Assembly: GCF_017348835.2 (NCBI RefSeq)
Contig: NZ_CP071375.1
DNA from: Escherichia coli
Lineage (GTDB): Bacteria > Pseudomonadota > Gammaproteobacteria > Enterobacterales > Enterobacteriaceae
DNA: 64,000 nucleotides
Direction: 5' to 3' (one strand)
In this document: in pieces, positions 1 to 64,000 of the stretch
How the letters are laid out: each line of letters starts with the position of its first letter
How positions within the stretch are numbered: the stretch's first letter is position 1
Notes under the pieces: model-generated
Seen by the model: the letters and a program-made list of their open reading frames with translations, nothing else
The model's database searches: none
What the model was told of the DNA's origin: nothing
Translations under genes and position numbers: made by a program

Positions 1-17
1 GGCACGATAAGAAGGGA

Positions 18-1556
18 TTATTTACGTCGCTGACGCAGACTCATCAACACAGCAGCAAAACCAAACAGTGCCGTCAGCACCCACAGCGGCCAGTTGCCGG
101 TACGTGCATACGGTGTGAGTCCGGTGGTCGGCGTCACATTAGTGGTTAACACCTCGCGGGTGAACTGCGGGATCATCGCCTGAATCTCACCCTGCGGGCC
201 AATCACCGCCGTAATGCCGTTGTTGGTGCTGCGCAACAGTGGGCGCGCCAGCTCCAGCGCACGCATTCGCGCCATCTGGAAGTGTTGCCATGGACCAATA
301 GATTTACCAAACCACGCATCGTTGGAGATAGTCAGCAGATAGTCGGTATCCGGGCGGAAGTTATCGCGCACTTGCTCGCCGAGAATGATCTCGTAGCAAA
401 TAGCCGCAGTAAGCTCAATACCATTTGCCGACAGCGGCGGCTGGATATATGGCCCACGGCTGAACGACGACATCGGCAGATCAAAGAACGGTGCTAACGG
501 ACGCAGAATCGACTCCAGCGGGACAAACTCGCCAAACGGCACCAGATGGTTTTTGTTATAGCGATCGGCTGATTCGTAGCTGTACGGTGCACCTTTACCC
601 AGCGTGATGATGGTGTTGTAGGTATCGTAACGGTTCTGCTTATTAAGACGCGCGTCAACAATCCCGGTCACCAGCGTACTCCCTTTATCACGCAACTCAC
701 CGTCCAGTGCTTTGAGGAACGGTTGCTGATTAATTTCCAGATCGGTTATCGCCGACTCCGGCCAGATAATCAACGATGATTTGCCCATCAGTGGTGCCGT
801 TGCGTTGTAGTAAATCTTCAGCGTATTAAGAAGCTGGCCTTCGTCCCATTTCAGCGATTGCGGAATATCGCCCTGAACCATCGAAACCTGAATGGTTTTC
901 TCCGGTTGTGGGGTAAACCACTGGATGTAACGCAGCGGGAAGGGAAGGGCAAACAGCACGACGGCCACCACCAGCGGACGCCAGTTGCGTTTGACTAACG
1001 CCAGTGCCAGCAGGCCGCTAACCATCATCAGCAGGAAGTTAATGGCTTCCACGCCCATTAGCGGTGCCAGCCCTTTTAACGGGCCATCAATCTGGCTATA
1101 GCCGAACTGTAACCACGGGAAGCCTGTCAGTACCCAACCGCGCAGAAACTCGGTCACTTGCCAGAGAGCAGGGGCGGCAATCGCCACGCGCAGCCAGGTG
1201 GTTTTCGGCCACAGGCGCGACAGCACGCCAGCAAACAGTCCGGTATACAGCGACAAATACGCTGCCAGTAGCACCACCAGGAAGATGTTAACCGGGCCAG
1301 GCATTCCGCCAAAGGTCGCGATGCTGACATAGACCCAGTTAATACCGCTGCCAAAGAGGCCAAATCCCCAGCAAAAGCCAATAGCGGCAGACTGGAGTGG
1401 ACGGCGGTTAAAGGTCAACGCCTGAAGCCCCATCAGCGAAATAATCGCCGCAGGCCAGACGTCGTAAGGAGAGAAGGCCAGCGTTCCGCAGGCACCGAAT
1501 AATAACGCCAGCAGCAGGCGAATGCGCTGGCGTTCAATTAATGAGGCAAAAGCCAT
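18..1556 (-). CDS. lnt: apolipoprotein N-acyltransferase
   Basis: 512-aa ORF with ATG at 1556-1554; N-terminal membrane helices followed by a carbon-nitrogen hydrolase domain; sequence recognised as E. coli Lnt (CutE). Confidence 0.95.
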
Positions 1557-1580
1557 GTAGTTATCTATCCAGTTTCGGTT

Positions 1581-2459
1581 TTATTCATCCAGCTTTGGCT
1601 GGGGTGAGTCATCCGGGATTTTGACATGAACCTGAATAATACGCCGACTATCGGCCATCGCCACTTTGAACTGGTAACCGTCGATGTCGATGGTTTCGCC
1701 ACGCGCCGGAAGATGCCCAAATGCCTGCATCACCAGACCACCGATAGTGTCGACTTCTTCATCGCTAAAGTGGGTGCCGAACGCTTCGTTGAAGTCTTCA
1801 ATGGAAGCCAGTGCGCGTACGGTCCAAGTATGACGACTCAGCTGACGGAAGTCGATATCATCTTCTTCGTCATACTCGTCTTCAATCTCACCAACAATCA
1901 GTTCCAGGATGTCTTCAATGGTCACCAGACCGGAAACCCCACCGAATTCGTCAATGACGATCGCCATGTGGTAACGCTGAGAGCGAAACTCTTTCAGCAT
2001 CCGGTCTACGCGCTTACTTTCAGGAACGACAACCGCCTGACGTAACACTTTGTCCATGCTGAAGGCTTCAGCATCGCTGCGCATAAACGGCAGCAAGTCT
2101 TTCGCCATCAGAATCCCTTCAATGTGATCTTTGTCTTCGCTAATCACCGGGAAACGTGAGTGGGCGGACTCGATGATGACATCAAGGCATTCGTCCAGCG
2201 TCTGGTTGCGTTTCAGGGTAATCATCTGGGAGCGGGGGATCATGATGTCGCGGACGCGTTGGTCTGCGATGTCCATCACCCCTTCGAGCATATCGCGCGT
2301 ATCTTCGTCGATAAGGTCGTTCTGCCCGGAATCACGGATCAGCGCCAGCAGTTCGTCACGGTTTTTCGGTTCACCGTGGAAAAGTTGGCTGAGTAACAGG
2401 GAGAAAAATCCCTTCTTGTTGCTTATCGTGTCACTACTGTGTGAATTGTCGTCGCTCAT
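1581..2459 (-). CDS. corC: Mg/Co efflux-associated protein CorC (CBS-pair plus CorC_HlyC domain)
   Basis: 292-aa ORF recognised as E. coli CorC/YbeX; sits 24 bp upstream of lnt in the conserved ybeZ-ybeY-corC-lnt arrangement. Confidence 0.95.
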
Positions 2460-2548
2460 GGCGTCGTATGGGTTCTCAGGTTAGTTAATCAAAACGCCGT
2501 CGTTAATCACCAACGGCGGGGACGTCTGCCAGCCAAATGCCTGGCAAA

Positions 2549-3016
2549 TTATTCTTTCTCGGCAATGTACGGATCCTCATAGCCCAGAGCAAGCATAATC
2601 TCTGTTTCGAGGGCTTCCATTTCTTCTGCTTCGTCATCTTCGATGTGATCGTAACCTAACAAATGCAGACTGCCGTGCACCACCATATGCGCCCAGTGCG
2701 CCTCCAGTGGTTTGCCTTGCTCCTGAGCTTCCTTCTCAACCACCTGACGGCAGATAACCAGATCGCCCAGTAGCGACATCTCCATGCCAGGCGGCACTTC
2801 AAACGGGAAGGAGAGCACGTTGGTCGGCTTATCCTTACCGCGATAGGTCAGATTCAGACTGTGGCTTTCGGCGGTATCGACCACGCGAATAGTTACTTCC
2901 GATTCTTCCTGAAACTGCGGGATCACCGCATTCAGCCATGTTTGAAACTGGCTCTCTTCCGGCAATCCGGAGTTATCTTCACATGCCAGTTGTAAATCGA
3001 GGATCACCTGACTCAT
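2549..3016 (-). CDS. ybeY: endoribonuclease YbeY (16S rRNA 3' end maturation)
   Basis: 155-aa ORF with the metal-binding motif [11 protein letters not shown]; 4-nt overlap with the ybeZ stop. Confidence 0.95.
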
Positions 3017-4053
3017 TTTTGTTCCTGTTCTTCGCGCTTGCGTTCTGCTGCCAGCGCCGCTTTACGTTTTTGTTCTGCTTCTTCCCAGGCTTCATAAGCG
3101 TTAACGATACGCGCCACCACCGGGTGACGAACCACGTCTTCGCTGTGGAAGAAGTTAAAGCTGATCTCTTCGACATCGGCCAGCACTTCAATGGCATGAC
3201 GTAAGCCTGATTTAGTATTACGCGGCAGGTCGATCTGTGTGACGTCGCCGGTGATAACCGCTTTTGAGTTAAAACCGATACGGGTCAGGAACATCTTCAT
3301 CTGTTCGATGGTGGTGTTCTGGCTCTCATCGAGAATGATAAAGGCGTCATTCAGCGTACGACCACGCATATAGGCCAGCGGTGCGACTTCAATAACGTTG
3401 CGCTCAATCAGTTTCTCGACTTTCTCAAAGCCCAGCATTTCAAACAGCGCGTCGTACAGTGGGCGCAGATACGGGTCTACTTTCTGGCTTAAATCGCCAG
3501 GCAGGAAGCCCAGTTTCTCACCGGCTTCTACTGCCGGACGAGTCAGCAGAATACGGCGAATTTCCTGACGCTCCAGGGCATCAACTGCTGCAGCCACTGC
3601 CAGGTAGGTTTTACCCGTACCCGCCGGGCCAACGCCGAAGGTAATGTCATGGTCGAGAATATTGGCGATGTACTGCGCCTGGTTTGGCGTGCGCGGCTTA
3701 ATTACGCCGCGTTTGGTTTTGATATTGACCGCTTTGCCGTACTCCGGCACGCTCTCCGCGCTTTGCTCCAGTACCCGTGCTTCTTTAATCGCAAGGTGGA
3801 TCTGTTCCGGTTCGATATCCTGAATCTGACCGCGCATCGGGGCAGTATCGACATACAGGCTACGCAGAATGTCTGCCGCAGCGGTGACGCAAATCGGACG
3901 GCCGGTCAGTTTAAAGTGGTTATCGCGGCGATTGATCTCGATGCCGAGACGGCGTTCGAGCTGCTTGATGTTGTCATCAAACGGGCCGCACAGGCTCAAC
4001 AGACGCGCATTGTCTGCTGGCTCCAGGGTGATTTCGCGAGTGTCTATGTTCAA
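3013..4053 (-). CDS. ybeZ: PhoH-like ATPase YbeZ
   Basis: Walker A GPAGTGKT; the ORF track gives 359 aa, but the conserved N-terminus [12 protein letters not shown] is recalled from E. coli YbeZ and corresponds to a TTG at 4053-4051 preceded by a GAGGAA Shine-Dalgarno, giving 346 aa. Confidence 0.85.
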
Positions 4054-4205
4054 ACCGTTCCTCTTATCTGTATGCCGCCGGAAGCTGAACATTCACCGGC
4101 CTATAAGGAAATTATTCACGCCACAGGAAAAAGGCGCAAGCATTGCGATAAAGATGGGGATAAAGAGAGAAAAAACAAGGCCCACCGGAACGGCAGGCCT
4201 GAGAA

Positions 4206-5630
4206 TTACGGCTGATAATAACCCACGCCAAGGTCGTTTTCTTTGCGGGTACGGGCAATCACCGATTCCGGTGTTTCTGCCACGCGCAGACCCATTTCAT
4301 CTTCAGTTCGCACCACTTTACCGCGCAGAGAGTTCGGGTAGACGTCGGTAATTTCTACATCGACGAATTTACCGATCATATCCGGCGTGCCTTCGAAGTT
4401 GACCACGCGGTTATTTTCCGTACGCCCGGAAAGCTCCATGATGCTCTTACGCGATGTACCTTCTACCAGAATACGCTGGGTGGTGCCGAGCATCCGACGG
4501 CTCCATGCCATCGCTTGCTGATTAATGCGCTCTTGCAGAATATACAGACGCTGCTTCTTCTCTTCTTCCGGAACATCATCAACCATATCGGCGGCTGGTG
4601 TACCCGGACGTGCAGAGAAGATAAAGCTGTAGCTCATGTCGAAATTGACGTCGGCAATCAGCTTCATCGTTTTCTCGAAGTCTTCGGTGGTTTCGCCAGG
4701 GAAGCCAACGATGAAGTCAGAACTGATCTGAATATCCGGACGCGCCGCACGCAGTTTACGGATGATCGCTTTGTACTCCAGCGCCGTATGGGTACGTCCC
4801 ATCAGGTTCAGAATACGATCGGAACCGCTCTGTACCGGCAGATGCAGGAAGCTCACCAGCTCCGGCGTGTCGCGATACACTTCGATGATATCGTCGGTGA
4901 ATTCGATCGGATGGCTGGTGGTAAAGCGAATACGATCGATCCCGTCGATCGCAGCAACCAGACGCAACAGATCGGCAAACGATCCTGTGGTGCCGTCGTA
5001 GTTTTCACCACGCCAGGCGTTCACGTTCTGACCGAGCAGGTTGACTTCACGCACGCCCTGAGCCGCAAGCTGGGCAATTTCAAACAGAATATCGTCGGAG
5101 GGACGGCTTACCTCTTCACCACGGGTGTAAGGCACCACGCAGTAGGTGCAATATTTATTGCAGCCTTCCATGATGGAGACAAACGCGGTCGGTCCTTCGG
5201 CGCGCGGTTCCGGTAGACGGTCAAACTTCTCGATTTCCGGGAAGCTGATATCTACAACCGGGCTGCGGTCGCCGCGCACGGAGTTGATCATCTCCGGCAG
5301 ACGGTGCAGCGTTTGCGGCCCAAAAATAATATCGACATAGTGGGCGCGCTGGCGAATGTGCTCGCCTTCTTGCGATGCCACGCAGCCACCGACGCCGATA
5401 ATCAGGTCTGGATTCTTCTCTTTTAACAGTTTCCAGCGACCCAACTGATGGAAGACTTTTTCCTGAGCCTTCTCGCGGATTGAGCAGGTGTTCAGCAGCA
5501 GCACATCCGCTTCTTCCGCCACGTCGGTCAGTTGATAGCCGTGGGTGGCATCCAGCAGATCGGCCATCTTCGATGAATCGTACTCGTTCATCTGACAGCC
5601 CCAGGTTTTAATATGGAGTTTTTTGGTCAT
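4206..5630 (-). CDS. miaB: tRNA-i6A37 methylthiotransferase MiaB (radical SAM)
   Basis: 474-aa ORF with radical-SAM cysteine motif CNKYCTYC and a C-terminal TRAM domain; recognised as MiaB. Confidence 0.95.
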
Positions 5631-5775
5631 CGACTTGCTCTTGCGAAATAGTAGCCAGGAATGCAGGGCGCATAGTGTAATGCTTTGCTGCCGTTGTGAC
5701 CAGTATGAGCGTTATCAGCCCTTAGGGGTAAAAATCCTGTAAACTTAAAGCATATTGCTAACAGGATGATTGACC

Positions 5776-6951
5776 ATGACAAATCAACCAACGGAAATTG
5801 CCATTGTCGGCGGAGGAATGGTCGGCGGCGCACTGGCGCTGGGGCTGGCACAGCACGGATTTTCGGTAACGGTGATCGAGCACGCAGAACCTGCACCGTT
5901 TATCGCTGACAGCCAGCCGGATGTGCGGATCTCGGCGATCAGCGCGGCTTCGGTATCATTGCTTAAAGGGTTAGGGGTCTGGGATGCAGTACAGGCTATG
6001 CGTTGCCATCCTTACCGCAGACTGGAAACGTGGGAGTGGGAAACGGCGCATGTGGTGTTTGATGCTGCTGAACTAAAGCTGCCGCTGCTTGGCTACATGG
6101 TGGAAAACACTGTCCTGCAACAGGCGCTGTGGCAGGCGCTGGAAGCGCATCCGAAAGTAACGTTACGTGTGCCAGGCTCGCTGATTGCATTACATCGAGA
6201 TAATGATCTTCAGGAGCTGGAACTGAAGGGCGGTGAAACGATCCGCGCGAAGCTGGTGATTGGTGCCGACGGCGCAAATTCGCAGGTGCGGCAGATGGCG
6301 GGAATTGGCGTTCATGCCTGGCAGTATGCGCAGTCGTGCATGTTGATTAGCGTCCAGTGCGAGAACGATCCCGGCGATAGCACCTGGCAGCAATTTACTC
6401 CGGACGGACCGCGTGCGTTTCTGCCGTTGTTTGATAACTGGGCATCGCTGGTGTGGTATGACTCTCCGGCGCGTATTCGCCAGTTGCAGAATATGAATAT
6501 GGCACAGCTCCAGGCGGAAATCGCGAAGCATTTCCCGTCGCGTCTGGGGTACGTTACACCGCTTGCCACTGGTGCGTTTCCGCTGACGCGTCGCCATGCG
6601 TTGCAGTATGTGCAGCCAGGGCTTGCGCTGGTGGGCGATGCCGCGCATACCATCCATCCGCTGGCGGGGCAGGGGGTGAATCTTGGTTATCGTGATGTCG
6701 ATGCCCTGATTGATGTTCTGGTGAATGCCCGCAGCTACGGCGAAGCGTGGGCCAGTTATCCTGTCCTCAAGCGTTACCAGATGCGGCGCATGGCGGATAA
6801 CTTCATTATGCAGAGCGGTATGGATCTGTTTTATGCCGGATTCAGTAATAATCTGCCGCCGCTGCGTTTTGTGCGTAATCTTGGTTTGATGGCGGCGGAG
6901 CGTGCTGGCGTGTTGAAACGTCAGGCGCTGAAATATGCGTTAGGGTTGTAG
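5776..6951 (+). CDS. ubiF: 3-demethoxyubiquinol 3-hydroxylase UbiF (FAD monooxygenase)
   Basis: FAD-binding GxGxxG (IVGGGMVGG); the ORF track starts at TTG 5770, while the ATG at 5776 gives the recalled N-terminus MTNQPTEIAIV (391 aa). Confidence 0.9.
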   Translation: MTNQPTEIAIVGGGMVGGALALGLAQHGFSVTVIEHAEPAPFIADSQPDVRISAISAASVSLLKGLGVWDAVQAMRCHPYRRLETWEWETAHVVFDAAELKLPLLGYMVENTVLQQALWQALEAHPKVTLRVPGSLIALHRDNDLQELELKGGETIRAKLVIGADGANSQVRQMAGIGVHAWQYAQSCMLISVQCENDPGDSTWQQFTPDGPRAFLPLFDNWASLVWYDSPARIRQLQNMNMAQLQAEIAKHFPSRLGYVTPLATGAFPLTRRHALQYVQPGLALVGDAAHTIHPLAGQGVNLGYRDVDALIDVLVNARSYGEAWASYPVLKRYQMRRMADNFIMQSGMDLFYAGFSNNLPPLRFVRNLGLMAAERAGVLKRQALKYALGL

Positions 6952-6963
6952 CCTTACAACATT

Positions 6964-7017
6964 GCCGGATGCGTGCCAACCGTAGGTCGGATAAGACGCG
7001 GCAGCGTCGCATCCGAC
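6964..7017. repeat. REP (repetitive extragenic palindrome) element
   Basis: Imperfect palindrome gtaggtcggataagacgcggcagcgtcgcatccgac, typical of E. coli REP units, 3' of ubiF. Confidence 0.7.
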
Positions 7018-7073
7018 ATTGAAGGATAAGACGTGTCAACATCGCATTCGACATTGAATGAACGCAGAAAAGC

Positions 7074-7100
7074 AAAAAGCTCGCCGAAGCGAGCTTTTTT
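7074..7100. terminator. bidirectional intrinsic terminator between ubiF and the tRNA operon
   Basis: Hairpin gctcgc-cgaa-gcgagc flanked by an A-run on one side and a T6 run on the other. Confidence 0.7.
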
Positions 7101-7104
7101 AATG

Positions 7105-7179
7105 TGGCTGGGGTACGAGGATTCGAACCTCGGAATGCCGGAATCAGAATCCGGTGCCTTACCGCTTGGCGATACCCCA
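7105..7179 (-). tRNA. glnX: tRNA-Gln (anticodon CUG)
   Basis: 75-nt sequence whose reverse complement reads TGGGGTATCGCC...CCAGCCA; anticodon loop uuCUGau. Confidence 0.95.
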
Positions 7180-7216
7180 ACTGGGTGCACTTACAAGGTA
7201 AGCGTCTTGAATAAAT

Positions 7217-7291
7217 TGGCTGGGGTACGAGGATTCGAACCTCGGAATGCCGGAATCAGAATCCGGTGCCTTACCGCTTGGCGATACCCCA
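7217..7291 (-). tRNA. glnV: tRNA-Gln (anticodon CUG)
   Basis: Identical 75-nt copy of the preceding tRNA-Gln(CUG). Confidence 0.95.
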
Positions 7292-7339
7292 ACAAATTGG
7301 TTTTTGAATTTGCCGAACATATTCGACACATTCAGAATT

Positions 7340-7416
7340 TGGTGGCTACGACGGGATTCGAACCTGTGACCCCATCATTATGAGTGATGTGCTCTAACCA
7401 ACTGAGCTACGTAGCC
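7340..7416 (-). tRNA. metU: tRNA-Met (elongator, anticodon CAU)
   Basis: 77-nt sequence, reverse complement GGCTACGTAGCTCAGTTGGTTAGAGC...CCACCA; anticodon loop cuCAUaa. Confidence 0.95.
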
Positions 7417-7431
7417 AGATTGTTTCTTCGA

Positions 7432-7506
7432 TGGCTGGGGTACCTGGATTCGAACCAGGGAATGCCGGTATCAAAAACCGGTGCCTTACCGCTTGGCGAT
7501 ACCCCA
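7432..7506 (-). tRNA. glnW: tRNA-Gln (anticodon UUG)
   Basis: 75-nt tRNA-Gln with anticodon loop uuUUGau. Confidence 0.95.
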
Positions 7507-7540
7507 ATAACCGGGCGGTGAACCGCTTACTCGAAGAAGA

Positions 7541-7615
7541 TGGCTGGGGTACCTGGATTCGAACCAGGGAATGCCGGTATCAAAAACCGGTGCCTTACCG
7601 CTTGGCGATACCCCA
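7541..7615 (-). tRNA. glnU: tRNA-Gln (anticodon UUG)
   Basis: Identical 75-nt copy of the preceding tRNA-Gln(UUG). Confidence 0.95.
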
Positions 7616-7638
7616 TCCGTACAACGCTTTCTGGTGAA

Positions 7639-7723
7639 TGGTGCGGGAGGCGAGACTTGAACTCGCACACCTTGCGGCGCCAGAACCTAAATCTGGTGCG
7701 TCTACCAATTTCGCCACTCCCGC
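7639..7723 (-). tRNA. leuW: tRNA-Leu (anticodon UAG)
   Basis: 85-nt class II tRNA with a long variable arm; reverse complement GCGGGAGTGGCGAAATTGGTAGACGCACCAGATTTAGGTTCTGG...CACCA. Confidence 0.93.
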
Positions 7724-7731
7724 AAAAAAGA

Positions 7732-7808
7732 TGGTGGCTACGACGGGATTCGAACCTGTGACCCCATCATTATGAGTGATGTGCTCTAACCAACTGAGCT
7801 ACGTAGCC
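7732..7808 (-). tRNA. metT: tRNA-Met (elongator, anticodon CAU)
   Basis: 77-nt sequence identical to metU; first gene of the operon. Confidence 0.95.
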
Positions 7809-7848
7809 ATCTTTTTTTTCGCGATACCTTATCGGCGTTGCGGGGCGC

Positions 7849-7877
7849 ATTATGCGTATAGAGCCTTGCAGCGTCAA
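7849..7877 (-). promoter_or_regulatory. sigma70 promoter of the metT-leuW-glnUW-metU-glnVX tRNA operon
   Basis: On the minus strand: TTGACG (-35), 17-bp spacer, CATAAT (-10), then a GC-rich discriminator GCGCCCCGC about 35 nt upstream of the mature metT 5' end; A/T-rich UP-like sequence upstream. Confidence 0.6.
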
Positions 7878-8139
7878 CCTCTTTTTCAAGGAAAATTGCT
7901 CGAAAGTGACTGTTTGGTTAGGTTGCGAACAGCGTGGCGCTATATTCGTCAATTATTGTTTACTTTGTGTTTTTTCCCACCCTACAGCCATTCTTTTGTC
8001 ATACAGGATGAAATTCGGAATTTAACAATAGTGGTGGGAAATTAATCTATGAAATACTGGCCTACAGTGATGAGTTGTCAAACAGTGATGTGGCAAACCC
8101 GGAACATTTCCTTACTGCATATCAGAATCAACAAGCACC

Positions 8140-8177
8140 TCAATAACTGAAACAGCCCCGGATTTCACCGGGGCTGT
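8140..8177 (-). terminator. probable asnB terminator hairpin
   Basis: 10-bp stem acagccccgg / ccggggctgt 11 bp downstream of the asnB stop, followed on the transcript by a U-rich stretch. Confidence 0.55.
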
Positions 8178-8187
8178 TTCGCATTTC

Positions 8188-9852
8188 TTACTTATACGCC
8201 GACTGGTGAACACCAACCGCGCGACCAGACGGATCGTCCATTTTCTTGAACGCTTCATCCCATTCGATCGCTTTAGCGGAAGAACACGCGACGGAAGGAC
8301 CGCCCGGCACGCACTCAGCGGCACTCGGAAGCGGGAATAGTTCTTCAAAGATCTCCCGGTACAGATACGCTTCTTTTGAGGTCGGTGTGTTGTACGGGAA
8401 GCGGAAGCGGGCAGTTTCCAGCTGTTGATCAGAAACCTGCTGCGCCGCCACTTCTTTCAGGGTGTCGATCCAACTGTAACCGACGCCATCGGAGAACTGC
8501 TCTTTCTGCCGCCAGGCCACGCTTGCGGGCAGGTATGACTCAAAACATTCACGCAGGATGTGTTTTTCCATCTTGCCGTTACCGCACATTTTATCCTGCG
8601 GGTTAATGCGCATCGCCACGTCGAGGAATTTCTTGTCGAGGAACGGAACGCGTGCTTCCACGCCCCAGGCTGACATCGCTTTGTTGGCACGGGCGCAGTC
8701 ATACATATGCAGGGCCAGCAGTTTACGCACCGTCTCTTCATGCAGTTCTTTGGCATTCGGTGCTTTGTGGAAGTAAAGATAACCGCCAAACACTTCATCA
8801 GAACCTTCACCGGACAGCACCATTTTAATGCCCATCGCTTTGATCTTACGCGACATTAAATACATCGGTGTTGAAGCGCGAATAGTGGTCACATCATAGG
8901 TTTCGATGTGGTAAATCACGTCGCGGATGGCGTCCAGACCTTCCTGTACAGTGAAGTGAATTTCATGATGCACAGTGCCCAGATGGTTTGCCACTTCCTG
9001 GGCTGCTTTCAGATCCGGTGAACCCGGCAGACCTACAGCAAAGGAGTGTAACTGCGGCCACCAGGCTTCAGAGCGTTCCTGATCTTCCACGCGACGGGCT
9101 GCGTATTTCTTGGTGATAGCGGAAATAATTGAGGAATCCAGACCACCAGAAAGCAGCACACCGTAAGGCACATCAGACATCAGATGGCTTTTAACGGAAT
9201 CTTCCAGAGCCTGACGCAGCTCGTTTTTGTCGGTGACATTATCTTTCACCGCATCGTAGTCGAACCAGTCGCGATGATAATAAGAACGGATTTCGCCGTC
9301 CTGACTCCACAAATAGCTCCCCGCCGGGAACTCTTTAATCGTGCGGCATACCGGCACGAGGGCTTTCATTTCTGAGGCCACATACAGCTGACCATGTTCG
9401 TCATAGCCCATATACAGTGGGATGATCCCCAGATGGTCGCGACCAATCAGGTAGGCATCTTTTTCGCTGTCGTACAGGGCAAAGGCAAACATGCCCTGCA
9501 AGTCGTCGAGAAATTCCGGCCCTTTTTCCTGATACAGCGCGAGGATCACTTCACAGTCAGACCCTGTCTGGAACTGATAACGATCGCCGTATTCAGCGCG
9601 CAATGCCTGGTGATTGTAGATTTCACCGTTTACCGCCAGTACGTGGGTTTTTTGTTGGTTGTAGAGAGGTTGCGCCCCCGCGTTAACGTCAACAATTGAC
9701 AGACGTTCGTGGGCGAGAATGGCGTTATCACTGGCATAAATACCGGACCAGTCCGGGCCACGATGACGCATCAGGCGTGACAGCTCGAGTGCTTTCTTAC
9801 GCAGCTCAACTGCGTCTGTTTTGATATCGAATACGCCAAAAATTGAACACAT
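8188..9852 (-). CDS. asnB: asparagine synthetase B (glutamine-hydrolysing)
   Basis: The ORF track gives 581 aa; the conserved N-terminus MCSIFGVFD, with the catalytic Cys2 of class II amidotransferases, starts at ATG 9852, giving 554 aa. Confidence 0.95.
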   Translation of the reverse strand: MCSIFGVFDIKTDAVELRKKALELSRLMRHRGPDWSGIYASDNAILAHERLSIVDVNAGAQPLYNQQKTHVLAVNGEIYNHQALRAEYGDRYQFQTGSDCEVILALYQEKGPEFLDDLQGMFAFALYDSEKDAYLIGRDHLGIIPLYMGYDEHGQLYVASEMKALVPVCRTIKEFPAGSYLWSQDGEIRSYYHRDWFDYDAVKDNVTDKNELRQALEDSVKSHLMSDVPYGVLLSGGLDSSIISAITKKYAARRVEDQERSEAWWPQLHSFAVGLPGSPDLKAAQEVANHLGTVHHEIHFTVQEGLDAIRDVIYHIETYDVTTIRASTPMYLMSRKIKAMGIKMVLSGEGSDEVFGGYLYFHKAPNAKELHEETVRKLLALHMYDCARANKAMSAWGVEARVPFLDKKFLDVAMRINPQDKMCGNGKMEKHILRECFESYLPASVAWRQKEQFSDGVGYSWIDTLKEVAAQQVSDQQLETARFRFPYNTPTSKEAYLYREIFEELFPLPSAAECVPGGPSVACSSAKAIEWDEAFKKMDDPSGRAVGVHQSAYK

Positions 9853-10098
9853 AACCTTCTCCGTTAACCTGGTATTTGTTGCTTGTTGTGTTTGCTTGTT
9901 TAAAAAAATGCCGCAAAGCAGCACTGTGCGCAAGCGATTTGGCGGTGAAAAAATAAAAAACGTAATGGTGATTGCTGATTTGTGAAAAAGGGGAGGGTGC
10001 GGTGATGTATTTATTAATGGATCGATAATTTTTGGCGGGTTTTATTGAATGTTTATATTTTACGGGGGCCAAATTGCTGACAAAGTGCGATTTGTTCA

Positions 10099-10198
10099 TG
10101 CCGGATGCGGCGTGAACGCCTTATTCGGCCTACAAAAGCATGAAAATTCAATAAATTGCAGGAGCTGCGTAGGCCTGATAAGCGTAGCGCATCAGGCA
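10099..10198. repeat. BIME / RIP-like element (two inverted REPs with a conserved linker)
   Basis: REP tgccggatgcggcgtgaacgccttattcggcctac and inverted REP gtaggcctgataagcgtagcgcatcaggca separated by a linker containing aattcaataaattgcagga. Confidence 0.75.
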
Positions 10199-10248
10199 GT
10201 TTGGCGTTTGTCATCAGAGCCAACCACGTCCGCAGACGTGGTTGCTAT

Positions 10249-11001
10249 TCAGATAACGTCGATTTCAGCGACCGATGGGTAAATCCAGCTGGGGCGGAAC
10301 GGCATACTGTCGATATCGTCGAGCGATGAAACACCAGAGAGCACCAGAATCGTCTCCAGACCTGCCTGGAAGCCGGCCAGAATATCGGTACGCAGGTTAT
10401 CGCCGACAATCACCGTTTCTTCCGAATGTGCCTGCATTTTGTTTAATGCCGCGCGGATAATCCACGGACTCGGCTTACCAACATAGAACGGTTTACGCCC
10501 GGAGATTTTTTCGATCCCTGCACACAACGCGCCACAGGCGGGATAAAAACCGCGCCCGTGGGTGTCCGGGTTGGTGGCGATAAAACGTGCACCGTTAGCG
10601 ACGAAATAGGCCGCTTTATGCATCATGTCCCAGTTGTAGGAACGCGTTTCGCCAACAATCACAAAATCAGGGTTCACATCGGTAATAGTGAAACCGGCTT
10701 TGTACAGTTCATGAATCAGTGCGCCTTCGCCCACCACATACGCTTTCTTGCCTTCCTGGCGACGCAGGAAATCGGCGGTCGCCATCGCAGAGGTATAAAA
10801 CACGCTGTCAGGTACATCGACACCGGCAGTGGCAAAGCGGTTCGCCAGATCCTGCCCGGTCTGCGAAGGATAGTTGGTCAGCAACACCAGCGGCAGGCCT
10901 TTATCCATAATCCCGTGCAAAAATTCCGCTGCACCCGGTACGGCGACGTTATCGTGCATCAGCACGCCGTCGATATCGCAAATTACATTTTTAATGGTCA
11001 T
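10249..11001 (-). CDS. nagD: UMP phosphatase NagD/UmpH (HAD superfamily)
   Basis: 250-aa ORF with HAD motif I DIDGVL; last gene of the nagBACD operon. Confidence 0.93.
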   Translation of the reverse strand: MTIKNVICDIDGVLMHDNVAVPGAAEFLHGIMDKGLPLVLLTNYPSQTGQDLANRFATAGVDVPDSVFYTSAMATADFLRRQEGKKAYVVGEGALIHELYKAGFTITDVNPDFVIVGETRSYNWDMMHKAAYFVANGARFIATNPDTHGRGFYPACGALCAGIEKISGRKPFYVGKPSPWIIRAALNKMQAHSEETVIVGDNLRTDILAGFQAGLETILVLSGVSSLDDIDSMPFRPSWIYPSVAEIDVI

Positions 11002-11048
11002 GGACTACCCAGAATATTGACAACAATAAGCGCCACTATAAAAGCACA

Positions 11049-12269
11049 TTAATTTTCCAGCAAATGCTGGAGCAAAATACCGTTGAGCATGGCGCGTTTT
11101 ACCAGCGCAAAAGCGCCGATTGCCGAGCGGTGATCCAGCTCAGAACGTACCACCGGCAGATTAGTACGAAACGCCTTCAGCGCCTGGGTATTAATGCAGC
11201 TTTCAATAGCAGGGAGCAGCACTTTATCGGCTTCGGTGATTTCACCGGCAATAACAATTTTTTGCGGATTAAATAAGTTGATAGCAATGGCGATGGTTTT
11301 GCCCAGATGACGACCGACATACTCAATCACTTCCGAGGCCAGGCTATCGCCTTTGTTCGCGGCTTTGCAGATAGTTTTGATGGTGCAGTCGTCCAGCGGC
11401 ACGCGGCTCTGGTAGCCCTGCTTTAACAGATTCAACACCCGTTGTTCAATGGCAGCGTTGGCGGCGATAGTTTCCAGGCAGCCAAAGTTGCCGCAGTGGC
11501 AGCGTTCACCCAGCGGTTCGACCTGAATATGGCCAATTTCACCGACGTTGCCGTTGCGGCCAATAAAAATGCGCCCGTTAGAGATAATCCCGGCCCCGGT
11601 TCCGCGATGGACACGCACCAGAATGGAGTCTTCGCAATCCTGACTTGCACCGAAGTAGTGCTCTGCCAGCGCCAGACTACGGATATCGTGGCCGACAAAA
11701 CAGGTCACTTTAAAACGCTCTTCCAGTGCTTCTACCAGCCCCCAGTTTTCCACCTGAATATGCGGCATGTAATGAATTTTGCCGCTGTCCGGGTCAACAA
11801 GTCCAGGCAGGATCACGGAAATGGCGATCAGCTCGCGCAGCTTGCGTTGGTAGCTATCAATAAACTGAGCAATGGCATTCAGCAGGGCATGTTCCAGCGT
11901 CTGCTGGGTACGTTCCGGCAGCGGGTAATGTTCTTCTGCCAGCACTTTGCTGCTGAGATCAAACAGAGTGATGGTGGCGTCATGACGACCAAGCCGTACG
12001 CCGATTGCGTGGAAATTGCGGGTTTCGGTGACGATAGAGATAGCGCGGCGGCCCCCGGTGGAGGCCTGCTGATCAACTTCTTTGATCAGCCCGCGTTCGA
12101 TAAGCTGACGCGTAATTTTGGTTACGCTGGCGGGGGCAAGCTGGCTTTGCTCGGCAATCTGAATCCGCGAGATTGGCCCGTACTGGTCAATCAGGCGATA
12201 AACCGCCGCGCTGTTAAGCTGTTTTACGAGATCAACATTACCTATCTGAGCTTGTCCGCCTGGTGTCAT
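11049..12269 (-). CDS. nagC: N-acetylglucosamine repressor NagC (ROK family)
   Basis: 406-aa ORF with an N-terminal HTH and a ROK sugar-kinase-like domain carrying a CxCGxxGC zinc motif. Confidence 0.95.
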   Translation of the reverse strand: MTPGGQAQIGNVDLVKQLNSAAVYRLIDQYGPISRIQIAEQSQLAPASVTKITRQLIERGLIKEVDQQASTGGRRAISIVTETRNFHAIGVRLGRHDATITLFDLSSKVLAEEHYPLPERTQQTLEHALLNAIAQFIDSYQRKLRELIAISVILPGLVDPDSGKIHYMPHIQVENWGLVEALEERFKVTCFVGHDIRSLALAEHYFGASQDCEDSILVRVHRGTGAGIISNGRIFIGRNGNVGEIGHIQVEPLGERCHCGNFGCLETIAANAAIEQRVLNLLKQGYQSRVPLDDCTIKTICKAANKGDSLASEVIEYVGRHLGKTIAIAINLFNPQKIVIAGEITEADKVLLPAIESCINTQALKAFRTNLPVVRSELDHRSAIGAFALVKRAMLNGILLQHLLEN

Positions 12270-12277
12270 ACTTTCTC

Positions 12278-14286
<2,009 letters not shown>

Positions 14287-14440
14287 TATTCACCTCAATA
14301 AGTAAAATGTAAGCCGTTGGCGGATTAGGCATCTTTAAGCGTAACCTGGATTTGCGCAGACAGGCGTCAATCCGACCTGATTTTTTGAATGATAAAATAA
14401 GTTTTCTGGTTTAGCCAGTAAAAGGGAGTGATGATAACGA

Positions 14441-14466
14441 TATTTGGTGACAAAACTCACAAAAGA
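14441..14466. promoter_or_regulatory. probable CRP site in the divergent nagB-nagE control region
   Basis: GGTGAcaaaacTCACA matches the TGTGA-N6-TCACA consensus. Confidence 0.5.
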
Positions 14467-14472
14467 CACGCA

Positions 14473-14497
14473 TTTAATTTGCGATACGAATTAAATT
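14473..14497. promoter_or_regulatory. probable NagC operator
   Basis: AT-rich palindrome tttaatttgcgatacgaattaaatt next to the CRP-like site between nagB and nagE. Confidence 0.45.
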
Positions 14498-14618
14498 TTC
14501 ACACACTCTGTAGCAGATGATCTAACAATCTGATTACAGAACATCGGCAGTAAAATTTGCAGCAAAATAAAAATACGGCTTTAAACGAGCCAAATAGGGT
14601 TCTCGTAGGGGGAATAAG

Positions 14619-16565
14619 ATGAATATTTTAGGTTTTTTCCAGCGACTCGGTAGGGCGTTACAGCTCCCTATCGCGGTGCTGCCGGTGGCGGCACTGTTGC
14701 TGCGATTCGGTCAGCCAGATTTACTTAACGTTGCGTTTATTGCCCAGGCGGGCGGTGCGATTTTTGATAACCTCGCATTAATCTTCGCCATCGGTGTGGC
14801 ATCCAGCTGGTCGAAAGACAGCGCAGGTGCGGCGGCGCTGGCGGGTGCGGTAGGTTACTTTGTGTTAACCAAAGCGATGGTGACCATCAACCCAGAAATT
14901 AACATGGGTGTACTGGCGGGTATCATTACCGGTCTGGTTGGTGGCGCAGCCTATAACCGTTGGTCCGATATTAAACTGCCGGACTTCCTGAGCTTCTTCG
15001 GCGGCAAACGCTTTGTGCCGATCGCCACCGGCTTCTTCTGCCTGGTGCTGGCGGCCATTTTTGGTTACGTCTGGCCGCCGGTACAGCACGCTATCCATGC
15101 AGGCGGCGAGTGGATCGTTTCTGCAGGCGCGCTGGGTTCCGGTATCTTTGGTTTCATCAACCGTCTGCTGATCCCAACCGGTCTGCATCAGGTACTGAAC
15201 ACCATCGCCTGGTTCCAGATTGGTGAATTCACCAACGCGGCGGGTACGGTTTTCCACGGTGACATCAACCGCTTCTATGCCGGTGACGGCACCGCGGGGA
15301 TGTTCATGTCCGGCTTCTTCCCGATCATGATGTTCGGTCTGCCGGGTGCGGCGCTGGCGATGTACTTCGCAGCACCGAAAGAGCGTCGTCCGATGGTTGG
15401 CGGGATGCTGCTTTCTGTTGCTGTTACTGCGTTCCTGACCGGTGTGACTGAGCCGCTGGAATTCCTGTTCATGTTCCTTGCTCCGCTGCTGTACCTCCTG
15501 CACGCACTGCTGACCGGTATCAGCCTGTTTGTGGCAACGCTGCTGGGTATCCATGCCGGCTTCTCTTTCTCTGCGGGGGCTATCGACTACGCGTTGATGT
15601 ATAACCTGCCGGCCGCCAGCCAGAACGTCTGGATGCTGCTGGTGATGGGCGTTATCTTCTTCGCTATCTACTTCGTGGTGTTCAGTTTGGTTATCCGCAT
15701 GTTCAACCTGAAAACGCCGGGTCGTGAAGATAAAGAAGACGAGATCGTTACTGAAGAAGCCAACAGCAACACTGAAGAAGGTCTCAATCAACTGGCGACC
15801 AACTATATTGCTGCGGTTGGCGGCACTGACAACCTGAAAGCAATTGACGCCTGTATCACCCGTCTGCGCCTTACAGTGGCTGACTCTGCCCGCGTTAACG
15901 ATACGATGTGTAAACGTCTGGGTGCTTCTGGTGTAGTAAAACTGAACAAACAGACTATTCAGGTGATTGTTGGCGCGAAAGCAGAATCCATCGGCGATGC
16001 GATGAAGAAAGTCGTTGCCCGTGGCCCGGTAGCAGCTGCCTCTGCTGAAGCAACTCCGGCAACTGCCGCTCCTGTAGCAAAACCGCAGGCTGTACCAAAC
16101 GCGGTATCTATCGCGGAGCTGGTATCGCCGATTACCGGTGATGTCGTGGCACTGGATCAGGTTCCTGACGAAGCATTCGCCAGCAAAGCGGTGGGTGACG
16201 GTGTGGCGGTGAAACCGACAGATAAAATCGTCGTATCACCAGCCGCAGGGACAATCGTGAAAATCTTCAACACCAACCACGCGTTCTGTCTGGAAACCGA
16301 AAAAGGCGCGGAGATTGTCGTTCACATGGGTATCGACACCGTAGCGCTGGAAGGTAAAGGCTTTAAACGTCTGGTGGAAGAGGGCGCGCAGGTAAGCGCA
16401 GGGCAACCGATTCTGGAAATGGATCTGGATTACCTGAACGCTAACGCCCGTTCGATGATTAGCCCGGTGGTTTGCAGCAATATCGACGATTTCAGTGGCT
16501 TGATCATTAAAGCTCAGGGCCATGTTGTGGCGGGTCAAACACCGCTGTATGAAATCAAAAAGTAA
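14619..16565 (+). CDS. nagE: PTS N-acetylglucosamine-specific EIICBA component
   Basis: 648-aa ORF with a polytopic EIIC domain, EIIB (CITRLR) and a C-terminal EIIA; recognised as NagE. Confidence 0.95.
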   Translation: MNILGFFQRLGRALQLPIAVLPVAALLLRFGQPDLLNVAFIAQAGGAIFDNLALIFAIGVASSWSKDSAGAAALAGAVGYFVLTKAMVTINPEINMGVLAGIITGLVGGAAYNRWSDIKLPDFLSFFGGKRFVPIATGFFCLVLAAIFGYVWPPVQHAIHAGGEWIVSAGALGSGIFGFINRLLIPTGLHQVLNTIAWFQIGEFTNAAGTVFHGDINRFYAGDGTAGMFMSGFFPIMMFGLPGAALAMYFAAPKERRPMVGGMLLSVAVTAFLTGVTEPLEFLFMFLAPLLYLLHALLTGISLFVATLLGIHAGFSFSAGAIDYALMYNLPAASQNVWMLLVMGVIFFAIYFVVFSLVIRMFNLKTPGREDKEDEIVTEEANSNTEEGLNQLATNYIAAVGGTDNLKAIDACITRLRLTVADSARVNDTMCKRLGASGVVKLNKQTIQVIVGAKAESIGDAMKKVVARGPVAAASAEATPATAAPVAKPQAVPNAVSIAELVSPITGDVVALDQVPDEAFASKAVGDGVAVKPTDKIVVSPAAGTIVKIFNTNHAFCLETEKGAEIVVHMGIDTVALEGKGFKRLVEEGAQVSAGQPILEMDLDYLNANARSMISPVVCSNIDDFSGLIIKAQGHVVAGQTPLYEIKK

Positions 16566-16615
16566 TCTGCTTTATGCCTGATGCGACGCTTGAGCGTCGC
16601 ATCCAACAATGACAA

Positions 16616-16647
16616 GCGGTGGAGATCTTCTCTGCCGCTTTTTTTTT
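16616..16647 (+). terminator. nagE intrinsic terminator
   Basis: GC-rich hairpin gcggtggaga-tct-tctctgccgc followed by a T9 run; preceded by a REP-like palindrome at 16580-16603. Confidence 0.65.
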
Positions 16648-16767
16648 CATCAATCATCCCCATAATCTCAGTGAGATTTTCGATTTTCACTAACTAACAG
16701 TTGTCAGCCTGTCCCGCTTATAAGATCATACGCCGTTATACGTTGTTTACGCTTTGAGGAATCCACG

Positions 16768-18432
16768 ATGAGTGAGGCAGAAGCCCGCCCGACTAACTTT
16801 ATCCGTCAGATCATCGATGAAGATCTGGCCAGTGGTAAGCACACCACAGTACACACCCGTTTCCCGCCGGAGCCGAATGGCTATCTGCATATTGGCCATG
16901 CGAAATCTATCTGCCTGAACTTCGGGATCGCCCAGGACTATAAAGGCCAGTGCAACCTGCGTTTCGACGACACTAACCCGGTAAAAGAAGATATCGAGTA
17001 TGTTGAGTCGATCAAAAACGACGTAGAGTGGTTAGGTTTTCACTGGTCTGGTAACGTCCGTTACTCCTCCGATTATTTTGATCAGCTTCACGCATATGCG
17101 ATCGAACTGATCAATAAAGGCCTGGCGTACGTTGATGAACTGACGCCGGAACAGATCCGCGAATACCGCGGCACCCTGACACAGCCGGGTAAAAACAGCC
17201 CGTACCGCGACCGCAGCGTTGAAGAGAACCTGGCGCTGTTCGAGAAAATGCGTACCGGCGGTTTTGAAGAAGGTAAAGCCTGCCTGCGTGCGAAAATCGA
17301 CATGGCGTCGCCATTTATCGTAATGCGCGATCCGGTGCTGTACCGCATTAAATTTGCTGAACACCACCAGACTGGCAACAAGTGGTGCATCTACCCGATG
17401 TACGACTTCACCCATTGCATCAGCGATGCGCTGGAAGGTATTACGCACTCTCTGTGTACGCTTGAGTTCCAGGACAACCGTCGCCTGTACGACTGGGTAC
17501 TGGACAACATCACCATTCCTGTTCACCCGCGCCAATACGAATTCTCGCGCCTGAATCTGGAATACACTGTGATGTCCAAGCGTAAGCTGAACCTGCTGGT
17601 GACCGACAAGCACGTTGAAGGCTGGGATGACCCGCGTATGCCGACCATTTCCGGTCTGCGTCGTCGTGGTTACACTGCGGCTTCTATTCGTGAGTTCTGC
17701 AAACGCATCGGCGTGACCAAGCAGGACAACACCATTGAGATGGCGTCGCTGGAATCCTGCATCCGTGAAGATCTCAACGAAAATGCGCCGCGCGCAATGG
17801 CGGTTATCGATCCGGTGAAACTGGTTATCGAAAACTATCAGGGCGAAGGCGAAATGGTCACCATGCCGAACCATCCGAACAAACCGGAAATGGGGAGCCG
17901 TCAGGTGCCGTTTAGCGGTGAGATTTGGATCGATCGCGCCGATTTCCGCGAAGAAGCTAACAAGCAGTACAAACGTCTGGTGCTGGGTAAAGAAGTGCGT
18001 CTGCGTAATGCTTACGTCATTAAGGCTGAACGCGTGGAGAAAGATGCCGAAGGTAATATCACCACCATCTTCTGTACTTATGACGCCGACACCTTAAGCA
18101 AGGATCCGGCAGATGGTCGTAAAGTGAAAGGCGTTATTCACTGGGTAAGCGCGGCACATGCGCTGCCGGTTGAAATCCGCCTGTACGATCGTCTGTTCAG
18201 TGTGCCGAATCCAGGCGCTGCGGATGATTTCCTGTCGGTGATTAACCAGGATTCTCTGGTCATTAAACAGGGCTTTGCTGAACCGTCTCTGAAAGATGCG
18301 GTGGCAGGTAAAGCATTCCAGTTTGAGCGTGAAGGTTACTTCTGCCTCGATAGCCGCCATTCTACGGCGGAAAAACCGGTATTTAACCGCACCGTTGGGC
18401 TGCGTGATACCTGGGCGAAAGTAGGCGAGTAA
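16768..18432 (+). CDS. glnS: glutaminyl-tRNA synthetase
   Basis: 554-aa class I aaRS with HIGH (HIGHAKS) and KMSKS-like (VMSKR) motifs. Confidence 0.97.
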
Positions 18433-18447
18433 TTTTAAGTTTCGCTA

Positions 18448-18610
18448 TGCCGGATGGGGCGTTTACGTCGCATCCGGCAAGGAACAGACAAACAGTTTCA
18501 AACGCTAAATTGCCTGATGCGCTACGCTTATCAGGCCTACATGATCTCTGCAATATATTGAGTTTGCGTGCTTTTGTAGGCCGGATAAGGCGTTCACGCC
18601 GCATCCGGCA
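18448..18610. repeat. BIME cluster (three REP units)
   Basis: Three REP palindromes in alternating orientation: gccggatggggcgtttacgtcgcatccggca, gcctgatgcgctacgcttatcaggcctac, gtaggccggataaggcgttcacgccgcatccggca. Confidence 0.75.
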
Positions 18611-18630
18611 AGAAATATGCAAACAATCCA

Positions 18631-18657
18631 AAACGCCGCGTTCAGCGGCGTTTTTTC
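18631..18657 (+). terminator. intrinsic terminator 3' of glnS
   Basis: Hairpin cgccgcg-ttca-gcggcg followed by a T6 run. Confidence 0.7.
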
Positions 18658-19010
18658 TGCTTTTCTTCGCGAATTAATTCCGCTTCGCAATTTATCCATA
18701 AAATAAATTTAAAATCACGAAACATAATTAAATAAAATGTAACCGCTTTCATCTTGCTGGAATTTCACGCTTTTATTCTTCTGCAAGCCTTTCAACGGCA
18801 AACTTAAGCCTTGTAACAAAAATCATCAAAATATGTGCGGTTGCTCATGTTCTTACATTCTGGTTACAGAAAGAGATTGATAATTCGCGTCGCGAAAAAT
18901 AGTCTGTTCCTGTAGTCAGCGAGACTTTTCTCAACGCTACTTTTTTAATTTTTATTTTTTTCGCTGTTCACCTTTGGTGCAGCAATTTATACGTCAAAGA
19001 GGATTAACCC

Positions 19011-20417
19011 ATGCGTACGTTTAGTGGCAAACGTAGTACGCTGGCGCTGGCTATCGCCGGTGTTACAGCAATGTCGGGCTTTATGGCAATGCCGGAGGCT
19101 CGCGCCGAAGGATTCATCGACGATTCAACCTTAACCGGCGGTATCTATTACTGGCAGCGTGAACGCGACCGTAAAGATGTTACCGACGGCGACAAATACA
19201 AAACCAACCTTTCTCACTCCACCTGGAATGCCAACCTCGATTTTCAGTCTGGTTATGCTGCTGATATTTTCGGCCTTGATATTGCCGCGTTTACGGCGAT
19301 TGAAATGGCGGAAAACGGCGACAGCTCTCACCCGAACGAAATCGCGTTTTCAAAAAGTAATAAAGCCTATGACGAAGACTGGTCCGGCGACAAAAGCGGT
19401 ATAAGCCTGTATAAAGCAGCGGCCAAATTTAAATACGGTCCGGTTTGGGCGAGGGCAGGTTATATTCAGCCAACCGGTCAGACGCTGTTAGCGCCGCACT
19501 GGAGCTTTATGCCAGGTACTTATCAGGGGGCGGAAGCCGGAGCGAATTTTGATTACGGCGATGCCGGTGCGTTGAGTTTCTCCTACATGTGGACCAATGA
19601 ATACAAAGCGCCGTGGCATCTGGAAATGGATGAGTTTTATCAGAACGATAAAACCACCAAAGTTGATTATCTGCACTCCCTTGGGGCGAAATACGACTTC
19701 AAAAATAACTTCGTACTGGAAGCGGCATTTGGTCAGGCGGAAGGGTATATCGATCAATATTTTGCCAAAGCCAGCTACAAATTTGATATCGCCGGTAGCC
19801 CGTTAACCACCAGCTACCAGTTCTACGGTACCCGCGATAAAGTTGACGATCGCAGCGTCAACGACCTTTATGACGGCACCGCCTGGCTGCAAGCGTTGAC
19901 CTTTGGTTACCGGGCGGCTGACGTAGTGGATTTGCGCCTCGAAGGCACCTGGGTTAAGGCTGACGGTCAGCAGGGATACTTCCTGCAACGTATGACTCCA
20001 ACCTACGCTTCCTCGAACGGTCGCCTGGATATCTGGTGGGACAACCGTTCCGACTTTAACGCTAACGGCGAAAAAGCGGTTTTCTTCGGTGCGATGTATG
20101 ACCTGAAAAACTGGAATCTTCCAGGCTTCGCCATCGGCGCTTCCTACGTTTACGCATGGGATGCTAAACCTGCGACCTGGCAGAGCAATCCGGATGCGTA
20201 CTACGACAAAAACCGGACTATTGAAGAGTCTGCCTACAGCCTGGATGCGGTCTATACCATTCAGGACGGTCGCGCCAAAGGCACGATGTTCAAACTGCAC
20301 TTCACCGAATACGACAACCACTCCGACATCCCAAGCTGGGGCGGTGGTTACGGCAACATCTTCCAGGATGAGCGTGACGTGAAATTTATGGTAATCGCAC
20401 CATTCACCATCTTCTGA
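19011..20417 (+). CDS. chiP: chitooligosaccharide outer-membrane porin (chitoporin)
   Basis: 468-aa ORF with a signal peptide and C-terminal beta-barrel ending in ...APFTIF; recognised as ChiP/YbfM. Confidence 0.93.
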
Positions 20418-20466
20418 TGCCCGACGCGGCAGGTTTTGTGCCTGCCGCACGTTTGAGGAATTTGCT

Positions 20467-20793
20467 ATGAAAAAACTGATTCTCATCGCCATAATGGCAT
20501 CGGGGCTGGTGGCTTGTGCGCAATCAACCGCGCCACAGGAAGACAGCCGTCTGAAAGAGGCATACAGCGCCTGTATCAACACCGCACAAGGTTCGCCAGA
20601 AAAAATTGAAGCCTGCCAGAGCGTGTTAAACGTGCTGAAGAAAGAGAAACAACATCAGCAGTTTGCCGACCAGGAAAGTGTACGCGTACTGGATTATCAG
20701 CAGTGTCTGCGTGCAACGCAAACCGGAAATGATCAGGCGGTGAAAGCCGATTGTGATAAGGTCTGGCAGGAAATACGCAGTAATAACAAATAA
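20467..20793 (+). CDS. chiQ: lipoprotein ChiQ
   Basis: 108-aa ORF with lipobox LVAC; immediately downstream of chiP. Confidence 0.85.
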   Translation: MKKLILIAIMASGLVACAQSTAPQEDSRLKEAYSACINTAQGSPEKIEACQSVLNVLKKEKQHQQFADQESVRVLDYQQCLRATQTGNDQAVKADCDKVWQEIRSNNK

Positions 20794-20833
20794 GTGAGAG
20801 CTGTAACTCTCGCTTTTCTTATTTCCCTTGCAT

Positions 20834-20862
20834 AAAAAAGCCAACCCGCAGGTTGGCTTTTC
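20834..20862. terminator. bidirectional terminator between chiQ and fur
   Basis: Hairpin agccaacc-cgca-ggttggct flanked by an A-run and a T-run. Confidence 0.7.
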
Positions 20863-20876
20863 TCGTTCAGGCTGGC

Positions 20877-21323
20877 TTATTTGCCTTCGTGCGCATGCTC
20901 ATCTTCGCGGCAATCGCCTTCGGCACAGTGACCGTAAAGATAGAGACTGTGGTTAGTCAGGCGAATGCCATGTTTTGCGGCAATTTCACGCTGACGCGCT
21001 TCGATGGAGTCATCACTAAATTCGATTACCTTGCCGCAGTCGAGGCAGATCAGGTGATCGTGGTGATGTTGCTGTGTCAGTTCAAATACGGATTTACCGC
21101 CTTCAAAATTGTGGCGGGTGACGATACCAGCATCGTCAAACTGGTTCAGTACGCGATATACCGTAGCCAGACCAATTTCTTCACCCATATCGATCAGACG
21201 TTTGTATAAATCTTCCGCACTGACGTGATGGTTGTCCGGCTCCTGAAGAACTTCCAGGATTTTTAAACGAGGAAGCGTTACTTTCAGGCCAGCTTTCTTT
21301 AGGGCGGTATTGTTATCAGTCAT
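20877..21323 (-). CDS. fur: ferric uptake regulator
   Basis: 148-aa ORF with HHHDH and paired CxxC zinc motifs; recognised as Fur. Confidence 0.97.
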   Translation of the reverse strand: MTDNNTALKKAGLKVTLPRLKILEVLQEPDNHHVSAEDLYKRLIDMGEEIGLATVYRVLNQFDDAGIVTRHNFEGGKSVFELTQQHHHDHLICLDCGKVIEFSDDSIEARQREIAAKHGIRLTNHSLYLYGHCAEGDCREDEHAHEGK

Positions 21324-21402
21324 GCGGAATCTGTCCTGTTACTAAGCGGTTCACTTCATTAGAAGAAGTGACAGAATTTGCTCTTGAGATAATGCGTATC
21401 AT
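21316..21402 (-). CDS. uof: uof, upstream leader ORF translationally coupled to fur
   Basis: 28-codon ORF MIRIISRANSVTSSNEVNRLVTGQIPHD whose TGA overlaps fur codons 2-3 (ATGACTGA); matches the described uof leader peptide. Confidence 0.75.
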   Translation of the reverse strand: MIRIISRANSVTSSNEVNRLVTGQIPHD

Positions 21403-21611
21403 TATAGAATTGCCACGCCTAAATGAAAACCACAAGTCCCTGGCAAATATTGTTAATAAAAACGTGGCACAGCTTACATTTACAACAGCAAGGCCACTTG
21501 AACACCGGGACATTGTACAGGTACAACAGCAAAAGTTACAAATTTGTAGCAATTATTTTGATTGGCATTATCTATTAATACGGCGTAGACATGAGTCTAC
21601 GCCGCATCACA

Positions 21612-22142
21612 TCAGGCATTGAGAATTTCGTCGAGATGCAACTCTTCAGAAATCTGTTTAACCCATTTTTCTACACGTTCAGCGGTCAGTTCCGGCTGAC
21701 GGTCTTCGTCGATAGCCAGACCGACAAAGTGGTCGTCATCTGCCAGACCTTTTGATGCTTCGAAATGATAGCCCGCAGTTGGCCAGTGACCAACGATGGT
21801 TGCACCGCGCGGTTCAATGATGTCGCGGATGGTGCCCAATGCGTCGCAGAAATATTCGGCGTAATCTTCCTGGTCACCACAACCAAACAGCGCAACCAGT
21901 TTGCCATTGAAATCAATCTCTTCGAGAGTCGGGAAGAAGTCATCCCAGTCACACTGCGCTTCGCCGTAATACCAGGTTGGGATGCCCAGCAGCAGAATGT
22001 CATAAGCTTCCAGATCTTCTTTGCTGCTTTTTGCAATGTCATGGACATCGGCAACGTCTTTACCAAGCTGTTTTTGAATCATTTTTGCGATATTTTCGGT
22101 ATTACCGGTGTCGCTGCCGAAAAAGATGCCAGTGATAGCCAT
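21612..22142 (-). CDS. fldA: flavodoxin 1
   Basis: The ORF track gives 215 aa; the conserved flavodoxin N-terminus [16 protein letters not shown] starts at ATG 22142 (176 aa). Confidence 0.95.
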
Positions 22143-22281
22143 GAGTGAAATAACCTCTTGAAACTTATTGAAATGGGGGTGGAAAATTGCCCACGGATAA
22201 AGGCAATCATAGCAGAACAGGCAGTCTTGCGGAATCAGCAAACGAGCAGGACTGCACACTGTGCTACATGAAAGTGGAAAT

Positions 22282-22575
22282 TTAAACGATGCCCTGACTA
22301 CGCAGCGCCGCCAGTTGCTGCATTAACATCTCTTCGATCAGTTCGCTACGGCTCATATTGCGCGACTCCGCCAGCTCGTTCAGCGCCTCGACAGCTTCCG
22401 CGTTCAGCTTCAGTTCGACACGCTTAAGGCCTCGTACTTTGTCGCGTTTTAGCTGGTTGCGTTTATTAATACGCAGCTGTTCATCGCGCGAAAGCGGATT
22501 AGTTTTCGGTCGTCCCGGTCGACGCTCGTGCGCGAACAGATCTAATGTCGTACGGTCCGTTTGTTCTTTGGCCAT
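22282..22575 (-). CDS. ybfE: LexA-regulated small protein YbfE
   Basis: The ORF track gives 120 aa; the recalled YbfE N-terminus [14 protein letters not shown] starts at ATG 22575 (97 aa). Confidence 0.8.
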
Positions 22576-22714
22576 GATCTTGGTGACTTCGGGGGAAACA
22601 ATCAGCCAGGCCTCTGCCCGGATGGATAGCGCGCCATAATACATCAGCGCGATGAGTCACGCCAACGCCCACGCGCGGAAAGCGACGCGGACGCTGGGTT
22701 TTTAATCAGTTGCG

Positions 22715-23479
22715 TTAATCATTGAGATAGCGACGGATAGCGCGTAATACCGCATCCGGTTTTTCAGCATGGACCCAGTGACCCGCGCCTGCAATCACAT
22801 GCGCCCGTGCCTGTGGAAATTGTGCCAGTAAATCATCACGGTACTGCTCGCTAACATAAGGAGAATTGCCGCCAGGGATAAACAGGGCAGGGTGATCCCA
22901 TGCCGGGATTTTCTCCCAACCCACAATATGCGGATACTGATCCCACAATACCGGCACGTTAAAGCGCCACTCCCCGTCAACAAAAGATTTCAACAGAAAC
23001 TGAATCACCCCTTCTTCATTAAGATGCTGGCGCATTATTGCTGCTGCTTGCTGGCGAGTTTGTGCGTCCGATTCACTGACCGCGTTGATAGCCGCGAAAA
23101 TCTCATCATGACGGCGTACGTGATAGTCGACCGGTGCGATATCGATCGCCACCAGTTTATCGATGCGATCGGGGGCCAGTGCAGTAAGTGCCATTACCGC
23201 TTTACCGCCCATGGAGTGACCGATAAATGTTGCTTTGTCGATCTGCTGTGCATCCAGAGTATCAACAAGATCCTGGGCCATCGCCGGGTAATTCATTACC
23301 GGATCTCTCGGTGAAAGACCGTGGTTACGCATATCAACCTGGATGATATTGTGATCGTTTACCAGATCGCGAGCCAGTACGCCAAGGTTGTCGAGGCTGC
23401 CAAATAGACCATGGACAAGAACGATGGGAGAATTATTGTGCTGGTTTTGTGCAGTTTGCGCGCGGATATTCAATTTCAT
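22715..23479 (-). CDS. ybfF: alpha/beta-hydrolase esterase YbfF
   Basis: 254-aa ORF with nucleophile elbow GHSMGG. Confidence 0.9.
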   Translation of the reverse strand: MKLNIRAQTAQNQHNNSPIVLVHGLFGSLDNLGVLARDLVNDHNIIQVDMRNHGLSPRDPVMNYPAMAQDLVDTLDAQQIDKATFIGHSMGGKAVMALTALAPDRIDKLVAIDIAPVDYHVRRHDEIFAAINAVSESDAQTRQQAAAIMRQHLNEEGVIQFLLKSFVDGEWRFNVPVLWDQYPHIVGWEKIPAWDHPALFIPGGNSPYVSEQYRDDLLAQFPQARAHVIAGAGHWVHAEKPDAVLRAIRRYLND

Positions 23480-23663
23480 GGCAAAGTTCTTTTTTTCGCG
23501 TTGTCGGGTTAGGGTATTATGTTGACCATTGTGCCACAGGGCTGCAACAAATAAGGTTTATTCCGAGTTTTTCTGCAAGCCAGGCTTGACGCTATCCGCT
23601 GCCGGGATTTATTCATATACTCCTGGCGACTTGTATTCAGCTAAGACACTGCACTGGATTAAG

Positions 23664-24209
23664 ATGAAAACGATTGAAGTTGATGATGAACTCTACAGCT
23701 ATATTGCCAGCCACACTAAGCATATCGGCGAGAGCGCATCCGACATTTTACGGCGTATGTTGAAATTTTCCGCCGCATCACAGCCTGCTGCTCCGGTGAC
23801 GAAAGAGGTTCGCGTTGCGTCACCTGCTATCGTCGAAGCGAAGCCGGTCAAAACGATTAAAGACAAGGTTCGCGCAATGCGTGAACTTCTGCTTTCGGAC
23901 GAATACGCAGAGCAAAAGCGAGCGGTCAATCGCTTTATGCTGCTGTTGTCTACACTATATTCTCTTGACGCCCAGGCGTTTGCCGAAGCAACGGAATCGT
24001 TGCACGGTCGTACACGCGTTTACTTTGCGGCAGATGAACAAACGCTGCTGAAAAATGGTAATCAGACCAAGCCGAAACATGTGCCAGGCACGCCGTATTG
24101 GGTGATCACCAACACCAACACCGGCCGTAAATGCAGCATGATCGAACACATCATGCAGTCGATGCAATTCCCGGCGGAATTGATTGAGAAGGTTTGCGGA
24201 ACTATCTAA
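23664..24209 (+). CDS. seqA: replication-initiation negative regulator SeqA
   Basis: The ORF track gives 226 aa; the conserved N-terminus [16 protein letters not shown] starts at ATG 23664 (181 aa). Confidence 0.95.
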
Positions 24210-24234
24210 AACGTTGCAGACAAAGGACAAAGCA

Positions 24235-25875
24235 ATGGCAATCCACAATCGTGCAGGCCAACCTGCACAACAGAGTGATTTGATTAACGTCGCCCAACTG
24301 ACGGCGCAATATTATGTACTGAAACCAGAAGCAGGGAATGCGGAGCACGCGGTGAAATTCGGTACTTCCGGTCACCGTGGCAGTGCAGCGCGCCACAGCT
24401 TTAACGAGCCGCACATTCTGGCGATCGCTCAGGCAATTGCTGAAGAACGTGCGAAAAACGGCATCACTGGCCCTTGCTATGTGGGTAAAGATACTCACGC
24501 CCTGTCCGAGCCTGCGTTCATTTCCGTACTGGAAGTGCTGGCAGCGAACGGCGTTGATGTCATTGTGCAGGAAAACAATGGCTTCACTCCAACGCCTGCC
24601 GTTTCCAATGCCATCCTGGTTCACAATAAAAAAGGTGGCCCGCTGGCAGACGGTATCGTGATTACACCGTCCCATAACCCGCCGGAAGATGGTGGTATCA
24701 AGTACAATCCGCCAAATGGTGGCCCGGCTGATACCAACGTCACCAAAGTGGTGGAAGACAGGGCCAACGCACTGCTGGCCGATGGCCTGAAAGGCGTGAA
24801 GCGTATCTCCCTCGACGAAGCGATGGCATCCGGTCATGTGAAAGAGCAGGATCTGGTGCAGCCGTTTGTGGAAGGGCTGGCCGATATCGTTGATATGGCG
24901 GCGATTCAGAAAGCGGGCCTGACGCTTGGCGTTGATCCGCTGGGCGGTTCCGGTATCGAATACTGGAAGCGTATTGGCGAGTATTACAACCTCAACCTGA
25001 CTATCGTTAACGATCAGGTCGATCAAACCTTCCGCTTTATGCACCTTGATAAAGACGGCGCGATCCGTATGGACTGCTCCTCTGAGTGTGCAATGGCAGG
25101 CCTCCTGGCACTGCGTGATAAGTTCGATCTGGCGTTTGCTAACGACCCGGATTATGACCGTCACGGTATCGTCACTCCGGCAGGTTTGATGAATCCGAAC
25201 CACTACCTGGCGGTGGCGATCAATTACCTGTTCCAGCATCGTCCGCAGTGGGGCAAAGATGTTGCCGTCGGTAAAACGCTGGTTTCATCTGCGATGATCG
25301 ACCGTGTGGTCAATGACTTGGGTCGTAAACTGGTAGAAGTCCCGGTAGGTTTCAAATGGTTTGTTGATGGCCTGTTCGACGGCAGCTTCGGCTTTGGCGG
25401 CGAAGAGAGCGCAGGGGCTTCCTTCCTGCGTTTCGACGGTACGCCGTGGTCCACCGATAAAGACGGCATCATTATGTGTCTGCTGGCGGCGGAAATCACC
25501 GCTGTCACCGGTAAGAACCCGCAGGAACACTACAACGAACTGGCAAAACGCTTTGGTGCGCCGAGCTACAACCGTTTGCAGGCAGCTGCGACTTCCGCAC
25601 AAAAAGCGGCGCTGTCTAAGCTGTCTCCGGAAATGGTGAGCGCCAGCACCCTGGCAGGTGACCCGATCACCGCGCGCCTGACTGCTGCTCCGGGCAACGG
25701 TGCTTCTATTGGCGGTCTGAAAGTGATGACTGACAACGGCTGGTTCGCCGCGCGTCCGTCAGGCACGGAAGACGCATATAAGATCTACTGCGAAAGCTTC
25801 CTCGGTGAAGAACATCGTAAGCAGATTGAGAAAGAAGCGGTTGAGATTGTTAGCGAAGTTCTGAAAAACGCGTAA
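24235..25875 (+). CDS. pgm: phosphoglucomutase
   Basis: 546 aa from ATG 24235 ([13 protein letters not shown]); phosphoserine loop TPSHNP. Confidence 0.95.
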
Positions 25876-25895
25876 ACACATTAAATAATAAATAT

Positions 25896-25919
25896 CCTCC
25901 GGCATAGCCGGAGGTTTTT
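25896..25919 (+). terminator. pgm intrinsic terminator
   Basis: Hairpin ctccggc-ata-gccggag followed by a T5 run, 20 bp after the pgm stop. Confidence 0.65.
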
Positions 25920-26600
25920 CAAATGCGCCTATAAGGCTCTCTTACCAGCCGCGCCCTAACAGGCGCACACGATCTGACATTTGCATCCAACTTCGTTACT
26001 TACGGCCCGTAAACGGGCTGCCCGGATAGGGAATCGATAACTGCTCTACCATTTTATCCTCTTCAAGCTGGTGCTTTATGTAATCCTGTATCTTCGCCGT
26101 GTTCTTACCCACTGTATCGACGTAGTACCCTCTGCACCAGAACTCCCTGTTCCTGTATTTGAATTTCAAATCACCAAACTGCTCGTAAAGCATCAGACTG
26201 CTTTTCCCTTCCAGATATCCCATAAAGCCGGATACGCTCATTTTGGGCGGGATCTCCACAAGCATATGGATATGATCTGCACAGCATTCAGCTTCCAGAA
26301 TCCGTACACTTTTCCACTCACACAGCTTTCTCAAAATACTGCCTATTGCTCTACGCTTCTCTCTGTAGAACACCTGTCTTCGATATTTTGGCGCAAAAAC
26401 TATGTGATATTTACAGTTCCATCGGGTGTGCGCTAAGCTCTTTTCGTTCCCCATTGGGACCCCCTTTTGATTTCTTGTTTGACACTTGCAGTTGCCAGAC
26501 CGCAAGGTGTTTTAACAAATCAAAAGGGGTTTTAATAACTGGCTCAAAGCTGAAAGCTTTCCGGAACCCCCAGCCTAGCTGGGGGTTTTCTGTGCACAAG
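25920..26600 (-). mobile_element. IS200 insertion sequence (IS200/IS605 family); ends approximate
   Basis: Contains a 152-aa HuH tyrosine transposase and the characteristic IS200 5' leader hairpins; boundaries estimated to about +/-30 bp from the flanking pgm and potE terminators. Confidence 0.8.
25996..26454 (-). CDS. tnpA: IS200 transposase TnpA (HuH Y1 transposase)
   Basis: 152 aa from ATG 26454 (MGNEKSLAHTRWNCKYHIVFAPKYRR...) with HuH motif HIHML and catalytic Tyr in RGYYVDTVG; near-identical to the Salmonella IS200 TnpA from memory. Confidence 0.9.
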   Translation of the reverse strand: MGNEKSLAHTRWNCKYHIVFAPKYRRQVFYREKRRAIGSILRKLCEWKSVRILEAECCADHIHMLVEIPPKMSVSGFMGYLEGKSSLMLYEQFGDLKFKYRNREFWCRGYYVDTVGKNTAKIQDYIKHQLEEDKMVEQLSIPYPGSPFTGRK

Positions 26601-26631
26601 AAAAAGGGCGGTCGCAAGATCGCCCTTTTTT
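26600..26631 (-). terminator. potE-speF operon intrinsic terminator
   Basis: Hairpin gggcggtcgc-aa-gatcgccc with a U-run on the minus-strand transcript, 12 bp 3' of the potE stop. Confidence 0.7.
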
Positions 26632-26642
26632 ACTTTGCTTTT

Positions 26643-27962
26643 TTAACCGTGTTTATTTTTCAGTTCAAAGCGTGGTGATACCAGACCATACAGTGTCCAA
26701 CCGAGGAAGGTCACGATAGAACCGTACAGCATGGCTTCTTCCCCGGATGAGTACAGCGCATAGAAACTGTACATCGCGCCAACAAAAGCAACAAAGTTTG
26801 CAACTTTCGCTTTTGAGGGGGGCACATTAGCGACCTTTTGAATAATGACTAATGCCGCCATTGACAGAATATACGGAATGATATTGGTCACCACGGCCAG
26901 GTTAACCAGCACGTTGAACTGACTGTTTAGCGACGGGCTAATCGTCATCAGCGCCAACCCGCTCTGGATAATCACAATGGTCAACATTCCCTGCACCGGT
27001 GCATCCACTTTGGTTACACGGGAGAAAATTTTAGGGAAGTAGCCTTCATCAGATGAAGATTTAAACACCTGGGCAATGGTGAACTGCCAGCCAAGTAGCG
27101 AACCGCAGCAGGACATCACCATCAGCGCCATAATGACTTTACCCACTTCCGGCGTGAACATCTGCGCGAAGGCCAGACCAAATGGTGCCGTTGAATTTGC
27201 CAGCTCCATATTTGGCACAATCCCGGCAATCACGTTGGTGGAGACGATATAAATCACCGCCGCACCTAACGTACCGCCGAGTACCGCGATTGGCACATTA
27301 CGTTCCGGGTTTTCCACTATATCAGTATTTGCACACGCAGACTCCAGACCAAGAAAAGCCCACAGCGTCATAGCGATGGAAGAACCTACCGCACTGAAGA
27401 ACGGTGCATGATGCGGATTCCAGGAATCAACGTACAGCGTCGGGCTAAACCAGAACCAGCCAATAATGCACAGACCGACGACCGGAATAATGACCCCCCA
27501 CACGGTAATGCTACTGATTTGCCCGGTAATGCGCGCACCACCAAAGTTAGCCACGGTACAAATCCACAGCACCCCGATGGTCGCAAGACCAATCTGCACT
27601 GGCGACAAACTCGCGCCGAGCAGTTCGGTGCCGTAACCAACCGCCGAAATAGCAATCGCGACGTTAGCAATCAGCAGTGAGACGCCGTAGGTATAGTTCG
27701 CCATAAAGTTACCGGATTTACCGAAAGCATACTCGGCATAACCGCCCATACCGCCTGATTTACGGCTGAACATACCGCATTTTGCGAATGCCCATGCCAG
27801 TGCCATTGAGCCTACGGCTGTCACCAGCCAGGAGATAATTGAGATTGTCCCGACTTCGGCAAGCTTTGTCGGCAGCATGATGATACCGGAGCCCATCATG
27901 TTGACCATCGTCAGTATGGTTAACTGAACGACGCCCATTTTGTTCGATTTAGCCTGACTCAT
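26643..27962 (-). CDS. potE: putrescine-ornithine antiporter
   Basis: 439-aa APC-family transporter with 12 predicted helices; recognised as PotE; 4-nt overlap with the speF stop. Confidence 0.95.
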   Translation of the reverse strand: MSQAKSNKMGVVQLTILTMVNMMGSGIIMLPTKLAEVGTISIISWLVTAVGSMALAWAFAKCGMFSRKSGGMGGYAEYAFGKSGNFMANYTYGVSLLIANVAIAISAVGYGTELLGASLSPVQIGLATIGVLWICTVANFGGARITGQISSITVWGVIIPVVGLCIIGWFWFSPTLYVDSWNPHHAPFFSAVGSSIAMTLWAFLGLESACANTDIVENPERNVPIAVLGGTLGAAVIYIVSTNVIAGIVPNMELANSTAPFGLAFAQMFTPEVGKVIMALMVMSCCGSLLGWQFTIAQVFKSSSDEGYFPKIFSRVTKVDAPVQGMLTIVIIQSGLALMTISPSLNSQFNVLVNLAVVTNIIPYILSMAALVIIQKVANVPPSKAKVANFVAFVGAMYSFYALYSSGEEAMLYGSIVTFLGWTLYGLVSPRFELKNKHG

Positions 27963-30157
27963 AATTTTTCCCCTTTCAACAGGGTGCTTTGCGCATCACG
28001 AGGCTTGATGACATAGCACCAAACTTGCTTACGACCATCATGTTCTTCGATATAGACACCCTGCAGCTCCGGTGCAAAACCTGGCAGCAGGTTGATCCCT
28101 TCTTCCAGAGCGCTGAAGTAACGCAGAACAGCACCACCCCAGATTTCACCCGGAACAACACACAGCACACCCGGAGGATAAGGAAGCGCACCTTCGGCAG
28201 CGATACGGCCTTCTGCATCCGGCAGACGAACCAGTTCCACTTCACCGCGTAAATAGGCGTAGTTGGCTTCTTGCGGATTCATGCTGACGCGTGGGAAGTG
28301 CTCCTTACGGAACATCTCTTTTTGCAGTTGTTTCACGTTGTGGCGGGCATACAAATCATGCATTTCCTGACACAACTGACGCAGGGTATAACCGGCGTAG
28401 CGCTCTTCATGCTGTTTGTAGATGGAAGGTAGCACTTCTGCTAATGGCGCGTCGGACTCAAGCAGTTTTTCGAAGCGTACCAGCAGGGCAACAAGTTGCT
28501 GAAGTTTGGCCATATCTTCTGCCGGAGTCAGCAGGAAGAGGATGGAGTTAAGATCGCATTTTTCCGGCACTACGCCATTTTCGCGCAGGAAGTTAGCAAG
28601 AATCGTCGCGGGTACACCGAACGCTTCATATTCGCCGTTACGTGCATCAATACCTGGGGTTGTCAGCAACAGTTTGCATGGATCGACAAAGTATTGATTC
28701 TCTGCATAGCCTTCAAAAGAATGCCAGTGTTCCCCTGGTACAAACTGGAAGAAGCGCAGATCAACCGCAATTTGCGCTGTTTCATACGACTGCCAGGGTT
28801 TACCATCCACCAGTTCAGGTACGAACGGACGAATATGCTGACAGTTATCGAGGATCAGTTTGCGGGCATTAATGCCATTTACCACACAATCCATCCACAT
28901 ATTACGACCGCTGACACCTTCATGCATTTTGGCGTTGATATCCAGTGCGGCAAACAGCGGATAGAACGGGCTGGTGGAGGCGTGCATCATAAAGGCGTTG
29001 TTCATGCGTTTGTGCGGTACATAACGCTGTTGCCCTTTGATGTGGCTGTCTTTTTTATGAATTTGTGAAGTCTGAGAAAAACCAGCCTGTTGTTTATGCA
29101 CAGATTGCGTAACCAGAATACCCGGATCGTTCTCATTAAGTTCCAGTAGCAGCGGCGAACAGTCCGCCATCATCGGAATAAACTGTTCATAGCCGACCCA
29201 TGCTGAGTCAAACAGGATGTAGTCACACAGATGACCAATTTTATCCACCACCTGGCGGGCGTTATAAATCGTACCGTCGTAGGTGCCTAACTGAATCACA
29301 GCGAGGCGGAAAGGACGAGCCTCTTTTGCCCGCTGCGGTGCGACTTCCGCGATCAGCTCACGCAGGTAACTTTCTTCAAAACAGTGCGCATCAATGCCAC
29401 CGATAAAGCCATACGGGTTACGTGCCGTTTCCAGATAAACCGGTGTTGCACCAGCCTGTAGCAACGCTCCGTGGTGGTTAGATTTGTGGTTATTGCGATC
29501 AAACAGCACCAGATCACCCGGTGTTAGCAGGGCGTTTAAAACCACTTTGTTAGAAGATGAAGTGCCATTTAGAACGAAGTATGTTTTATCTGCATTAAAC
29601 ACTTTTGCCGCATGTTGCTGTGCAATGCATGGCGCGCCTTCGTGAATCAGCAGATCGCCCATTGCCACATCCGCGTTGCATAAGTCGGAACGGAACAGCG
29701 TTTCTCCGAAGTACTCCACGAACTGATTCCCTGCCGGATGACGACGGAAAAACTCACCTCCCTGATGACCCGGGCAGTCAAAAGCGCTATTGCCCTGATT
29801 GACATAATCGACCAGTGCGCGGAAGAAGGGCGGGCGCAGTTGCGTTTCATAATGGCTGGCAGCGGTTTCTAACTGACGTCCATAAAACTCTTTCCGTGAT
29901 TCGCAATGCTCGAAGACACCAGAAATACGTGGCAGATATTCTGCTGGTACACGTTCTTCATTTTCCGTTGCAATAAAAACAGGAATACCATAGCCAGTAG
30001 CGTCTATTTCATCGAGTTTTCCACGTTCAACATCACTGACTGATAAAATAATGGCGGCAACGTCAATATAATTACTTTCGTCTATATTCACGCATGCACG
30101 ATGAGTGGAAAAACAATCCGGGCAAGAACGACTAACGGCAATTTTTAATTCTGACAT
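27959..30157 (-). CDS. speF: inducible ornithine decarboxylase (PLP-dependent)
   Basis: Recognised as SpeF; two in-frame ATGs (30166 and 30157); the second gives the recalled 732-aa protein starting MS-LKIAVSRS. Confidence 0.93.
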   Translation of the reverse strand: MSELKIAVSRSCPDCFSTHRACVNIDESNYIDVAAIILSVSDVERGKLDEIDATGYGIPVFIATENEERVPAEYLPRISGVFEHCESRKEFYGRQLETAASHYETQLRPPFFRALVDYVNQGNSAFDCPGHQGGEFFRRHPAGNQFVEYFGETLFRSDLCNADVAMGDLLIHEGAPCIAQQHAAKVFNADKTYFVLNGTSSSNKVVLNALLTPGDLVLFDRNNHKSNHHGALLQAGATPVYLETARNPYGFIGGIDAHCFEESYLRELIAEVAPQRAKEARPFRLAVIQLGTYDGTIYNARQVVDKIGHLCDYILFDSAWVGYEQFIPMMADCSPLLLELNENDPGILVTQSVHKQQAGFSQTSQIHKKDSHIKGQQRYVPHKRMNNAFMMHASTSPFYPLFAALDINAKMHEGVSGRNMWMDCVVNGINARKLILDNCQHIRPFVPELVDGKPWQSYETAQIAVDLRFFQFVPGEHWHSFEGYAENQYFVDPCKLLLTTPGIDARNGEYEAFGVPATILANFLRENGVVPEKCDLNSILFLLTPAEDMAKLQQLVALLVRFEKLLESDAPLAEVLPSIYKQHEERYAGYTLRQLCQEMHDLYARHNVKQLQKEMFRKEHFPRVSMNPQEANYAYLRGEVELVRLPDAEGRIAAEGALPYPPGVLCVVPGEIWGGAVLRYFSALEEGINLLPGFAPELQGVYIEEHDGRKQVWCYVIKPRDAQSTLLKGEKL

Positions 30158-30312
30158 TTTGTTCATCTCTTTATTTCAGGTAATAGCAGGTCCTCAATTT
30201 CTCAAAGGAGAAATCGATCACGCCGGAAAAAAAGCAAAGCTCCACCGCTGATAAATAAATCAGTAGTTTGCTTTTTGCAGATGCAATAACCCAGACCAGC
30301 CCGGTAACTGGC

Positions 30313-30488
30313 TATACTCGTCATACTTCAAGTTGCATGTGCTGCGTCTGCGTTCGCTCACCCCAGTCACTTACTCATGTAAGCTCCTGGGGATTCACTC
30401 GCTTGTCGCCTTCCTGCAACTCGAATTATTTAGAGTATATACTCGTCATACTTCAAGTTGCATATGCTGCGACTCGAATTATGTAGAG
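30313..30488. repeat. ERIC (enterobacterial repetitive intergenic consensus) element with a partial tandem duplication
   Basis: Core at 30355-30398 contains both ERIC PCR primer sequences (reverse complement of AAGTAAGTGACTGGGGTGAGCG, then ATGTAAGCTCCTGGGGATTCAC); full palindromic unit about 30313-30440; the left arm (30313-30346) is repeated at 30438-30471 with one mismatch. Confidence 0.8.
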
Positions 30489-30592
30489 TTTAAAAGGGTT
30501 AGCAGTATATGAGCACCGAGGGATACAGGTATTAACCTGTAATGCTTAAAGTCAGGGAGACCTGTACGCTGGGGTGCCCTTTAGTCAGAAGA

Positions 30593-30697
30593 CTAGCGGG
30601 CATTAAAGAAATGAAAGTCAAAACTATTACGATGGGCAAACTTCATGATATGGGTTGTCCGCCTTATATGAGGCATTAAGCGGTTATTATTTTCCAT
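30593..30697 (-). CDS. speFL: speFL ornithine-sensing arrest leader peptide
   Basis: 34-codon ORF MENNNRLMPHIRRTTHIMKFAHRNSFDFHFFNAR ending in TAG; matches the described SpeFL arrest peptide. Confidence 0.8.
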   Translation of the reverse strand: MENNNRLMPHIRRTTHIMKFAHRNSFDFHFFNAR

Positions 30698-30892
30698 TTA
30701 CCTTTACCTCTTGCTGTGTCAGTTGAAGGTAGAGTTATTCTATCCATGAAATGGCTATAATCTGTGAAGAAGATCAACAAAAAACGATCATACCCCAGAT
30801 AATAAATCATTAATTATGAATAGCGCCATATTAGACGCTGTTTTGTTATTTAAATGTTGTAATTTTGTGTTTTATATTTGCGTTAAGAAATT

Positions 30893-30926
30893 AAACCTGC
30901 CAAATAATAATATTTGGTGCAGGTTT
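30893..30926 (-). terminator. probable kdpE terminator hairpin
   Basis: Imperfect hairpin aaacctgccaaata / tatttggtgcaggttt about 45 bp 3' of the kdpE stop, U-rich tail on the transcript. Confidence 0.5.
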
Positions 30927-30971
30927 AATAATAAATTAATCACTATTTAAGCGAATTTATTGAATAACAAT

Positions 30972-31649
30972 TCAAAGCATAAACCGATACCCAATACCGG
31001 TTTCAGTAATGAAATGGCGGGGGCGAGCGGGATCCTGTTCCAGTTTTTGTCGCAGATGTCCCATATAAATACGCAAATAATGACTGTGTTCGACCGCGTT
31101 TGGCCCCCACACCTGGTTAAGGAGTTGGCGCTGGGGGAGTACTTTTCCGGCGTTGTTGAGCAGCACTGCCAGCAGGCGAAACTCAATCGGGGTGAGGTGC
31201 ACCTCTTCCTCACCCCGGTGAATCACGCGGGCGGCTAAATCGACGGTAACATCGGAAAATTTCACTACCGGATCGGGCGCGGCAGTGGCTGAATGGCGGC
31301 GTAATGCGACGCGCAGACGGGCCTGCAATTCGCCAATGCCAAACGGCTTACTCAGATAATCATCCGCTCCGGCATCCAGCGCGGCGATTTTGTCGCTCTC
31401 TTCGCTGCGTGCGGAAAGCACTATCACCGGCACCGCGCTCCACTGGCGCAGGTCGCGGATAAACTCAATCCCATCACCATCGGGCAGGCCGAGATCGAGA
31501 ATAATCAAATCTGGCTTACGGGTTGCCGCTTCCAGCAAGCCGCGTTGCAGCGTTTCGGCCTCAAAGACGCGCATACCGTCGCCCTCCAGCGCCGTGCGCA
31601 GAAAGCGACGAATAGCCTGTTCATCTTCAACAATCAGAACGTTTGTCAC
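30972..31649 (-). CDS. kdpE: response regulator KdpE (OmpR family)
   Basis: 225-aa receiver plus winged-helix protein; the start codon is GTG at 31649, embedded in ATGTGA with the kdpD stop. Confidence 0.95.
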   Translation of the reverse strand: MTNVLIVEDEQAIRRFLRTALEGDGMRVFEAETLQRGLLEAATRKPDLIILDLGLPDGDGIEFIRDLRQWSAVPVIVLSARSEESDKIAALDAGADDYLSKPFGIGELQARLRVALRRHSATAAPDPVVKFSDVTVDLAARVIHRGEEEVHLTPIEFRLLAVLLNNAGKVLPQRQLLNQVWGPNAVEHSHYLRIYMGHLRQKLEQDPARPRHFITETGIGYRFML

Positions 31650-34330
31650 ATATCCTCATGAAATTCTTCAAGTTCAGGGGCAGTTTGCTGGGGAAGTGTA
31701 ACACGAAAACAGGCACCACCTTCCGGTCGGTTGAACGCGGTAATAGTGCCCCCGTGTACATCCACTATCTCCCGACAAATTGCCAGTCCAAGCCCTACCC
31801 CCGGTACTGCCGACTCTTTATTCCCGCGAGCAAACTTATCAAATATCGTCTGCTCCTGGCCTGGCGGAAGACCGGGGCCGTTATCCCAGACATCCAGTTG
31901 TAGATTTTCGCCCTCAACGTGGGCATCGATACCAATTTCGGCCTGCGCACCCGCATATTTCACCGCGTTCTCCAGCAGATTAATCAGCACCCGTTCAAAG
32001 AGTGGCCCGTCAACGTGGATTAAGGTCAGCGGTTCTGGCAGAGAAAGATTGATGGGCGACGATAAACCCGGTTCCAGCATTTGCAGCGCGCTGCCGACCA
32101 CTTCTTCCAGCGTTAACCACTCTTTCTTCAAATTAAAGCCGCCGGACTGAATTCGCGCCATATCCAGTAGATTATTCACCAGTCGGGTAGTGTTCAGCAC
32201 GTGCTGACGGATCTCGCTGGCCTGGCGGGCGTGGGGTGATCCTTCGCTTGCCAGATCGAGCGTTAAGATTTCTGCCTGACCAAACAGCACCGTAAGCGGA
32301 GTGCGTAAATCATGCGAAAGCGCCGCCAGCAGGGCGTTACGGATCTGTTCACGTTCGCTTGCCATCCGCGCCTGTTCTTCGCTGGCGGTCAGCGTCAGCC
32401 GCTCAAGCGCATTGGCGACTAACAGCGTAAACGTCTCCAGCAGGCGCTGCTGTTCCGGGATCATCAACTGACGCAGATTCCCCGGTTCCACCACCACCAG
32501 CCCGTAGGTTTTCTCACCGCTTTTTAACGGCAAAATCTGGTACGGCACGCCGGGTAACGTGTCGGTGCCCGCACCCGCAGGCAGGCCTTTATCAAAACTC
32601 CACTGCGCGATGGCATCGTCCCACGGCGTCATTCCTTGCGGATGTGTTAACGGCTGCAATTTACCGTTGTCATCGGGCAACAACACCTGACTGCGGGCAT
32701 GAAACGTGGAGGCAATAAATTGTTCGCTGGTGGCGGCGATGTCCTGCGGACTGCGGCCCACCGCCAGAGCTTTCGACATTTCATATAAGTGCCGTGTGCG
32801 TTGCTCGCGGTAACGGGCTACCCGCGCCTGATAACGCACACCCGCAGTAAGGTTCCCGATCACCAGCCCGACGGTTAACATCACCGCGAAGGTCAGCAGA
32901 TATTGCACATCAGAGACGGCGAGCGTGCCGCGTGGGGCGATAAAAAAGAGATCGAAACTCACCACATTAATGACGGTAGCAACCACCGAAGGCCAGCGTC
33001 CATAAAATAGCGCCACCACCACCACGCCAAGTAGATACAGCATCACCAGGTTGGCGGCATCAAACGCCATCAGCCACTGCATGGCAATTAAGGTGATAAC
33101 GGCGCATAACGCGGCGGCAACCACGCATCCCTGAATCTGTACCCGCCACTTGTCTTTAAAAGAGCGGCTATCCGGCGCGTTGTTAATCGTGCGGGCGGGT
33201 GGTTCATCAAGCGCGACCAGAACCTGATCGAGATCGGGGGCGATGCGCGCCAGCCGGTCAGCAAACGTTTCCCGACGCCACCAGCGGCGCGAGGCTGGGC
33301 GACCGAGAATAATCTTACCGAGATTATGTTCACGGGCATAACGCACTACCGCTTTCTCTTCCGCTGGATCAGAAAGTGTTGCCGTCTCCGCGCCCAGCTC
33401 CTGCGCCAGACGTAAGGCGCTGAGAATTGCCCGACGTTTTTTCTCCGGTAAGCGATGCAGGGCAGGGGTTTCAACATACACCGCGTGCCAGACGCTCCCC
33501 AGCCGTGACGCCAGCCGCGCCGCCGCGCGGACCAGTTTTTCGCTGCCGGTGTTATGGCCGATGCATAAAAGGATCGCGTCGCGCGTGTGCCAGACTTTCT
33601 CTTCGCCAGGATGCCCCCGCCAGGCGCGCATTTGCTCATCAACGCGATCGGCAGTACGGCGCAGTGCCAGTTCGCGCAGGGCGATCAGATTGCCTTTGCG
33701 GAAAAAATGTTCAATGGCGCGCTCCGCCTGCCCGGCAATATAGACTTTGCCTTCTTTCAGCCGCTGGCGCAGATCGTCCGGGGGCAAGTCCACCAGAACC
33801 ACGTCGTCGGCGGCATCGAAAAAAGGATCGGGCACGGTTTCCCGTACCTGAATTCCGGTGACGCCGCTGACCACATCATTCAGGCTTTCCAGATGTTGAA
33901 CGTTGACGGTAGTGAAAACATCAATACCAACTTCCAGCAGTTCTTCGATATCCTGCCAGCGTTTGGGATGACGGGAACCTGGCGCATTACTGTGCGCCAG
34001 TTCGTCCATTAAGATCAGCGCCGGGCGGCGGGCGAGGGCGGCATCGAGATCAAACTCGCTTATATGCCGCCCACGGTACGCCTGGCGTTTTAACGGCAGA
34101 ACAGCCAGCCCTTCCAGCATGGCGGCGGTATCTTTTCGCCCGTGGGTTTCTACCACGCCAACCACAATATCCAGCCCTTGCGCCCGCAGTCGCTGGGCTT
34201 CTGCCAGCATCGCCCAGGTCTTCCCGACGCCTGCGCAGGCACCGAAGAAAACTTTCAGCTTCCCCCGATGCGGCGCGGCAGTTTGTTCCAGCAGACGATC
34301 GGGGTCGGGACGTAAGGGTTCGTTATTCAT
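31646..34330 (-). CDS. kdpD: sensor histidine kinase KdpD
   Basis: 894 aa from ATG 34330 ([14 protein letters not shown]); KdpD N-terminal domain, four TM helices and a HisKA/HATPase core; start overlaps the kdpC 3' end by 8 nt. Confidence 0.93.
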
Positions 34331-34895
34331 CAAGTTTATCCAGCGCCAGATTGAGTTCGACAATGTTGACGATCGGCTGGCCGATATATTTCACCAGTGG
34401 TTGTTGGCTGTATTTTGCGATCAGTTGCGTGAGCTGTTCAACGCTGAGATTACGCGCTTTCGCTACGCGTGGGATCTGCCAGGCCGCCGCTTGTGGGGTG
34501 ATGTTATTGTCCAGCCCGCTTGCCGACGCCGTCACCAGTTCAACCGGAACGTTCGCGCTGGCATCCGGGTTAGTGGCCCGTAATGCAGCAACGCGTGCGG
34601 CTATTAGTTTATTCAGCTCAGGGTTACTGACTGCCAGATTGCTCCCGCCAGAAGCCTGTGGATTATAGGGCATTTCTGCCGTTGCCGACGGGCGACCATG
34701 AAAATAGCCGTTGCCGGTAAAATTCTGCCCGATTAATGCCGAACCGCGCACCGTATCACCTTCACGAATCAACGAACCATTGGCCTGCCAGGGAAACCAC
34801 CATTGCCCCAGCACGGTGGTCAGCAGCGGGTAAACGCCGCCAGTAATCAATAACAGAAAGATAAATGTCGATAATGCCGGACGTAATCCACCCAT
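34323..34895 (-). CDS. kdpC: K+-transporting ATPase subunit C
   Basis: 190 aa from ATG 34895 ([16 protein letters not shown]), single N-terminal TM helix. Confidence 0.9.
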
Positions 34896-34903
34896 GGTAA
34901 ACC

Positions 34904-36952
34904 TCACACCAGACCGCAAACGGTCAGCAGTAAATCAATGACTTTGATACCAATAAACGGCACCAGCAGCCCACCCAGACCGTAAATCCATAAGTTACGG
35001 CGCAACATGGCAGAAGCGGTAAGCGGTTTATAACTCACGCCTTTTAACGCCAGGGGAATCAAAAAGACGATAATCAAGGCGTTGAAAATAACCGCACTGA
35101 GAATGGCGGAGTCGGGCGAATGCAGGCGCATGATGTTCAGCGCATTTAACTGCGGATACGTTACCGCGAATGCCGCCGGAATAATGGCGAAGTATTTCGC
35201 CACATCGTTGGCAATGCTGAAGGTGGTCAGCGAGCCACGGGTCATCAGCATCTGTTTGCCAATATGTACCACCTCGATCAACTTGGTCGGGTTAGAGTCG
35301 AGATCCACCATATTGCCCGCTTCTTTCGCCGCCTGAGTACCAGAGTTCATCGCCACCGCGACATCTGCCTGCGCCAGCGCCGGAGCATCGTTGGTGCCGT
35401 CGCCGGTCATCGCTACCAAACGGCCTTCCGCCTGATACTGACGGATCAATGCCAGCTTGGCCTCCGGTGTCGCTTCGGCGAGAAAATCATCGACGCCCGC
35501 TTCCGCGGCAATGGCGGCGGCAGTCAGACGGTTATCGCCGGTAATCATCACCGTTTTAATACCCATTTTGCGCAGCTGGGCGAAGCGTTCTTTAATGCCG
35601 CCTTTGACGATATCTTTCAACGCAATAACGCCCAGCACACGAGAACCTTCCACCACTACCAGCGGCGTGGCTCCCTGACGCGCAACCTGATCGACTTTTT
35701 GATCAACATCGGCAGGGAAGTGACCACCGTTAGCCTCAACGTGGCGGCGAATGGCATCGACAGAACCTTTACGGATCATGCGGTTGTCGATGTTGATCCC
35801 GCTCATCCGGCTTTGCGCAGTAAACGGTACAAAGGTGGCATGGAGCGACTGCACATCGCGCTCGCGCAGGTTAAAACGCTGCTTGGCGAGGATCACAATA
35901 CTGCGGCCTTCCGGCGTTTCATCAGCCAGCGAAGCCAGTTGTGCGGCGTCAGCCAGCGTTTTTTCATCCACGCCCTGCGCAGGGATAAACTCCGATGCCT
36001 GACGGTTACCGAGCGTGATGGTGCCGGTTTTATCCAGCAGCAAGACGTCAACGTCACCCGCCGCTTCAACCGCCCGCCCGCTGGTGGCAATCACATTCGC
36101 GCCCAGCATCCGACTCATCCCGGCGACGCCGATCGCTGACAACAGGCCGCCAATAGTGGTTGGGATCAGACAGACCAGCAGCGCCACCAGTACCGTTACG
36201 CTGACTGCATTACCGCCCCACGCGGAAAACGGCCACAGTGTGGCGGTTGCCAGTAAAAAGACGATAGTCAGGGCAATCAGCAGGATGGTCAGGGCAATCT
36301 CGTTCGGCGTTTTGCGTCGCTGTGCGCCTTCCACCATCGCGATCATCCGATCCAGAAATGTCTCGCCGGGGTTAACGCTACACTCAATCACCAGCCAGTC
36401 AGAAAGAATACGCGTGCCGCCGGTGACGGAGGCAAAATCGCCGCCGGATTCACGGATCACCGGTGCCGATTCCCCGGTGATGGCGCTTTCATCGACCGAT
36501 GCGCCGCCTTCAATGACTTCACCATCGCAGGGGATAATATCGCCAGCTTCTACCAGCACGATGTCACCTTTACGCAGTTGATCGGCAGGAACTTTGTCTG
36601 CCACAGCGCCATATTTCGGTTCGCGCAGCTTGCGAGCAAAAGCAGTTTTTTTCACTCCTTTCAGACTGTTGGCCTGCGCTTTACTGCGGCCTTCTGCCAG
36701 CGCCTCGGCGAAATTAGCGAACAGTACGGTGATCCACAGCCAACCGCTAATGGCCGCGCTAAACAGCGCATTGCCGGGCATCGCACCGCTTGCCATCGCG
36801 ATGCTAATACAGGTGGTCAGCAGACTGCCGATCCAGACGATAAACATCACCGGATTGCGCCATTGCGCCTGCGGGTTTAATTTTTTCACCGCTTCTTTCA
36901 GCGCCTGAACGACAAGTGTTGGTTCGAATAGCGCCAGTTGTTTACGACTCAT
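34904..36952 (-). CDS. kdpB: K+-transporting P-type ATPase subunit B
   Basis: 682 aa with phosphorylation motif DKTGT and hinge motif GDGTND. Confidence 0.97.
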
Positions 36953-36974
36953 ATTCAGTGCTCACTCAATATCA

Positions 36975-38648
36975 TCAGGAGAGATATTCCGCCACCGGAC
37001 CAAGCGCTAGGGCAGGGATAAAGGTCAGTGCGCCAACCAGCAACACGGTGCCGATTAACAGGCCAACAAACAGCGGGCCGTGCGTTGGCAGCGTGCCGGA
37101 GCTGGCGGGTTGGCTCTTTTTACTCACCAGCGAACCGGCAATTGCCATCACCGGGATAATCACCCCGAAGCGACCGACAAACATGCAGAACGCCAGTAAA
37201 CAGTTCCAGAACGGAGAGTTGGCGCTTAATCCGGCAAAGGCGCTGCCGTTGTTGTTAGCGGCGGATGACACGGCGTACAGCACTTCGCTAAAACCATGCG
37301 GGCCAGGGTTGAGCATGGCGCTACGTCCGGCGTCGGTCATCATCGCCAGCGCCGCGCCCATCAGCACCAGTGTTGGAGTAACCAGAATCGCCAGTGCAGT
37401 CAATTTCATCTCACGTACGTCGATTTTTTTACCCAGATATTCCGGTGTACGACCAATCATCAGCCCGGCAATAAACACCGCCAGCAGGACAAACAGCATC
37501 ATGCCGTAAAGACCAGAACCGACACCGCCGAATACCACTTCACCAATTTGCATCAGCCACATCGGCACCATGCCACCGAGAGCGGTAAACGAATCATGCA
37601 TCGCAATCACCGCGCCACAGGAAGCCGCCGTAGTCACGACCGCAAACAGGCTACTGACCAGCACGCCGAAACGGCTCTCTTTACCTTCCATATTGATGCT
37701 GCTGTCCGCGCCCAGTGCCAGCAGATGCGGATTACCCTGAACTTCTGCCCACATCACCACGCCTACGCAGATGACAAAAATCACTGACATCGCCCACAGC
37801 AACATGCGCCCCTGGCGGCGATCGCCCGTCACTTCACCAAAGGCAAAGCACAGCGCTGTTGGGATCAAGAAGATCGCCAGCATCTGCACGAAGTTGGTCA
37901 GTGCGGTTGGGTTTTCAAACGGATGCGACGAGTTGGCATTAAAGAAGCCACCGCCGTTAGTACCGAGCATCTTGATCGCTTCCTGAGAAGCTACTGGCCC
38001 CATGGGTAACAGCTGTTGCGCTCCTTCAACGGTATTCACTGCCTGATAGGGCAGAAAGTTTTGCAGCGCACCTTGTTGAATAAAAAACAGTGCGATCAAC
38101 AACGCCACAGGGACTAGCACCCATAACGTGATGCGTAGCAGATCGACCCAGGCATTCCCGAGTGTGCTCATGCTCTGGCGAGTAAACGCACGGATGAGGG
38201 CAAAAATCACCGCAATCCCGCTGGCGGCAGAAAGAAAGTTTTGTACCGTTAAGCCCGCCATCTGGCTGAAATAGCTCAACGTGGTTTCACCGCTATAAGA
38301 TTGCCAGTTGGTATTGGTGACAAAGCTGACGGCGGTATTCAGCGCCAGATCCCACGACAGCCCCGGCAACTGCTGTGGATTAAGCGGCAGATAGTGCTGA
38401 CCGAGCAACATAAAAAAAAGCACCGCCAGCCCCAGCATGTTCAGGCCGAGAATGGCACAGAGATATTGCTTCCAGTTCATCTCATGGTCAGAGACGCCAG
38501 GTAAACGAAAGAGTACGCGTTCAACGCCCGCTGTACCGGGAAGAGATATGTCATTAATCAGCCGTGCCAGCCCGCTGCCTAAAGGGCGCGCCAGCACCAT
38601 TAACACCAGTAAAAACGTGGCGATCAGTAAGAACCCTTGCGCAGCCAT
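36975..38648 (-). CDS. kdpA: K+-transporting ATPase subunit A
   Basis: The ORF track gives 605 aa; the conserved N-terminus [14 protein letters not shown] starts at ATG 38648 (557 aa). Confidence 0.93.
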
Positions 38649-38737
38649 CAGAACGCCTCCGCATTGATCAGGGCATAAACCAGATAACCCAGTAATAAAA
38701 ACACCAGCAATACGCCGGCTATCACGCCTGCACTCAC
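38648..38737 (-). CDS. kdpF: K+-transporting ATPase subunit F (small membrane peptide)
   Basis: 29 codons (M)[28 protein letters not shown] from GTG 38737, with a GGAGG Shine-Dalgarno 6 nt upstream; its stop TGA overlaps the kdpA ATG. Confidence 0.8.
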
Positions 38738-38814
38738 AGTGCACCTCCAGTGGCCTAAAAGTGATACCGGAAGGGTAGAATTCTGGCTGCAAAGATTTCG
38801 CAAAAATCTGCGGG

Positions 38815-38840
38815 TGGGGTGTAAAAAAAGTATAAAAATG
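38815..38840 (-). promoter_or_regulatory. KdpE binding site of the kdpFABC promoter
   Basis: Minus-strand sequence CATTTTTATACTTTTTTTACACCCC with direct half-sites TTTATA and TTTACA, about 80 bp upstream of kdpF. Confidence 0.6.
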
Positions 38841-39049
38841 GCAAAAGCCATGATTTAACTAATGTTTAGTATTAATTTAACTTTTGTGTAACTTAATTAC
38901 AGGGTGAATGTAAATAAACCATCAATAAGCAAAAATAAGTGGTCGGATGAGTAGTAAAATTACACAAAAGGCGGTACTATTTTCATCAGATAAACAAATT
39001 CATTTTTCCGGTGCTATTCACCGGGTAGATACAAAAGGGGGAGAAAAGT

Positions 39050-39256
39050 ATGGAACTCTACAGAGAATATCCTGCATGGCTTATCTTTTTACGCCGTACT
39101 TATGCGGTTGCAGCGGGCGTTCTGGCGCTGCCTTTCATGCTTTTCTGGAAAGACCGCGCCCGCTTTTACAGCTACCTGCATCGCGTCTGGTCGAAAACCA
39201 GCGATAAACCGGTGTGGATGGATCAGGCCGAAAAGGCAACTGGTGATTTTTACTGA
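39050..39256 (+). CDS. ybfA: small uncharacterized protein YbfA
   Basis: 68-aa [36 protein letters not shown]... with a good Shine-Dalgarno; recognised as YbfA. Confidence 0.8.
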
Positions 39257-39280
39257 TTGCTGAGTTCTGAATACATTGAA

Positions 39281-39311
39281 AACCGCTAGTGGAAACGCTG
39301 GCGGTTTTTTT
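39281..39311 (+). terminator. probable ybfA intrinsic terminator
   Basis: Hairpin aaccgc...gcggtt followed by a T7 run. Confidence 0.55.
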
Positions 39312-39357
39312 CTTTTCGCCGTCTACACTTACTCCTGTAAACCGTTCAGGAGCAGTA

Positions 39358-39867
39358 ATGAATCAGCAACGATTTGATGACAGCACCCTAATCCGTATCT
39401 TCGCCCTTCATGAGTTACATCGACTGAAAGAACATGGCTTAACGCGCGGGGCGCTTCTCGATTATCACAGCCGCTATAAACTCGTCTTTCTGGCTCATTC
39501 CCAGCCGGAATACCGCAAACTTGGCCCGTTCGTGGCTGATATTCACCAGTGGCAAAATCTGGATGACTATTACAACCAGTACCGCCAACGCGTAGTTGTT
39601 TTGCTTTCTCACCCCGCCAACCGACGTGACCACACCAACGTTTTGATGCACGTTCAGGGTTATTTTCGCCCGCATATTGATTCCACAGAACGCCAGCAGC
39701 TGGCTGCGCTTATCGACAGTTATCGCCGTGGCGAGCAACCGCTTCTTGCGCCGCTGATGCGTATCAAACACTATATGGCGCTTTATCCTGACGCCTGGCT
39801 TTCAGGGCAGCGTTATTTCGAACTTTGGCCGCGTGTGATTAACTTGCGCCATTCAGGAGTTTTATGA
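39358..39867 (+). CDS. ybgA: DUF1722-family protein YbgA
   Basis: 169 aa from ATG 39358 (MNQQRFDDSTLIRIF) with an AGGAG Shine-Dalgarno; the ORF-track start at 39289 would read through the ybfA terminator. Confidence 0.85.
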   Translation: MNQQRFDDSTLIRIFALHELHRLKEHGLTRGALLDYHSRYKLVFLAHSQPEYRKLGPFVADIHQWQNLDDYYNQYRQRVVVLLSHPANRRDHTNVLMHVQGYFRPHIDSTERQQLAALIDSYRRGEQPLLAPLMRIKHYMALYPDAWLSGQRYFELWPRVINLRHSGVL

Positions 39868-41282
39868 CTACCCATCTGGTCTGGTTTCGCCAGGATTTAC
39901 GTCTGCATGATAATCTCGCGCTGGCTGCCGCCTGCCGCAATTCGTCTGCACGCGTGCTGGCGTTGTATATCGCTACACCACGCCAGTGGGCGGCGCATAA
40001 TATGTCGCCGCGTCAGGCTGAACTTATCAATGCTCAACTGAACGGGCTACAAATCGCGCTGGCGGAAAAAGGCATTCCTTTATTGTTCCGTGAAGTGGAT
40101 GACTTTGCCGCCAGCGTCGAAATAGTTAAACAGGTGTGCGCGGAAAACAGCGTTACTCATCTTTTTTATAACTATCAGTATGAGGTGAATGAGCGGGCGC
40201 GGGATGTGCAGGTTGAGAGAACGCTGCGTAACGTGGTGTGTGAAGGATTTGATGACAGCGTGATCCTGCCGCCTGGCGCGGTGATGACCGGCAATCATGA
40301 GATGTACAAAGTCTTTACGCCTTTTCAAAATGCCTGGCTGAAACGGCTGCGGGAAGGGATGCCGGAGTGCGTCGCTGCACCAAAAGTTCGTAGTAGCGGA
40401 TCGATAAAGCCCGCGCCATCAATTACGCTGAATTATCCTCGTCAGTCTTTCGATACTGCGCATTTTCCGATGGAAGAAAAAGCGGCGATTGCGCAATTAC
40501 GCCAGTTTTGCCAGAACGGTGCCGGAGAATATGAGCAACAACGAGATTTTCCGGCAGTTGAAGGCACCAGCCGTTTGTCCGCCAGCCTGGCAACGGGCGG
40601 GTTATCACCTCGCCAGTGTTTGCATCGCCTGTTGGCGGAACAGCCGCAGGCGCTGGACGGTGGGGCCGGTAGTGTCTGGCTTAGTGAGCTGATCTGGCGC
40701 GAGTTCTACCGTCATCTGATGACGTATTACCCCTCGTTGTGTAAACATCGTCCATTTATTGCCTGGACGGATCGTGTGCAGTGGCAAAGCAATCCCGCCC
40801 ATTTAAAGGCCTGGCAGAAAGGCAAAACGGGATACCCGATTGTTGATGCCGCTATGCGTCAGCTTAACAGCACTGGCTGGATGCATAACCGGCTACGGAT
40901 GATTACAGCCAGTTTTCTGGTGAAAGATTTGTTGATCGACTGGCGCGAAGGCGAGCGATATTTCATGTCGCAGCTGATTGATGGTGATTTGGCAGCCAAT
41001 AACGGTGGCTGGCAGTGGGCGGCTTCTACGGGTACTGATGCAGCGCCGTATTTTCGTATTTTCAACCCGACAACCCAGGGCGAGAAATTTGACCGCGAAG
41101 GCGAGTTTATCCGCCAGTGGCTACCGGAACTACGCAATGTACCGGGGAAATCGGTGCATGAGCCGTGGAAGTGGGCGCAGAAAGCAGGTGTGAAGCTGGA
41201 TTATCCGCAACCGATAGTCGAGCACAAAGAGGCGAGAGTACAAACGTTGGCAGCGTATGAGGCGGCGCGGAAGGGGAAATAA
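39864..41282 (+). CDS. phr: deoxyribodipyrimidine photolyase
   Basis: 472-aa ORF with photolyase N-terminal and FAD-binding domains; ATGA overlap with ybgA. Confidence 0.95.
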   Translation: MTTHLVWFRQDLRLHDNLALAAACRNSSARVLALYIATPRQWAAHNMSPRQAELINAQLNGLQIALAEKGIPLLFREVDDFAASVEIVKQVCAENSVTHLFYNYQYEVNERARDVQVERTLRNVVCEGFDDSVILPPGAVMTGNHEMYKVFTPFQNAWLKRLREGMPECVAAPKVRSSGSIKPAPSITLNYPRQSFDTAHFPMEEKAAIAQLRQFCQNGAGEYEQQRDFPAVEGTSRLSASLATGGLSPRQCLHRLLAEQPQALDGGAGSVWLSELIWREFYRHLMTYYPSLCKHRPFIAWTDRVQWQSNPAHLKAWQKGKTGYPIVDAAMRQLNSTGWMHNRLRMITASFLVKDLLIDWREGERYFMSQLIDGDLAANNGGWQWAASTGTDAAPYFRIFNPTTQGEKFDREGEFIRQWLPELRNVPGKSVHEPWKWAQKAGVKLDYPQPIVEHKEARVQTLAAYEAARKGK

Positions 41283-41309
41283 CAGACGCGTCAGGCAATC
41301 GAGCCCAGA

Positions 41310-41417
41310 TGCCGGATGCGGCGTGAACGCCTTATCCAGCCTACAAATTTGTGCAAATTCAATAAATTGCAGGAAATACGTAGGCCTGATAAGACGCGTC
41401 AAGCGTCGCATCAGGCA
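41310..41417. repeat. BIME / RIP-like element (two inverted REPs with a conserved linker)
   Basis: REP tgccggatgcggcgtgaacgccttatccagcctac and inverted REP gtaggcctgataagacgcgtcaagcgtcgcatcaggca separated by a linker containing aattcaataaattgcagga, as at 10099-10198. Confidence 0.75.
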
Positions 41418-41431
41418 TCGGTGCTGGCCTA

Positions 41432-43096
<1,665 letters not shown>

Positions 43097-43183
43097 TTAA
43101 TATGTCAAAAGATTGGCTATCGACGAACTGGCGAGGTAACGCTATGTTAACGGTGTAGCTATCAGAATACGGAAGGCGCGAAG

Positions 43184-43927
43184 ATGAAAAACACCGAACT
43201 GGAACAACTGATTAACGAAAAACTGAACAGCGCGGCGATTAGTGATTACGCGCCGAATGGTTTGCAGGTAGAAGGCAAAGAGACGGTGCAAAAAATTGTT
43301 ACCGGTGTCACTGCCAGCCAGGCTTTGCTCGATGAGGCAGTGCGTCTGGGCGCGGATGCGGTCATTGTGCATCATGGCTACTTCTGGAAAGGAGAGTCTC
43401 CGGTCATTCGCGGAATGAAGCGTAACCGTTTAAAAACGTTGCTGGCGAATGATATCAACCTGTATGGCTGGCATTTGCCGCTTGACGCACATCCTGAGCT
43501 GGGCAATAACGCACAGCTGGCGGCGTTACTGGGGATCACGGTCATGGGCGAAATTGAGCCGTTGGTGCCGTGGGGCGAACTGACCATGCCTGTGCCGGGA
43601 CTGGAGCTGGCTTCCTGGATTGAAGCGCGTCTGGGACGTAAGCCGTTATGGTGTGGCGATACCGGACCTGAGGTGGTCCAGCGCGTCGCCTGGTGCACGG
43701 GCGGCGGGCAAAGTTTTATCGATAGCGCCGCGCGTTTTGGCGTGGATGCTTTTATTACTGGCGAAGTTTCTGAACAGACCATTCATTCAGCCCGCGAGCA
43801 GGGATTGCATTTTTATGCTGCAGGTCACCATGCCACTGAACGTGGTGGTATTCGCGCATTGAGCGAGTGGCTGAATGAAAATACCGATCTTGATGTGACC
43901 TTTATTGATATTCCTAATCCTGCATAA
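43184..43927 (+). CDS. ybgI: Nif3-family metal-binding protein (GTP cyclohydrolase 1 type 2 homolog)
   Basis: 247-aa ORF recognised as YbgI. Confidence 0.9.
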   Translation: MKNTELEQLINEKLNSAAISDYAPNGLQVEGKETVQKIVTGVTASQALLDEAVRLGADAVIVHHGYFWKGESPVIRGMKRNRLKTLLANDINLYGWHLPLDAHPELGNNAQLAALLGITVMGEIEPLVPWGELTMPVPGLELASWIEARLGRKPLWCGDTGPEVVQRVAWCTGGGQSFIDSAARFGVDAFITGEVSEQTIHSAREQGLHFYAAGHHATERGGIRALSEWLNENTDLDVTFIDIPNPA

Positions 43928-43949
43928 CGAATAATCAGAGGGATCGAAA

Positions 43950-44606
43950 GTGCAACGAGCGCGTTGTTATCTGATAGGTGAAACGGCGGTAGTGCTGGAA
44001 CTGGAACCGCCGGTGACGCTGGCTAGCCAGAAACGGATCTGGCGACTGGCGCAGCGTCTGGTGGATATGCCGAATGTGGTTGAAGCCATTCCCGGCATGA
44101 ACAATATCACGGTGATTTTGCGTAATCCTGAGTCGCTGGCGCTGGATGCCATAGAGCGTTTGCAACGCTGGTGGGAGGAGAGCGAGGCCCTGGAACCTGA
44201 GTCTCGCTTTATTGAAATTCCGGTGGTTTACGGTGGTGCAGGCGGACCGGATTTGGCGGTGGTCGCGGCGCATTGCGGGTTGAGCGAAAAACAGGTTGTT
44301 GAATTGCACTCCTCCGTGGAATACGTGGTCTGGTTTTTAGGTTTTCAACCGGGCTTCCCGTATCTCGGGAGTTTGCCGGAACAACTACACACGCCACGGC
44401 GCGCTGAACCGCGCTTGCTCGTTCCGGCAGGTTCTGTCGGGATCGGCGGGCCGCAGACTGGTGTTTATCCGCTGGCAACGCCGGGTGGCTGGCAGTTGAT
44501 TGGTCATACCTCACTCAGCCTGTTTGATCCGGCGCGTGACGAACCCATCTTATTACGTCCGGGAGACAGCGTGCGCTTTGTACCGCAAAAGGAGGGAGTA
44601 TGCTGA
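43950..44606 (+). CDS. pxpB: 5-oxoprolinase subunit B
   Basis: 218-aa ORF starting on GTG 43950; recognised as YbgJ/PxpB; overlaps pxpC. Confidence 0.9.
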
Positions 44607-45532
44607 AGATTATTCGTGCGGGCATGTATACCACTGTGCAAGATGGCGGTCGTCACGGTTTTCGCCAGTCGGGTATCAGCCACTGCGGCGCACTGGATAT
44701 GCCTGCGTTACGCATTGCTAACCTGCTGGTGGGTAATGACGCCAATGCCCCCGCGCTGGAGATCACGCTCGGTCAGTTAACGGTTGAGTTCGAAACTGAT
44801 GGGTGGTTTGCTCTGACGGGTGCCGGTTGCGAAGCGCGGCTGGATGATAATGCCGTCTGGACCGGCTGGCGATTGCCGATGAAAGCAGGCCAGCGTTTAA
44901 CGCTTAAACGCCCGCAGCACGGGATGCGCAGTTATCTGGCGGTCGCGGGTGGTATTGATGTTCCGCCGGTAATGGGATCATGCAGCACCGATCTCAAAGT
45001 GGGGATTGGCGGGCTGGAAGGCCGTTTACTGAAGGATGGTGACCGACTCCCGATTGGCAAATCGAAGCGTGATTTTATGGAAGCGCAGGGCGTTAAACAG
45101 CTGCTGTGGGGCAACCGCATTCGCGCCTTGCCGGGGCCGGAATATCATGAGTTCGATCGCGCCTCGCAGGATGCATTCTGGCGTTCGCCCTGGCAGCTTA
45201 GCTCGCAAAGTAACCGCATGGGCTATCGCTTACAGGGGCAAATTTTAAAACGCACCACCGATCGCGAACTGTTATCTCACGGTTTGTTACCGGGCGTGGT
45301 GCAGGTGCCGCATAACGGGCAGCCGATTGTGTTGATGAACGACGCACAGACCACCGGTGGTTACCCGCGTATTGCCTGTATCATTGAGGCTGATATGTAC
45401 CATCTGGCGCAAATTCCGCTCGGTCAGCCGATTCATTTTGTCCAGTGTTCACTGGAAGAGGCACTGAAAGCGCGGCAAGATCAGCAACGTTATTTTGAAC
45501 AATTAGCGTGGCGGCTGCACAATGAAAATTGA
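44600..45532 (+). CDS. pxpC: 5-oxoprolinase subunit C
   Basis: 310-aa ORF recognised as YbgK/PxpC; overlaps pxpB and pxpA. Confidence 0.9.
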
Positions 45533-46256
45533 CCTGAACGCCGATCTGGGCGAAGGCTGCGCCAGCGACGCAGAGCTATTAACGCTGGTTTCCTCTGCCA
45601 ATATTGCCTGTGGATTTCATGCAGGCGATGCGCAAACCATGCATGCTTGCGTGCGTGAAGCAATAAAAAATGGTGTTGCAATTGGCGCTCACCCGAGTTT
45701 TCCCGACAGGGAAAATTTTGGTCGCAGCGCCATGCAGCTGCCGCCAGAAACCGTTTACGCCCAGACGCTGTATCAAATTGGCGCGCTGGCAACGATTGCC
45801 CGTGCGCAAGGCGGCGTAATGCGTCATGTCAAACCGCACGGCATGTTGTACAACCAGGCGGCGAAAGAAGCACAACTGGCAGACGCCATCGCCAGAGCGG
45901 TATACGCTTGCGATCCAGCATTGGTTCTCGTTGGGCTGGCAGGAAGCGAGCTGATTCGTGCAGGCAAGCAATATGGCCTGACAACGCGCGAGGAAGTGTT
46001 TGCCGATCGCGGTTATCAGGCTGACGGCTCGCTGGTGCCGCGAAGCCAGTCAGGCGCGTTGATTGAAAACGAAGAACAGGCGCTGGCGCAAACGTTGGAG
46101 ATGGTGCAACACGGCAGAGTCAAAAGTATCACCGGCGAATGGGCAACAGTCACGGCGCAAACGGTCTGCCTGCATGGCGACGGCGAGCACGCACTGGCGT
46201 TCGCCCGCCGACTACGCTCTGCATTTGCCGAAAAGGGGATTGTTGTCGCAGCATAA
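45522..46256 (+). CDS. pxpA: 5-oxoprolinase subunit A (LamB/YcsF family)
   Basis: 244-aa ORF recognised as YbgL/PxpA. Confidence 0.9.
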
Positions 46257-46291
46257 CCCCGATTAATAAAGAATGAAAAAAGGATATCACC

Positions 46292-47083
46292 ATGCCTGAA
46301 GGCCCGGAGATCCGCCGTGCAGCGGATAACCTGGAGGCGGCGATCAAAGGCAAACCACTAACTGAAGTCTGGTTTGCCTTCCCGCAGTTAAAATCTTATC
46401 AATCACCACTTATCGGTCAACACGTTACCCATGTGGAAACGCGTGGTAAGGCGTTGTTAACTCATTTTTCCAACGACTTAACGCTCTACAGCCATAATCA
46501 GCTTTACGGCGTCTGGCGCGTGGTTGATACCGGCGAAGAGCCGCAGACCACGCGAGTATTGCGGGTAAAACTGCAAACGGTTGACAAAACCATTCTGCTT
46601 TATAGCGCCTCGGATATTGAGATGTTGAGGCCGGAACAACTGACCACGCATCCGTTTTTACAACGCGTTGGTCCCGATGTGCTGGATCCGAATCTGACGC
46701 CGGAGGTGGTAAAGGAACGGCTATTGTCGCCGCGCTTTCGTAACCGTCAGTTTGCTGGATTACTGCTCGATCAGGCGTTTCTGGCAGGACTTGGCAATTA
46801 TTTGCGGGTGGAGATCCTCTGGCAGGTTGGGTTGACTGGAAATCATAAAGCGAAAGAACTCAATGCGGCGCAACTGGATGCACTCGCACACGCGTTACTG
46901 GATATTCCTCGATTTTCCTACGCTACGCGGGGGCAGGTGGATGAGAATAAGCATCATGGGGCGCTGTTTCGCTTTAAGGTTTTTCATCGTGATGGCGAAC
47001 TGTGCGAACGCTGTGGCGGCATCATTGAGAAAACCACGCTGTCATCTCGCCCGTTTTACTGGTGTCCGGGCTGCCAGCACTAG
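46292..47083 (+). CDS. nei: endonuclease VIII (DNA glycosylase / AP lyase)
   Basis: 263-aa ORF with N-terminal [14 protein letters not shown] (catalytic Pro2) and a C-terminal zinc finger CxxC...CxxC. Confidence 0.95.
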
Positions 47084-48126
47084 GCCGTACGTTTCGGCGC
47101 ATAGGTTGAAATAAACCGCGCAATGGCAGGCCCTGTCAGCAAAATACTGAACAGGCGCAGGGTTTGCATCGCCATAATGAGCGCCATATCGGCATTGCTC
47201 CCTGCGGCGATGACCGCCACGGTATCAAGCCCGCCGGGGCTGGTGGCGAGGTAGGCAGTCATAAAATCAATGTGCATAAACCGGGTCAGTCCCCACGCCA
47301 TACCCGCACAAATAGCCAGCAGAGCAAAAATCGACAGCAGGATTTGTGGTAGCGGGCGTAGTGCCCGCAGTAAGATTTGTTTATCGAAACCAAGACCAAT
47401 CCGCCAGCCAATTGCCATATACGCCATCGCCAGCAGCCATTCCGGTAGTTCGATGGTGATGAGCTGACCAGACTGGAGCACTGCGCCCGCCAGCATCGGG
47501 ATGAGCATCGTGCCGGAAGGAAGACGCAGCAGGCATCCCACTGTACCGGCAACGACCGCGAGCAAAATAGTAAGCAGGAGATTAATGCTCACTGGCGGGA
47601 ACCAGACGATATGCTGGTTAACCGCTTCAGCGTTATCACCCAGCATCATGCGAGTGACCAGAACAGCGGCCCCCGCGACGAACAGCACTCGCAGATATTG
47701 CATAAACGCCACCAGGCGAATATCTGCGCCGTAATCTTGCGCCATAGCGACCATTGCCGCCGCGCCGCCAGGAGAGGAACCCCAGGCACCGGTATTTCCA
47801 GGCAATGAGCTATAGCGCACCAATAACCAACCCACGATGGCGCTGGAAAGCAGCGTTACCAGTAAAATTGCAAGCACGATCGGCCAGTTGACGGCCAGGG
47901 TGGTGAGAATCGAACCAGTGAGGTTTTGCGCAATCATGCAGCCAAGAATGGCCTGCGCGGCGAGAAAAGCGGAGCGGGGGAGTTGCAGGATAACCCCGCG
48001 CATACTGAAGATGATCCCGGCGATCATCGGCCCAAGTAATAATGCCGCCGGGAGATGTACCGCGAGGAAACCAATAGAAAGGAGAAGTGATAGCACACAT
48101 AACATTCCCCACTGCAAAACTGGCAT
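47080..48126 (-). CDS. abrB: AbrB-family putative membrane transporter / regulator
   Basis: Polytopic membrane protein recognised as AbrB/YbgN; two candidate ATGs (48141 and 48126), the second chosen to match the recalled 348-aa length. Confidence 0.85.
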
Positions 48127-48274
48127 CCTTTGCTCCCTCATTATTTACTCTTTGGTGTATCGATACAGCATAAAGAATGCCGGGCATGGAAAAAATAACG
48201 GTAATCAATAAAAGCCGGAAAATTGGCAATTAACCGAAGAAGCCCTCTCCGGCTGGAAAGGGCAATAGGCTAAA

Positions 48275-49336
48275 TCAGTTGTAGTTAATTTTGAAAAGTA
48301 CCACTGTATCAAAGGGACCAACGTCGATGGGCGTACCCGGCGTGGATGACAATTCTGCCGTGTAGGTTTTTTCATACACTAACAGGTCGCTGGTAAAATC
48401 GGCATACTCACTGTATTTGTTGAAAGTATAGGGTGAGGCATTTTCATCCAACAATCGAAGCTTCAGGCCATTGCCAATGAGCAGTGATTTATCTTCGTCG
48501 ATAAGGGTTTCATCGGTATAAAACGAAGAGCTGACTTTAAAACCGTCGGTACACTGGTCGTTTTGTGATTTGGTTGTAGTTATTTTAAATTGCTGCGACA
48601 TCGTATGGCGACGAATATCCAGCACGTTAAATCGGCCAAAATCAACGACCTGGGTTTCAGGTGAGATAGCAAAGTTGACGCTGCAATCCAGCACGCGGAT
48701 ATTTTCCAGACCGGTAATGTGATATTTCAGATTCTTCGCGGTAGGGTCTTCGTTCACGCTGCCTGCGCCATCAAACTGTACGACGATGTAATCGCTGAGT
48801 TTGCTCTGATAATCATGGGGCGGCATGGCGCGAACTTTAACGTAAAGCCGCATACGCGCCACAAACGTCCGCGATTTGTGCATAACGGTTGGATCGCCGG
48901 AGCAAAGTTTATTTTGCCAGCCCATCGCAATGATCTGCTCCGGGGTGTAAATATCAATATTCTTACTGTCGATGCACTGATTCGTGTCGATGCGGCTTTT
49001 CCCAAGGCTTGCGTCATAGTCCACGCCTTCATAGGTTACGCCCAATTGATAATAGGGATCCTGAATACCGGGGTAAGGGTTTACCCAGGCGTAGACGTGC
49101 TCGCTTTCAAAATTACCGTTTGTGTTGTTGTCACAGTAGACCGGAATTTTTATATCGTCAGATTCCCAGATTTTATCGCCGGGTTTGGAATTGGCCGGAA
49201 CGGCGAAGGGCATAATAGCTTCCGATTTTTCTACAGCGCCGTTTGCGGTACCAAAATAGCAGTTCAGCGCCAGCGCCGCTTTTAGCGGCAAAAAAATCAG
49301 ACAGATGGCGAGCAACACGCCTTTGGCGAATCTCAT
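48275..49336 (-). CDS. ybgO: putative fimbrial adhesin (tip protein) of the ybg chaperone-usher operon
   Basis: 353-aa secreted protein with a signal peptide; last gene of the ybgD-Q-P-O operon. Confidence 0.8.
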
Positions 49337-50064
49337 TTTTTATTCTCCACCGGCTGCAGGCGGCATTGCCGCTGGCAGGAGAGCGTGTTCATACGCAATG
49401 CGCCGTAGTCGTCCATGTAGCCAAGATAAAACTGCTTGCCGCTATAGCTGCCCGTGCTGGTGGTGACCGAACTGAACGGTGCGACCATCGTGCTTTTAAA
49501 GCCAGGCAGCACGCCTTTCTCATCCCGCCCAAGATAGGCAATAGTCAGATAGTATCCGGTCGGGTTTTTCAGGGTAAGCTGGTTATTCTGCTGGCTAACC
49601 TGTAGCTGTTGCTCAACATGATCGCCCATTTTTTTGCGTAATGCGGCGGGTCGCCAGAATAGCTTAATGCGACTTTGGACGGCGACTTGCAGGATCGCAT
49701 GGCCCTCGCTGCCTTCCGGGACAGGCGGAATTTCACGCAGGTTATAGTAAAAGAGAGATTCGCGATCGGTGGGTAATTTCGCGGTGGCGGCTTGTTTCAT
49801 GATCCGAACCTGCGAAGCCGCTTTTGGCTCCAGTCGCTGGATAGGCGGCAGGGCGACGAGAAATTCATCGCTTTTCTCTCCCTTTTCATTTTCTATCCAT
49901 GAATAGGCGAGGTAGGGGAGTTTATCGCTGCGGTTTTCCACGCGCAGGCTGGTTGCTTTATCTTTGCTATTAAAGATGATGCGCGTGCGGTCAGGCTGCA
50001 CTGCGCCGTGGCTGCACATACTGGCAACCAGAAGAATCAAAGGGAATCCTTTAACAAATGTCAT
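49333..50064 (-). CDS. ybgP: periplasmic fimbrial chaperone (PapD-like)
   Basis: 243-aa ORF with signal peptide and PapD-like fold motifs; 4-nt overlap with ybgO. Confidence 0.85.
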
Positions 50065-50078
50065 CGTCTTTTCCTTAA

Positions 50079-52538
50079 TTAATGACAGGGTAAAATCAGG
50101 CGCTTAGTCACATCTTCCAGATGTTCCGGCAGATGAATGGCACACGTTTTCTGGTCGCCCCAGTGCACGGTAAATTGTTGATTTTCATCGACCCCACTCA
50201 GCCATGCGTGACCGTTTTCGCCAACCATCCCGACGCTGACACCGCCTTCAGCCTGGCGAACATCGGCACCGAGCGGCGGGAAATGCCCGTTAGCATCGCT
50301 GATAATGACGTTGAGATCTTTCCCGGCGCGGGACGCCAGCGATTTAAAGCCGATGGCGCCTTCGGTCCAGGTTTCTTTCACCACGTTTTCGGAAACGGTA
50401 ACGCCGTCAGGCAAGTCGTTCATATTGACCGCCACCGTCGTAGGCTGGTAGCTGGAAACAAACGGTACCACGGCAATACCAAAGCGGTTGGTGTAGTCAA
50501 TATTGCCCTGAATCGGAATATCGCCCACGCCGTCGGTGCTGACCATCAGGCGTGGTTCATTGGTGGAACTGCGGCGATGGAATGCCGCGCCATGTTGAGT
50601 CGCGGTAAACGAGCCGCTCCAACTGGCACTGGCGGAAGTGTAATCATTGGCGGCATAGGTTCCGGTCAGATCCCATTCCCCCGCCGAACTGAGGTGTTGG
50701 TAATTGCCGCTGACCTGCGCACCGTTATCCGGGCGATCGGATTGTATTCCAGCCGACATTCCCCAACTGTTTCGTTCATCCAGGGTATCGTTCCACGACA
50801 TGCGGTGGGTGGTACTATTACTGTTGTTCTGCATGTCATAACCCAGTCGACCACTTTCCCCAATCGGTAAGGAGATCGAAAAGTAAATCTGGTTGTCGCG
50901 ATCTTTATCTTCATAATGGGTGGTGTTGAACGAGGTCGAGACAGAAATATCTTTCCAGTCGCCAATGTCGACGTTAAAACCGGCGGTAATGTTGGCCGTG
51001 GTGGAGGTATCCGCATTCCACCAGCTCTGATGCAGGATGTTGGCGTAGAGATTAAGATTCAGCGGAGTAATAGGCTGACCGAAGGAGAGGCTGATGGTTT
51101 GCTTTTCATCCTGCGCGTCGGCGTCATTGTATTTGTGATCAATGTAGTTAGCGTAGCTGTGAAAATGGCGATCGGAGAAGCGATAGGCTGCCAATGAGAT
51201 GGTGCTGTTGGTCGCATCAACCTGTTTGCTGTAGTTAAAGCGGTAGCTGTAACCCTGCTCATCCTGTTGAGTATCAAAATGGCTGTCGGCCCAGGTCACG
51301 TCAAACGACAGCGCCCCCAGCCAGAGCATATTTTGCCCAATACCCAGCGCGCCGGAACGATAGTCATCGCCTGCGAGAAGCATGCCGCCATATAGTGAAG
51401 TGTTGGAGAGCATCCCCCAGGAGACTTCATGGCTAATGAAGGTTTCATCCTCGGTGTGGTGCGACATAGAGGAACGCGGGCGACCGGCAGCCAGTTTATA
51501 GCGCACCTGGCCCTGACGCGTCAGGAACGGGGTAGAGGCCGCTGAAACCTGGAAGTTATTCACCCGTCCATCTTCTTCGCTCACTTTGACATCCAGTGTA
51601 CCTTGCACTGACTGATTCAGGTCATCAATAATAAATGGGCCTGGCGGAACTTTTTTCTGGTAAATCACGCGACCAGAATGGCTTATCGTGACCGTGGCGT
51701 TAGTCTGTGCGATGCCGCTGATTTGCGGCGCGTAGCCGCGTAACTCCCAGGGGAGCATTCGATCGTCGCTGGCTAACGCCGCACCGGTATAGGAGAAACC
51801 ATCAAAAATGTTAGAGCTAAAATCGGTTTCGCCCAGGGTTAATCGGGAACCTATTTGCGGTAACGGGCGGAACAGGTAGGTCCGTGAAATCGCCCCGGAT
51901 TGTTCACGGTTGTCGCCGCTATCGGACTGGCTAAGCTGATAATCGCTGCGCAGACGCCATGCCCCGGCGTTGAGGCCCGTGGTGCCATAGGCGTTCAGGT
52001 TGTTGCTGCTGCTGCCGCTTTGTGGGCGATAAGTGCTGGCAAACAGGTTGTAATCCATCAGGAAGCCAGGAATACCGTTATTCCACGTTGAGGGTGGCGT
52101 CCAGTTTTCTGAATGCCACGCCAGCCATGCCTGCGGGATTGTAATATTGAGCTGTTGATTTGCCTGATCGAAAGTAAAGATGATTTCAGGGAAGACACTA
52201 AAATCGACACATTCTTTTATTGCCGGTAATTTTTTACGAAAGTCAGATTTAAGTCCGAAGAGTTCGATCAGCGATTCATTGATACAAGGAATAATTTTAT
52301 CGCCAGATTTTTGCCAGCGAATTTGTTGCCCATTACTGATTTTATTATTATTAACCGTAACACTAACAAAATAATCGCCGGGAGCTACGACGCCTTTTTG
52401 ATTGAGCAACGAAATATCAACGCTATCCCGAATCGACTTATCGAGAACGTTAAGGTTAAATTCAGCTGCCAGCGCAGGAGGGGTTACCATTGCCAGACAG
52501 GAAAGAACAGAGAGTCGATAAATATTCACGGCATCCAT
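50079..52538 (-). CDS. ybgQ: outer-membrane fimbrial usher
   Basis: 819-aa ORF recognised as the usher YbgQ; the exact start among nearby ATGs is not resolved. Confidence 0.85.
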   Translation of the reverse strand: MDAVNIYRLSVLSCLAMVTPPALAAEFNLNVLDKSIRDSVDISLLNQKGVVAPGDYFVSVTVNNNKISNGQQIRWQKSGDKIIPCINESLIELFGLKSDFRKKLPAIKECVDFSVFPEIIFTFDQANQQLNITIPQAWLAWHSENWTPPSTWNNGIPGFLMDYNLFASTYRPQSGSSSNNLNAYGTTGLNAGAWRLRSDYQLSQSDSGDNREQSGAISRTYLFRPLPQIGSRLTLGETDFSSNIFDGFSYTGAALASDDRMLPWELRGYAPQISGIAQTNATVTISHSGRVIYQKKVPPGPFIIDDLNQSVQGTLDVKVSEEDGRVNNFQVSAASTPFLTRQGQVRYKLAAGRPRSSMSHHTEDETFISHEVSWGMLSNTSLYGGMLLAGDDYRSGALGIGQNMLWLGALSFDVTWADSHFDTQQDEQGYSYRFNYSKQVDATNSTISLAAYRFSDRHFHSYANYIDHKYNDADAQDEKQTISLSFGQPITPLNLNLYANILHQSWWNADTSTTANITAGFNVDIGDWKDISVSTSFNTTHYEDKDRDNQIYFSISLPIGESGRLGYDMQNNSNSTTHRMSWNDTLDERNSWGMSAGIQSDRPDNGAQVSGNYQHLSSAGEWDLTGTYAANDYTSASASWSGSFTATQHGAAFHRRSSTNEPRLMVSTDGVGDIPIQGNIDYTNRFGIAVVPFVSSYQPTTVAVNMNDLPDGVTVSENVVKETWTEGAIGFKSLASRAGKDLNVIISDANGHFPPLGADVRQAEGGVSVGMVGENGHAWLSGVDENQQFTVHWGDQKTCAIHLPEHLEDVTKRLILPCH

Positions 52539-52587
52539 ACCTGAACAATATTCGCAAAAGGCGGCTAATCAGCCGCCTTAAAAAGGA

Positions 52588-53154
52588 TTATTGGTAATCC
52601 AGAACGTAAGTTGCGTTAGCAGTAACGGCCCCCGCGGTAACCGAAACTGCGTTATCCATCTGTTCCATCCAGGCAAAGAAGTTTAACGTTTGTTCTGTTG
52701 AACTTGCCAATAAGTCAATTGTTGGCGCTTCTGTTCCCAATACAACAAATGATTCATCTTTGTTCATGAGACGTACGCCAACGCCGGTAGCCTCGCCAGC
52801 ACTGATGTTACTAAGGAGCGGCGTTGCACCTGTCGTTTTAGCTGTGCTGTCGAAGGTCACGCCTACCTTTGAGACCACGCCACCGTTGCCATCATCCCAG
52901 CCTGCAATATCACAGTTGATTAAGCGAATATTGACAGGTTTTTTCTCGCTATGATGTTCTCGATTTATGTGGGATGTGGTTACTTCACCCAAGTCAATGT
53001 TCATATCAAGGTCATTAGGGTGAATTTCACAAGGTGCTTCAATAACTTCACCTTTAAAGTGGATTTCACCAGATCCTTCATCTGCAGCAAAAACAGGTGA
53101 AGCGAATAGTAGAGATATGGCCAGGGCGGCCAGTGTTTTTTGTCCTTTAAACAT
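52588..53154 (-). CDS. ybgD: fimbrial major subunit-like protein
   Basis: 188 aa from ATG 53154 (MFKGQKTLAALAISLLFASPVFA signal peptide); an alternative ATG at 53169 adds 5 residues. Confidence 0.85.
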   Translation of the reverse strand: MFKGQKTLAALAISLLFASPVFAADEGSGEIHFKGEVIEAPCEIHPNDLDMNIDLGEVTTSHINREHHSEKKPVNIRLINCDIAGWDDGNGGVVSKVGVTFDSTAKTTGATPLLSNISAGEATGVGVRLMNKDESFVVLGTEAPTIDLLASSTEQTLNFFAWMEQMDNAVSVTAGAVTANATYVLDYQ

Positions 53155-53480
53155 ACATGAATCCTTCATGGGCTATGATAAAGTATACTAATTATTCCGA
53201 CAGAATAGTGGTTTTTTGTTCATGTAATAATATTAATGTTGCTACATTATGTTTGAGAGTTTCTCAAAGCTCTCGAATCATAAATAAAGTGAATTAATCC
53301 TATTACGAGTTTATTTAATTGTGGGTGCTACCCAATGTATTCTACATCGATTGGCGGGATAACGGTGGTGGTGAATGAAAAATTAGGATTTTATTTAGTT
53401 GTCGGATATGTATTCTTGTAACGTGTAATTATGTATTTGTGTCCGATTACGTTTTTTTGTCGATAGACATAACTAACGAA

Positions 53481-53513
53481 CAAAAAAAAGCCCGCCAGAT
53501 ATTCAGGCGGGCT
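53481..53513 (-). terminator. gltA intrinsic terminator
   Basis: Hairpin agcccgcc...ggcgggct followed by U8 on the minus-strand transcript, about 30 bp 3' of the gltA stop. Confidence 0.75.
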
Positions 53514-53540
53514 AAACGATATATGGTTCAAATCAGATAA

Positions 53541-54824
53541 TTAATGTTTAACATCTGATTTAAAGTCTCGTTTTTCATAGCCGGTGTACAACTGGCGCGG
53601 ACGGGCGATCTTCATGCCGTCACTGTGCATTTCGCTCCAGTGAGCGATCCAGCCAACGGTACGGGCCATAGCGAAGATGACGGTGAACATGGAAGACGGA
53701 ATACCCATCGCTTTCAGGATGATACCAGAGTAGAAATCGACGTTCGGGTACAGTTTCTTCTCGATAAAGTACGGGTCGTTCAGCGCGATGTTTTCCAGCT
53801 CCATAGCCACTTCCAGCAGGTCATCTTTGGTGCCCAGCTCTTTCAGAACTTCATGGCAGGTTTCACGCATTACGGTGGCGCGCGGGTCGTAATTTTTGTA
53901 CACGCGGTGACCGAAGCCCATCAGGCGGAAAGAATCATTTTTATCTTTCGCACGACGAACAAATTCCGGAATGTGTTTAACGGAGCTGATTTCTTCCAGC
54001 ATTTTCAGCGCCGCTTCGTTAGCACCACCGTGCGCAGGTCCCCACAGTGAAGCAATACCTGCTGCGATACAGGCAAACGGGTTCGCACCCGAAGAGCCAG
54101 CGGTACGCACGGTGGAGGTAGAGGCGTTCTGTTCATGGTCAGCGTGCAGTATCAGAATACGGTCCATAGCACGTTCCAGAATCGGATTAACTTCATACGG
54201 TTCGCACGGCGTGGAGAACATCATATTCAGGAAGTTACCGGCATAGGAGAGATCGTTGCGCGGATAAACAAATGGCTGACCAATGGAATACTTGTAACAC
54301 ATCGCTGCCATGGTCGGCATTTTCGACAGCAGGCGGAACGCGGCAATTTCACGGTGACGAGGATTGTTAACATCCAGCGAGTCGTGATAGAACGCCGCCA
54401 GCGCGCCGGTAATACCACACATGACTGCCATTGGATGTGAGTCGCGACGGAAAGCGTGGAACAGACGGGTAATCTGCTCGTGGATCATGGTATGACGGGT
54501 CACCGTAGTTTTAAATTCGTCATACTGTTCCTGAGTCGGTTTTTCACCATTCAGCAGGATGTAACAAACTTCCAGGTAGTTAGAATCGGTCGCCAGCTGA
54601 TCGATCGGGAAACCGCGGTGCAGCAAAATACCTTCATCACCATCAATAAAAGTAATTTTAGATTCGCAGGATGCGGTTGAAGTGAAGCCTGGGTCAAAGG
54701 TGAACACACCTTTTGAACCGAGAGTACGAATATCAATAACATCTTGACCCAGCGTGCCTTTCAGCACATCCAGTTCAACAGCTGTGTCCCCGTTGAGGGT
54801 GAGTTTTGCTTTTGTATCAGCCAT
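53541..54824 (-). CDS. gltA: citrate synthase (type II)
   Basis: 427-aa [24 protein letters not shown]...; recognised as GltA. Confidence 0.97.
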
Positions 54825-55532
54825 TTAAGGTCTCCTTAGCGCCTTATTGCGTAAGACTGCCGGAACTTAAATTTGCCTTCGCACATCAACCTGGCTTTAC
54901 CCGTTTGTTATTTGGCTCGCCGCTCTGTGAAAGAGGGGAAAACCTGGGTACAGAGCTCTGGGCGCTTGCAGGTAAAGGATCCATTGATGACGAATAAATG
55001 GCGAATCAAGTACTTAGCAATCCGAATTATTAAACTTGTCTACCACTAATAACTGTCCCGAATGAATTGGTCAATACTTCCACACTGTTACATAAGTTAA
55101 TCTTAGGTGAAATACCGACTTCATAACTTTTACGCATTATATGCTTTTCCTGGTAATGTTTGTAACAACTTTGTTGAATGATTGTCAAATCAGATGATTA
55201 AAAATTAAATAAATGTTGTTATCGTGACCTGGATCACTGTTCAGGATAAAACCCGACAAACTATATGTAGGTTAATTGTAATGATTTTGTGAACGGCCTA
55301 TACTGCCGCCAGGTCTCCGGAACACCCTGCAATCCCGAGCCACCCAGCGTTGTAACGTGTCGTTTTCGCATCTGGAAGCAGTGTTTTGCATGACGCGCAG
55401 TTATAGAAAGGACGCTGTCTGACCCGCAAGCAGACCGGAGGAAGGAAATCCCGACGTCTCCAGGTAACAGAAAGTTAACCTCTGTGCCCGTAGTCCCCAG
55501 GGAATAATAAGAACAGCATGTGGGCGTTATTC

Positions 55533-55922
55533 ATGATAAGAAATGTGAAAAAACAAAGACCTGTTAATCTGGACCTACAGACCATCCGGTTCCCCATCAC
55601 GGCGATAGCGTCCATTCTCCATCGCGTTTCCGGTGTGATCACCTTTGTTGCAGTGGGTATCCTGCTGTGGCTTCTGGGTACCAGCCTCTCTTCCCCTGAA
55701 GGTTTCGAGCAAGCTTCCGCGATTATGGGCAGCTTCTTCGTCAAATTTATCATGTGGGGCATCCTTACCGCTCTGGCGTATCACGTCGTCGTAGGTATTC
55801 GCCACATGATGATGGATTTTGGCTATCTGGAAGAAACATTCGAAGCGGGTAAACGCTCCGCCAAAATCTCCTTTGTTATTACTGTCGTGCTTTCACTTCT
55901 CGCAGGAGTCCTCGTATGGTAA
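55533..55922 (+). CDS. sdhC: succinate dehydrogenase cytochrome b556 subunit
   Basis: 129 aa from ATG 55533 ([15 protein letters not shown]). Confidence 0.93.
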
Positions 55923-56263
55923 GCAACGCCTCCGCATTAGGACGCAATGGCGTACATGATTTCATCCTCGTTCGCGCTACCGCTATCGTCCTGACGCTCT
56001 ACATCATTTATATGGTCGGTTTTTTCGCTACCAGTGGCGAGCTGACATATGAAGTCTGGATCGGTTTCTTCGCCTCTGCGTTCACCAAAGTGTTCACCCT
56101 GCTGGCGCTGTTTTCTATCTTGATCCATGCCTGGATCGGCATGTGGCAGGTGTTGACCGACTACGTTAAACCGCTGGCTTTGCGCCTGATGCTGCAACTG
56201 GTGATTGTCGTTGCACTGGTGGTTTACGTGATTTATGGATTCGTTGTGGTGTGGGGTGTGTGA
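55916..56263 (+). CDS. sdhD: succinate dehydrogenase hydrophobic membrane anchor subunit
   Basis: 115-aa [22 protein letters not shown]...; overlaps sdhC and sdhA. Confidence 0.93.
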
Positions 56264-58029
56264 TGAAATTGCCAGTCAGAGAATTTGATGCAGTTGTGAT
56301 TGGTGCCGGCGGCGCAGGTATGCGCGCGGCGCTGCAAATTTCCCAGAGCGGCCAGACCTGTGCGCTGCTCTCTAAAGTCTTCCCGACCCGTTCCCATACC
56401 GTTTCTGCGCAAGGCGGCATTACCGTTGCGCTGGGTAATACCCATGAAGATAACTGGGAATGGCATATGTACGACACCGTGAAAGGGTCGGACTATATCG
56501 GTGACCAGGACGCGATTGAATATATGTGTAAAACCGGGCCGGAAGCGATTCTGGAACTCGAACACATGGGCCTGCCGTTCTCGCGTCTCGATGATGGTCG
56601 TATCTATCAACGTCCGTTTGGCGGTCAGTCGAAAAACTTCGGCGGCGAGCAGGCGGCACGCACTGCGGCAGCGGCTGACCGTACCGGTCACGCACTGTTG
56701 CACACGCTTTATCAGCAGAACCTGAAAAACCACACCACCATTTTCTCCGAGTGGTATGCGCTGGATCTGGTGAAAAACCAGGATGGCGCGGTGGTGGGTT
56801 GTACCGCACTGTGCATCGAAACCGGTGAAGTGGTTTATTTTAAAGCCCGCGCTACCGTGCTGGCGACTGGCGGAGCAGGGCGTATTTATCAGTCTACCAC
56901 TAACGCCCACATTAACACCGGCGACGGCGTCGGCATGGCTATCCGCGCAGGCGTACCGGTGCAGGATATGGAAATGTGGCAATTCCACCCGACCGGCATT
57001 GCCGGTGCGGGCGTACTGGTCACCGAAGGTTGCCGTGGTGAAGGCGGTTATCTGCTGAACAAACATGGCGAACGCTTTATGGAGCGTTATGCGCCGAACG
57101 CCAAAGACCTGGCGGGCCGTGATGTGGTGGCGCGTTCCATCATGATTGAAATCCGTGAAGGTCGCGGCTGTGATGGTCCGTGGGGGCCACACGCGAAACT
57201 GAAACTCGATCACCTGGGTAAAGAAGTTCTCGAATCCCGTCTGCCGGGTATCCTGGAGCTTTCCCGTACCTTCGCTCACGTTGATCCGGTGAAAGAGCCG
57301 ATTCCGGTTATCCCAACCTGTCACTACATGATGGGCGGTATTCCGACCAAAGTGACCGGTCAGGCGCTGACTGTGAATGAGAAAGGCGAAGATGTGGTTG
57401 TTCCGGGGCTGTTCGCGGTAGGTGAAATTGCCTGCGTATCGGTACACGGTGCTAACCGTCTGGGCGGCAACTCGCTGCTGGACCTGGTGGTCTTTGGTCG
57501 TGCGGCAGGTCTGCATCTGCAAGAGTCTATCGCCGAGCAGGGTGCACTGCGCGATGCCAGCGAGTCTGATGTTGAAGCGTCTCTGGATCGTCTGAACCGC
57601 TGGAACAATAATCGTAACGGTGAAGATCCGGTGGCGATTCGTAAAGCGCTGCAAGAATGTATGCAGCATAACTTCTCGGTCTTCCGTGAAGGTGATGCGA
57701 TGGCGAAAGGGCTTGAGCAGTTGAAAGTGATCCGCGAGCGTCTGAAAAATGCCCGTCTGGATGACACTTCCAGCGAGTTCAACACCCAGCGCGTTGAGTG
57801 CCTGGAACTGGATAACCTGATGGAAACGGCGTATGCAACGGCTGTTTCTGCCAACTTCCGTACCGAAAGCCGTGGCGCGCATAGCCGCTTCGACTTCCCG
57901 GATCGTGATGATGAAAACTGGCTGTGCCACTCCCTGTATCTGCCAGAGTCGGAATCCATGACGCGCCGAAGCGTCAACATGGAACCGAAACTGCGCCCGG
58001 CATTCCCGCCGAAGATTCGTACTTACTAA
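56263..58029 (+). CDS. sdhA: succinate dehydrogenase flavoprotein subunit
   Basis: 588 aa from ATG 56263 ([24 protein letters not shown]), FAD-binding fold. Confidence 0.97.
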
Positions 58030-58044
58030 TGCGGAGACAGGAAA

Positions 58045-58761
58045 ATGAGACTCGAGTTTTCAATTTATCGCTATAACCCGGATGTTGATGATGCTCCGCG
58101 TATGCAGGATTACACCCTGGAAGCGGAAGAAGGTCGCGACATGATGCTGCTGGATGCGCTTATCCAGCTGAAAGAGAAAGATCCCAGCCTGTCGTTCCGC
58201 CGCTCCTGCCGTGAAGGTGTGTGCGGTTCCGACGGTCTGAACATGAACGGCAAGAATGGTCTGGCCTGTATTACCCCGATTTCGGCACTCAACCAGCCGG
58301 GCAAGAAGATTGTGATTCGCCCTCTGCCAGGTTTACCGGTGATCCGCGATTTGGTGGTAGACATGGGACAATTCTATGCGCAATATGAGAAAATTAAGCC
58401 TTACCTGTTGAATAATGAACAAAATCCGCCAGCTCGCGAGCATTTACAGATGCCAGAGCAGCGCGAAAAACTCGACGGGCTGTATGAATGTATTCTCTGC
58501 GCATGTTGTTCAACCTCTTGTCCGTCTTTCTGGTGGAATCCCGATAAGTTTATCGGCCCGGCAGGCTTGTTAGCGGCATATCGTTTCCTGATCGATAGCC
58601 GTGATACCGAGACTGACAGCCGCCTCGACGGTTTGAGCGATGCATTCAGCGTATTCCGCTGTCACAGCATCATGAACTGCGTCAGTGTATGTCCGAAGGG
58701 GCTGAACCCGACGCGCGCCATCGGTCATATCAAGTCGATGTTGTTGCAACGTAATGCGTAA
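58045..58761 (+). CDS. sdhB: succinate dehydrogenase iron-sulfur subunit
   Basis: 238-aa ORF with cysteine clusters for the 2Fe-2S, 4Fe-4S and 3Fe-4S centres. Confidence 0.97.
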   Translation: MRLEFSIYRYNPDVDDAPRMQDYTLEAEEGRDMMLLDALIQLKEKDPSLSFRRSCREGVCGSDGLNMNGKNGLACITPISALNQPGKKIVIRPLPGLPVIRDLVVDMGQFYAQYEKIKPYLLNNEQNPPAREHLQMPEQREKLDGLYECILCACCSTSCPSFWWNPDKFIGPAGLLAAYRFLIDSRDTETDSRLDGLSDAFSVFRCHSIMNCVSVCPKGLNPTRAIGHIKSMLLQRNA

Positions 58762-58762
58762 A

Positions 58763-58885
58763 CCGTAGGCCTGATAAGACGCGCAAGCGTCGCATCAGGC
58801 AACCAGTGCCGGATGCGGCGTGAACGCCTTATCCGGCCTACAAGTCATTACCCGTAGGCCTGATAAGCGCAGCGCATCAGGCGTA
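58763..58885. repeat. BIME cluster (three REP units)
   Basis: Three alternating REP palindromes between sdhB and the sucA promoter region. Confidence 0.75.
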
Positions 58886-59061
58886 ACAAAGAAATGCAGG
58901 AAATCTTTAAAAACTGCCCCTGACACTAAGACAGTTTTTAAAGGTTCCTTCGCGAGCCACTACGTAGACAAGAGCTCGCAAGTGAACCCCGGCACGCACA
59001 TCACTGTGCGTGGTAGTATCCACGGCGAAGTAAGCATAAAAAAGATGCTTAAGGGATCACG

Positions 59062-61863
59062 ATGCAGAACAGCGCTTTGAAAGCCTGGTTGGACTCTTCT
59101 TACCTCTCTGGCGCAAACCAGAGCTGGATAGAACAGCTCTATGAAGACTTCTTAACCGATCCTGACTCGGTTGACGCTAACTGGCGTTCGACGTTCCAGC
59201 AGTTACCTGGTACGGGAGTCAAACCGGATCAATTCCACTCTCAAACGCGTGAATATTTCCGCCGCCTGGCGAAAGACGCTTCACGTTACTCTTCAACGAT
59301 CTCCGACCCTGACACCAATGTGAAGCAGGTTAAAGTCCTGCAGCTCATTAACGCATACCGCTTCCGTGGTCACCAGCATGCGAATCTCGATCCGCTGGGA
59401 CTGTGGCAGCAAGATAAAGTGGCCGATCTGGATCCGTCTTTCCACGATCTGACCGAAGCAGACTTCCAGGAGACCTTCAACGTCGGTTCATTTGCCAGCG
59501 GCAAAGAAACCATGAAACTCGGCGAGCTGCTGGAAGCCCTCAAGCAAACCTACTGCGGCCCGATTGGTGCCGAGTATATGCACATCACCAGCACCGAAGA
59601 AAAACGCTGGATCCAACAGCGTATCGAGTCTGGTCGCGCGACTTTCAATAGCGAAGAGAAAAAACGCTTCTTAAGCGAACTGACCGCCGCTGAAGGCCTT
59701 GAACGTTACCTCGGCGCAAAATTCCCTGGCGCAAAACGCTTCTCGCTGGAAGGCGGTGACGCGTTAATCCCGATGCTTAAAGAGATGATCCGCCACGCTG
59801 GCAACAGCGGCACCCGGGAAGTGGTTCTCGGGATGGCGCACCGTGGTCGTCTGAACGTGTTGGTGAACGTGCTGGGTAAAAAACCGCAAGACTTGTTCGA
59901 CGAGTTTGCCGGTAAACATAAAGAACACCTCGGCACGGGTGACGTGAAATACCACATGGGCTTCTCGTCTGACTTCCAGACCGATGGCGGCCTGGTGCAC
60001 CTGGCGCTGGCGTTTAACCCGTCTCACCTTGAGATTGTAAGCCCGGTAGTTATCGGCTCTGTTCGTGCCCGTCTGGACAGACTTGATGAGCCGAGCAGCA
60101 ACAAAGTGCTGCCAATCACCATCCACGGTGACGCCGCAGTGACCGGGCAGGGCGTGGTTCAGGAAACCCTGAACATGTCGAAAGCGCGTGGTTATGAAGT
60201 TGGCGGTACGGTACGTATCGTTATCAACAACCAGGTTGGTTTCACCACCTCTAATCCGCTGGATGCCCGTTCTACACCGTACTGTACTGATATCGGTAAG
60301 ATGGTTCAGGCACCGATTTTCCACGTTAACGCGGATGATCCGGAAGCCGTTGCCTTTGTGACCCGTCTGGCGCTCGATTTCCGTAACACCTTTAAACGTG
60401 ATGTCTTCATCGACCTGGTGTGCTACCGCCGTCACGGCCACAACGAAGCCGACGAGCCGAGCGCAACCCAGCCGCTGATGTATCAGAAAATCAAAAAACA
60501 TCCGACGCCGCGCAAAATCTACGCTGACAAGCTGGAGCAGGAAAAAGTGGCGACGCTGGAAGATGCCACCGAGATGGTTAACCTGTACCGCGATGCGCTG
60601 GATGCTGGCGATTGCGTGGTAGCAGAGTGGCGTCCGATGAACATGCACTCTTTCACCTGGTCGCCGTACCTCAACCACGAATGGGACGAAGAGTACCCGA
60701 ACAAAGTTGAGATGAAGCGCCTGCAGGAACTGGCTAAACGCATCAGCACGGTGCCGGAAGCAGTTGAAATGCAGTCTCGCGTTGCCAAGATTTATGGCGA
60801 TCGCCAGGCAATGGCTGCCGGTGAGAAACTGTTCGACTGGGGCGGCGCGGAAAACCTCGCTTACGCCACGCTGGTTGATGAAGGCATTCCGGTTCGCCTG
60901 TCGGGCGAAGACTCCGGTCGCGGTACCTTCTTCCACCGCCACGCGGTGATCCACAACCAGTCTAACGGTTCCACTTACACGCCGCTGCAACACATCCATA
61001 ACGGCCAGGGCGCGTTCCGTGTCTGGGACTCCGTACTGTCTGAAGAAGCAGTGCTGGCGTTTGAATACGGTTATGCCACCGCAGAACCACGCACTCTGAC
61101 TATCTGGGAAGCTCAGTTCGGTGACTTCGCCAACGGTGCGCAGGTGGTTATCGACCAGTTCATTTCCTCTGGCGAACAGAAATGGGGCCGGATGTGTGGT
61201 CTGGTGATGTTGCTGCCGCACGGTTATGAAGGGCAGGGGCCGGAGCACTCCTCCGCGCGTCTGGAACGTTATCTGCAACTTTGTGCTGAGCAAAACATGC
61301 AGGTGTGCGTACCGTCTACCCCGGCACAGGTTTACCACATGCTGCGTCGTCAGGCGCTGCGCGGGATGCGTCGTCCGCTGGTCGTGATGTCGCCGAAATC
61401 CCTGCTGCGTCATCCGCTGGCGGTTTCCAGCCTCGAAGAACTGGCGAACGGCACCTTCCTGCCAGCCATCGGTGAAATCGACGAGCTTGATCCGAAGGGC
61501 GTGAAGCGCGTAGTGATGTGTTCTGGTAAGGTTTATTACGACCTGCTGGAACAACGTCGTAAGAACAATCAACACGATGTCGCCATTGTGCGTATCGAGC
61601 AACTCTACCCGTTCCCGCATAAAGCGATGCAGGAAGTGTTGCAGCAGTTTGCTCACGTCAAGGATTTTGTCTGGTGCCAGGAAGAGCCGCTCAACCAGGG
61701 CGCATGGTACTGCAGCCAGCATCATTTCCGTGAAGTGATTCCGTTTGGGGCTTCTCTGCGTTATGCAGGCCGCCCGGCCTCCGCCTCTCCGGCGGTAGGG
61801 TATATGTCCGTTCACCAGAAACAGCAACAAGATCTGGTTAATGACGCGCTGAACGTCGAATAA
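59062..61863 (+). CDS. sucA: 2-oxoglutarate dehydrogenase E1 component
   Basis: 933-aa [33 protein letters not shown]...; recognised as SucA. Confidence 0.97.
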
Positions 61864-61877
61864 ATAAAGGATACACA

Positions 61878-63095
61878 ATGAGTAGCGTAGATATTCTGGT
61901 CCCTGACCTGCCTGAATCCGTAGCCGATGCCACCGTCGCAACCTGGCATAAAAAACCCGGCGACGCAGTCGTACGTGATGAAGTGCTGGTAGAAATCGAA
62001 ACTGACAAAGTGGTACTGGAAGTACCGGCATCAGCAGACGGCATTCTGGATGCGGTTCTGGAAGATGAAGGTACAACGGTAACGTCTCGTCAGATCCTCG
62101 GTCGCCTGCGTGAAGGCAACAGCGCCGGTAAAGAAACCAGCGCCAAATCTGAAGAGAAAGCGTCCACTCCGGCGCAACGCCAGCAGGCGTCTCTGGAAGA
62201 GCAAAACAACGATGCGTTAAGCCCGGCGATCCGTCGCCTGCTGGCTGAACACAACCTCGACGCCAGCGCCATTAAAGGCACCGGTGTGGGTGGTCGTCTG
62301 ACTCGTGAAGATGTGGAAAAACATCTGGCGAAAGCCCCGGCGAAAGAGTCTGCTCCGGCAGCGGCTGCTCCGGCGGCGCAACCGGCTCTGGCTGCACGTA
62401 GCGAAAAACGTGTCCCGATGACTCGCCTGCGTAAGCGTGTGGCAGAGCGTCTGCTGGAAGCGAAAAACTCCACCGCCATGCTGACCACGTTCAACGAAGT
62501 CAACATGAAGCCGATTATGGATCTGCGTAAGCAGTACGGTGAAGCGTTTGAAAAACGCCACGGCATCCGTCTGGGCTTTATGTCCTTCTACGTGAAAGCG
62601 GTGGTTGAAGCCCTGAAACGTTACCCGGAAGTGAATGCTTCTATCGACGGCGATGATGTGGTTTACCACAACTATTTCGACGTCAGCATGGCGGTTTCTA
62701 CGCCGCGTGGCCTGGTGACGCCGGTACTGCGTGATGTCGATACCCTCGGCATGGCAGACATCGAGAAGAAAATCAAAGAGCTGGCAGTTAAAGGCCGTGA
62801 CGGCAAGCTGACGGTTGAAGATCTGACCGGTGGTAACTTCACCATCACCAACGGTGGTGTGTTCGGTTCCCTGATGTCTACGCCGATCATCAACCCGCCG
62901 CAGAGCGCAATCCTGGGTATGCACGCTATCAAAGATCGTCCGATGGCGGTGAATGGTCAGGTTGAGATCCTGCCGATGATGTACCTGGCGCTGTCCTACG
63001 ATCACCGTCTGATCGATGGTCGCGAATCCGTGGGCTTCCTGGTAACGATCAAAGAGTTGCTGGAAGATCCGACGCGTCTGCTGCTGGACGTGTAG
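61878..63095 (+). CDS. sucB: dihydrolipoyllysine succinyltransferase E2 component
   Basis: 405-aa ORF with an N-terminal lipoyl domain ([11 protein letters not shown]), an Ala/Pro-rich linker and the catalytic motif DHRLIDG. Confidence 0.97.
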
Positions 63096-63114
63096 TAGTT
63101 TAAGTTTCACCTGC

Positions 63115-63297
63115 ACTGTAGACCGGATAAGACATTATCGCCTTCTCCGGCAATTGAAGCCTGATGCGACGCTTAACGCGTCTTATCAGGCCTACGGGAA
63201 GCACCGATGTAGGTCGGATAAGGCGCTCGCGCCGCATCCGACAAGCGATGCCAGATGCGACGCTTACACGTCTTATCAGGCCTACGGGTGACCGACA
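63115..63297. repeat. BIME cluster (several REP units)
   Basis: REP palindromes gcctgatgcgacgcttaacgcgtcttatcaggcctac, gtaggtcggataaggcgctcgcgccgcatccgac and gccagatgcgacgcttacacgtcttatcaggcctac in the sucB-sucC spacer. Confidence 0.75.
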
Positions 63298-63370
63298 ATA
63301 CCCGGAAGCGATACGAAATATTCGGTCTACGGTTTAAAAGATAACGATTACTGAAGGATGGACAGAACAC

Positions 63371-64000
63371 ATGAACTTACATGAATATCAGGCAAAACAA
63401 CTGTTTGCCCGCTATGGCTTACCAGCACCGGTGGGTTATGCCTGTACTACTCCGCGCGAAGCAGAAGAAGCCGCTTCAAAAATCGGTGCCGGTCCGTGGG
63501 TAGTGAAATGTCAGGTTCACGCTGGTGGCCGCGGTAAAGCGGGCGGTGTGAAAGTTGTAAACAGCAAAGAAGACATCCGTGCTTTTGCAGAAAACTGGCT
63601 GGGCAAGCGTCTGGTAACGTATCAAACAGATGCCAATGGCCAACCGGTTAACCAGATTCTGGTTGAAGCGGCGACCGATATCGCTAAAGAGCTGTATCTC
63701 GGTGCCGTTGTTGACCGTAGTTCACGTCGCGTGGTCTTTATGGCCTCTACCGAAGGCGGCGTGGAAATCGAAAAAGTGGCGGAAGAAACTCCGCACCTGA
63801 TCCACAAAGTTGCGCTTGATCCGCTGACTGGCCCGATGCCGTATCAGGGACGCGAGCTGGCGTTCAAACTGGGTCTGGAAGGTAAACTGGTTCAGCAGTT
63901 CACCAAAATCTTCATGGGCCTGGCGACCATTTTCCTGGAGCGCGACCTGGCGCTGATCGAAATCAACCCGCTGGTCATCACCAAACAGGGTGATCTGATT
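63371..64000 (+). CDS. sucC: succinyl-CoA synthetase beta subunit (5' part; continues beyond the window)
   Basis: Open frame from ATG 63371 translating to [63 protein letters not shown]...; no stop inside the window. Confidence 0.95.

Follow-up and report, generated by a model that had tools for sequence, protein, structure and literature searches.

The window, meaning the whole stretch of 64,000 nucleotides of Escherichia coli DNA that was analyzed, carries a single IS200 copy, and this copy is located between the stop codons of the convergent genes pgm and potE. The features of the region are collected in Table 1. The gap between the two stop codons measures 767 bp (25875 to 26643) rather than the 768 bp given in the initial annotation, which had correctly placed an element inside it. 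The pgm stop codon (25873-25875) lies 11 nt ahead of the right end of the element. The same sequence is present in strains PE164 and F2_81, both of which are pig isolates; positions 25400-27100 are 100% identical to PE164, and the core at 25800-26700 is also 100% identical to F2_81. Because RefSeq annotates this identical sequence as pgm, an IS200/IS605 family tnpA and potE, the element was already known from public genomes.

Table 1. Features of the pgm-potE region, with positions in the window and, for features of the insertion sequence (IS), in its top strand
Feature	Window position	IS nt	Strand	Basis
pgm (phosphoglucomutase)	24235-25875		+	ORF list; RefSeq annotation of identical sequence
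Complete IS200C-like element	25887-26597		-	empty-site match and end comparison of 9 E. coli copies
Right-end (RE) subterminal hairpin, CCTCCGGC-TAT-GCCGGAGG	25896-25914	684-702	.	terminator scan on both strands; fold
tnpA, 152-aa Y1 HUH transposase	25996-26454	144-602	-	ORF list; Pfam; NCBIfam; PDB
Predicted feature opposite the tnpA 5'UTR	26446-26535		+	coordinates inferred via Salmonella/E. coli mapping in PMC4513863
5'UTR stem-loop that masks the Shine-Dalgarno (SD) sequence	26461-26529	69-137	-	inverted repeat, 16-nt arms, 94% complementary
Left-end (LE) perfect palindrome	26565-26587	11-33	.	inverted repeat search; fold
Target pentanucleotide TTCTT, flanking DNA outside the IS	26598-26602		-	immediately 5' of LE on the top strand; junction comparison
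Native bidirectional intrinsic terminator of pgm and potE, A5-GGGCGGTC-GCAA-GATCGCCC-T5/6	26601-26630		.	empty alleles; terminator scan; inverted repeat; fold
potE (putrescine-ornithine antiporter)	26643-27962		-	ORF list; RefSeq annotation

The extent of the element was determined by comparison with an empty site. The initial annotation had assigned it the span 25920-26600 and had called for an alignment of the pgm-potE region across E. coli; that alignment was run, and it supplied both the empty-site sequence and the exact ends, which lie elsewhere. The junction predicted for deletion of 711 bp was found in O157:H7, where the empty allele corresponds to the window minus 711 bp and reads ...GCGTAAACACATTAAATAAGAAAAAGGGCGG..., with three substitutions and no indels over a 260-nt reconstruction. 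A 2-nt AA/TT ambiguity in placing the ends was settled by the comparison of nine independent E. coli copies, which have AATAAATATCC... and ...CTGTGCAC in common as their two ends and thereby fix the span entered in Table 1. A 712-bp insert at 25889-26600, estimated from another empty allele (L002), was dropped because the O157:H7 allele (L007) fits 711 bp exactly. The top strand of the element is the minus strand of the window and reads 5'-GTGCACAG...GGAGGATATTTATT-3', with nt 1 at 26597. Alignment of the filled and empty alleles showed that the insertion is seamless and that a target-site duplication is absent. Terminal inverted repeats are likewise absent, as GTGCAC... at one end bears no relation to ...TATTTATT at the other. 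The copy is 99.2-99.4% identical at the DNA level (4-6 mismatches) to copies elsewhere that are labelled IS200C in RefSeq, and is apparently intact.

The 152-aa open reading frame was initially described as a HUH tyrosine transposase preceded by IS200 leader hairpins, and both parts of this description are borne out. Over its whole length, TnpA matches Pfam PF01797 (Y1_Tnp; E=4.1e-37); it scores 142.8 bits against the NCBIfam IS200 equivalog model NF033573, for which the cutoff is 55, and it aligns with the solved Y1 transposases 2ec2, 2f4f, 2a6m and 2xm3 (E=1.7e-22 to 4e-14). Residues H61-I-H63, Y125 and Q129, that is, the HUH motif and a tyrosine of the C-terminal helix followed by a glutamine four residues on, are kept and align with those of the solved homologues. 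Their catalytic roles are presumably those of the IS608 counterparts H64/H66/Y127/Q131. The product is identical to WP_053883487.1 in RefSeq and differs from the common IS200C transposase WP_000526135.1 by K82E and G136V, neither of which is a catalytic position. A second open reading frame with a family match (tnpB) was not found within the 711 bp. Apart from the orientation relative to replication, every testable feature that defines the IS200 group was present in the element.

The two leader hairpins correspond closely to those published for IS200, where the LE hairpin (nt 12-34) is a bidirectional terminator that blocks impinging transcription and the 5'UTR stem-loop spans nt 69-138 (PMC4513863). 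The Rfam family RF01405 (STnc490, IS200 leader) gave a full-length match at 26464-26587 on the minus strand with 146.4 bits. This match lies on the tnpA-sense strand and runs from the LE hairpin to just before the SD sequence. Ellis et al. (2015) described STnc490, or art200, as an RNA that runs antisense to the 5'UTR of tnpA; what the Rfam family represents is seemingly the leader strand and not this antisense RNA. At the other end of the element, the RE hairpin folds with -10 kcal/mol (z about -4.9 to -5.3); it is followed on the top strand by ATATTTATT, the 3' end of the element, and on the plus strand of the window by TTTTT. Taken together, the hairpins of the element and the native terminator have folding z-scores of -3 to -5.4. 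An additional 13-nt inverted repeat, TGCGCCTATAAGG / CCTAACAGGCGCA with an 18-nt spacer, is located at 25924-25967 between the tnpA stop codon and the RE hairpin, and is kept in IS1541 as well. Over the native terminator, Rfam also returned MicX and BjrC174 with scores far below the gathering thresholds; these were rejected as chance similarity of a generic terminator hairpin.

The initial annotation held that pgm and potE each possess a native terminator and that an IS200 at 25920-26600 sits between the two, leaving both intact. Both hairpins concerned are indeed terminator-like, and the left one (25896-25914) carries a T5 tail on the pgm-sense strand, so that hairpin and tail together score as terminator-like, 20 nt past the pgm stop codon. 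Only the right one, placed at 26600-26631, is a native terminator; the left one is the RE hairpin of IS200. In the empty alleles (L002 and L007), the intergenic region is 55-56 bp long and contains one bidirectional terminator, the one at 26601-26630, and nothing like the left hairpin; similarly, the spacer of strain Z142-6 is 55 bp long with the single hairpin AAAAAGGGCGGTCGCAAGATCGCCCTTTTTT. Instead, the left hairpin recurs unchanged, together with its flanks, in the IS200C copies of eight further E. coli loci (including yebQ/htpX, potD/ymfA, ldtB/ybiR, ydcO/ydcL, mcbR/pqqU, narP/ccmH and one plasmid) and in Y. pestis IS1541, and the matches from other loci begin at about 25887, to the left of this hairpin. 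An arrangement with two native terminators is refuted by the empty-site alignment. Since the element extends over 25887-26597, the hairpin at 25896-25919 lies inside it and does not flank it, and the logic of the annotation has to be corrected, one of its two terminators being the element's own.

Our data place the insertion between the pgm stop codon and the native terminator, 8 nt 3' of the G+C stem on the minus, potE-sense strand, where the left end of the element adjoins the T-tract TTTTTCTT that follows the stem. potE retains the native stem and the first 8 nt of the T-tract. pgm is severed from its native terminator, because the hairpin that now follows it belongs to the element, and it reads into the IS-borne hairpin and T5, which would be expected to stop pgm transcripts. 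Neither the pgm nor the potE coding sequence is disrupted, as had been noted from the start, and the consequences for the two genes are small. The native terminator and the LE hairpin would in turn protect the transposase gene against transcription entering from outside. Two further repressors of this gene are known from IS200, the 5'UTR stem-loop and the antisense RNA art200, and the element is notoriously dormant (PMC4513863).

The distribution of the insertion was examined in 5,426 complete E. coli genomes. The pgm-potE spacer is uninterrupted in 3,164 genomes, shows the K-12 type junction into ybfP in about 2,000, and carries IS200 in 30, of which only 2 have an allele identical to that of the window. 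These counts agree with the initial view of a variable spot whose IS200 copy is not found in all E. coli and make the copy lineage-specific, and the initial statement that K-12 differs here was also correct, in that K-12 MG1655 has ybfP and the pseudogenes ybfG and ybfI between pgm and potE. Among the other 28 carriers, three genomes were aligned (L004-L006); in these, the IS lies 3 bp further left at both junctions, in the same orientation. The remaining 25 were assumed to carry this shifted allele, given their uniform 97.7-97.9% identity. Over the 711 positions, the aligned copies of the neighboring allele, also IS200C, show 9-11 differences from the window copy, and the window copy shows 4-6 from copies at other loci. 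Judged by these sequences, the two alleles are best explained by two separate insertions, both into the T-tract of the same terminator. In K-12-type alleles, the ybfP-ybfG-ybfI island lies on the opposite side of the same terminator (L003, 6490-6640 and 8140-8215); pgm retains the original hairpin, potE has a second, diverged copy (AAAGGGCGATCATTCAATCGCCCTTTTTT), and REP-like sequences are present at both edges of the island. With this island added to the two IS200 insertions, E. coli has apparently seen three or more separate events at the pgm-potE spacer.

The absence of the element from most genomes could also reflect loss. IS200/IS605 elements excise seamlessly, which makes an emptied site indistinguishable from one that was never occupied (PMC2806898), and the copy might thus be an old resident, with empty sites arising by precise excision and both filled alleles descending from one ancestral insertion that later diverged. 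This history is very improbable given that just 30 of the 5,426 genomes carry the element, while 3,164 are empty and about 2,000 contain an unrelated island, that the two filled alleles are offset by exactly 3 bp on both junctions, and that the window copy is nearer to copies at other loci than to its neighboring allele. A further possibility considered was that tnpA is not part of a mobile IS200 but a REP-associated tyrosine transposase (RAYT) that has been domesticated, as RAYTs are likewise Y1 enzymes that act on hairpins and TnpA shows weak similarity to the NCBIfam model REP_Tyr_transpos (E=1.3e-6). The score for that model is 28.3 bits, far under its cutoff of 80, compared to 142.8 bits for the IS200 model; in addition, tnpA belongs to a separate unit of 711 bp bounded by IS200 ends, its presence at pgm-potE is polymorphic, and IS200-like sequences were found in 3,096 genomes, being multi-copy in many strains with up to 35 places in one genome. 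The RAYT identity was rejected, and we regard its probability as negligible. The reading that accounts for these observations, to which we assign a probability of roughly 0.93, is a complete and seamless IS200C-type insertion at 25887-26597 in the bidirectional pgm/potE terminator site. The copy, which the window shares with two pig isolates, replaces the pgm terminator by an IS-borne one and looks like a neutral marker of the strain.

The position of the insertion is typical of the element. At all nine E. coli sites, the LE is preceded by a G+C hairpin (-12 to -24 kcal/mol) and then a T-rich run ending in TT. One genome per species was scanned for the 21-nt LE hairpin, which gave at least 120 loci from Yersinia, Vibrio, Brenneria, Dickeya, Edwardsiella, Oxalobacter, Mailhella/Desulfovibrio, Bacillota, Peptococcaceae and Saccharibacteria genomes or MAGs. 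Among the matches listed, a hairpin with a T-rich tail was detected by a folding-energy criterion in 115 of 118 unique LE flanks (97.5%), compared to 3.8% of random positions in the same loci (Mann-Whitney p = 6e-67). This criterion was substituted for a strict perfect-stem detector, because many stems carry a mismatch or bulge; with the strict detector, 72 of the 118 flanks (61%) among the matches listed still qualified, compared to 1.3%. The last five target bases in the 47 full-length copies with both flanks, again among the matches listed, were T(47) T(39) A/T(17/22) T(45) T(47), which gives the consensus TTWTT. The target used here is TTCTT and the 3' end of the element is TTATT, so that the target resembles the 3' end of the IS. 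As TTATT equals the usual target, insertion regenerates the pentanucleotide at the junction.

Several further features of these sites were observed. Convergent genes flank the element at eight of the nine IS200C sites in E. coli; only potD/ymfA departs from this. At ydcO, mcbR and narP, the annotated coding sequence runs 1-5 nt into the IS before it ends, and its stop codon seems to have been preserved. The opposite strand of the pgm/potE terminator also offers a hairpin followed by TTTTTT. The 21-nt LE hairpin CCCCCAGCTAGGCTGGGGGTT is identical in very distant phyla (Saccharibacteria and Bacillota MAGs; Mailhella), although contamination of MAGs is possible, and the 12-nt tip of the element varies by lineage (GTGCACAG, GTGCCCAG, GTATAGAG, GGTTAAAAG and GTGAAACG). 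Many matches to the LE hairpin are located at contig ends, as expected of repeats that break assemblies. In Dickeya undicola (L084, about 680-730), the LE hairpin is located between inverted copies of the IS tip, in the arrangement GTCTATAGAAAA-hairpin-TTCTATAGACAA, which suggests a palindromic left end that remained on its own, or a miniature derivative, rather than a full element.

The association with terminators might be a matter of survival only. If the element inserted at any TTWTT without recognizing the hairpin, copies downstream of genes would be harmless and would persist. The family paradigm, IS608, requires only a tetra- or pentanucleotide target (PMC7290912), insertions past convergent gene ends are the least harmful, and hisD984, the single classical IS200 insertion in a gene, demonstrates that genes can be struck (PMC4513863). 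Purifying selection elsewhere could account for part of the hairpin association. As the whole explanation we consider it unlikely, since it does not readily accommodate the geometry of the sites. The hairpin occupies a narrow distance, with the stem ending 3-10 nt upstream, in 97.5% of the LE flanks listed, compared to only 26% of TTWTT sites in general that are preceded by a hairpin. The asymmetry of strand and end is complete; of the 47 full-length copies with both flanks among the matches listed, 46 qualify on the LE side and none on the RE side. Promoter-side intergenic T-runs are essentially unused by IS200, and the pgm/potE terminator received two independent insertions 3 bp apart. The asymmetry of end and strand, together with the narrow spacing, argues against selection alone.

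A tentative alternative to survival only, which we hold to be possible but short of even odds, is that transposases of the IS200 group pick their targets by structure, with a single-stranded terminator mimicking the right end of the element and the element being pasted 5-11 nt past the stem. In the family paradigm, a TnpA dimer acts with subterminal hairpins, guide bases 5' of the hairpins pair with the cleavage sites, and insertion occurs 3' of the target (PMC7290912). By analogy with IS608 and ISDra2, the IS200 top strand would be excised as a single-stranded circle and pasted into a single-stranded target 3' of TTWTT. Each of the two hairpins has an A-run directly on its 5' side (GAAAA for the LE, GAAAAA for the RE), and these runs could, by the same analogy, serve as guides that pair with the T-rich cleavage sites. 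A terminator, with its A-run, G+C hairpin and T-run, looks like a copy of the right end of the IS. The target hairpin may be recognized by TnpA, or it may just keep the T-run accessible. If structural targeting proves true, it would amount to a hairpin-assisted rule that holds almost universally across phyla, unlike the rule for IS608 and ISDra2 with their bare tetra- or pentanucleotide, and it would explain the harmlessness and insulation of IS200 copies.

The orientation relative to replication was considered for this one copy. By synteny with K-12 (pgm on the plus strand at 0.71 Mb, right replichore), the top strand of the element is apparently on the leading-strand template, which is opposite to the bias of the family, where the top strand lies on the lagging-strand template (PMC5371812). 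The GC skew of the window is weakly positive, too weak and too locally dominated by gene strand to fix the direction of replication. The neighboring insertion present in 28 genomes has the same apparent leading-strand-template orientation.

Overall, the insertion is a low-impact placement of a known element and a clean illustration of the occupancy by IS200-type elements of sites just past terminators. It is of relevance for the lasting harmlessness of IS200 elements, for typing with IS200 sites as markers and for IS200 target choice. Like IS200 and IS200C of Salmonella and E. coli, the element consists of a lone tnpA for a Y1 HUH transposase of ~152 aa within about 707-711 bp, without inverted repeats or target duplication, and with the LE hairpin, the 5'UTR stem-loop and the RE hairpin. 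It differs from common IS200C in the two TnpA substitutions and in its rare locus, the exact allele being present in 2 of 5,426 genomes.

The element is also similar to IS1541 of Yersinia pestis and Y. pseudotuberculosis, which has the same 21-mer LE hairpin and the same RE hairpin with the ATATTTATT end, and both lie just after terminator-like stem-loops. Such stem-loops were reportedly proposed as hot spots for IS1541 insertion by Odaert et al. in 1998. The two elements differ in their tips, which read GTGCCCAG in IS1541 and GTGCACAG in the window, and in copy number, which is much higher for IS1541, with tandem copies in Y. pestis. In the tandems of Y. pestis NCTC5923 (L086, about 260-370; L087 and L089, two matches 710 nt apart), the left end of one copy directly follows the ...GGAGGATATTTATT of another. 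Either IS1541 can insert at its own right end, or what is seen is a circle or tandem junction that has become fixed.

With IS608 and ISDra2, the element shares the Y1 fold, as shown by the alignments with 2a6m and 2xm3, as well as subterminal hairpins, insertion 3' of a short sequence adjoining the LE, and a target that resembles the 3' end of the IS. In contrast to the element described here, IS608 and ISDra2 carry tnpB, and their targets, TTAC and TTGAT, are used without a reported adjacent hairpin, whereas the T-rich TTWTT of IS200 is found nearly always after a G+C hairpin. Group IIC introns offer an analogy only; they are described as typically located downstream of an inverted repeat followed by Ts (PMC1702495), and thus occupy a niche just downstream of an intrinsic terminator motif that follows the same low-harm logic. 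Unlike IS200, they are RNA-based retroelements with an unrelated mechanism.

Searches of the full-text literature returned no explicit statement on IS200 target choice except a 2025 preprint on terminator enrichment, in which terminator-like sequences were over-represented upstream of ISs, most strongly for the IS200/IS605 family. Together with the 1998 proposal reported for IS1541, this preprint already leans towards targeting of this kind. The preference for terminators is not new in kind and appears to be partly published. How strong and how widespread the association is, and the reading of the terminator as a mimic of the right end, may, with modest likelihood, go beyond the published work.

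Follow-up and report, generated by a model that had tools for sequence, protein, structure and literature searches.

A hairpin-rich region between pgm and potE in Escherichia coli is very probably the left-end leader of an intact IS200-group insertion sequence

The IS200 transposase gene tnpA is transcribed from a weak and undefined promoter with a start at approximately nt 40, and the second inverted repeat of the element sequesters its Shine-Dalgarno (SD) sequence (Ellis 2015, PMC4513863). In Salmonella IS200, mutations of the lower stem increase the toeprint signal 20-fold and tnpA-lacZ expression 50-fold, while a 90-nt antisense RNA, art200, pairs with the upper stem-loop, beginning at the terminal loops, and Hfq represses tnpA independently (PMC4513863). 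The same paper cites the left-end hairpin of IS200 as a rho-independent terminator that acts in both directions and protects tnpA from transcription originating outside (Beuzon 1999, via PMC4513863). Furthermore, in Salmonella the 5' part of the tnpA transcript is processed into a trans-acting sRNA (PMC5435999; bioRxiv 10.1101/2024.06.26.600842).

Two other transposon systems offer instructive parallels. The RNA-IN/RNA-OUT pair of IS10 likewise consists of a transposase mRNA and a cis-encoded antisense RNA, which acts at the mRNA 5' end, starts pairing at a terminal loop and blocks the 30S subunit, but IS10 encodes an unrelated DDE transposase. Compared to IS10, IS200 adds an intramolecular SD trap and direct repression by Hfq, and its antisense pairing is restricted to approximately 40 bp of the upper stem-loop. 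The transposition mechanism of IS608 and ISDra2 is part of the established knowledge of the IS200/IS605 family, and these elements share with IS200 a Y1 HUH transposase, the absence of both terminal inverted repeats and target duplication, a same-strand hairpin near each end, and a short target that adjoins the left end, with insertion on its 3' side. They differ from IS200 in several respects: the hairpins of IS200 are perfectly palindromic and have 3-nt loops, IS200 lacks TnpB, and its target is a T-run located after a terminator hairpin, as opposed to TTAC or TTGAT.

The region considered here, 26455-26590 of the 64-kb stretch of E. coli DNA that was analysed (the window), very probably forms the leader at the left end of an intact IS200-group element on the minus strand. 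This insertion sequence is 711 bp long, of the IS200C type, and occupies 25887..26597, as judged from the comparison with an empty site and from ends shared among copies. The empty site, found in an E. coli O157 genome, reads ACACATTAAAT-AA-GAAAAAGGGCGG; aligned against it, the window carries 711 extra bases with a 2-nt AA ambiguity, which places the left end at 26597 and the right end at 25887 and reveals no target duplication. When five further copies in other contexts were compared (four from E. coli and one from a Y. pestis plasmid), the GTGCACAGAAAAC...GGAGGATATTTATT ends proved to be common to six independent copies and the sequences diverged outside of them. The shared ends and the divergence beyond them define the element as 26597..25887 on the minus strand, although the T-run that flanks it leaves the boundary uncertain by 1-2 nt; the numbering of Salmonella IS200 fits if nt 1 is set at 26598. 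The two termini, GTGCACAG... and ...ATATTTATT, do not form an inverted repeat.

The sole open reading frame of the element is an intact tnpA (25996..26454, minus strand), which encodes a Y1 (HUH) transposase of 152 aa. Its product matches Pfam PF01797 (Y1_Tnp) with 127.4 bits against a cut-off of 23 over profile positions 2-121 of 121, and the HUH motif H61-I-H63 as well as Y125 can be read off the translation; Y125F is the change used to obtain a catalytically dead TnpA control (Ellis 2015, PMC4513863). RefSeq likewise annotates an IS200/IS605-family tnpA at the same locus of an identical E. coli genome (strain PE164, NZ_CP114128.1). The element therefore combines the traits of the IS200 group, namely a Y1 transposase as the only gene, a length of approximately 700 bp, neither terminal inverted repeats nor a target site duplication, and subterminal hairpins at both ends. 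Transposition through single-stranded DNA, with TnpA acting on the hairpins, is a trait of the IS200/IS605 family and is predicted for this copy as well. No second IS200 copy was found within the 64-kb window.

With published coordinates and the Rfam consensus as the standard of comparison, the correspondence with Salmonella IS200 is close. The terminator hairpin at nt 12-34 of the Salmonella element corresponds to 26587-26565 of the window, the SD-trapping stem-loop at nt 69-138 to 26530-26461, the tnpA ATG at nt 145 to 26454 and the art200 start at nt 153/154 to 26446/26445. As every published coordinate falls on a matching feature and the SD, AAGGGGGU, is the same, the present copy can be considered collinear with the experimentally studied element. 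The two also share the element type, and the sequence is near-identical to the Rfam consensus over 124 nt. The differences are that the E. coli copy is of the IS200C type and 711 bp in length, as opposed to the 707-710 bp quoted for Salmonella IS200, that its TnpA has an N at position 3, and that a few substitutions occur in linkers and internal loops. IS1541 of Yersinia pestis and Y. pseudotuberculosis is 87% identical over the whole element, with its hairpins, SD, candidate art200 hexamers and both ends conserved, and is similarly inserted after a terminator-like hairpin and T-run, but it has a different host, a high copy number and substitutions in the upper stem. It is evident that the leader is ordinary for IS200 and has been described before (Ellis 2015, citing Beuzon 1999). 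The functions assigned to the present copy are accordingly expected ones, transferred from Salmonella IS200, for which they were tested in Salmonella and E. coli K-12.

The initial annotation of this region had noted a long inverted repeat with arms at 26461-26479 and 26514-26529 and a G+C hairpin at 26567-26585 at the element end; the strings and coordinates of both can be read off the sequence exactly. A repeat finder returned arms of 16 nt at 26461-26476 and 26514-26529, which are 94% complementary and 37 nt apart, as well as 10-nt arms at 26565-26574 and 26578-26587, which are 100% complementary and flank a 3-nt loop. The first pair forms the long leader stem-loop (IS nt 70-138; 26461..26529, minus strand), which is evident from the fold, the repeats and the relatives. 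Within it, a 13-bp lower stem pairs the anti-SD CCCCUUUUGAUUU (26529-26517) with AAAUCAAAAGGGG (26473-26461). The tnpA SD AAGGGGGU (26459..26466, minus strand), which was located in the sequence and is identical to the SD of Ellis 2015, lies mostly within this lower stem, and its G-run is positioned 5 nt upstream of the tnpA ATG. The annotation had placed the SD inside a stem directly before the ATG, and the partition function bears this out: the pairing probability is 0.99-1.0 for six of the eight SD bases and 0.10 and 0.85 for the remaining two, and the AUG does not pair.

RNA folding of the minus strand, which the annotation had suggested as a check, yields a stable structure that occludes the SD. 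The 161-nt RNA from 26600 to 26440 folds with -61.7 kcal/mol compared to -43.4 +/- 4.3 kcal/mol for 200 dinucleotide shuffles (z = -4.2), none of which folds as well; in isolation, the SD-trapping stem-loop has an energy of -32.1 kcal/mol and the left-end hairpin one of -18.7 kcal/mol. That the palindromes arose by chance or are parts of the host potE/pgm terminator has practically no probability, being refuted by the fold shuffles, by the empty site, which is devoid of all 711 bp and thus of both hairpins, and by the shared ends of copies in other genomic contexts. Two smaller structures complete the leader. At the reported tnpA transcription start (~nt 40), the centroid fold contains a small hairpin, AAAGCU-UUC-AGCUUU (26546..26560, minus strand), which belongs to the RF01405 consensus structure and is kept by relatives with other stem sequences. 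The tip of the long stem-loop is an apical stem-loop, UUGCGGU-CUGGCA-ACUGCAA (26486..26505, minus strand), which is supported by both the fold and the alignment and has a conserved G.U pair as well as nearly invariant loop bases. Beyond the leader, codon 3 is AAC in this copy and GAC in most enteric relatives, which cuts a small hairpin around the AUG to 4 bp. A consensus promoter scan recognised no tnpA promoter.

Presumably, the leader operates here as it does in Salmonella. In a tnpA mRNA that begins at the reported start near nt 40, the anti-SD CCCCUUUUGAUUU would pair with the SD region through the 13-bp lower stem, and transposase would hardly be made because a 30S subunit would be unable to bind an SD held in the stem. 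The leader structure itself is demonstrated by folding and covariation; the translational block by the stem is a Salmonella IS200 result that we infer to hold for the present copy. The earlier interpretation of these hairpins as IS200 features that lower transposase expression is thereby supported, and it agrees with the known Salmonella IS200 leader, Rfam RF01405. Such a leader would explain the expected silence of the present IS200 copy.

The conservation of the leader was assessed using 80 loci encoding TnpA relatives of 66-93% identity from Enterobacterales, Vibrio, Desulfovibrio, many Clostridia, Veillonellaceae and Saccharibacteria, with the leader analysis itself comprising 75 relatives from several phyla. 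For the left-end hairpin, 99% of the cells of its seven pairs are paired among these 75 relatives, and six of the seven pairs exhibit changes on both sides. In a MAFFT alignment that was not fitted to the structure, 96.4% of the cells of the end hairpin and the apical stem taken together are paired, and 201 cells are changed on both sides; the covariation score of the two is 0.58, compared to 0.20 in shuffled alignments (none of 500 reached the observed value) and 0.03-0.08 when the partners were slid. RNAalifold, run on the plain MAFFT alignment, likewise recovered the end hairpin and the apical stem, but not the lower stem. Since indels scramble the lower stem in the alignment, it was tested sequence by sequence against shuffled controls. 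In minimum free energy folds, the SD is paired to a distal upstream anti-SD in 74 of 75 leaders, compared to 317 of 750 controls with shuffled upstream sequences, and the SD stems of the relatives are built from 53 distinct arm sequences. The leader structures are real, selected features.

With respect to antisense control, the annotation had considered art200 not judgeable from sequence. This turns out to be partly judgeable, as the start region, candidate promoter hexamers and a stem followed by UUUU are all present. On the plus strand, the coordinates of Ellis 2015 together with the fold predict an art200 (STnc490) antisense RNA of approximately 90 nt at 26445..26534, starting at IS nt 153/154. 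We assign to it a candidate promoter at 26410..26439, with the -35 hexamer TTTACA (26410-26415), an 18-nt spacer and the -10 hexamer TAAGCT (26434-26439). These hexamers fit the description of Ellis 2015, in which the -35 is good and the -10 hardly recognisable, and a consensus scan called no art200 promoter at TTTACA/TAAGCT. Both hexamers are invariant in Y. pestis IS1541, from which art200 is expressed (Ellis 2015, PMC4513863), and in four copies from Citrobacter, Dickeya, Edwardsiella and Vibrio. The opposite strand very probably makes a 90-nt art200 that would start within codon 3 and end at the plus-strand long stem and UUUU. By pairing with the upper leader stem-loop, it would impose a second block on translation; the sequence determinants are present, and its expression is predicted.

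The long repeat also has a stable plus-strand fold (-35.5 kcal/mol, z = -5.2). It could be kept mainly as the body and intrinsic terminator of art200, with SD sequestration as a secondary consequence, which would agree with the run of UUUU that follows the plus-strand stem as it should in a terminator and with the observation that in Salmonella art200 is abundant and tnpA mRNA barely detectable (PMC4513863). However, in 58 of the 75 relatives the sense strand of the apical stem contains a G.U pair (G.U versus A.C count, 52 versus 4). The corresponding bases of art200 would be mismatched as A.C, and the apical stem has therefore been shaped for the sense strand. Furthermore, irrespective of its sequence, the 3' arm has its end on the SD in 74 of 75 relatives, Firmicutes without a known art200 among them, and the 50-fold rise caused by lower-stem mutations is independent of art200 (Salmonella, PMC4513863). 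We consider a primarily antisense role improbable and regard the long repeat principally as the SD-trapping structure of the tnpA mRNA.

A practical caution concerns the Rfam family that detects this leader. The minus strand from 26587 to 26464 matches RF01405, "STnc490 Hfq binding RNA", over model positions 1-124 of 124 with 146.4 bits (gathering score, 56; E = 5e-31), and the consensus comprises the three hairpins of the leader. However, the model follows the tnpA sense strand from the left-end hairpin to the SD, whereas STnc490/art200 is antisense and covers nt 64-153. Because the model is of the sense strand, a match to RF01405 identifies an IS200 leader and not an antisense gene, i.e. it marks the sense-strand leader rather than the sRNA for which the family is named. 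The leader could also yield trans-acting sRNAs as it does in Salmonella (5'tnpA and art200), for which no targets are known in E. coli.

The near invariance of the apical loop across phyla would be odd if the loop had no other task than to meet the element's own antisense RNA, which by construction is complementary to it. When each element was searched for a complement of its loop, matches occurred at one place, approximately 520 nt downstream and just past the tnpA stop. In the present copy, 5'-UGCGGUCUGGCAACUGCA (26504-26487) can pair with the 3' motif 5'-UGCAAAUGUCAGAUCG (25985-25970; 25970..25985, minus strand), which lies 10 nt past the tnpA stop, to form 15 bp including three G.U pairs with -21.5 kcal/mol as RNA. 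In 54 of 58 canonical elements, the apical 18-mer has its best downstream duplex partner at +480 to +539, and the same partner location is found in 14 of 14 divergent elements that have quite different loops. As RNA, the loop/partner pairs include CUGCCA/UGGCAG, CUGGCA/UGCCAG, CUCGUUA/UGACGAG, CCCGUCA/UGACGGG and AGCCUAA/UUAGGCU, and a further pair from a divergent element is, in DNA letters, GTCTACA with GTAGAC. The 17 proposed pairs were evaluated in a MAFFT alignment of the leader tip and the 3' region that had been made independently of the pairing; they are 86.5% paired, compared to 21-37% when slid, and their covariation is 0.259, compared to 0.163 in shuffled alignments (none of 500 reached the observed value) and 0.04-0.065 when slid. 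One of these long-range pairs occurs as CG, GU, GC, AU and UA.

Based upon these results, it seems possible, although we hold this only tentatively, that the apical stem-loop has a dedicated 16-nt complementary partner across the element that is kept throughout the group by compensatory changes. Several forms of such an interaction can be envisaged. At the RNA level, it could be a pseudoknot-like contact between the 5' and 3' parts of the tnpA mRNA, for example as a cis competitor or mimic of art200, or it could couple the leader structure to translation termination 10 nt upstream of the motif. At the DNA level, single-strand pairing could bring both ends together for the transposase. Among the long-range pairs, G.U outnumbers A.C by 93 to 51 (31 to 15 in the core), counts that include non-independent events, and this excess leans towards sense-strand pairing but is only suggestive. 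The 3' motif forms no leader-type hairpin; it resembles a target in single-stranded form and not an inverted copy of a site bound by protein. When whole transcripts were folded with nested pairs only, the loop contact had a probability of approximately 0 in most elements, which is uninformative either way because a pseudoknot lies outside of the model. A mini-IS200 that is able to transpose (left end 1-163, right end 566-707) keeps both partners (Ellis 2015, PMC4513863). We found no mention of the complementarity between the loop and the 3' motif in the accessible literature, with the older IS200 papers outside of this scope. If true, such pairing would explain the nearly invariant loop across phyla and would represent a new RNA- or ssDNA-level layer in one of the smallest autonomous transposons; the conserved apical-loop complementarity is the one point here that deserves a specialist's second look. 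Directly after the 3' motif lies a second 3' hairpin, GCGCC-UGUUAG-GGCGC (25951..25966, minus strand; from sequence and alignment), which is present in relatives with other stem sequences.

The hairpin near the left end may have a different primary function than the remainder of the leader. It has the form AACCCCCAGC-TAG-GCUGGGGGUU (IS nt 12-34; 26565..26587, minus strand, with the G+C core at 26567-26585) and is supported by both the fold and the repeats. The initial annotation had described it as a terminator-like stem. The stem is G+C-rich (10 bp, -18.7 kcal/mol), and on the sense side only UU comes after its G+C core. UUUU follows the core in the antisense direction only, and two of these U pair with the A-run; past the hairpin, the sense strand reads GGGGGUUCC, which is conserved family-wide. 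A consensus terminator scan called the left-end hairpin in neither direction. This silence, like that of the scan on the tnpA and art200 promoters, is treated as a caveat and does not count as proof that the signals are missing. With the U-run confined to the antisense direction and the scan silent, the terminator status of the hairpin rests upon the Salmonella experiments. In keeping with those, this G+C hairpin, 11 nt inside the left end, would insulate tnpA from transcription that crosses the end.

An additional role at the DNA level, as a recognition hairpin for TnpA, is indicated by a twin at the right end that has the same GAAAA-CC...GG module. The right-end subterminal hairpin, CCUCCGGC-UAU-GCCGGAGG (25896..25914, minus strand; from repeats and alignment), lies between GAAAAA on its 5' side and AUAUUUAUU on its 3' side, after which the element ends; in relatives, the right hairpin is followed by AT(A/G)TTTATT and then the element end. 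By analogy to IS608 and ISDra2, both hairpins are most likely bound as ssDNA by the Y1 transposase, and the left-end hairpin is thus probably an ssDNA binding site of the transposase as well. It could be argued further that 26565-26587 is mainly a DNA structure for the Y1 transposase in peel-and-paste transposition, with termination arising as a side effect. Such a role could be added to the leader explanation without conflict, and the two compete only over which role is primary. Several observations support it: 1) the hairpins match on the same strand, with CCTCCGGC-TAT-GCCGGAGG at the right end and CCCCCAGC-TAG-GCTGGGGG at the left, 2) the module GAAA(A)-CC[N6]-3-nt loop-[N6]GG is kept at both ends with covarying stems among 54 relatives, 3) the left-end stem is nearly purely Watson-Crick (590 Watson-Crick, four G.U and one A.C), 4) the sense-side U-run is absent in all relatives while GGTTC is conserved, and 5) the A-run before each hairpin could guide cleavage at T-rich sites, i.e. 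the T-run flank on the left and TTATT on the right. The analogy behind the last point derives from a guide role in IS608 that Barabas et al. reportedly described in 2008. On the other hand, termination at the end hairpin is reported to have been observed experimentally in Salmonella IS200 (Beuzon 1999, as cited in PMC4513863). On balance, we moderately favor a primary role of the end hairpin in DNA recognition, with binding by TnpA being putative, yet most likely, for both hairpins.

The location of the element within its host is equally characteristic. It lies between pgm (24235-25875, plus strand) and potE (27962-26643, minus strand), two convergent genes that share a bidirectional intrinsic terminator at 26600..26631, which was identified from repeats, the empty site and a terminator scan. 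Rfam matches to MicX and BjrC174 on this host terminator (26600-26631) have E values of 0.07-0.6, far below threshold, and were dismissed as chance. The left end of the IS abuts the T-run of the potE/pgm terminator, with tnpA oriented as potE, and the same arrangement of left end, terminator and tnpA orientation occurs in all six independent enteric copies examined. Among relatives, a terminator-like hairpin and T-run are found against the left end in 44 of 57 cases, compared to 7 of 159 control windows, and terminator-adjacent insertion has been described as a trend for IS200/IS605 elements in general (preprint 10.1101/2025.07.22.666184). At this site, the left-end hairpin would constitute a second barrier behind the potE terminator. 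The insertion also separates pgm from its own terminator. On the plus strand, the right-end hairpin followed by TTTTT lies 20 nt past the pgm stop and was called a terminator by the scan; the pgm terminator has in effect been replaced by the IS right-end hairpin, and two hairpins are stacked behind potE.

When examining the distribution of the leader, it is evident that it is by no means particular to this locus. Of 5426 complete E. coli genomes, 2471 carry it, the number of places being 9649 and the identity mostly at least 99%, and as it occurs in almost half of these genomes, recognising one such textbook leader matters little in itself. The insertion between pgm and potE specifically is present in 30 genomes.

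When examining the insertion site of the IS200 element, it is evident that its left end directly adjoins a host intrinsic terminator on its T-run side (window 26597-26631). The same placement, in which tnpA and the terminated gene point the same way, was found in all six independent enteric copies (the window copy together with L083, L085-L087, and L089). Among relatives, 44 of 57 loci (drawn from L003-L082) exhibit this arrangement, as opposed to 7 of 159 control windows. The recurrent abutment of left ends and terminator T-runs, both in these copies and in the relatives, therefore implies that IS200 has a target preference for terminator T-runs. In the window, transcription of potE heads towards the left end of the element (26598-26643). 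Sittka et al. (2008) described stable RNAs of ~85-90 nt, STnc290 and STnc440, located directly upstream of two IS200 copies in Salmonella and viewed these as host transcripts with ends at the IS200 terminator. Given the orientation of potE, a comparable fragment could conceivably come from the potE 3' end, even though the native terminator precedes the left end of the element.

At the opposite end, the right-end hairpin CCTCCGGC-TAT-GCCGGAGG (within 25887-25925) resembles the left-end hairpin, and GAAAA precedes both. On the plus strand, this hairpin is followed by TTTTT, 20 nt past the pgm stop codon, an arrangement by which the insertion is predicted to supply pgm with a replacement terminator.

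Within the leader, the apical stem-loop of the long hairpin (26487-26504, minus strand) is complementary to a motif located 10 nt past the tnpA stop codon (25970-25985, minus strand). Among loci L003-L082, which encode TnpA relatives, this partner motif occupies a fixed position in 54 of 58 canonical and all 14 divergent IS200-group elements, and the two sequences covary across the group. No description of this complementarity was found in the literature searched. A small hairpin also surrounds the tnpA start codon (26446-26459, minus strand). Its stem, UCCC/GGGA, is only 4 bp in the window copy because codon 3 is AAC, whereas other enteric copies have 5 bp (GUCCC/GGGAC) and those of Clostridia are longer still (CAUUCA/UGAAUG), with a second in-frame AUG inside the stem.

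The Rfam model RF01405 'STnc490' matches the tnpA sense strand (26464-26587, minus strand), from the left-end hairpin through to the Shine-Dalgarno sequence. Since STnc490/art200 has been described as antisense to tnpA, what RF01405 models seems to be the leader and not the antisense RNA.

An orphan IS200 leader lacking tnpA, diverged to 76% identity, is found on the E. coli plasmid pN17EC0320-2 (L084, 1501-1636). It adjoins iss there, and its location is near that gene on IncF plasmids of the ColV type. Compensatory changes are present in the end hairpin of this leader, but the lower stem has suffered damage.

Other parts of the window hold ordinary features of the E. coli chromosome: a cluster of seven tRNA genes (Gln x4, Met x2, Leu; 7105-7808, minus strand) and REP-type Rfam matches (naRNA4, ES036; 10134-10176, 41345-41387, 58768-58838, and 63212-63282).

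Follow-up and report, generated by a model that had tools for sequence, protein, structure and literature searches.

The leader between speFL and speF in the window (here the whole stretch of Escherichia coli DNA that was analysed, 64,000 nucleotides in length) carries two elements that belong to ERIC, a family of small palindromic mobile DNAs (MITEs), and both lie in transcribed, untranslated RNA. The two copies are arranged head to tail in the same orientation, with one TA in common. The short copy appears to be an old resident and the full-length copy a later, single gain, and both are probably tolerated as near-neutral passengers of the leader. The ERIC elements of Enterobacteriaceae have reportedly also been described as IRU or RU-1 elements (Hulton 1991; Sharples & Lloyd 1990; Wilson & Sharp 2006). 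They and their presence or absence from strain to strain are already well known; the element itself is ordinary, and what appears to be new is the instance at this locus. A full-text literature search for ERIC together with speF returned nothing relevant, the locus lists of Wilson & Sharp 2006 being outside its reach.

Identity and setting of the two ERIC copies

Table 1. Features of the speFL-speF leader, and ERICs in the leaders of other genera. Positions are those of the window unless a comparison sequence (L and a number) is named.
Feature	Position	Strand or orientation	Basis or remark
Full-length ERIC, 127 bp; rarer and apparently younger copy	30313..30439	-	Match to published consensus; fold
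Short ERIC, 55 bp; apparently older resident copy	30438..30492	-	Both terminal arms present, central 72 bp missing
TA shared at the junction of both ERICs	30438..30439		Read from the sequence
ERIC central core with ERIC2 and ERIC1R primer sequences	30355..30398		Primer matches
speFL, gene for the 34-aa ornithine-sensing arrest peptide	30593..30697	-	ORF; annotation in PE164
speF, inducible ornithine decarboxylase gene under leader control	27959..30157	-	Start at 30157 per RefSeq annotation of PE164
speF Shine-Dalgarno region, UAAAGAGAUGAA	30162..30173	-	Predicted partner: 3' part of speFL, 30604-30615
speFL stop-codon hairpin, UGCCC..UAGUC..GACUA..GGGCA	30575..30602	-	Minimum-energy fold; inner stem conserved in 18 species
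Leader hairpin, UACAGGU..ACCUGUA	30524..30541	-	Helix 4; 93.7% of cells paired
Two-tier hairpin, 5' half of outer stem, UAACCC	30496..30501	-	Just upstream of the ERIC site; pairs with 30287-30292
Two-tier hairpin, 3' half of outer stem, GGGUUA	30287..30292	-	Encloses the ERIC site
Two-tier hairpin, inner stem-loop, GCCAGUU..GGCUGGU	30295..30312	-	Just downstream of the ERICs
ERIC, Citrobacter sp. On2M leader	L010:2179-2304	Same orientation	Apical loop of the UACAGG...CCUGUA hairpin
ERIC, Kluyvera genomosp. 1 leader	L018:2170-2296	Same orientation as window
ERIC, K. ascorbata leader	L023:2216-2342	Same orientation	About the E. coli position

The full copy aligns end to end with the published E. 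coli and Salmonella ERIC consensus sequences. It is an imperfect palindrome of about 127 bp, with arms that form an inverted repeat and fold into a long hairpin, and its conserved core contains the ERIC1R primer sequence as an exact match (30377-30398, plus strand) and the ERIC2 sequence with one mismatch (30355-30376, minus strand); for each, the number of matches expected by shuffling is 0.00. Related copies are found at unrelated intergenic sites of one genome, with a median of five ERIC copies per E. coli genome at the megablast level.

The short copy contains both ERIC arms in the correct order and orientation; aligned to the full copy, it shows just one gap, of 72 nt, between a left arm of 21 nt and a right arm of 34 nt. 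Positions 30313-30349 and 30438-30474, which are 125 bp apart, are identical at 35 of 37 sites, and positions 30414-30439 and 30467-30492, a pair that holds both CTCGAATTATNTAGAG motifs, are identical at 23 of 26. What is repeated is more than the left arm: the second unit forms an entire hairpin from both ERIC arms. When folded in the mRNA sense, the full copy has a predicted energy of -52.9 kcal/mol (z -9.1 against shuffles), the short copy -18.5 kcal/mol (z -5.2) and the two together -71.7 kcal/mol (z -8.6), as two separate hairpins. At the sequence level, both elements have every feature expected of an ERIC, one in the full form and the other in the internally deleted form.

A preliminary description of this DNA had already placed a strongly structured ERIC element inside the transcribed speFL-speF leader, with its left arm repeated and followed by a second CTCGAATTATNTAGAG motif, and the primer matches, arm identities, gene boundaries and minus-strand folds all bear this out. 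Its reading of the repeat as a partial tandem duplication does not hold, as the 55-bp unit is an ERIC in its own right, with an internal deletion, and about 3,290 genomes as well as E. albertii carry it on its own. Nor does the short unit appear to have been copied from the full copy: it is far more variable, and so predates it.

Two other identities were considered for this region. In an Rfam search, which gave hits to two families only, the small RNA V_AS5 scored 46.3 bits against a gathering threshold of 96, and isrH scored 26.4 bits against a threshold of 45, over model positions 159-216 only; both scores are sub-threshold, and the matches correspond to the ERIC-derived parts of those models. 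An assembly artefact was likewise rejected, as the 251-bp arrangement recurs in 32 other independent complete genomes.

The window's elements resemble known ERICs in the full copy's 127-bp imperfect palindrome and its core with the ERIC1R and ERIC2 sequences, in their termini (TATAC...GTATA), TA flanks and transcribed intergenic site, in the several near-identical copies per genome, in presence or absence that differs between strains, and in the existence of short (internally deleted) and long (internal-insertion) forms. They differ from the usual case in that two members stand in direct tandem with a shared TA, and in that their site is a regulatory leader that has been characterised, not a spacer between ordinary genes. 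Fourteen additional ERIC loci have been reported in non-K-12 strains (Wilson & Sharp 2006, as cited in PMC10969869).

The sense strand of speFL, speF and potE is the minus strand. The ORF translation of SpeFL, MENNNRLMPHIRRTTHIMKFAHRNSFDFHFFNAR, contains a HIRRTTH motif and a FDFHFFNAR tail, as in the SpeFL family described previously (10.1101/604074), and the RefSeq annotation of the 100% identical genome PE164 labels the product leader peptide SpeFL (WP_001312672.1). The locus has the parts of an ornithine leader: a 34-aa peptide with a HIRRXXH sensor, a Phe-rich effector domain and an Arg before the stop codon, followed by a predicted stop-codon hairpin and a predicted pairing between speFL and the speF ribosome-binding site. 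In these respects it is like the published speFL/orf34-speF leaders, which have a 34-aa SpeFL with HIRRXXH, a stop hairpin and long-range pairing with the ribosome-binding site (10.1101/604074, PMC6386406). Unlike the K-12 leader, which is 257 nt and ERIC-free, the window leader belongs to a different allele (81.5% identity), and its speFL-speF spacer is 435 nt, of which 180 nt is ERIC sequence. The Salmonella leader (379 nt) differs again: its palindromic insert, about 125 nt long, is a different one and is located elsewhere in the leader.

Leader alleles and their history in E. coli

The survey set comprised 5,426 complete E. coli genomes. A K-12-type allele with no ERIC (spacer 257 nt) is present in 1,702 genomes, and a window-type allele with the short copy only (spacer 310 nt) in about 3,290, for example in O55:H7, O157:H7 and ST131 strains. 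The canonical composite of short and full copies (spacer 435 nt) is found in 32 genomes. Strain DCE7 has a short-short-full arrangement (L004:1501-1804), strain NCTC9112 has the full copy only (L005:1501-1698), and 382 genomes have no speFL. The full copy is present at the speF leader in 34 genomes in total, or about 0.6% of complete genomes; this rarity and a private base also set it apart from usual ERICs. The preliminary description had left the comparison with K-12 undecided and had allowed for an arrangement identical in all E. coli; the K-12 leader contains no ERIC, and the composite is a rare allele. The K-12 leader used in work on the speF nascent peptide is itself a minority allele (31% of complete genomes), and is without the ERIC hairpin that most E. 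coli carry.

The K-12-type and window-type leaders belong to two deeply divergent E. coli versions of a block of about 1.4 kb (window 29600-30990), which takes in the promoter region as far as kdpE, speFL, the leader and ~560 nt at the start of speF. Within it the versions are 60-90% identical, as against about 99-100% in the sequence on either side. The window-type block is present in 3,334 genomes, and its nearest relative is that of E. albertii (84-88%). The K-12-type block (1,702 genomes) has about 78-80% identity to every species tested, and looks as if it had been imported from another enterobacterium.

The short copy is by all appearances the older element. A diverged short copy is present at the same site in E. 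albertii, with the same 72-nt deletion endpoints, and among 14 sequences the short copy has about 10 variable sites in 53 nt, as compared with 3-4% in the adjacent leader. Judging from the sequences, it is an old resident and part of the native Escherichia version of the leader, and its occurrence alone in so many genomes and in E. albertii, together with its far greater variability, implies that it predates the full copy. The changes in the short copy cluster at the apical loop, which reads CACATG, CATATG, CATAGG or CACTTG (30438-30492 compared with L003, L089-L094 and L099).

It could be argued instead that a single ERIC was inserted and that its left arm and terminal motif were then duplicated in tandem within this strain's lineage. 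In its favour, the arm copies abut directly, with identities of 95% and 88%, and DCE7 did undergo a 53-bp tandem duplication of exactly this unit, which gave its short-short-full arrangement. However, the short unit stands alone, with no full copy beside it, in about 3,290 E. coli genomes and also in E. albertii, it is far more variable than the full copy, and just 34 genomes have the full copy at this site. This scenario is already refuted by the distribution of the sequences and is scarcely credible. In NCTC9112, a 53-bp deletion left a chimeric full-only copy whose left end has the short copy's variant, and the fusion of this variant to the full copy implies recombination between the repeated arms. 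As far as the sequences indicate, the rearrangements in both strains reflect recombination or slippage between these arms.

The full copy is uniform. Of the 5,426 genomes, 31 contain its exact 127-nt sequence, always at this locus and nowhere else, and the full copy is 100% identical in 31 of the 32 composites. It has a private base, a C (plus strand) at the loop position 30375, which is present at no other locus; its nearest relatives, the ERICs at ybhI-ybhJ and beside gyrA, are 99.2% identical and differ at 30375 only. Gene conversion from ybhI-ybhJ was considered as a way of keeping the full copies identical and was rejected, as the speF copies retain the private base that is absent at ybhI-ybhJ. 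Composites are present on two or more flank haplotypes, which are separated by 140 differences in 3.2 kb, and for each of these haplotypes there is a near-identical relative that lacks the full copy. FDAARGOS_536, for instance, differs from an ST80 strain by 3 mismatches in 3.1 kb and by exactly 125 bp.

The private base favours one origin over repeated insertions, and the absence of variation in the full copy suggests that it is younger than the split between the haplotypes; together, the sequences point to a single and fairly recent origin. The composite corresponds to the short-only allele plus exactly 125 bp (127 minus 2, one TA), and this TA junction is consistent with mobility by transposition. 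Independent insertion of the full copy more than once at the same TA, by active and site-preferring transposition, would account for divergent haplotypes that carry the composite with lineage-specific short-copy variants and for a junction that fits a TA target duplication; it would also have a parallel in the two Kluyvera species, which have independent ERICs at different TAs of the speF leader. This is nevertheless very unlikely, given that the private base is common to all full copies and found at no other locus in 5,426 genomes, with no master copy visible. ERIC transposition is not known to have been demonstrated experimentally.

A further alternative is that the composite is ancestral to the native Escherichia allele and that the short-only form arose many times, via deletion of 125 bp between direct repeats of 33-37 bp. 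By structure alone, a gain looks no different from repeated loss of 125 bp between the 37-bp repeats of an ancestral composite, and the pattern seen between FDAARGOS_536 and the ST80 strain, i.e. the element minus one TA, is equally expected from deletion between the repeated arms. Such deletions are mechanistically easy, as the 53-bp example in NCTC9112 illustrates, and the occurrence of composites on at least two deeply divergent flank haplotypes is compatible with an old composite. The short-only alleles of group X have the right-arm sequence CACATG, identical to that of the full copy, as a deletion product could have, but CACATG is simply the ERIC consensus state. The full copy is invariant although the haplotypes differ by 2-4% around it and at 2 of 53 nt in the short copy, E. 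albertii has the short copy only, and an unstable tandem would hardly last so long in several lineages. For an ancient composite, the estimated probability of a full copy with no differences at all is ~0.05 (the haplotypes are about 2.3% apart locally), which makes this outcome moderately unlikely only. An ancestral composite is thus a less probable reading of these alleles than a gain, and on balance an unlikely one.

We favour a single recent gain, in which an old ERIC had lost its central 72 bp and become the 55-bp copy of the native Escherichia leader. The 127-bp copy was probably added later, once, at the TA on the speF-proximal end of the short copy, and has probably since moved across strain backgrounds by homologous recombination. 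Spread by this route would need a short tract, of at most ~470 bp, between the SNPs at 30241 and 30710. The repeated arms would then have enabled deletions of 125 bp and 53 bp and the 53-bp duplication, by slippage or recombination. With its private base and its patchy occurrence on divergent backgrounds, the full copy may serve as a small, clean case of the gain, recombinational movement and loss of an ERIC.

A candidate for a second short ERIC, beside gyrA (H179), proved to be a full ERIC with two internal insertions of ~70-78 nt. This gyrA-adjacent ERIC (L098:361-861 compared with L096:1294-1645), which is 1 nt from the full copy at speF, is plain in EC0585; in SMS-3-5, its two insertions of ~70-78 nt are at symmetrical positions, which is the known 'long ERIC' form.

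The leader fold and insertions in other genera

In most Enterobacteriaceae the spacer is free of ERICs and 252-259 nt in length. An alignment of 18 ERIC-free leaders from other Enterobacteriaceae gives covariation support to six local hairpins, with 90% of cells paired, as compared with 35-42% when partners were slid, and both-side changes at 21 pairs, as compared with 6-13 in the slid controls. By analogy with the described leaders, the hairpin at the speFL stop codon is the likely counterpart of the pause hairpin that precedes Rho termination (10.1101/604074, PMC6386406). The E. coli ERIC site is the 5' internal loop between two covariation-supported helices, which are the outer stem (helix 5 equivalent, both-side changes at 5 of 7 pairs in 18 species) and the inner stem (helix 6 equivalent, both-side changes at 4 of 5 pairs) of a two-tier hairpin. 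In the transcript, 100 nt separate the speFL stop from the ERICs, and the site is followed after 155 nt by the start of speF.

In minimum-energy folds of the whole leader, all other helices are kept when 55, 127 or 180 nt of ERIC sequence is present. The speF Shine-Dalgarno region is predicted to pair with the same partners in the 3' part of speFL with inserts of 0, 55, 127 or 180 nt, and its paired probability is 0.99 in each of these window-type constructs; when the ERIC sequence is fully removed, this pairing is kept and a few local helices near the site re-pair. Each ERIC is therefore predicted to be a self-contained side-branch hairpin, which emerges from an internal loop of a conserved leader hairpin. 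In Salmonella, the helix equivalent to the speFL-3'::speF-SD pairing has been validated by compensatory mutations (PMC6386406).

Full-length ERICs were also detected at three other positions of the speF leader, in one Citrobacter and two Kluyvera species. The two Kluyvera species show reciprocal filled and empty sites, with different TAs, and in this are cleaner than the E. coli pair. About two-thirds of the leader is unpaired, so three or four sites say little about a preference for unpaired positions. All five ERIC insertions seen in speF leaders have one orientation, in which the transcribed strand is G-rich (C/G 0.67, 6 YC dimers; the opposite strand has a C/G of 1.5 and 20 YC dimers). For about five events, the probability of such a bias is about 1 in 16. 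It hints at selection rather than pure neutrality; one plausible cause is selection against C-rich inserts, which in an untranslated leader could expose the transcript to Rho termination.

The leader of S. enterica subsp. diarizonae (379 nt, as in S. Typhimurium) contains a palindromic insert of about 125 nt (L011:2179-2303) at the site of the Citrobacter On2M ERIC, with ERIC-like termini and a hairpin fold of z -2.9. The insert falls in the 'ring-like structure' (nt 175-449) of Ben-Zvi et al. (PMC6386406), which affects mRNA decay. Its identification as a decayed ERIC was rejected, with an nhmmer E value of 0.06 over 33 nt and global alignments to three ERICs that did not exceed shuffles (z <=1.4).

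Possible effects on speF expression

Control by ornithine and Rho was established for the ERIC-free K-12 leader and for Salmonella (10.1101/604074, PMC6386406). As the 257-nt K-12 leader suffices for this control (10.1101/604074), the ERICs are not needed for regulation. The rut site at which Rho loads overlaps speFL (10.1101/604074), and in Salmonella Rho terminates transcription ~21 nt past the stop codon of the leader peptide, which gives a 157-nt RNA (PMC6386406). Since the window's ERICs begin 100 nt past the stop, they would be transcribed only once the ornithine/Rho decision has been made; both hairpins would thus lie past the point at which ornithine-dependent ribosome stalling decides Rho termination, and at most they might have a quantitative effect on speF mRNA after that decision. 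By analogy with Salmonella, where termination is upstream of the site, and with folds that are predicted to be unchanged, a large effect of the ERICs on Rho access or RNase processing is argued against.

It is possible to view the ERIC hairpins as functional parts of the leader that tune speF, with the alleles as adaptive expression variants. Co-transcribed ERICs in Yersinia operons reportedly (De Gregorio et al. 2005, as reviewed in PMC2229807 and PMC10969869) change transcript stability in an orientation-dependent manner via an RNase E site; they are like the window's copies in being long hairpins within mRNA. In the same accounts, the Yersinia effect needs the ribosome to finish the adjacent upstream gene, which unmasks the RNase E site, unlike the window's ERICs, for which the nearest stop codon, that of speFL, is 100 nt away. 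The Neisseria Correia elements (PMC10969869) are also small palindromic mobile-element hairpins in mRNA leaders and vary between strains, and, as these are processed by RNase III, an ERIC hairpin could be a substrate for a double-strand RNase. However, they are an unrelated family, and they can supply promoters, whereas none are predicted in the speF-leader ERICs: a promoter and terminator scan of 30050-31000 found none within or beside the ERICs, with counts equal to those in shuffles.

Closer to speF, deletions in the equivalent 'ring' part of the Salmonella leader change arginine-dependent mRNA decay, and the ring controls decay that depends on RNase G (PMC6386406); the extra 180 nt in E. 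coli could therefore matter. The uniform, G-rich orientation of the five leader ERICs and the E. albertii short copy, which at ~25% divergence still folds as a hairpin (z -4.3), are also in keeping with a function. The candidate routes are processing by RNase E, G or III, slower formation of the helix that sequesters the ribosome-binding site, pausing of RNA polymerase and late Rho termination, which even jointly seem improbable. Against them, K-12 regulates speF with no ERIC, alleles with 0, 55, 127, 180 and 233 nt of ERIC sequence all persist naturally, the short copy is hypervariable rather than conserved, and the orientation bias is weak and could be the mere removal of a harmful, C-rich, Rho-loading orientation. 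A real regulatory role, for which the Yersinia and Salmonella systems are the analogies, is accordingly doubtful, and hairpins that act as adaptive tuners of speF are hardly more to be expected.

The same caution applies to a broader proposal, that ERICs have landed in the speF leader again and again, subject to a filter on their orientation, and that the resulting 0/55/127/180/233-nt series of E. coli leaders measurably retunes speF expression. Escherichia, Citrobacter and Kluyvera together show at least five ERIC insertions in the leader, all of which put the G-rich strand into the transcript, but the proposal is as a whole unlikely to be correct. If it were, possible routes would be RNase-dependent decay through the 'ring' or the kinetics of ribosome-binding-site sequestration, and the full copy would rank among the few signs that an ERIC has moved recently in E. 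coli.

The ERICs are more readily viewed as tolerated passengers, because K-12 regulates without them, all of the allelic states persist, the short copy is hypervariable and the hairpins are predicted to be independent; their near-neutrality is suggested by thermodynamic folds and by this natural tolerance. Metabolite sensing by a nascent peptide has been dissected in detail with the speF leader as a model, and natural leaders that differ only by ERIC blocks of 53 bp or 125 bp could be used to test the role of the middle of the leader in E. coli.

Several other features of the locus were observed. An A/U-rich stem, AAAAAGCAAA...UUUGCUUUUU, at 30229-30276 (minus strand) encloses a CUGAU...AUCAG hairpin and is followed by a U run; it looks like a terminator or attenuator, yet was missed by the terminator scan, and it is conserved in every aligned species. 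An in-frame ATG three codons 5' of the annotated speF start (30157-30166, minus strand) would give MNK-MSELK..., and K-12 is without this upstream ATG owing to a 2-nt difference. A 44-aa ORF annotated as a 'hypothetical protein' (WP_001299172.1; 30676-30810, minus strand) overlaps the start of speFL, is present in the window-type allele only and is probably spurious. Finally, a tnpA gene of the IS200/IS605 family, an element type unrelated to ERIC, is located directly downstream of potE (25996-26505, minus strand), and in K-12 this position is occupied by the ybfI/ybfG pseudogenes.

Follow-up and report, generated by a model that had tools for sequence, protein, structure and literature searches.

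The 34-codon ORF on the minus strand at positions 30593–30697 of the window, the 64,000-nucleotide stretch of Escherichia coli DNA analysed here, is by its sequence speFL. In the E. coli speF–potE operon this leader gene senses ornithine and thereby turns on the synthesis of putrescine. From the sequence and its comparison with solved and experimentally studied homologues, we estimate with a probability of about 0.9 that this leader works as described for K-12 and Salmonella, and that a block of ERIC (IRU) units between speFL and speF is a tolerated, near-neutral passenger. The gene is already known, as are its mechanism and its annotation at the locus. Mildly new are a rare tandem-ERIC allele, the series of spacer alleles to which it belongs, recurrent ERIC insertion across genera and the standing of the K-12 haplotype as a minority one.

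Locus and identity of the leader ORF

The gene order at the locus is kdpE–speFL–speF–potE, with kdpD also upstream. speFL, speF and potE are co-oriented, with speFL directly upstream of speF–potE, and speF starts at the ATG at 30157 with MSELKIAV. The features of the operon and of the predicted promoter region are as follows.

30593–30697, minus strand: speFL, with ATG at 30697–30695 and TAG at 30595–30593 (PDB match, Pfam PF10940, RefSeq annotation)
27959–30157, minus strand: speF, inducible ornithine decarboxylase, 732 aa (TIGR04301, 1435.8 bits, cutoff 1310; RefSeq)
26643–27962, minus strand: potE, putrescine–ornithine antiporter, 439 aa (NF007938, 855.9 bits; RefSeq)
30701–30710, minus strand: putative Shine–Dalgarno region of speFL, GAGGTAAAGG, ending 3 nt 5′ of the ATG (read from the sequence)
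30730–30742, minus strand: predicted −10 box TAGAAT (30742–30737) and transcription start site near 30730 (by alignment with the Salmonella leader)

The ORF encodes the peptide MENNNRLMPHIRRTTHIMKFAHRNSFDFHFFNAR, followed by TAG. The preliminary description had given a 34-codon ORF and its translation; both agree with ours, the coordinates 30593–30697 are exact, and the strand, which it left unstated, is minus. Because short ORFs are common by chance here, with 19 of at least 20 aa overlapping the 1 kb at speFL, the length of the ORF is by itself uninformative, and the case therefore rests on sequence identity and conservation.

The peptide matches the SpeFL chain of PDB entries 6tbv/6tc3 with E = 1.7e-18 and 32 of 34 residues identical, S5N and T7L being the sole differences between the window and K-12 SpeFL. 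It is found by Pfam PF10940 (SpeFL) at 27.9 bits (E = 2.1e-6; gathering cutoff 25 bits), while an NCBIfam HMM search with the same peptide returned no family. K-12 SpeFL itself (5719–5823 of its locus, L002, minus strand) scores 23.8 bits, under the 25-bit threshold, so that the founding member would escape its own Pfam model. An 881-nt region is 100% identical to E. coli strains PE164 and F2_81, in which the gene carries the RefSeq annotation “speFL: leader peptide SpeFL” (WP_001312672.1), and an exact-sequence look-up places both the window and the K-12 variants on at least 1,000 contigs each, under the names leader peptide SpeFL or DUF2618. At the codon level, the window and K-12 differ by 11 synonymous and 2 non-synonymous changes, as expected of an ORF that is translated and under constraint. 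The earlier assignment as speFL thus holds: the same peptide is annotated as SpeFL in RefSeq, and the downstream genes score as SpeF and PotE.

The position of the putative Shine–Dalgarno region matches the AGGA marked as such in Salmonella orf34, whose mapped transcription start puts the AUG at +32 (PMC6386406). A scan for promoter consensus sequences made no call at the speFL promoter, and the predicted start site comes from homology only. RefSeq also places a 44-aa ‘hypothetical protein’, WP_001299172.1, at 30676–30810 on the minus strand, overlapping the speFL start and promoter. Its frame begins upstream of the predicted transcription start, and Pfam and NCBIfam searches with it found no family. 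Conservation of the promoter DNA lets a similar sequence appear in Citrobacter loci, where it spuriously extends the speFL frame, and WP_001299172.1 is probably an annotation artefact.

Two further differences from K-12 were seen around the operon. In the pgm–potE interval (25893–26602) the window is without the K-12 ybfP–ybfG–ybfI segment, and in its place is a 169-aa ORF (25996–26505, minus strand) that matches Pfam Y1_Tnp at 127 bits, an IS200-like tyrosine transposase that is possibly REP-associated. On the other side, the kdpE–speFL intergenic DNA upstream of about 30790 gives no alignment with K-12. The hairpin AAACCTGCACCAAATATTATTATTTGGCAGGTTT, followed by a T-rich run at 30885–30925 (minus strand), is probably the kdp operon terminator, with a sequence unlike that of K-12.

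Conservation of the sensor peptide

In the solved structure, the ornithine pocket is formed by P9, R12 and R13 with 23S rRNA, and HIRRXXH at residues 10–16 makes up the recognition loop; the effector core consists of F20, F28, F30 and F31 packed around F26, and N32 displaces U2585 so that RF1 is unable to act at the UAG stop (10.1101/604074). Stalling is abolished or severely impaired by mutating H10, I11, R12, R13, H16, F26, F28, F30 or F31, and is lost when residues 1–7 are deleted (10.1101/604074). P9, H10, I11, R12, R13, H16, F20, F26, F28, F30, F31 and N32 are the same in the window peptide as in K-12, P9 and the HIRRTTH loop are those of the solved chain, and the UAG stop directly follows residue 34, as in K-12. 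The preliminary description had claimed conserved C-terminal residues, which is borne out at F20, F26, F28, F30, F31 and N32, and an intact sensing module. Alignment with published SpeFL sequences finds no change at pocket, tunnel or mutationally tested residues, and the module accordingly appears intact as far as its sequence can tell.

Using the SpeF N terminus as an anchor, we retrieved 80 Enterobacterales loci, and a SpeFL ORF lies at the same place upstream of speF in 76 of them. Residue conservation was counted over 31 distinct 34-aa peptides, the window peptide included. Eighteen positions are invariant (M1, E2, N3, N4, P9, H10, I11, R12, R13, H16, M18, R23, F26, D27, F28, H29, F31 and N32), among them all of P9, H10, I11, R12, R13 and H16. 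In the N-terminal hairpin region, the length is kept and M1, E2, N3 and N4 are invariant, with positions 5 and 7 differing from K-12. At position 5, 24 peptides have N and 7 have S; variability is greatest at position 7, where L is the commonest residue (7/31). The window therefore has the states that are commonest across Enterobacterales, and K-12 has less common ones. Both S5N and T7L lie in the N-terminal hairpin needed for stalling, where harm from point changes is unreported, and their location would count against intact function. Salmonella orf34, with N5 and F7, is a functional ornithine-responsive leader (PMC6386406).

Four loci (L076, L079, L083 and L084) have a SpeF-like N terminus (64–67% identity) and no ORF with the SpeFL motif within 1.5 kb upstream; these genes may be paralogous decarboxylases or speF under other regulation.

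RNA elements of the leader

Every sequence element required by the published mechanism is present in the window leader. The elements other than the peptide itself are listed here.

30659–30664, minus strand: rare Arg codons of R12 (AGG, 30664–30662) and R13 (CGG, 30661–30659), from the codon listing
30575–30602, minus strand: pause hairpin UGCCCGCUAGUCUUCUGACUAAAGGGCA, which holds the speFL 3′ end and the UAG stop (RNAfold; 10.1101/604074)
30604–30626, minus strand: predicted 5′ arm of a long-range helix, speFL codons ~24–31 (MFE fold)
30144–30173, minus strand: predicted 3′ arm of the long-range helix, over the speF Shine–Dalgarno sequence and the ATG at 30157 (fold and duplex)
30525–30540, minus strand: conserved small spacer hairpin ACAGGUUAAUACCUGU (alignments)

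The AGG–CGG pair, which helps to expose the rut site (10.1101/604074), is preceded by a rare Ile codon, ATA (I11), and the three codons are identical to those of K-12 and to those of 37 of the 78 sequences examined. The pause hairpin has an RNAfold energy of −15.8 kcal/mol in the window and −15.2 kcal/mol in K-12, and when the 69 distinct orthologous segments are folded one by one, the speFL stop codon is paired in 50. RNAalifold gave no consensus for the 69-sequence pause-hairpin alignment, which a few divergent outliers disturbed; per-sequence folds were used in its place, and we therefore claim no formal covariation statistics. From mid-speFL to ~100 nt past the stop (leader nt 61–270), C exceeds G with a C/G ratio of 1.3–1.9, and likewise in K-12. 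By this composition, the window leader appears to retain a rut-like C-rich region, to which Rho would bind.

The predicted duplex between speFL and the speF ribosome-binding site (RBS) reaches −19.5 kcal/mol in the window (z = −3.1) and −18.1 kcal/mol in Salmonella (z = −3.4), as opposed to −8.9 kcal/mol in K-12 (z = −0.7). In Salmonella, compensatory mutations validated a helix between nt 99–125 of orf34 and the ribosome-binding region of speF (PMC6386406). The small spacer hairpin is ACAGGCAUAUGCCUGU in K-12, its stem differing from that of the window by paired changes, and its loop is the point of ERIC insertion in other genera.

Tandem ERIC units in the spacer

The distance from the end of the speFL stop (30593) to the speF ATG (30157) is 435 nt, exactly the spacing that had been given approximately in the preliminary description, and the same as in the 100% identical RefSeq strain, where speFL is at 3284–3388 and speF starts at 3824. 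The K-12 spacer is 257 nt, by our alignment and as published (10.1101/604074), and the additional 178 nt of the window form one block that begins ~100 nt after the stop. This block consists of two units.

~30437–30492, minus strand: short ERIC-derived unit, 53 nt, with both ERIC ends kept and ~72 central nt deleted
~30313–30440, minus strand: full-length ERIC, a ~125-nt imperfect palindrome, TATAC...GTATA (primer matches; nhmmer E = 4.5e-36)

The short unit, which nhmmer matches to the ERIC right end, is directly followed by the full ERIC. The earlier attribution of the long spacing to an ERIC element was right in that the extra nucleotides are ERIC-derived, and needs amending in that there are two tandem units, short and full, not one. 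The element at 30313–30440 was recognised with the ERIC1R and ERIC2 primer sequences, which we take to be those of Versalovic et al. 1991. ERIC1R matches at 30377–30398 with 0 mismatches and ERIC2 at 30355–30376 with 1; each primer matches once in the 64 kb and never in 100 shuffled sequences. The block as a whole (30316–30495) folds at −67.9 kcal/mol (z = −7.9) into two self-contained hairpins, and E. coli genomes have a median of ~12 places that match a query containing the ERIC.

An Rfam search over the region gave sub-threshold matches only, to V_AS5 (46.3 bits, cutoff 96, at 30317–30440) and isrH (26.4 bits, cutoff 45, at 30438–30494). Both coincide with ERIC units and were rejected as sRNAs, being read as cross-matches to repeat sequence. 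A consensus scan of the coding strand at 30100–30700 detected no terminator-like or promoter-like site. A literature search for ERIC together with speF returned no relevant paper, its coverage of the literature being incomplete.

Spacer alleles and haplotypes in E. coli

An ERIC-free query was compared with 5,426 complete E. coli genomes, and speFL was found in 5,044 of them. About 3,334 of these (about 66%) are at least 95% identical to the window haplotype, and ~1,702 genomes carry a K-12-type haplotype with 81.5% identity to the window. The window SpeFL allele is thus the majority E. coli allele, and K-12 has a minority, more divergent haplotype. The remaining 382 genomes (~7%) have no match to the leader query, which suggests that the speFL/speF region is absent or replaced in them.

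Tandem units were counted with a query spanning the junctions, at a minimum of 80% query coverage. This query was covered in 34 genomes, and the short-plus-full structure is present in 32 of the 5,426. Five spacer alleles were found in E. coli, all differing at a single spacer site.

257 nt: no ERIC; K-12 type
310 nt: short ERIC unit; most window-type genomes, O157:H7 included
381 nt: full ERIC only; NCTC9112
435 nt: short and full ERIC; the window plus 31 further genomes, with NCTC10444, KV7 and PE164 as examples of strains
487 nt: short, short and full ERIC; DCE7

A diverged remnant of ~50 nt occupies the same site in E. albertii and E. coli E69, in spacers of 304–307 nt, which makes the short unit old. 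The full copy may have arisen by insertion at a TA beside the short unit or by unequal recombination.

Two deeply divergent E. coli haplotypes exist at 29500–34400, a segment comprising the 5′ part of speF, speFL, kdpE and kdpD. Identity between the window and K-12 is 81.5% across speFL plus 100 nt (237 nt) and 90.9% from speFL through kdpE/kdpD; it is ~85.6% in the first 600 nt of speF, and 96.3% when speF–potE is taken whole. Divergence of this order is genus-level, here within one species. Among the species sampled, the window haplotype is nearest to E. albertii (~89%), and the K-12 haplotype is at most 85.6% identical to any. Import of the K-12 haplotype from Citrobacter was considered and dropped, its identities to Citrobacter (85.1–85.6%) and to the window (83.6%) being too close.

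Leaders in other genera and related systems

In other genera, speFL–speF spacers cluster at 252–260 nt, with further classes at 304–330 nt and ~357–381 nt, and the 435-nt spacer of the window is longer than every one in the 76 other-species loci examined. A bona fide ERIC is present in the speF leader of Citrobacter (2 loci), Kluyvera (2) and Pluralibacter, with nhmmer E values of 1e-32 to 1e-36. In these five loci (L006, L011, L029, L030 and L036) it sits in the loop of the ACAGG...CCTGT hairpin, ~40–80 nt past the stop, and not at the E. coli site. With ERIC insertions across genera at two sites, the leader region repeatedly tolerates insertions and is a recurrent ERIC target.

Salmonella enterica subsp. 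diarizonae and arizonae (L019 and L020) have spacers of 378–379 nt, with a ~122-nt insert at the hairpin-loop site (nt ~60–185). This insert is part of the ‘ring’ that Ben-Zvi et al. examined (PMC6386406) and was recognised neither by blastn nor by the ERIC nhmmer profile. The idea that the long Salmonella spacer reflects an ERIC at the E. coli site was dropped on these negative searches and on the different site. Long spacers are also carried by loci L022 and L067.

The closest characterised system is K-12 SpeFL (b4803; PDB 6TBV/6TC3; 10.1101/604074), which has the same kdpE–speFL–speF–potE locus, a 34-aa peptide, the ATA–AGG–CGG codons, the UAG stop and the pause hairpin in common with the window; the window differs from it by S5N and T7L, by a spacer of 435 rather than 257 nt and by stronger predicted RBS pairing. 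Salmonella orf34 (PMC6386406) is the orthologous 34-aa ORF, MENNNRFMPHIRRTTHIMMFAHRNSFDFHFFNAR in the Salmonella loci fetched. With the window it shares N5, AGG–CGG, the hairpin over the stop, a long spacer and the helix in which the 3′ part of the ORF pairs with the speF RBS, and it differs in F7 and M19 and in having its extra spacer DNA in the ACAGG/CCTGT hairpin loop. TnaC, the tryptophan-responsive leader of the tna operon, resembles SpeFL in that a free amino acid blocks release of the leader peptide, masks rut and prevents Rho termination (10.1101/604074). It is an analogue and not a family member, having an unrelated sequence and another ligand; it acts at a UGA stop and inhibits RF2 (PMC8450073). 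Like other ERICs (IRUs), which are imperfect palindromes of about 127 bp, the full copy here is such a palindrome, of ~125 nt, transcribed and intergenic and of a kind that is multi-copy in E. coli. Its setting is distinct, as it stands in tandem with a deleted 53-nt copy inside a characterised attenuator leader.

Proposed mechanism and alternative readings

Ornithine-dependent, puromycin-insensitive ribosome stalling at codons 33/34 and Rho-dependent control of speF have been demonstrated in K-12 and Salmonella only (10.1101/604074; PMC6386406), and the structure and the long-range helix also come from work on those systems; at the present locus, we observe sequence identity, conservation and the retention of elements. 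If the window allele behaves like its counterparts, transcription would start ~33 nt upstream of the speFL AUG, and RNA polymerase would pause at the hairpin that holds the speFL stop codon. At low ornithine, a ribosome would terminate at the UAG and depart, the slow, rare R12–R13 codons would delay the ribosomes that follow, and the C-rich rut region overlapping speFL would be exposed, allowing Rho to terminate transcription ~20 nt past the stop, as at about +157 in Salmonella (PMC6386406). At high ornithine, one L-ornithine would be trapped between 23S rRNA and the sensor (P9, R12, R13 and the HIRRTTH loop), upon which the Phe-rich C-terminal domain would compact, U2585 would be displaced and RF1-mediated peptide release would be blocked. 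Rho would then be unable to load because stalled and queued ribosomes cover the rut site, and the stalled ribosome would also prevent the speF RBS from being sequestered by the 3′ part of speFL. With rut masked and the RBS freed, speF–potE would be transcribed and translated.

The same codons invite another reading, which we hold to be a real possibility, if somewhat short of an even chance, namely that the leader uses ribosome speed at R12–R13 to sense arginine, mainly or in addition, as an extra layer atop ornithine capture. In Salmonella, high arginine leads to uninterrupted translation and a fold degraded by RNase G, and low arginine leads to pausing at the Arg codons and a resistant fold (PMC6386406). 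The window has the conserved AGG–CGG pair, a predicted Salmonella-like long-range helix and a homologue of the ring segment with the RNase G site, all of which agree with such a layer. Arginine sensing was demonstrated, however, in Salmonella only, whose ring differs by the ~122-nt insert, the ERIC block alters the ring further in the window allele, and the E. coli study ascribes the rare codons to exposure of the rut site (10.1101/604074).

In the preferred reading, ornithine capture controls Rho termination as in K-12 and Salmonella. The E. coli ERIC site is ~80 nt downstream of the Rho point mapped in Salmonella and inside the loop of the long-range helix (the ‘ring’). Being downstream of the decision point, the block should not affect the attenuation decision, and since it also folds on itself, it is probably a tolerated passenger. 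Spacers of ~357–381 nt are natural in other genera, Salmonella included, where regulation works. Neutrality seems likelier than a regulatory effect. The block (about −68 kcal/mol) ends ~25–50 nt upstream of a segment homologous to the Salmonella RNase G target, and because of this proximity an effect on mRNA decay or on the kinetics of RBS sequestration is conceivable; the rarity of the tandem allele (32/5,426) is also consistent with a mild cost.

Taken further, this consideration gives a reading that we judge unlikely, in which the sensor is intact and the tandem block alters speF–potE output by way of mRNA stability (RNase E/G access), the rate of the RBS helix or residual downstream Rho termination. 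The 257/310/381/435/487-nt series would then be a natural expression-tuning polymorphism. The existence of a length series of ERIC units at one E. coli site fits with it, as do the hits to the same leader at another site in Citrobacter, Kluyvera and Pluralibacter and the strong structure of the block (z = −7.9). From work on Yersinia, De Gregorio and colleagues in 2005 reportedly found that transcribed ERICs can change mRNA decay in an orientation-dependent manner, which would point the same way. So would the placement of the block a short way 5′ of the counterpart of the RNase G target, nt 388–400 in Salmonella (PMC6386406). Against this reading, the insertion comes after the Rho decision point of Salmonella, the 310- and 435-nt alleles do not differ in their predicted pause hairpin and long-range helix, and the scan of the leader detected no new terminator or promoter consensus. 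More doubtful still is the wider proposal that the copy-number series, together with the independent insertions in Citrobacter, Kluyvera and Pluralibacter, serves to tune speF–potE mRNA stability or translation after the ornithine/Rho decision; if true, ERIC elements would be modular regulators of acid- and ornithine-induced putrescine synthesis. That the ORF is a chance or decayed frame, functionless in this strain, is very improbable: the abundance of short ORFs and the lack of an NCBIfam match would allow it, but the match to solved SpeFL and to Pfam, retention of the ORF in 76 of the 80 loci, 18 of its residues being invariant, the excess of synonymous codon changes and the intact start, Shine–Dalgarno region, stop and downstream speF–potE all speak against it.

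Significance

[quoted passage not shown] The window-type allele is nearer to the family consensus than that of K-12, and nearer to Salmonella in the predicted RBS-sequestering helix. The repeated acceptance of ERIC units marks a structurally dispensable part of the attenuator leader, and the spacer alleles of E. coli are natural material for asking whether transcribed ERICs affect gene expression.

Follow-up and report, generated by a model that had tools for sequence, protein, structure and literature searches.

The 64,000-nt stretch of DNA analysed in this work (hereafter, the window) almost certainly harbors, on its minus strand, an ordinary Escherichia coli kdpFABCDE locus with the regulatory logic already known for it. 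Both the kdp control region and the gene layout have long been studied, and nothing in them is new. An earlier note on this DNA had drawn attention to the span 38648-38840, which runs from the kdpF stop codon through the KdpE box, and had listed a KdpE operator, non-ATG start codons, and a series of gene overlaps; reading the reverse complement and translating the coordinates, we retrieved all these elements at the coordinates given, on the minus strand. The genes of the locus are the following:

38648-38737, minus strand: kdpF, 90 nt, with a GTG start and 29 codons plus TGA; the product is V(M) followed by 28 residues
36975-38648, minus strand: kdpA, ATG start, base 38648 in common with the kdpF stop (TIGR00680)
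34904-36952, minus strand: kdpB, P-type ATPase subunit, 682 aa (TIGR01497)
34323-34895, minus strand: kdpC, 190 aa, its last 8 nt within kdpD (TIGR00681)
31646-34330, minus strand: kdpD, sensor kinase, 894 aa (NF007793)
30972-31649, minus strand: kdpE, response regulator, 225 aa, GTG start (NF007820)

The four genes coding for the subunits of the KdpFABC complex are arranged in the order F, A, B, and C, and those for KdpD and KdpE lie directly downstream of kdpC. All six gene products matched end-to-end the respective NCBIfam equivalog models, above the curated cut-offs: KdpF with NF011332 (74.3 bits, cut-off 56, residues 1-29 of 29), KdpA with TIGR00680 (1003 bits, cut-off 388, full length), KdpB with TIGR01497 (1280 bits, cut-off 528, full length), KdpC with TIGR00681 (331 bits, cut-off 153, full length), KdpD with NF007793 (1832 bits over 1-894), and KdpE with NF007820 (483 bits over 1-225 of 225). 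The 501 bp around the span 38648-38840 are present in 5423 out of 5426 complete E. coli genomes; every match listed for this region has annotations for kdpF, kdpA, and ybfA. Furthermore, the whole window is the reverse complement of positions 3402144-3466143 of E. coli PE164, except for one base at 40698; the kdp operon shares 100% identity with that of PE164, and its gene boundaries and start codons are those of the PE164 RefSeq annotation. The single difference between the two falls in codon 279 of phrB, which is CGC (Arg) in the window and AGC (Ser) in PE164.

The comparison with the kdp locus of E. coli K-12 MG1655 (b4513, b0698-b0694), proposed by the earlier note as a check, revealed the same gene order, gene boundaries and lengths, start and stop codons, and KdpE box. 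Four of the five junction strings are identical letter for letter, and the fifth (kdpB/kdpC) differs only at kdpC codon 2 (S2G). The 336-bp promoter/intergenic stretch shows three differences, none of which is located in the KdpE half-sites, the Shine-Dalgarno sequence, or the start codon. As for the proteins, KdpF carries T7A, and KdpA, KdpB, KdpC, KdpD, and KdpE carry 8, 4, 5, 3, and 3 substitutions, respectively; these differences are ordinary allelic substitutions. The view that nothing in the locus is abnormal was right.

Two features of the variable sites can be recorded. Five of the eight KdpA substitutions (P35S, T40A, A49L, L50P, and R55H, two of them adjacent) are within residues 35-55 (window positions ~38484-38546, minus strand). 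The KdpE allele, which differs from that of K-12 by T123A, L128V, and T172P (the latter in the DNA-binding domain), is rare, being found on 30 contigs versus at least 1000 for the K-12 allele.

In order to compare the locus across species, one genome per species was scanned with a degenerate DNA pattern for an 11-residue KdpF motif; the scan yielded 85 loci, almost all from Enterobacterales, and 81 of them harbor a 29-codon kdpF homologue, the species picked by this match being close relatives rather than independent samples. The kdpF stop codon TGA (38650-38648) and the kdpA ATG (38648-38646) have base 38648 in common, forming the TGATG overlap that had been described for this DNA; the same junction is TGATG in 76 and TAATG in 5 of the 81 species. 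The next two junctions are without overlap, with gaps of 22 nt (kdpA/kdpB) and 8 nt (kdpB/kdpC). The 8-nt overlap claimed for kdpC and kdpD is also there, since the last base of kdpC is 34323 and the first of kdpD is 34330; its sequence is ATGAATAA, and the junction is identical in K-12. This overlap is found in only four loci, apparently belonging to Escherichia to judge from the kdpC start-junction sequences, and the other genera have gaps or abutting genes. Lastly, the kdpD TGA (31648-31646) and the kdpE GTG (31649-31647) form the string ATGTGA, with a 4-nt overlap, so that kdpE does start on a GTG inside the kdpD stop, as in K-12; the GTGA overlap is shared by 17 of the 19 species in which this junction was captured. 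The geometry at TGATG (F/A), GTGA (D/E), and the 8-nt C/D overlap is like that of translationally coupled overlaps in bacterial operons, although only the first two are kept across genera and the third is limited to the four loci mentioned above. Judging from the geometry of the overlaps, translational coupling at these three points may be proposed.

The region upstream of kdpF includes the following elements:

38820-38836, minus strand: KdpE operator, with half-site S1 TTTATA (38836-38831), spacer CTTTT, and half-site S2 TTTACA (38825-38820)
38744-38748, minus strand: Shine-Dalgarno sequence GGAGG, 6 nt before the kdpF GTG
38849-38851, minus strand: upstream in-frame ATG of a spurious 67-aa ORF (38851-38648), located upstream of the KdpE box

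The two KdpE half-sites that had been indicated upstream of kdpF are present at 38836-38820 and correspond to the published S1 and S2, that is, TTTATA and TTTACA with a 5-bp spacer (PMC3264566; Narayanan et al. 2012), two 6-bp direct repeats, both beginning with TT, to which a KdpE dimer binds (PMC3264566). The 21-bp minimal KdpE site of the kdpFABC-BS described in the same work (PMC3264566) is unchanged in the window; with respect to K-12, one G-to-A change is located 6 bp downstream of S2. A passage of that paper, citing Sugiura 1992, places the KdpE footprint at -72 to -50 of the kdpFABC transcription start (PMC3264566), and genomic SELEX retrieved a single KdpE target, i.e., the kdpF/ybfA spacer (PMC5934670). 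[quoted passage not shown]

In principle, TTTATA-N5-TTTACA might be a chance match in AT-rich intergenic DNA with no functional operator. By itself the motif is only moderately rare, and when one mismatch is allowed, at least one match is retrieved in 18 out of 100 shuffles of the window; the exact pattern, on the other hand, occurs once in the 64 kb and in none of 100 shuffles, and its letters are identical to those of a biochemically mapped site (PMC3264566). Moreover, the box (with no more than two mismatches) is found in 79 of 80 species at a distance of 79-84 nt from the kdpF start codon, the mode of 82 nt being the window's own value, and it is kept even in species whose sequence further upstream has wholly diverged. 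It is this conservation of position, and not the motif alone, that makes a chance origin next to impossible, and we consider the box as the KdpE operator.

The claim that kdpF is a 29-codon gene starting on GTG was borne out as well: the gene spans 38737-38648, the match with NF011332 covers residues 1-29, and GTG is the start codon also in K-12. A 29-aa KdpF chain is part of the KdpFABC complex in 25 PDB entries, and the product of the window departs from it at a single residue (T7A). At the position corresponding to 38737, 77 of the 81 species have GTG and the other 4 have ATG, with GGAGG(TG) at the same 6-nt spacing before it in nearly all of them. That GTG is so widely retained would agree with selection favouring a weaker start, a phenomenon known in general.

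Other start sites have to be considered for the two genes beginning with GTG. The reading frame of kdpF is open from 38851 to 38648, and about 700 contigs, as well as UniProt-type entries, list a 67-residue protein starting at the upstream ATG; in addition, a promoter directed towards kdp has been guessed computationally about 220 nt upstream of kdpF in an RpoD SELEX paper (PMC3946193) and, if real, it would put this ATG inside a transcript. The ATG at 38851, however, precedes the KdpE operator and hence also the mapped promoter, and there is no Shine-Dalgarno sequence before it. The 38 additional codons are unconserved: the in-frame ATG exists in only 13 of the 81 species, in 14 the frame is closed by a stop one codon ahead of the GTG, and in many others a stop occurs within 10 codons before it, without any alternative start. 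The curated model, like the PDB chains, is 29 aa long. The extended protein has very little chance of being the genuine one. A peptide shorter than 29 residues would result from an internal start, for which candidate in-frame codons do exist (GTG at codon 5, TTG at codon 10, and GTG at codon 12), and the TIGR02115 model spans residues 6-29 only. Nevertheless, only the first GTG has GGAGG at the optimal distance of 6 nt, both being near-invariant in the 81 species; NF011332 aligns with residues 1-29, the KdpF sequences in the PDB begin at Met1, and a start at codon 10 or 12 would cut away much of the single membrane helix. This makes an internal start highly improbable, albeit marginally less so than the extended form.

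As for kdpE, a start at its first ATG (codon 26) would yield a 200-residue protein, which is indeed recorded on 42 contigs, e.g., in E. coli P12b. The receiver domain of such a protein would lack its first 25 residues and, with them, the conserved acidic segment IVEDE. NF007820 aligns over 1-225 of 225, and the chains of the crystal structures 4KNY, 4KFC, and 1ZH2 begin with MTNVL. Furthermore, a GTG preceded by GAGG is the start in 19 out of 19 species with the junction captured, the three bases before the GTG varying freely. We therefore regard the shorter KdpE as hardly credible, to the same degree as the 67-residue KdpF, and retain the GTG codons at 38737 and 31649 as the starts of kdpF and kdpE.

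When K+ is limiting, KdpE is phosphorylated by the sensor kinase KdpD; the midpoint of the KdpE repeats is about 60 bp ahead of the transcription start, and KdpE, once bound, turns on a sigma-70 promoter that is otherwise weak. Two further elements of the window are located between the operator and kdpF:

38789-38807, minus strand: ATTTTTGCGAAATCTTTGC, a conserved block after the KdpE box and before the -10; a putative weak -35 region
38772-38777, minus strand: -10-like hexamer TACCCT, with TAC conserved

The block ATTTTTGCGAAATCTTTGC has 96% identity in the species bearing ybfA and 63% in more distant ones. Scanning 38600-39100 for the sigma-70 consensus gave no match, a result that is uninformative except for being consistent with an activator-dependent promoter; the succession of the block (38807-38789) and TACCCT (38777-38772) would fit the same picture of a weak promoter of this type. 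On the basis of the published footprint at -72 to -50, the kdp transcription start is predicted at ~38765-38769, in agreement with the position of the -10-like hexamer, and the leader would measure about 30 nt.

According to this arrangement, at low K+ KdpD would phosphorylate KdpE, a KdpE dimer would occupy S1 and S2, and the weak kdpFABC promoter would be activated. Translation of the 29-residue membrane peptide KdpF would then begin at the GTG at 38737, 6 nt past GGAGG, and ribosomes stopping at the kdpF TGA may restart at the overlapping kdpA ATG (TGATG). The ATGAATAA (kdpC/kdpD) and GTGA (kdpD/kdpE) junctions might likewise be sites of termination-reinitiation coupling, and such a coupling would tie the synthesis of the regulators to read-through from the genes of the pump.

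A regulatory RNA structure in this region was also considered. The predicted leader together with kdpF folds no better than shuffled sequences (z = -0.43), and a leader structure or attenuator was rejected; no Rfam family matched at E <=1 in 30500-39400, and none reached the gathering threshold in the kdp region. A terminator-like hairpin inside kdpF (38719-38703, minus strand) is weak (-8.5 kcal/mol, z = -1.9) and was taken as a chance occurrence, its T-run being made of kdpF Phe and Leu codons. Similarly, the terminator-like palindrome ATGGCTTTTGCCAT (38851-38838, minus strand), just upstream of the KdpE box, was discarded, as its complementarity is lost in other species, e.g., GGCAAAGACCAT.

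On the other side of the control region lies ybfA, and the spacer between the two genes embeds additional conserved elements:

39050-39256, plus strand: ybfA (DUF2517, 68 aa), divergent from kdpF
38852-38894, minus strand as written, acting on ybfA (plus strand): ArcA site of ybfA, three GTTA repeats with 11/22-bp phasing
38935-38990, plus strand: second conserved block, ybfA core promoter, with the -10-like hexamer TACTAT at 38975-38980
39008-39024, plus strand: hairpin CCGGTG-CTATT-CACCGG in the ybfA 5' leader, 39008-39013 pairing with 39019-39024

In 58 of 72 loci, ybfA is the divergent neighbour of kdpF, with the spacer held at about 308 nt (range 292-416); the two genes are a conserved pair with a common control region. 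What follows ybfA is different in K-12, where rhsC comes next, whereas in the window rhsC is absent and ybgA comes directly after ybfA, with 39257-39357 between them.

The conservation profile of the spacer in 76 species revealed two long non-coding blocks upstream of the KdpE box, at 38900-38852 and 38990-38935. Where ybfA is missing, the KdpE box persists (88% identity) but the blocks do not (34-35% identity, versus 86% in species with ybfA); for this reason, the blocks can be assigned to ybfA and not to kdp. The GTTA repeats with 11/22-bp phasing in the first block suggested ArcA. According to the ArcA regulon study (Park 2013, PMC3798270), ybfA is directly activated by ArcA, and the site reported in its supplement, AAGTTACACAAAAGTTAAATTAATACTAAACATTAGTTAAATC, spanning -136 to -94 relative to the ybfA start, corresponds exactly to window positions 38894-38852. 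The site ends 15 bp from the half-site S1, and 42-45 of 45 Enterobacteriaceae species retain its three repeats. On the numbering of the ArcA site in PMC3798270, the transcription start of ybfA should be at ~38988, 8 nt past the conserved TACTAT (38975-38980).

The second block includes the invariant run TGGTCGGATGAGTAGTAAAATTAC (38940-38963, plus strand), at about -48 to -25 of ybfA. A 12-codon upstream ORF, MSSKITNKAVLF, was evaluated as a possible reason for the invariant block before ybfA and was rejected, because AGG replaces ATG in 5 of 45 species and the conservation is without codon periodicity. The hairpin of the ybfA leader lies some 25 nt ahead of the start codon of the gene and, in the 45 species, shows compensatory changes at five of its six pairs, with 93% pairing and none of 500 shuffles reaching the observed value; no T-run follows the stem on either strand. 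A more extended structured RNA across the ybfA leader was discarded, since RNAalifold gives this single hairpin.

Relative to the kdp start, the three-repeat ArcA array spans about -85 to -127, and throughout Enterobacteriaceae it is conserved along with the KdpE box. One might then imagine that phosphorylated ArcA bound to the ybfA array modulates the KdpE-dependent activation of kdpFABC and that the kdp control region extends further upstream; high-affinity uptake of K+ would in this way be linked to the redox state or to anaerobiosis. The ArcA study was carried out under conditions in which kdp is silent (PMC3798270). Against such a crosstalk, species without ybfA keep the KdpE box and lose the ArcA array, and insertions of 36-80 nt separate the array from the box in 4 of the 45 species. 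Overall, we consider this idea unlikely, and the array is best regarded as an element of ybfA.

Elsewhere in the window, a tnpA gene of the IS200/IS605 family (25996-26454) and an adjacent Rfam STnc490 RNA (26464-26587) are located between potE and pgm. Downstream of kdpE, RefSeq reports a 44-aa “hypothetical protein” (WP_001299172.1; 30676-30810, minus strand), which overlaps the beginning of speFL, a leader peptide gene.

The remark that the non-ATG starts of this locus are easy to miss in automated annotation finds support in public records, which contain both the 67-aa “KdpF” and the 200-aa “KdpE”. By exact-sequence look-up, the ATG-extended KdpF with the sequence of the window was found on 698 contigs, labelled for instance as “K+-transporting ATPase, F subunit”, in E. 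coli HS, E24377A, UTI89, and others; the KdpE starting from Met26 was found on 42 contigs. The correct 29-aa KdpF and 225-aa KdpE are each present on at least 1000 contigs, and current RefSeq/PGAP calls both genes correctly in every match listed. The true kdpF start can be recognized by a simple rule: GGAGG, 6 nt, and GTG, about 82 nt after the KdpE box, in a frame whose stop overlaps the kdpA ATG. The practical value of these observations lies in the quality control of annotations; they add little to biology, because every element described here represents textbook knowledge of E. coli K-12 found in another strain.

Follow-up and report, generated by a model that had tools for sequence, protein, structure and literature searches.

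An unoccupied RhsC site between ybfA and ybgA in a non-K-12 strain of Escherichia coli

The ybfA-ybgA gap and the predicted signals in it

In the 64-kb stretch of E. coli DNA analyzed here (the window), a short gap separates kdpFABC-ybfA from ybgA-phr, in the orientation known from K-12, and the window was colinear with K-12 on both sides. Upstream, kdpA and kdpF are encoded on the minus strand, as is dtpD 3' of phr. According to the open reading frame (ORF) listing and the sequence, the spacing between ybfA and ybgA was 101 bp, and none of the RhsC element of K-12 was present between them. The features at the site are as follows.

39050-39256, plus strand: ybfA, the upstream neighbor; ORF of 68 aa, Pfam PF10725 (DUF2517, E = 2.9e-34), annotated as ybfA in strain PE164
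39257-39357, plus strand: ybfA-ybgA gap, 101 bp; the unoccupied RhsC site, or rhs "position 5"
39278-39311, plus strand: predicted intrinsic terminator of ybfA; hairpin at 39278-39309 with a GAAA loop, run of 7 T's at 39305-39311
39311-39319, no strand: insertion point, 9 bp (TCTTTTCGC), in whose place K-12 has 729395-738962 (9,568 bp, the RhsC element); from BLAST break points and hand-aligned junctions of K-12, O157, and GN06156
39320-39332, plus strand: conserved box CGTCTACACTTAC; within it, TACACT (39324-39329) is a possible -10 element of ybgA-phr
39348-39352, plus strand: ribosome-binding site AGGAG of ybgA, 5 nt before the ATG, read from the sequence
39358-39867, plus strand: ybgA, the downstream neighbor; 169 aa from an in-frame ATG at 39358 within the ORF 39289..39867, PF08349 (E = 2.3e-35)
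39864-41282, plus strand: phr (phrB), photolyase gene; ORF supported by the K-12 and PE164 annotations, overlapping the ybgA stop

The preliminary description of this DNA had placed ybfA directly next to ybgA, with about 100 bp and a ybfA terminator between them. This was accurate, since the genes are 101 bp apart and both the hairpin and the T-run were found. YbgA consisted of DUF1722 only, according to Pfam, and the gene is annotated as ybgA in the near-identical strain PE164; ybgA and phr probably form one operon. In Citrobacter amalonaticus (L024, 10301-11254), the ybgA position is taken by a gene whose 317-aa product joins a 2-thiouracil desulfurase domain (PF04463) to DUF1722. Such a fusion is the outgroup form, and the E. 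coli YbgA of 169 aa retains the DUF1722 half alone; therefore, about 450 bp adjoining the Rhs site were lost in Escherichia.

The gap carries what is predicted to be a canonical intrinsic terminator closing ybfA, together with the ribosome-binding site of ybgA. The hairpin begins 22 nt past the ybfA stop and is directly followed by the T-run, as expected for a rho-independent terminator. A consensus terminator scan gave 14 pairs, 6 of them G-C. The folding energy of the gap was -34.7 kcal/mol (z = -3.77), none of 200 shuffled sequences was as stable, and the hairpin dominated the fold. At 39287 and 39290, in the 5' arm of the stem, the window has two C-to-T changes relative to K-12 that turn G-C pairs into G-U pairs, so that pairing is kept. 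The hairpin was conserved, with pair-preserving changes, in K-12 and in the outgroups. An Rfam scan of 38600-39600 (E of ≤1) gave a single match, to a chance microRNA far under the gathering score, and no known RNA family was found in the gap.

The T-run is followed by an 8-bp spacer, CTTTTCGC, and then by the box CGTCTACACTTAC. On the right side of all the cargoes examined (K-12, O157:H7, GN06156, and Salmonella enterica subsp. arizonae), this box was where conservation resumed, and it recurs 3' of the terminator in Citrobacter, Salmonella, Trabulsiella, Klebsiella, and others. TACACT may be the -10 element of a weak ybgA-phr promoter, because the box is conserved across genera amid varying surroundings and because Salmonella diarizonae, which has phr directly next and no ybgA in between, retains it as well. 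A consensus scan of 38800-39500 returned no sigma-70 site, and it is therefore conservation that argues for the -10 assignment. A literature search for promoter or transcription-start data on ybgA or phr gave nothing useful. If TACACT does serve as a -10 element, the Rhs element of K-12 would occupy the place of the -35 region.

Junctions of the Rhs element and other cargo at the gap

In K-12 MG1655 (NC_000913.3), the gene order is ybfA, rhsC, ybfB, ybfO, ybfC, ybfQ, ybfL, ybfD, ybgA, and phr, which agrees with the statement in the preliminary description that a large RhsC element with accessory genes separates ybfA from ybgA in that strain. The ybfA gene (729134-729340) and ybgA (739001-739510) are 9,660 bp apart there, and rhsC starts 243 bp after the ybfA stop. 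The corresponding distance from ybfA to ybgA in O157:H7, which is also occupied, is 7,880 bp. A different rearrangement was found in TC6, a derivative of K-12 EC600/C600 (L005, 25150-26022): a deletion that begins at a partial Rhs fragment 3' of rhsC-ybfB and reaches pxpB has removed ybgA, phr, dtpD, and ybgI.

A BLAST comparison of window positions 38000-41000 with the K-12 region gave two blocks with a clean break. The left block joined window positions 38000-39310 to K-12 sequence up to 729394, with 97.8% identity, and the right block joined 39320-41000 to K-12 sequence from 738963, with 96.6% identity. The left junction in K-12 reads GGCGGTTTTTT before the break and GTATCAGGAAG after it, and the right junction reads ...CATTTCTCAA followed by CGTCTACACTTAC. 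The break in homology coincided with both ends of the Rhs element, and the boundaries in O157:H7 were identical to those in K-12. Among the occupied genomes listed, the right-flank match begins at window position 39320.

No match to the K-12 and O157 island DNA was found in the whole 64-kb window by blastn, nor was any found there by tblastn with RhsC, YbfB, YbfC, and YbfD. At an occupied locus, one expects a large rhs core ORF whose C terminus is a toxin tip, with an immunity gene downstream; between ybfA and ybgA in the window, there were 101 bp only. Stretches at the right junction of the occupied alleles (ATTTCTCAA in K-12 and ATTTACCAT in O157) were considered as remnants of the window spacer CTTTTCGC, and they were rejected because the resemblance was at chance level. 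The site is thus a clean unoccupied allele without a remnant. The window has the same locus and the same flanking genes as the K-12 RhsC element (PMC2935791), and its break point corresponds to both ends of that element, but it lacks the rhs core, the immunity gene, the orphan tips, and the H-repeat/ISAs1 gene; it is the null allele rather than a member. The preliminary description had taken the site for the unoccupied version of an Rhs insertion site and had proposed alignment with K-12 and other E. coli genomes to find the exact junction and any remnant. With 9 bp in place of 9,568 bp in K-12, no island DNA or protein match, and a junction at 39311-39319 with zero remnant, that interpretation was borne out.

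Other cargo was found at the same gap. The strain GN06156 (L004, 18305-20053) has a 1.75-kb islet, present in 171 genomes, that contains an ERIC repeat and shows no similarity to Rhs. Its genes are one with a weak SUKH-1 match under the Pfam cutoff, an ORF without a Pfam assignment, and one for a CdiI_3 immunity protein. GN06156 also lacks speF-potE between pgm and kdpE. In S. enterica subsp. arizonae (L062, 4297-8085), ybfA and phr are separated by a 3.7-kb island with a gene for an Hcp-Tle1 phospholipase fusion (PF05638 and PF09994) and two tandem DUF2931 genes; a direct repeat of about 33 bp, with the ybfA terminator inside it, borders this island. In Escherichia whittamii (L009, 9642-11441), a vgrG-like reading frame, and not rhs, directly follows a K-12-type left junction. 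This frame has an apparent frameshift near its start and reaches the contig end, so that the left (terminator) junction alone was seen. Like RhsC, the cargoes of GN06156 and S. arizonae are located between the T-run of the ybfA terminator and the TCTACAC box that precedes ybgA or phr. These type VI secretion effector/immunity islets of GN06156, S. arizonae, and E. whittamii differ from the window in cargo and junction sequences, the window being free of cargo.

At least three unrelated cargoes therefore directly follow the T-run. One is RhsC, with the E. whittamii vgrG at the same left junction; the others are the CdiI_3 islet and the Hcp-Tle1 island of S. arizonae. Except for the E. whittamii vgrG, the right boundary at the TCTACAC box was seen in all of these. 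Instead of marking a single old Rhs insertion, the stretch from the T-run to TACACT could be a landing pad used across genera for type VI secretion toxin and immunity cargo, in which case the window would represent a naive target site. The terminator repeat in S. arizonae could point to integration directed at the terminator hairpin. We consider such a landing pad rather improbable. The data are equally compatible with a simpler explanation, in which a stretch of only about 9 bp tolerates insertions because insertions elsewhere would break the predicted terminator or the predicted ybgA-phr promoter. The wider interest of the site is limited to this repeated arrival of type VI secretion toxin and immunity cargo at one tiny gap across genera.

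Frequency of the empty site and its layout in outgroups

The state of the site was counted in 5,426 complete E. coli genomes, and a 1-kb probe across the site matched 5,424 of them. The counts are as follows.

Contiguous (empty) site, 1-kb probe: 1,310/5,424 (24%)
Contiguous (empty) site, 301-bp probe: 1,308
Window-type empty gap at full length, 101-bp gap probe: 165/5,426 (3%)
ExPEC-type empty gap: about 1,145, estimated as 1,310 minus 165
K-12-type ybfA-rhsC junction over ≥80% of the junction length, K-12 left-junction probe: 3,677/5,426 (68%)
1.75-kb islet without similarity to Rhs, GN06156 islet probe: 171
Remainder by subtraction, outside the counted states: about 266

The preliminary description had allowed that K-12 and other strains might turn out to have the same direct adjacency, in which case its placement of RhsC would have been wrong. 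This was not what we found, as K-12 lacks the adjacency and the ybfA-rhsC junction was present in 3,677 of the 5,426 genomes. The window-type empty gap was scattered among strains, including PE164, F2_81, E. coli 042, O145:H28 strains, and isolates from pig, calf, and chicken. The other empty allele, found, for example, in UPEC132, MS8345, and APEC O2:K1:H4 and called ExPEC type here, resembles the window in its direct adjacency, in the order of terminator, spacer, and box, and in a gap of 100 to 101 bp. However, the 22 bp past the ybfA stop are unrelated in the two alleles (TTGCCAAACATGACGTTTAAAG versus TTGCTGAGTTCTGAATACATTG), the identity over 1 kb is about 93.7%, and the gap probe matches at positions 22-101 only, at about 94%. 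The ExPEC-type allele is about seven times more common than the window type (about 1,145 versus 165). The strains carrying it are presumably the pathogenic group without rhs expansion of Jackson et al.

The surroundings of ybfA were compared in other species by searching YbfA against one genome per GTDB species, which gave 80 loci. In nearly all genera other than Escherichia, phr or ybgA-phr starts 0.1 to 1.7 kb after ybfA, and no RhsC match was found outside Escherichia among the 80 loci. The order of terminator, T-run, spacer of about 10 bp, and (G/C)T(C/T)TACACTT was seen in Citrobacter, S. diarizonae, Trabulsiella, Klebsiella spallanzanii, and others. From the T-run through the spacer to TCTACAC, the sequences form a graded series, with TTTTTTTCTTTTCGCCGTCTACAC in the window, TTTTTTTGTTTTCGCCGTCTACAC in E. 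coli E69, TTTTTTTATGCGTCGACGTCTACAC in Citrobacter, and TTTTTTTATGCGCCAGGGTCTACAC in S. diarizonae. The occupied alleles do not have the 8-bp spacer. Based on the outgroup ybfA-(ybgA-)phr layout and on this order of elements, the empty state is therefore the ancestral layout and not a deletion scar. A deletion could not recreate the spacer, so the empty allele must go back to sequence that was never interrupted, whether by vertical descent or by recombination with a donor carrying such sequence.

Within Escherichia, both states were found. In Escherichia albertii, rhs starts about 245 bp past the ybfA stop codon, a distance similar to that in K-12, and the K-12-type left junction is common to E. 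albertii, E. whittamii, and Escherichia sp. MOD1-EC7003. The site was empty in the Escherichia representatives E69 and SCPM-O-B-8794. Since the K-12-type junction occurs in other Escherichia species, the insertion is old and the polymorphism extends across species boundaries. The locus was described by Jackson et al. in 2009 as rhs "position 5," from kdpA to phr; these authors found one group of pathogenic strains without rhs expansion and inferred that the E. coli ancestor already had an rhs at position 5 (PMC2935791). In the E. coli W genome paper (PMC3032704), b0699 to b0706 are given as an Rhs region.

Origin of the empty allele and strain background

The gap at 39257-39357 very probably represents the empty state of an Rhs locus known to be polymorphic (RhsC, position 5), in its ancestral, never-interrupted arrangement. 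In this arrangement, the ybfA stop is followed by the predicted rho-independent terminator, the 8-bp spacer, the TACACT box with the ribosome-binding site, and ybgA-phr. In most E. coli strains, a composite Rhs element, composed of a toxin core gene, immunity genes, orphan tips, and an ISAs1/H-repeat transposase gene, would have been inserted between the T-run and the conserved box, and the lineage of the window simply has the gap without it. We infer that the empty allele of the window has come down from the ancestor unbroken. Alternatively, an ancestor of the window strain could have carried RhsC, and homologous recombination at kdp and ybgA-phr, on either side, could have exchanged the interval for that of a never-occupied donor, so that the sequence would still be of the ancestral type while its presence here would be a reversion. 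The K-12-type left junction in E. albertii, E. whittamii, and a cryptic Escherichia species speaks for an old insertion, and Jackson et al. (PMC2935791) put a position 5 rhs in the E. coli ancestor. Moreover, window-type empty alleles are rare (165/5,426) and occur in scattered strains, with O157:H7 occupied, and the flanks of the window are nearer to occupied K-12 (97.8% on the left and 96.6% on the right) than to the common ExPEC-type empty allele (about 93.7%). Given this old shared junction, the rhs attributed to the ancestor, and the closeness of the flanks to K-12, the lineage could therefore have regained an empty allele by recombination. However, divergence did not jump locally at the site, with 97 to 98% identity to K-12 on both sides over several kilobases, and no imported tract was visible at such resolution. 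Vertical retention of an old polymorphism fits the same data. Replacement from a donor thus appears unlikely, although it has an appreciable chance of being correct.

A precise deletion of Rhs in the lineage of the window, for example, by an excision tied to the ISAs1/H-repeat transposase, has in its favor that both elements, in K-12 and in O157, terminate on the right with a transposase gene of the ISAs1 family (H-repeat), located about 150 bp from ybgA. Rhs regions also do undergo deletion, as in the C600 derivative TC6, in which the region from the Rhs fragment to pxpB is gone. That deletion was imprecise, however, with neighboring genes removed as well. The K-12 element lacks flanking direct repeats through which it could be lost precisely, and a deletion cannot recreate the spacer CTTTTCGC, which is absent from the occupied alleles and matches the outgroup series; we regard a precise deletion as very improbable. 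The adjacency could also be false if a repeated Rhs element had been collapsed or skipped during assembly. Rhs cores are repeated 3 to 6 times per genome (median of 3 places per genome), and they often break short-read assemblies; three contigs, L009, L011, and L086, stop within the island or close to it. Nevertheless, the junction equals the ancestral sequence base for base, an identical or near-identical contiguous gap was found in 165 independent complete genomes (about 1,310 with the other empty allele), and a collapse would leave Rhs sequence, none of which is present. An assembly artifact can hardly be given any weight.

The presence or absence of Rhs at position 5 is an already known and common strain polymorphism, of which the window is an ordinary example. 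Rhs presence or absence at fixed chromosomal positions has long been described as a strain marker in E. coli, and the distribution of Rhs in the ECOR collection was reportedly treated in a 1995 paper in Genetics. What the comparison yields in practice is a junction defined to the base, frequencies in 5,426 genomes, evidence for the ancestral layout, and the placement of the window with PE164-like, non-K-12 strains.

For this placement, the window was aligned with K-12, to which it is colinear over 689326-763643. Most 1-kb bins had 97 to 99.9% identity, and the divergence was 1 to 2.5% over most colinear blocks and about 2% overall. The identity to PE164 (NZ_CP114128.1, from a pig in China) was 99.998% over 41,001 bp, with one mismatch. 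Away from the Rhs site, the following differences from K-12 were found.

25893-26618, minus strand: IS200 copy between pgm and potE, in place of about 1.7 kb with ybfP-ybfG-ybfI in K-12; BLAST gap against K-12
25996-26454, minus strand: IS200 tnpA, 152 aa, Pfam PF01797 (Y1_Tnp, E = 4.1e-37); annotated as IS200/IS605 tnpA in PE164
30300-30969: speFL-kdpE intergenic region, about 220 bp longer than in K-12, with an ERIC/IRU-type repeat (GCTCACCCCAGTCACTTACTCATGTAAGCTCCTGGGGATTCAC) whose core is at about 30313-30474
48000-53560: ybgO-ybgP-ybgQ-ybgD fimbrial operon, 74 to 82% identical to K-12, with flanking genes at 98 to 99%

The preliminary description had concluded from the Rhs site and the IS200 that the window came from a non-K-12 E. 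coli strain. This conclusion stood, and its better evidence is the divergence from K-12, the fimbrial operon with 74 to 82% identity, and the 99.998% identity to PE164, rather than the IS200. The IS200 itself was present as claimed: the copy at 25893-26618 has a Y1 HUH transposase of about 150 aa (PF01797) in an element of about 0.7 kb, and the same insertion is found in PE164. The 726-bp segment was absent from the matching position in the 84-kb syntenic K-12 region compared, and IS200 is not known from the K-12 genome as a whole. The ERIC/IRU-type repeat of the speFL-kdpE region was also found inside the GN06156 islet at the Rhs site. Judging from its sequence, the ybgOPQD operon of the window is a divergent allelic version of the K-12 operon. 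The YbgO protein is the same as that of O157:H7 (WP_001209721.1).
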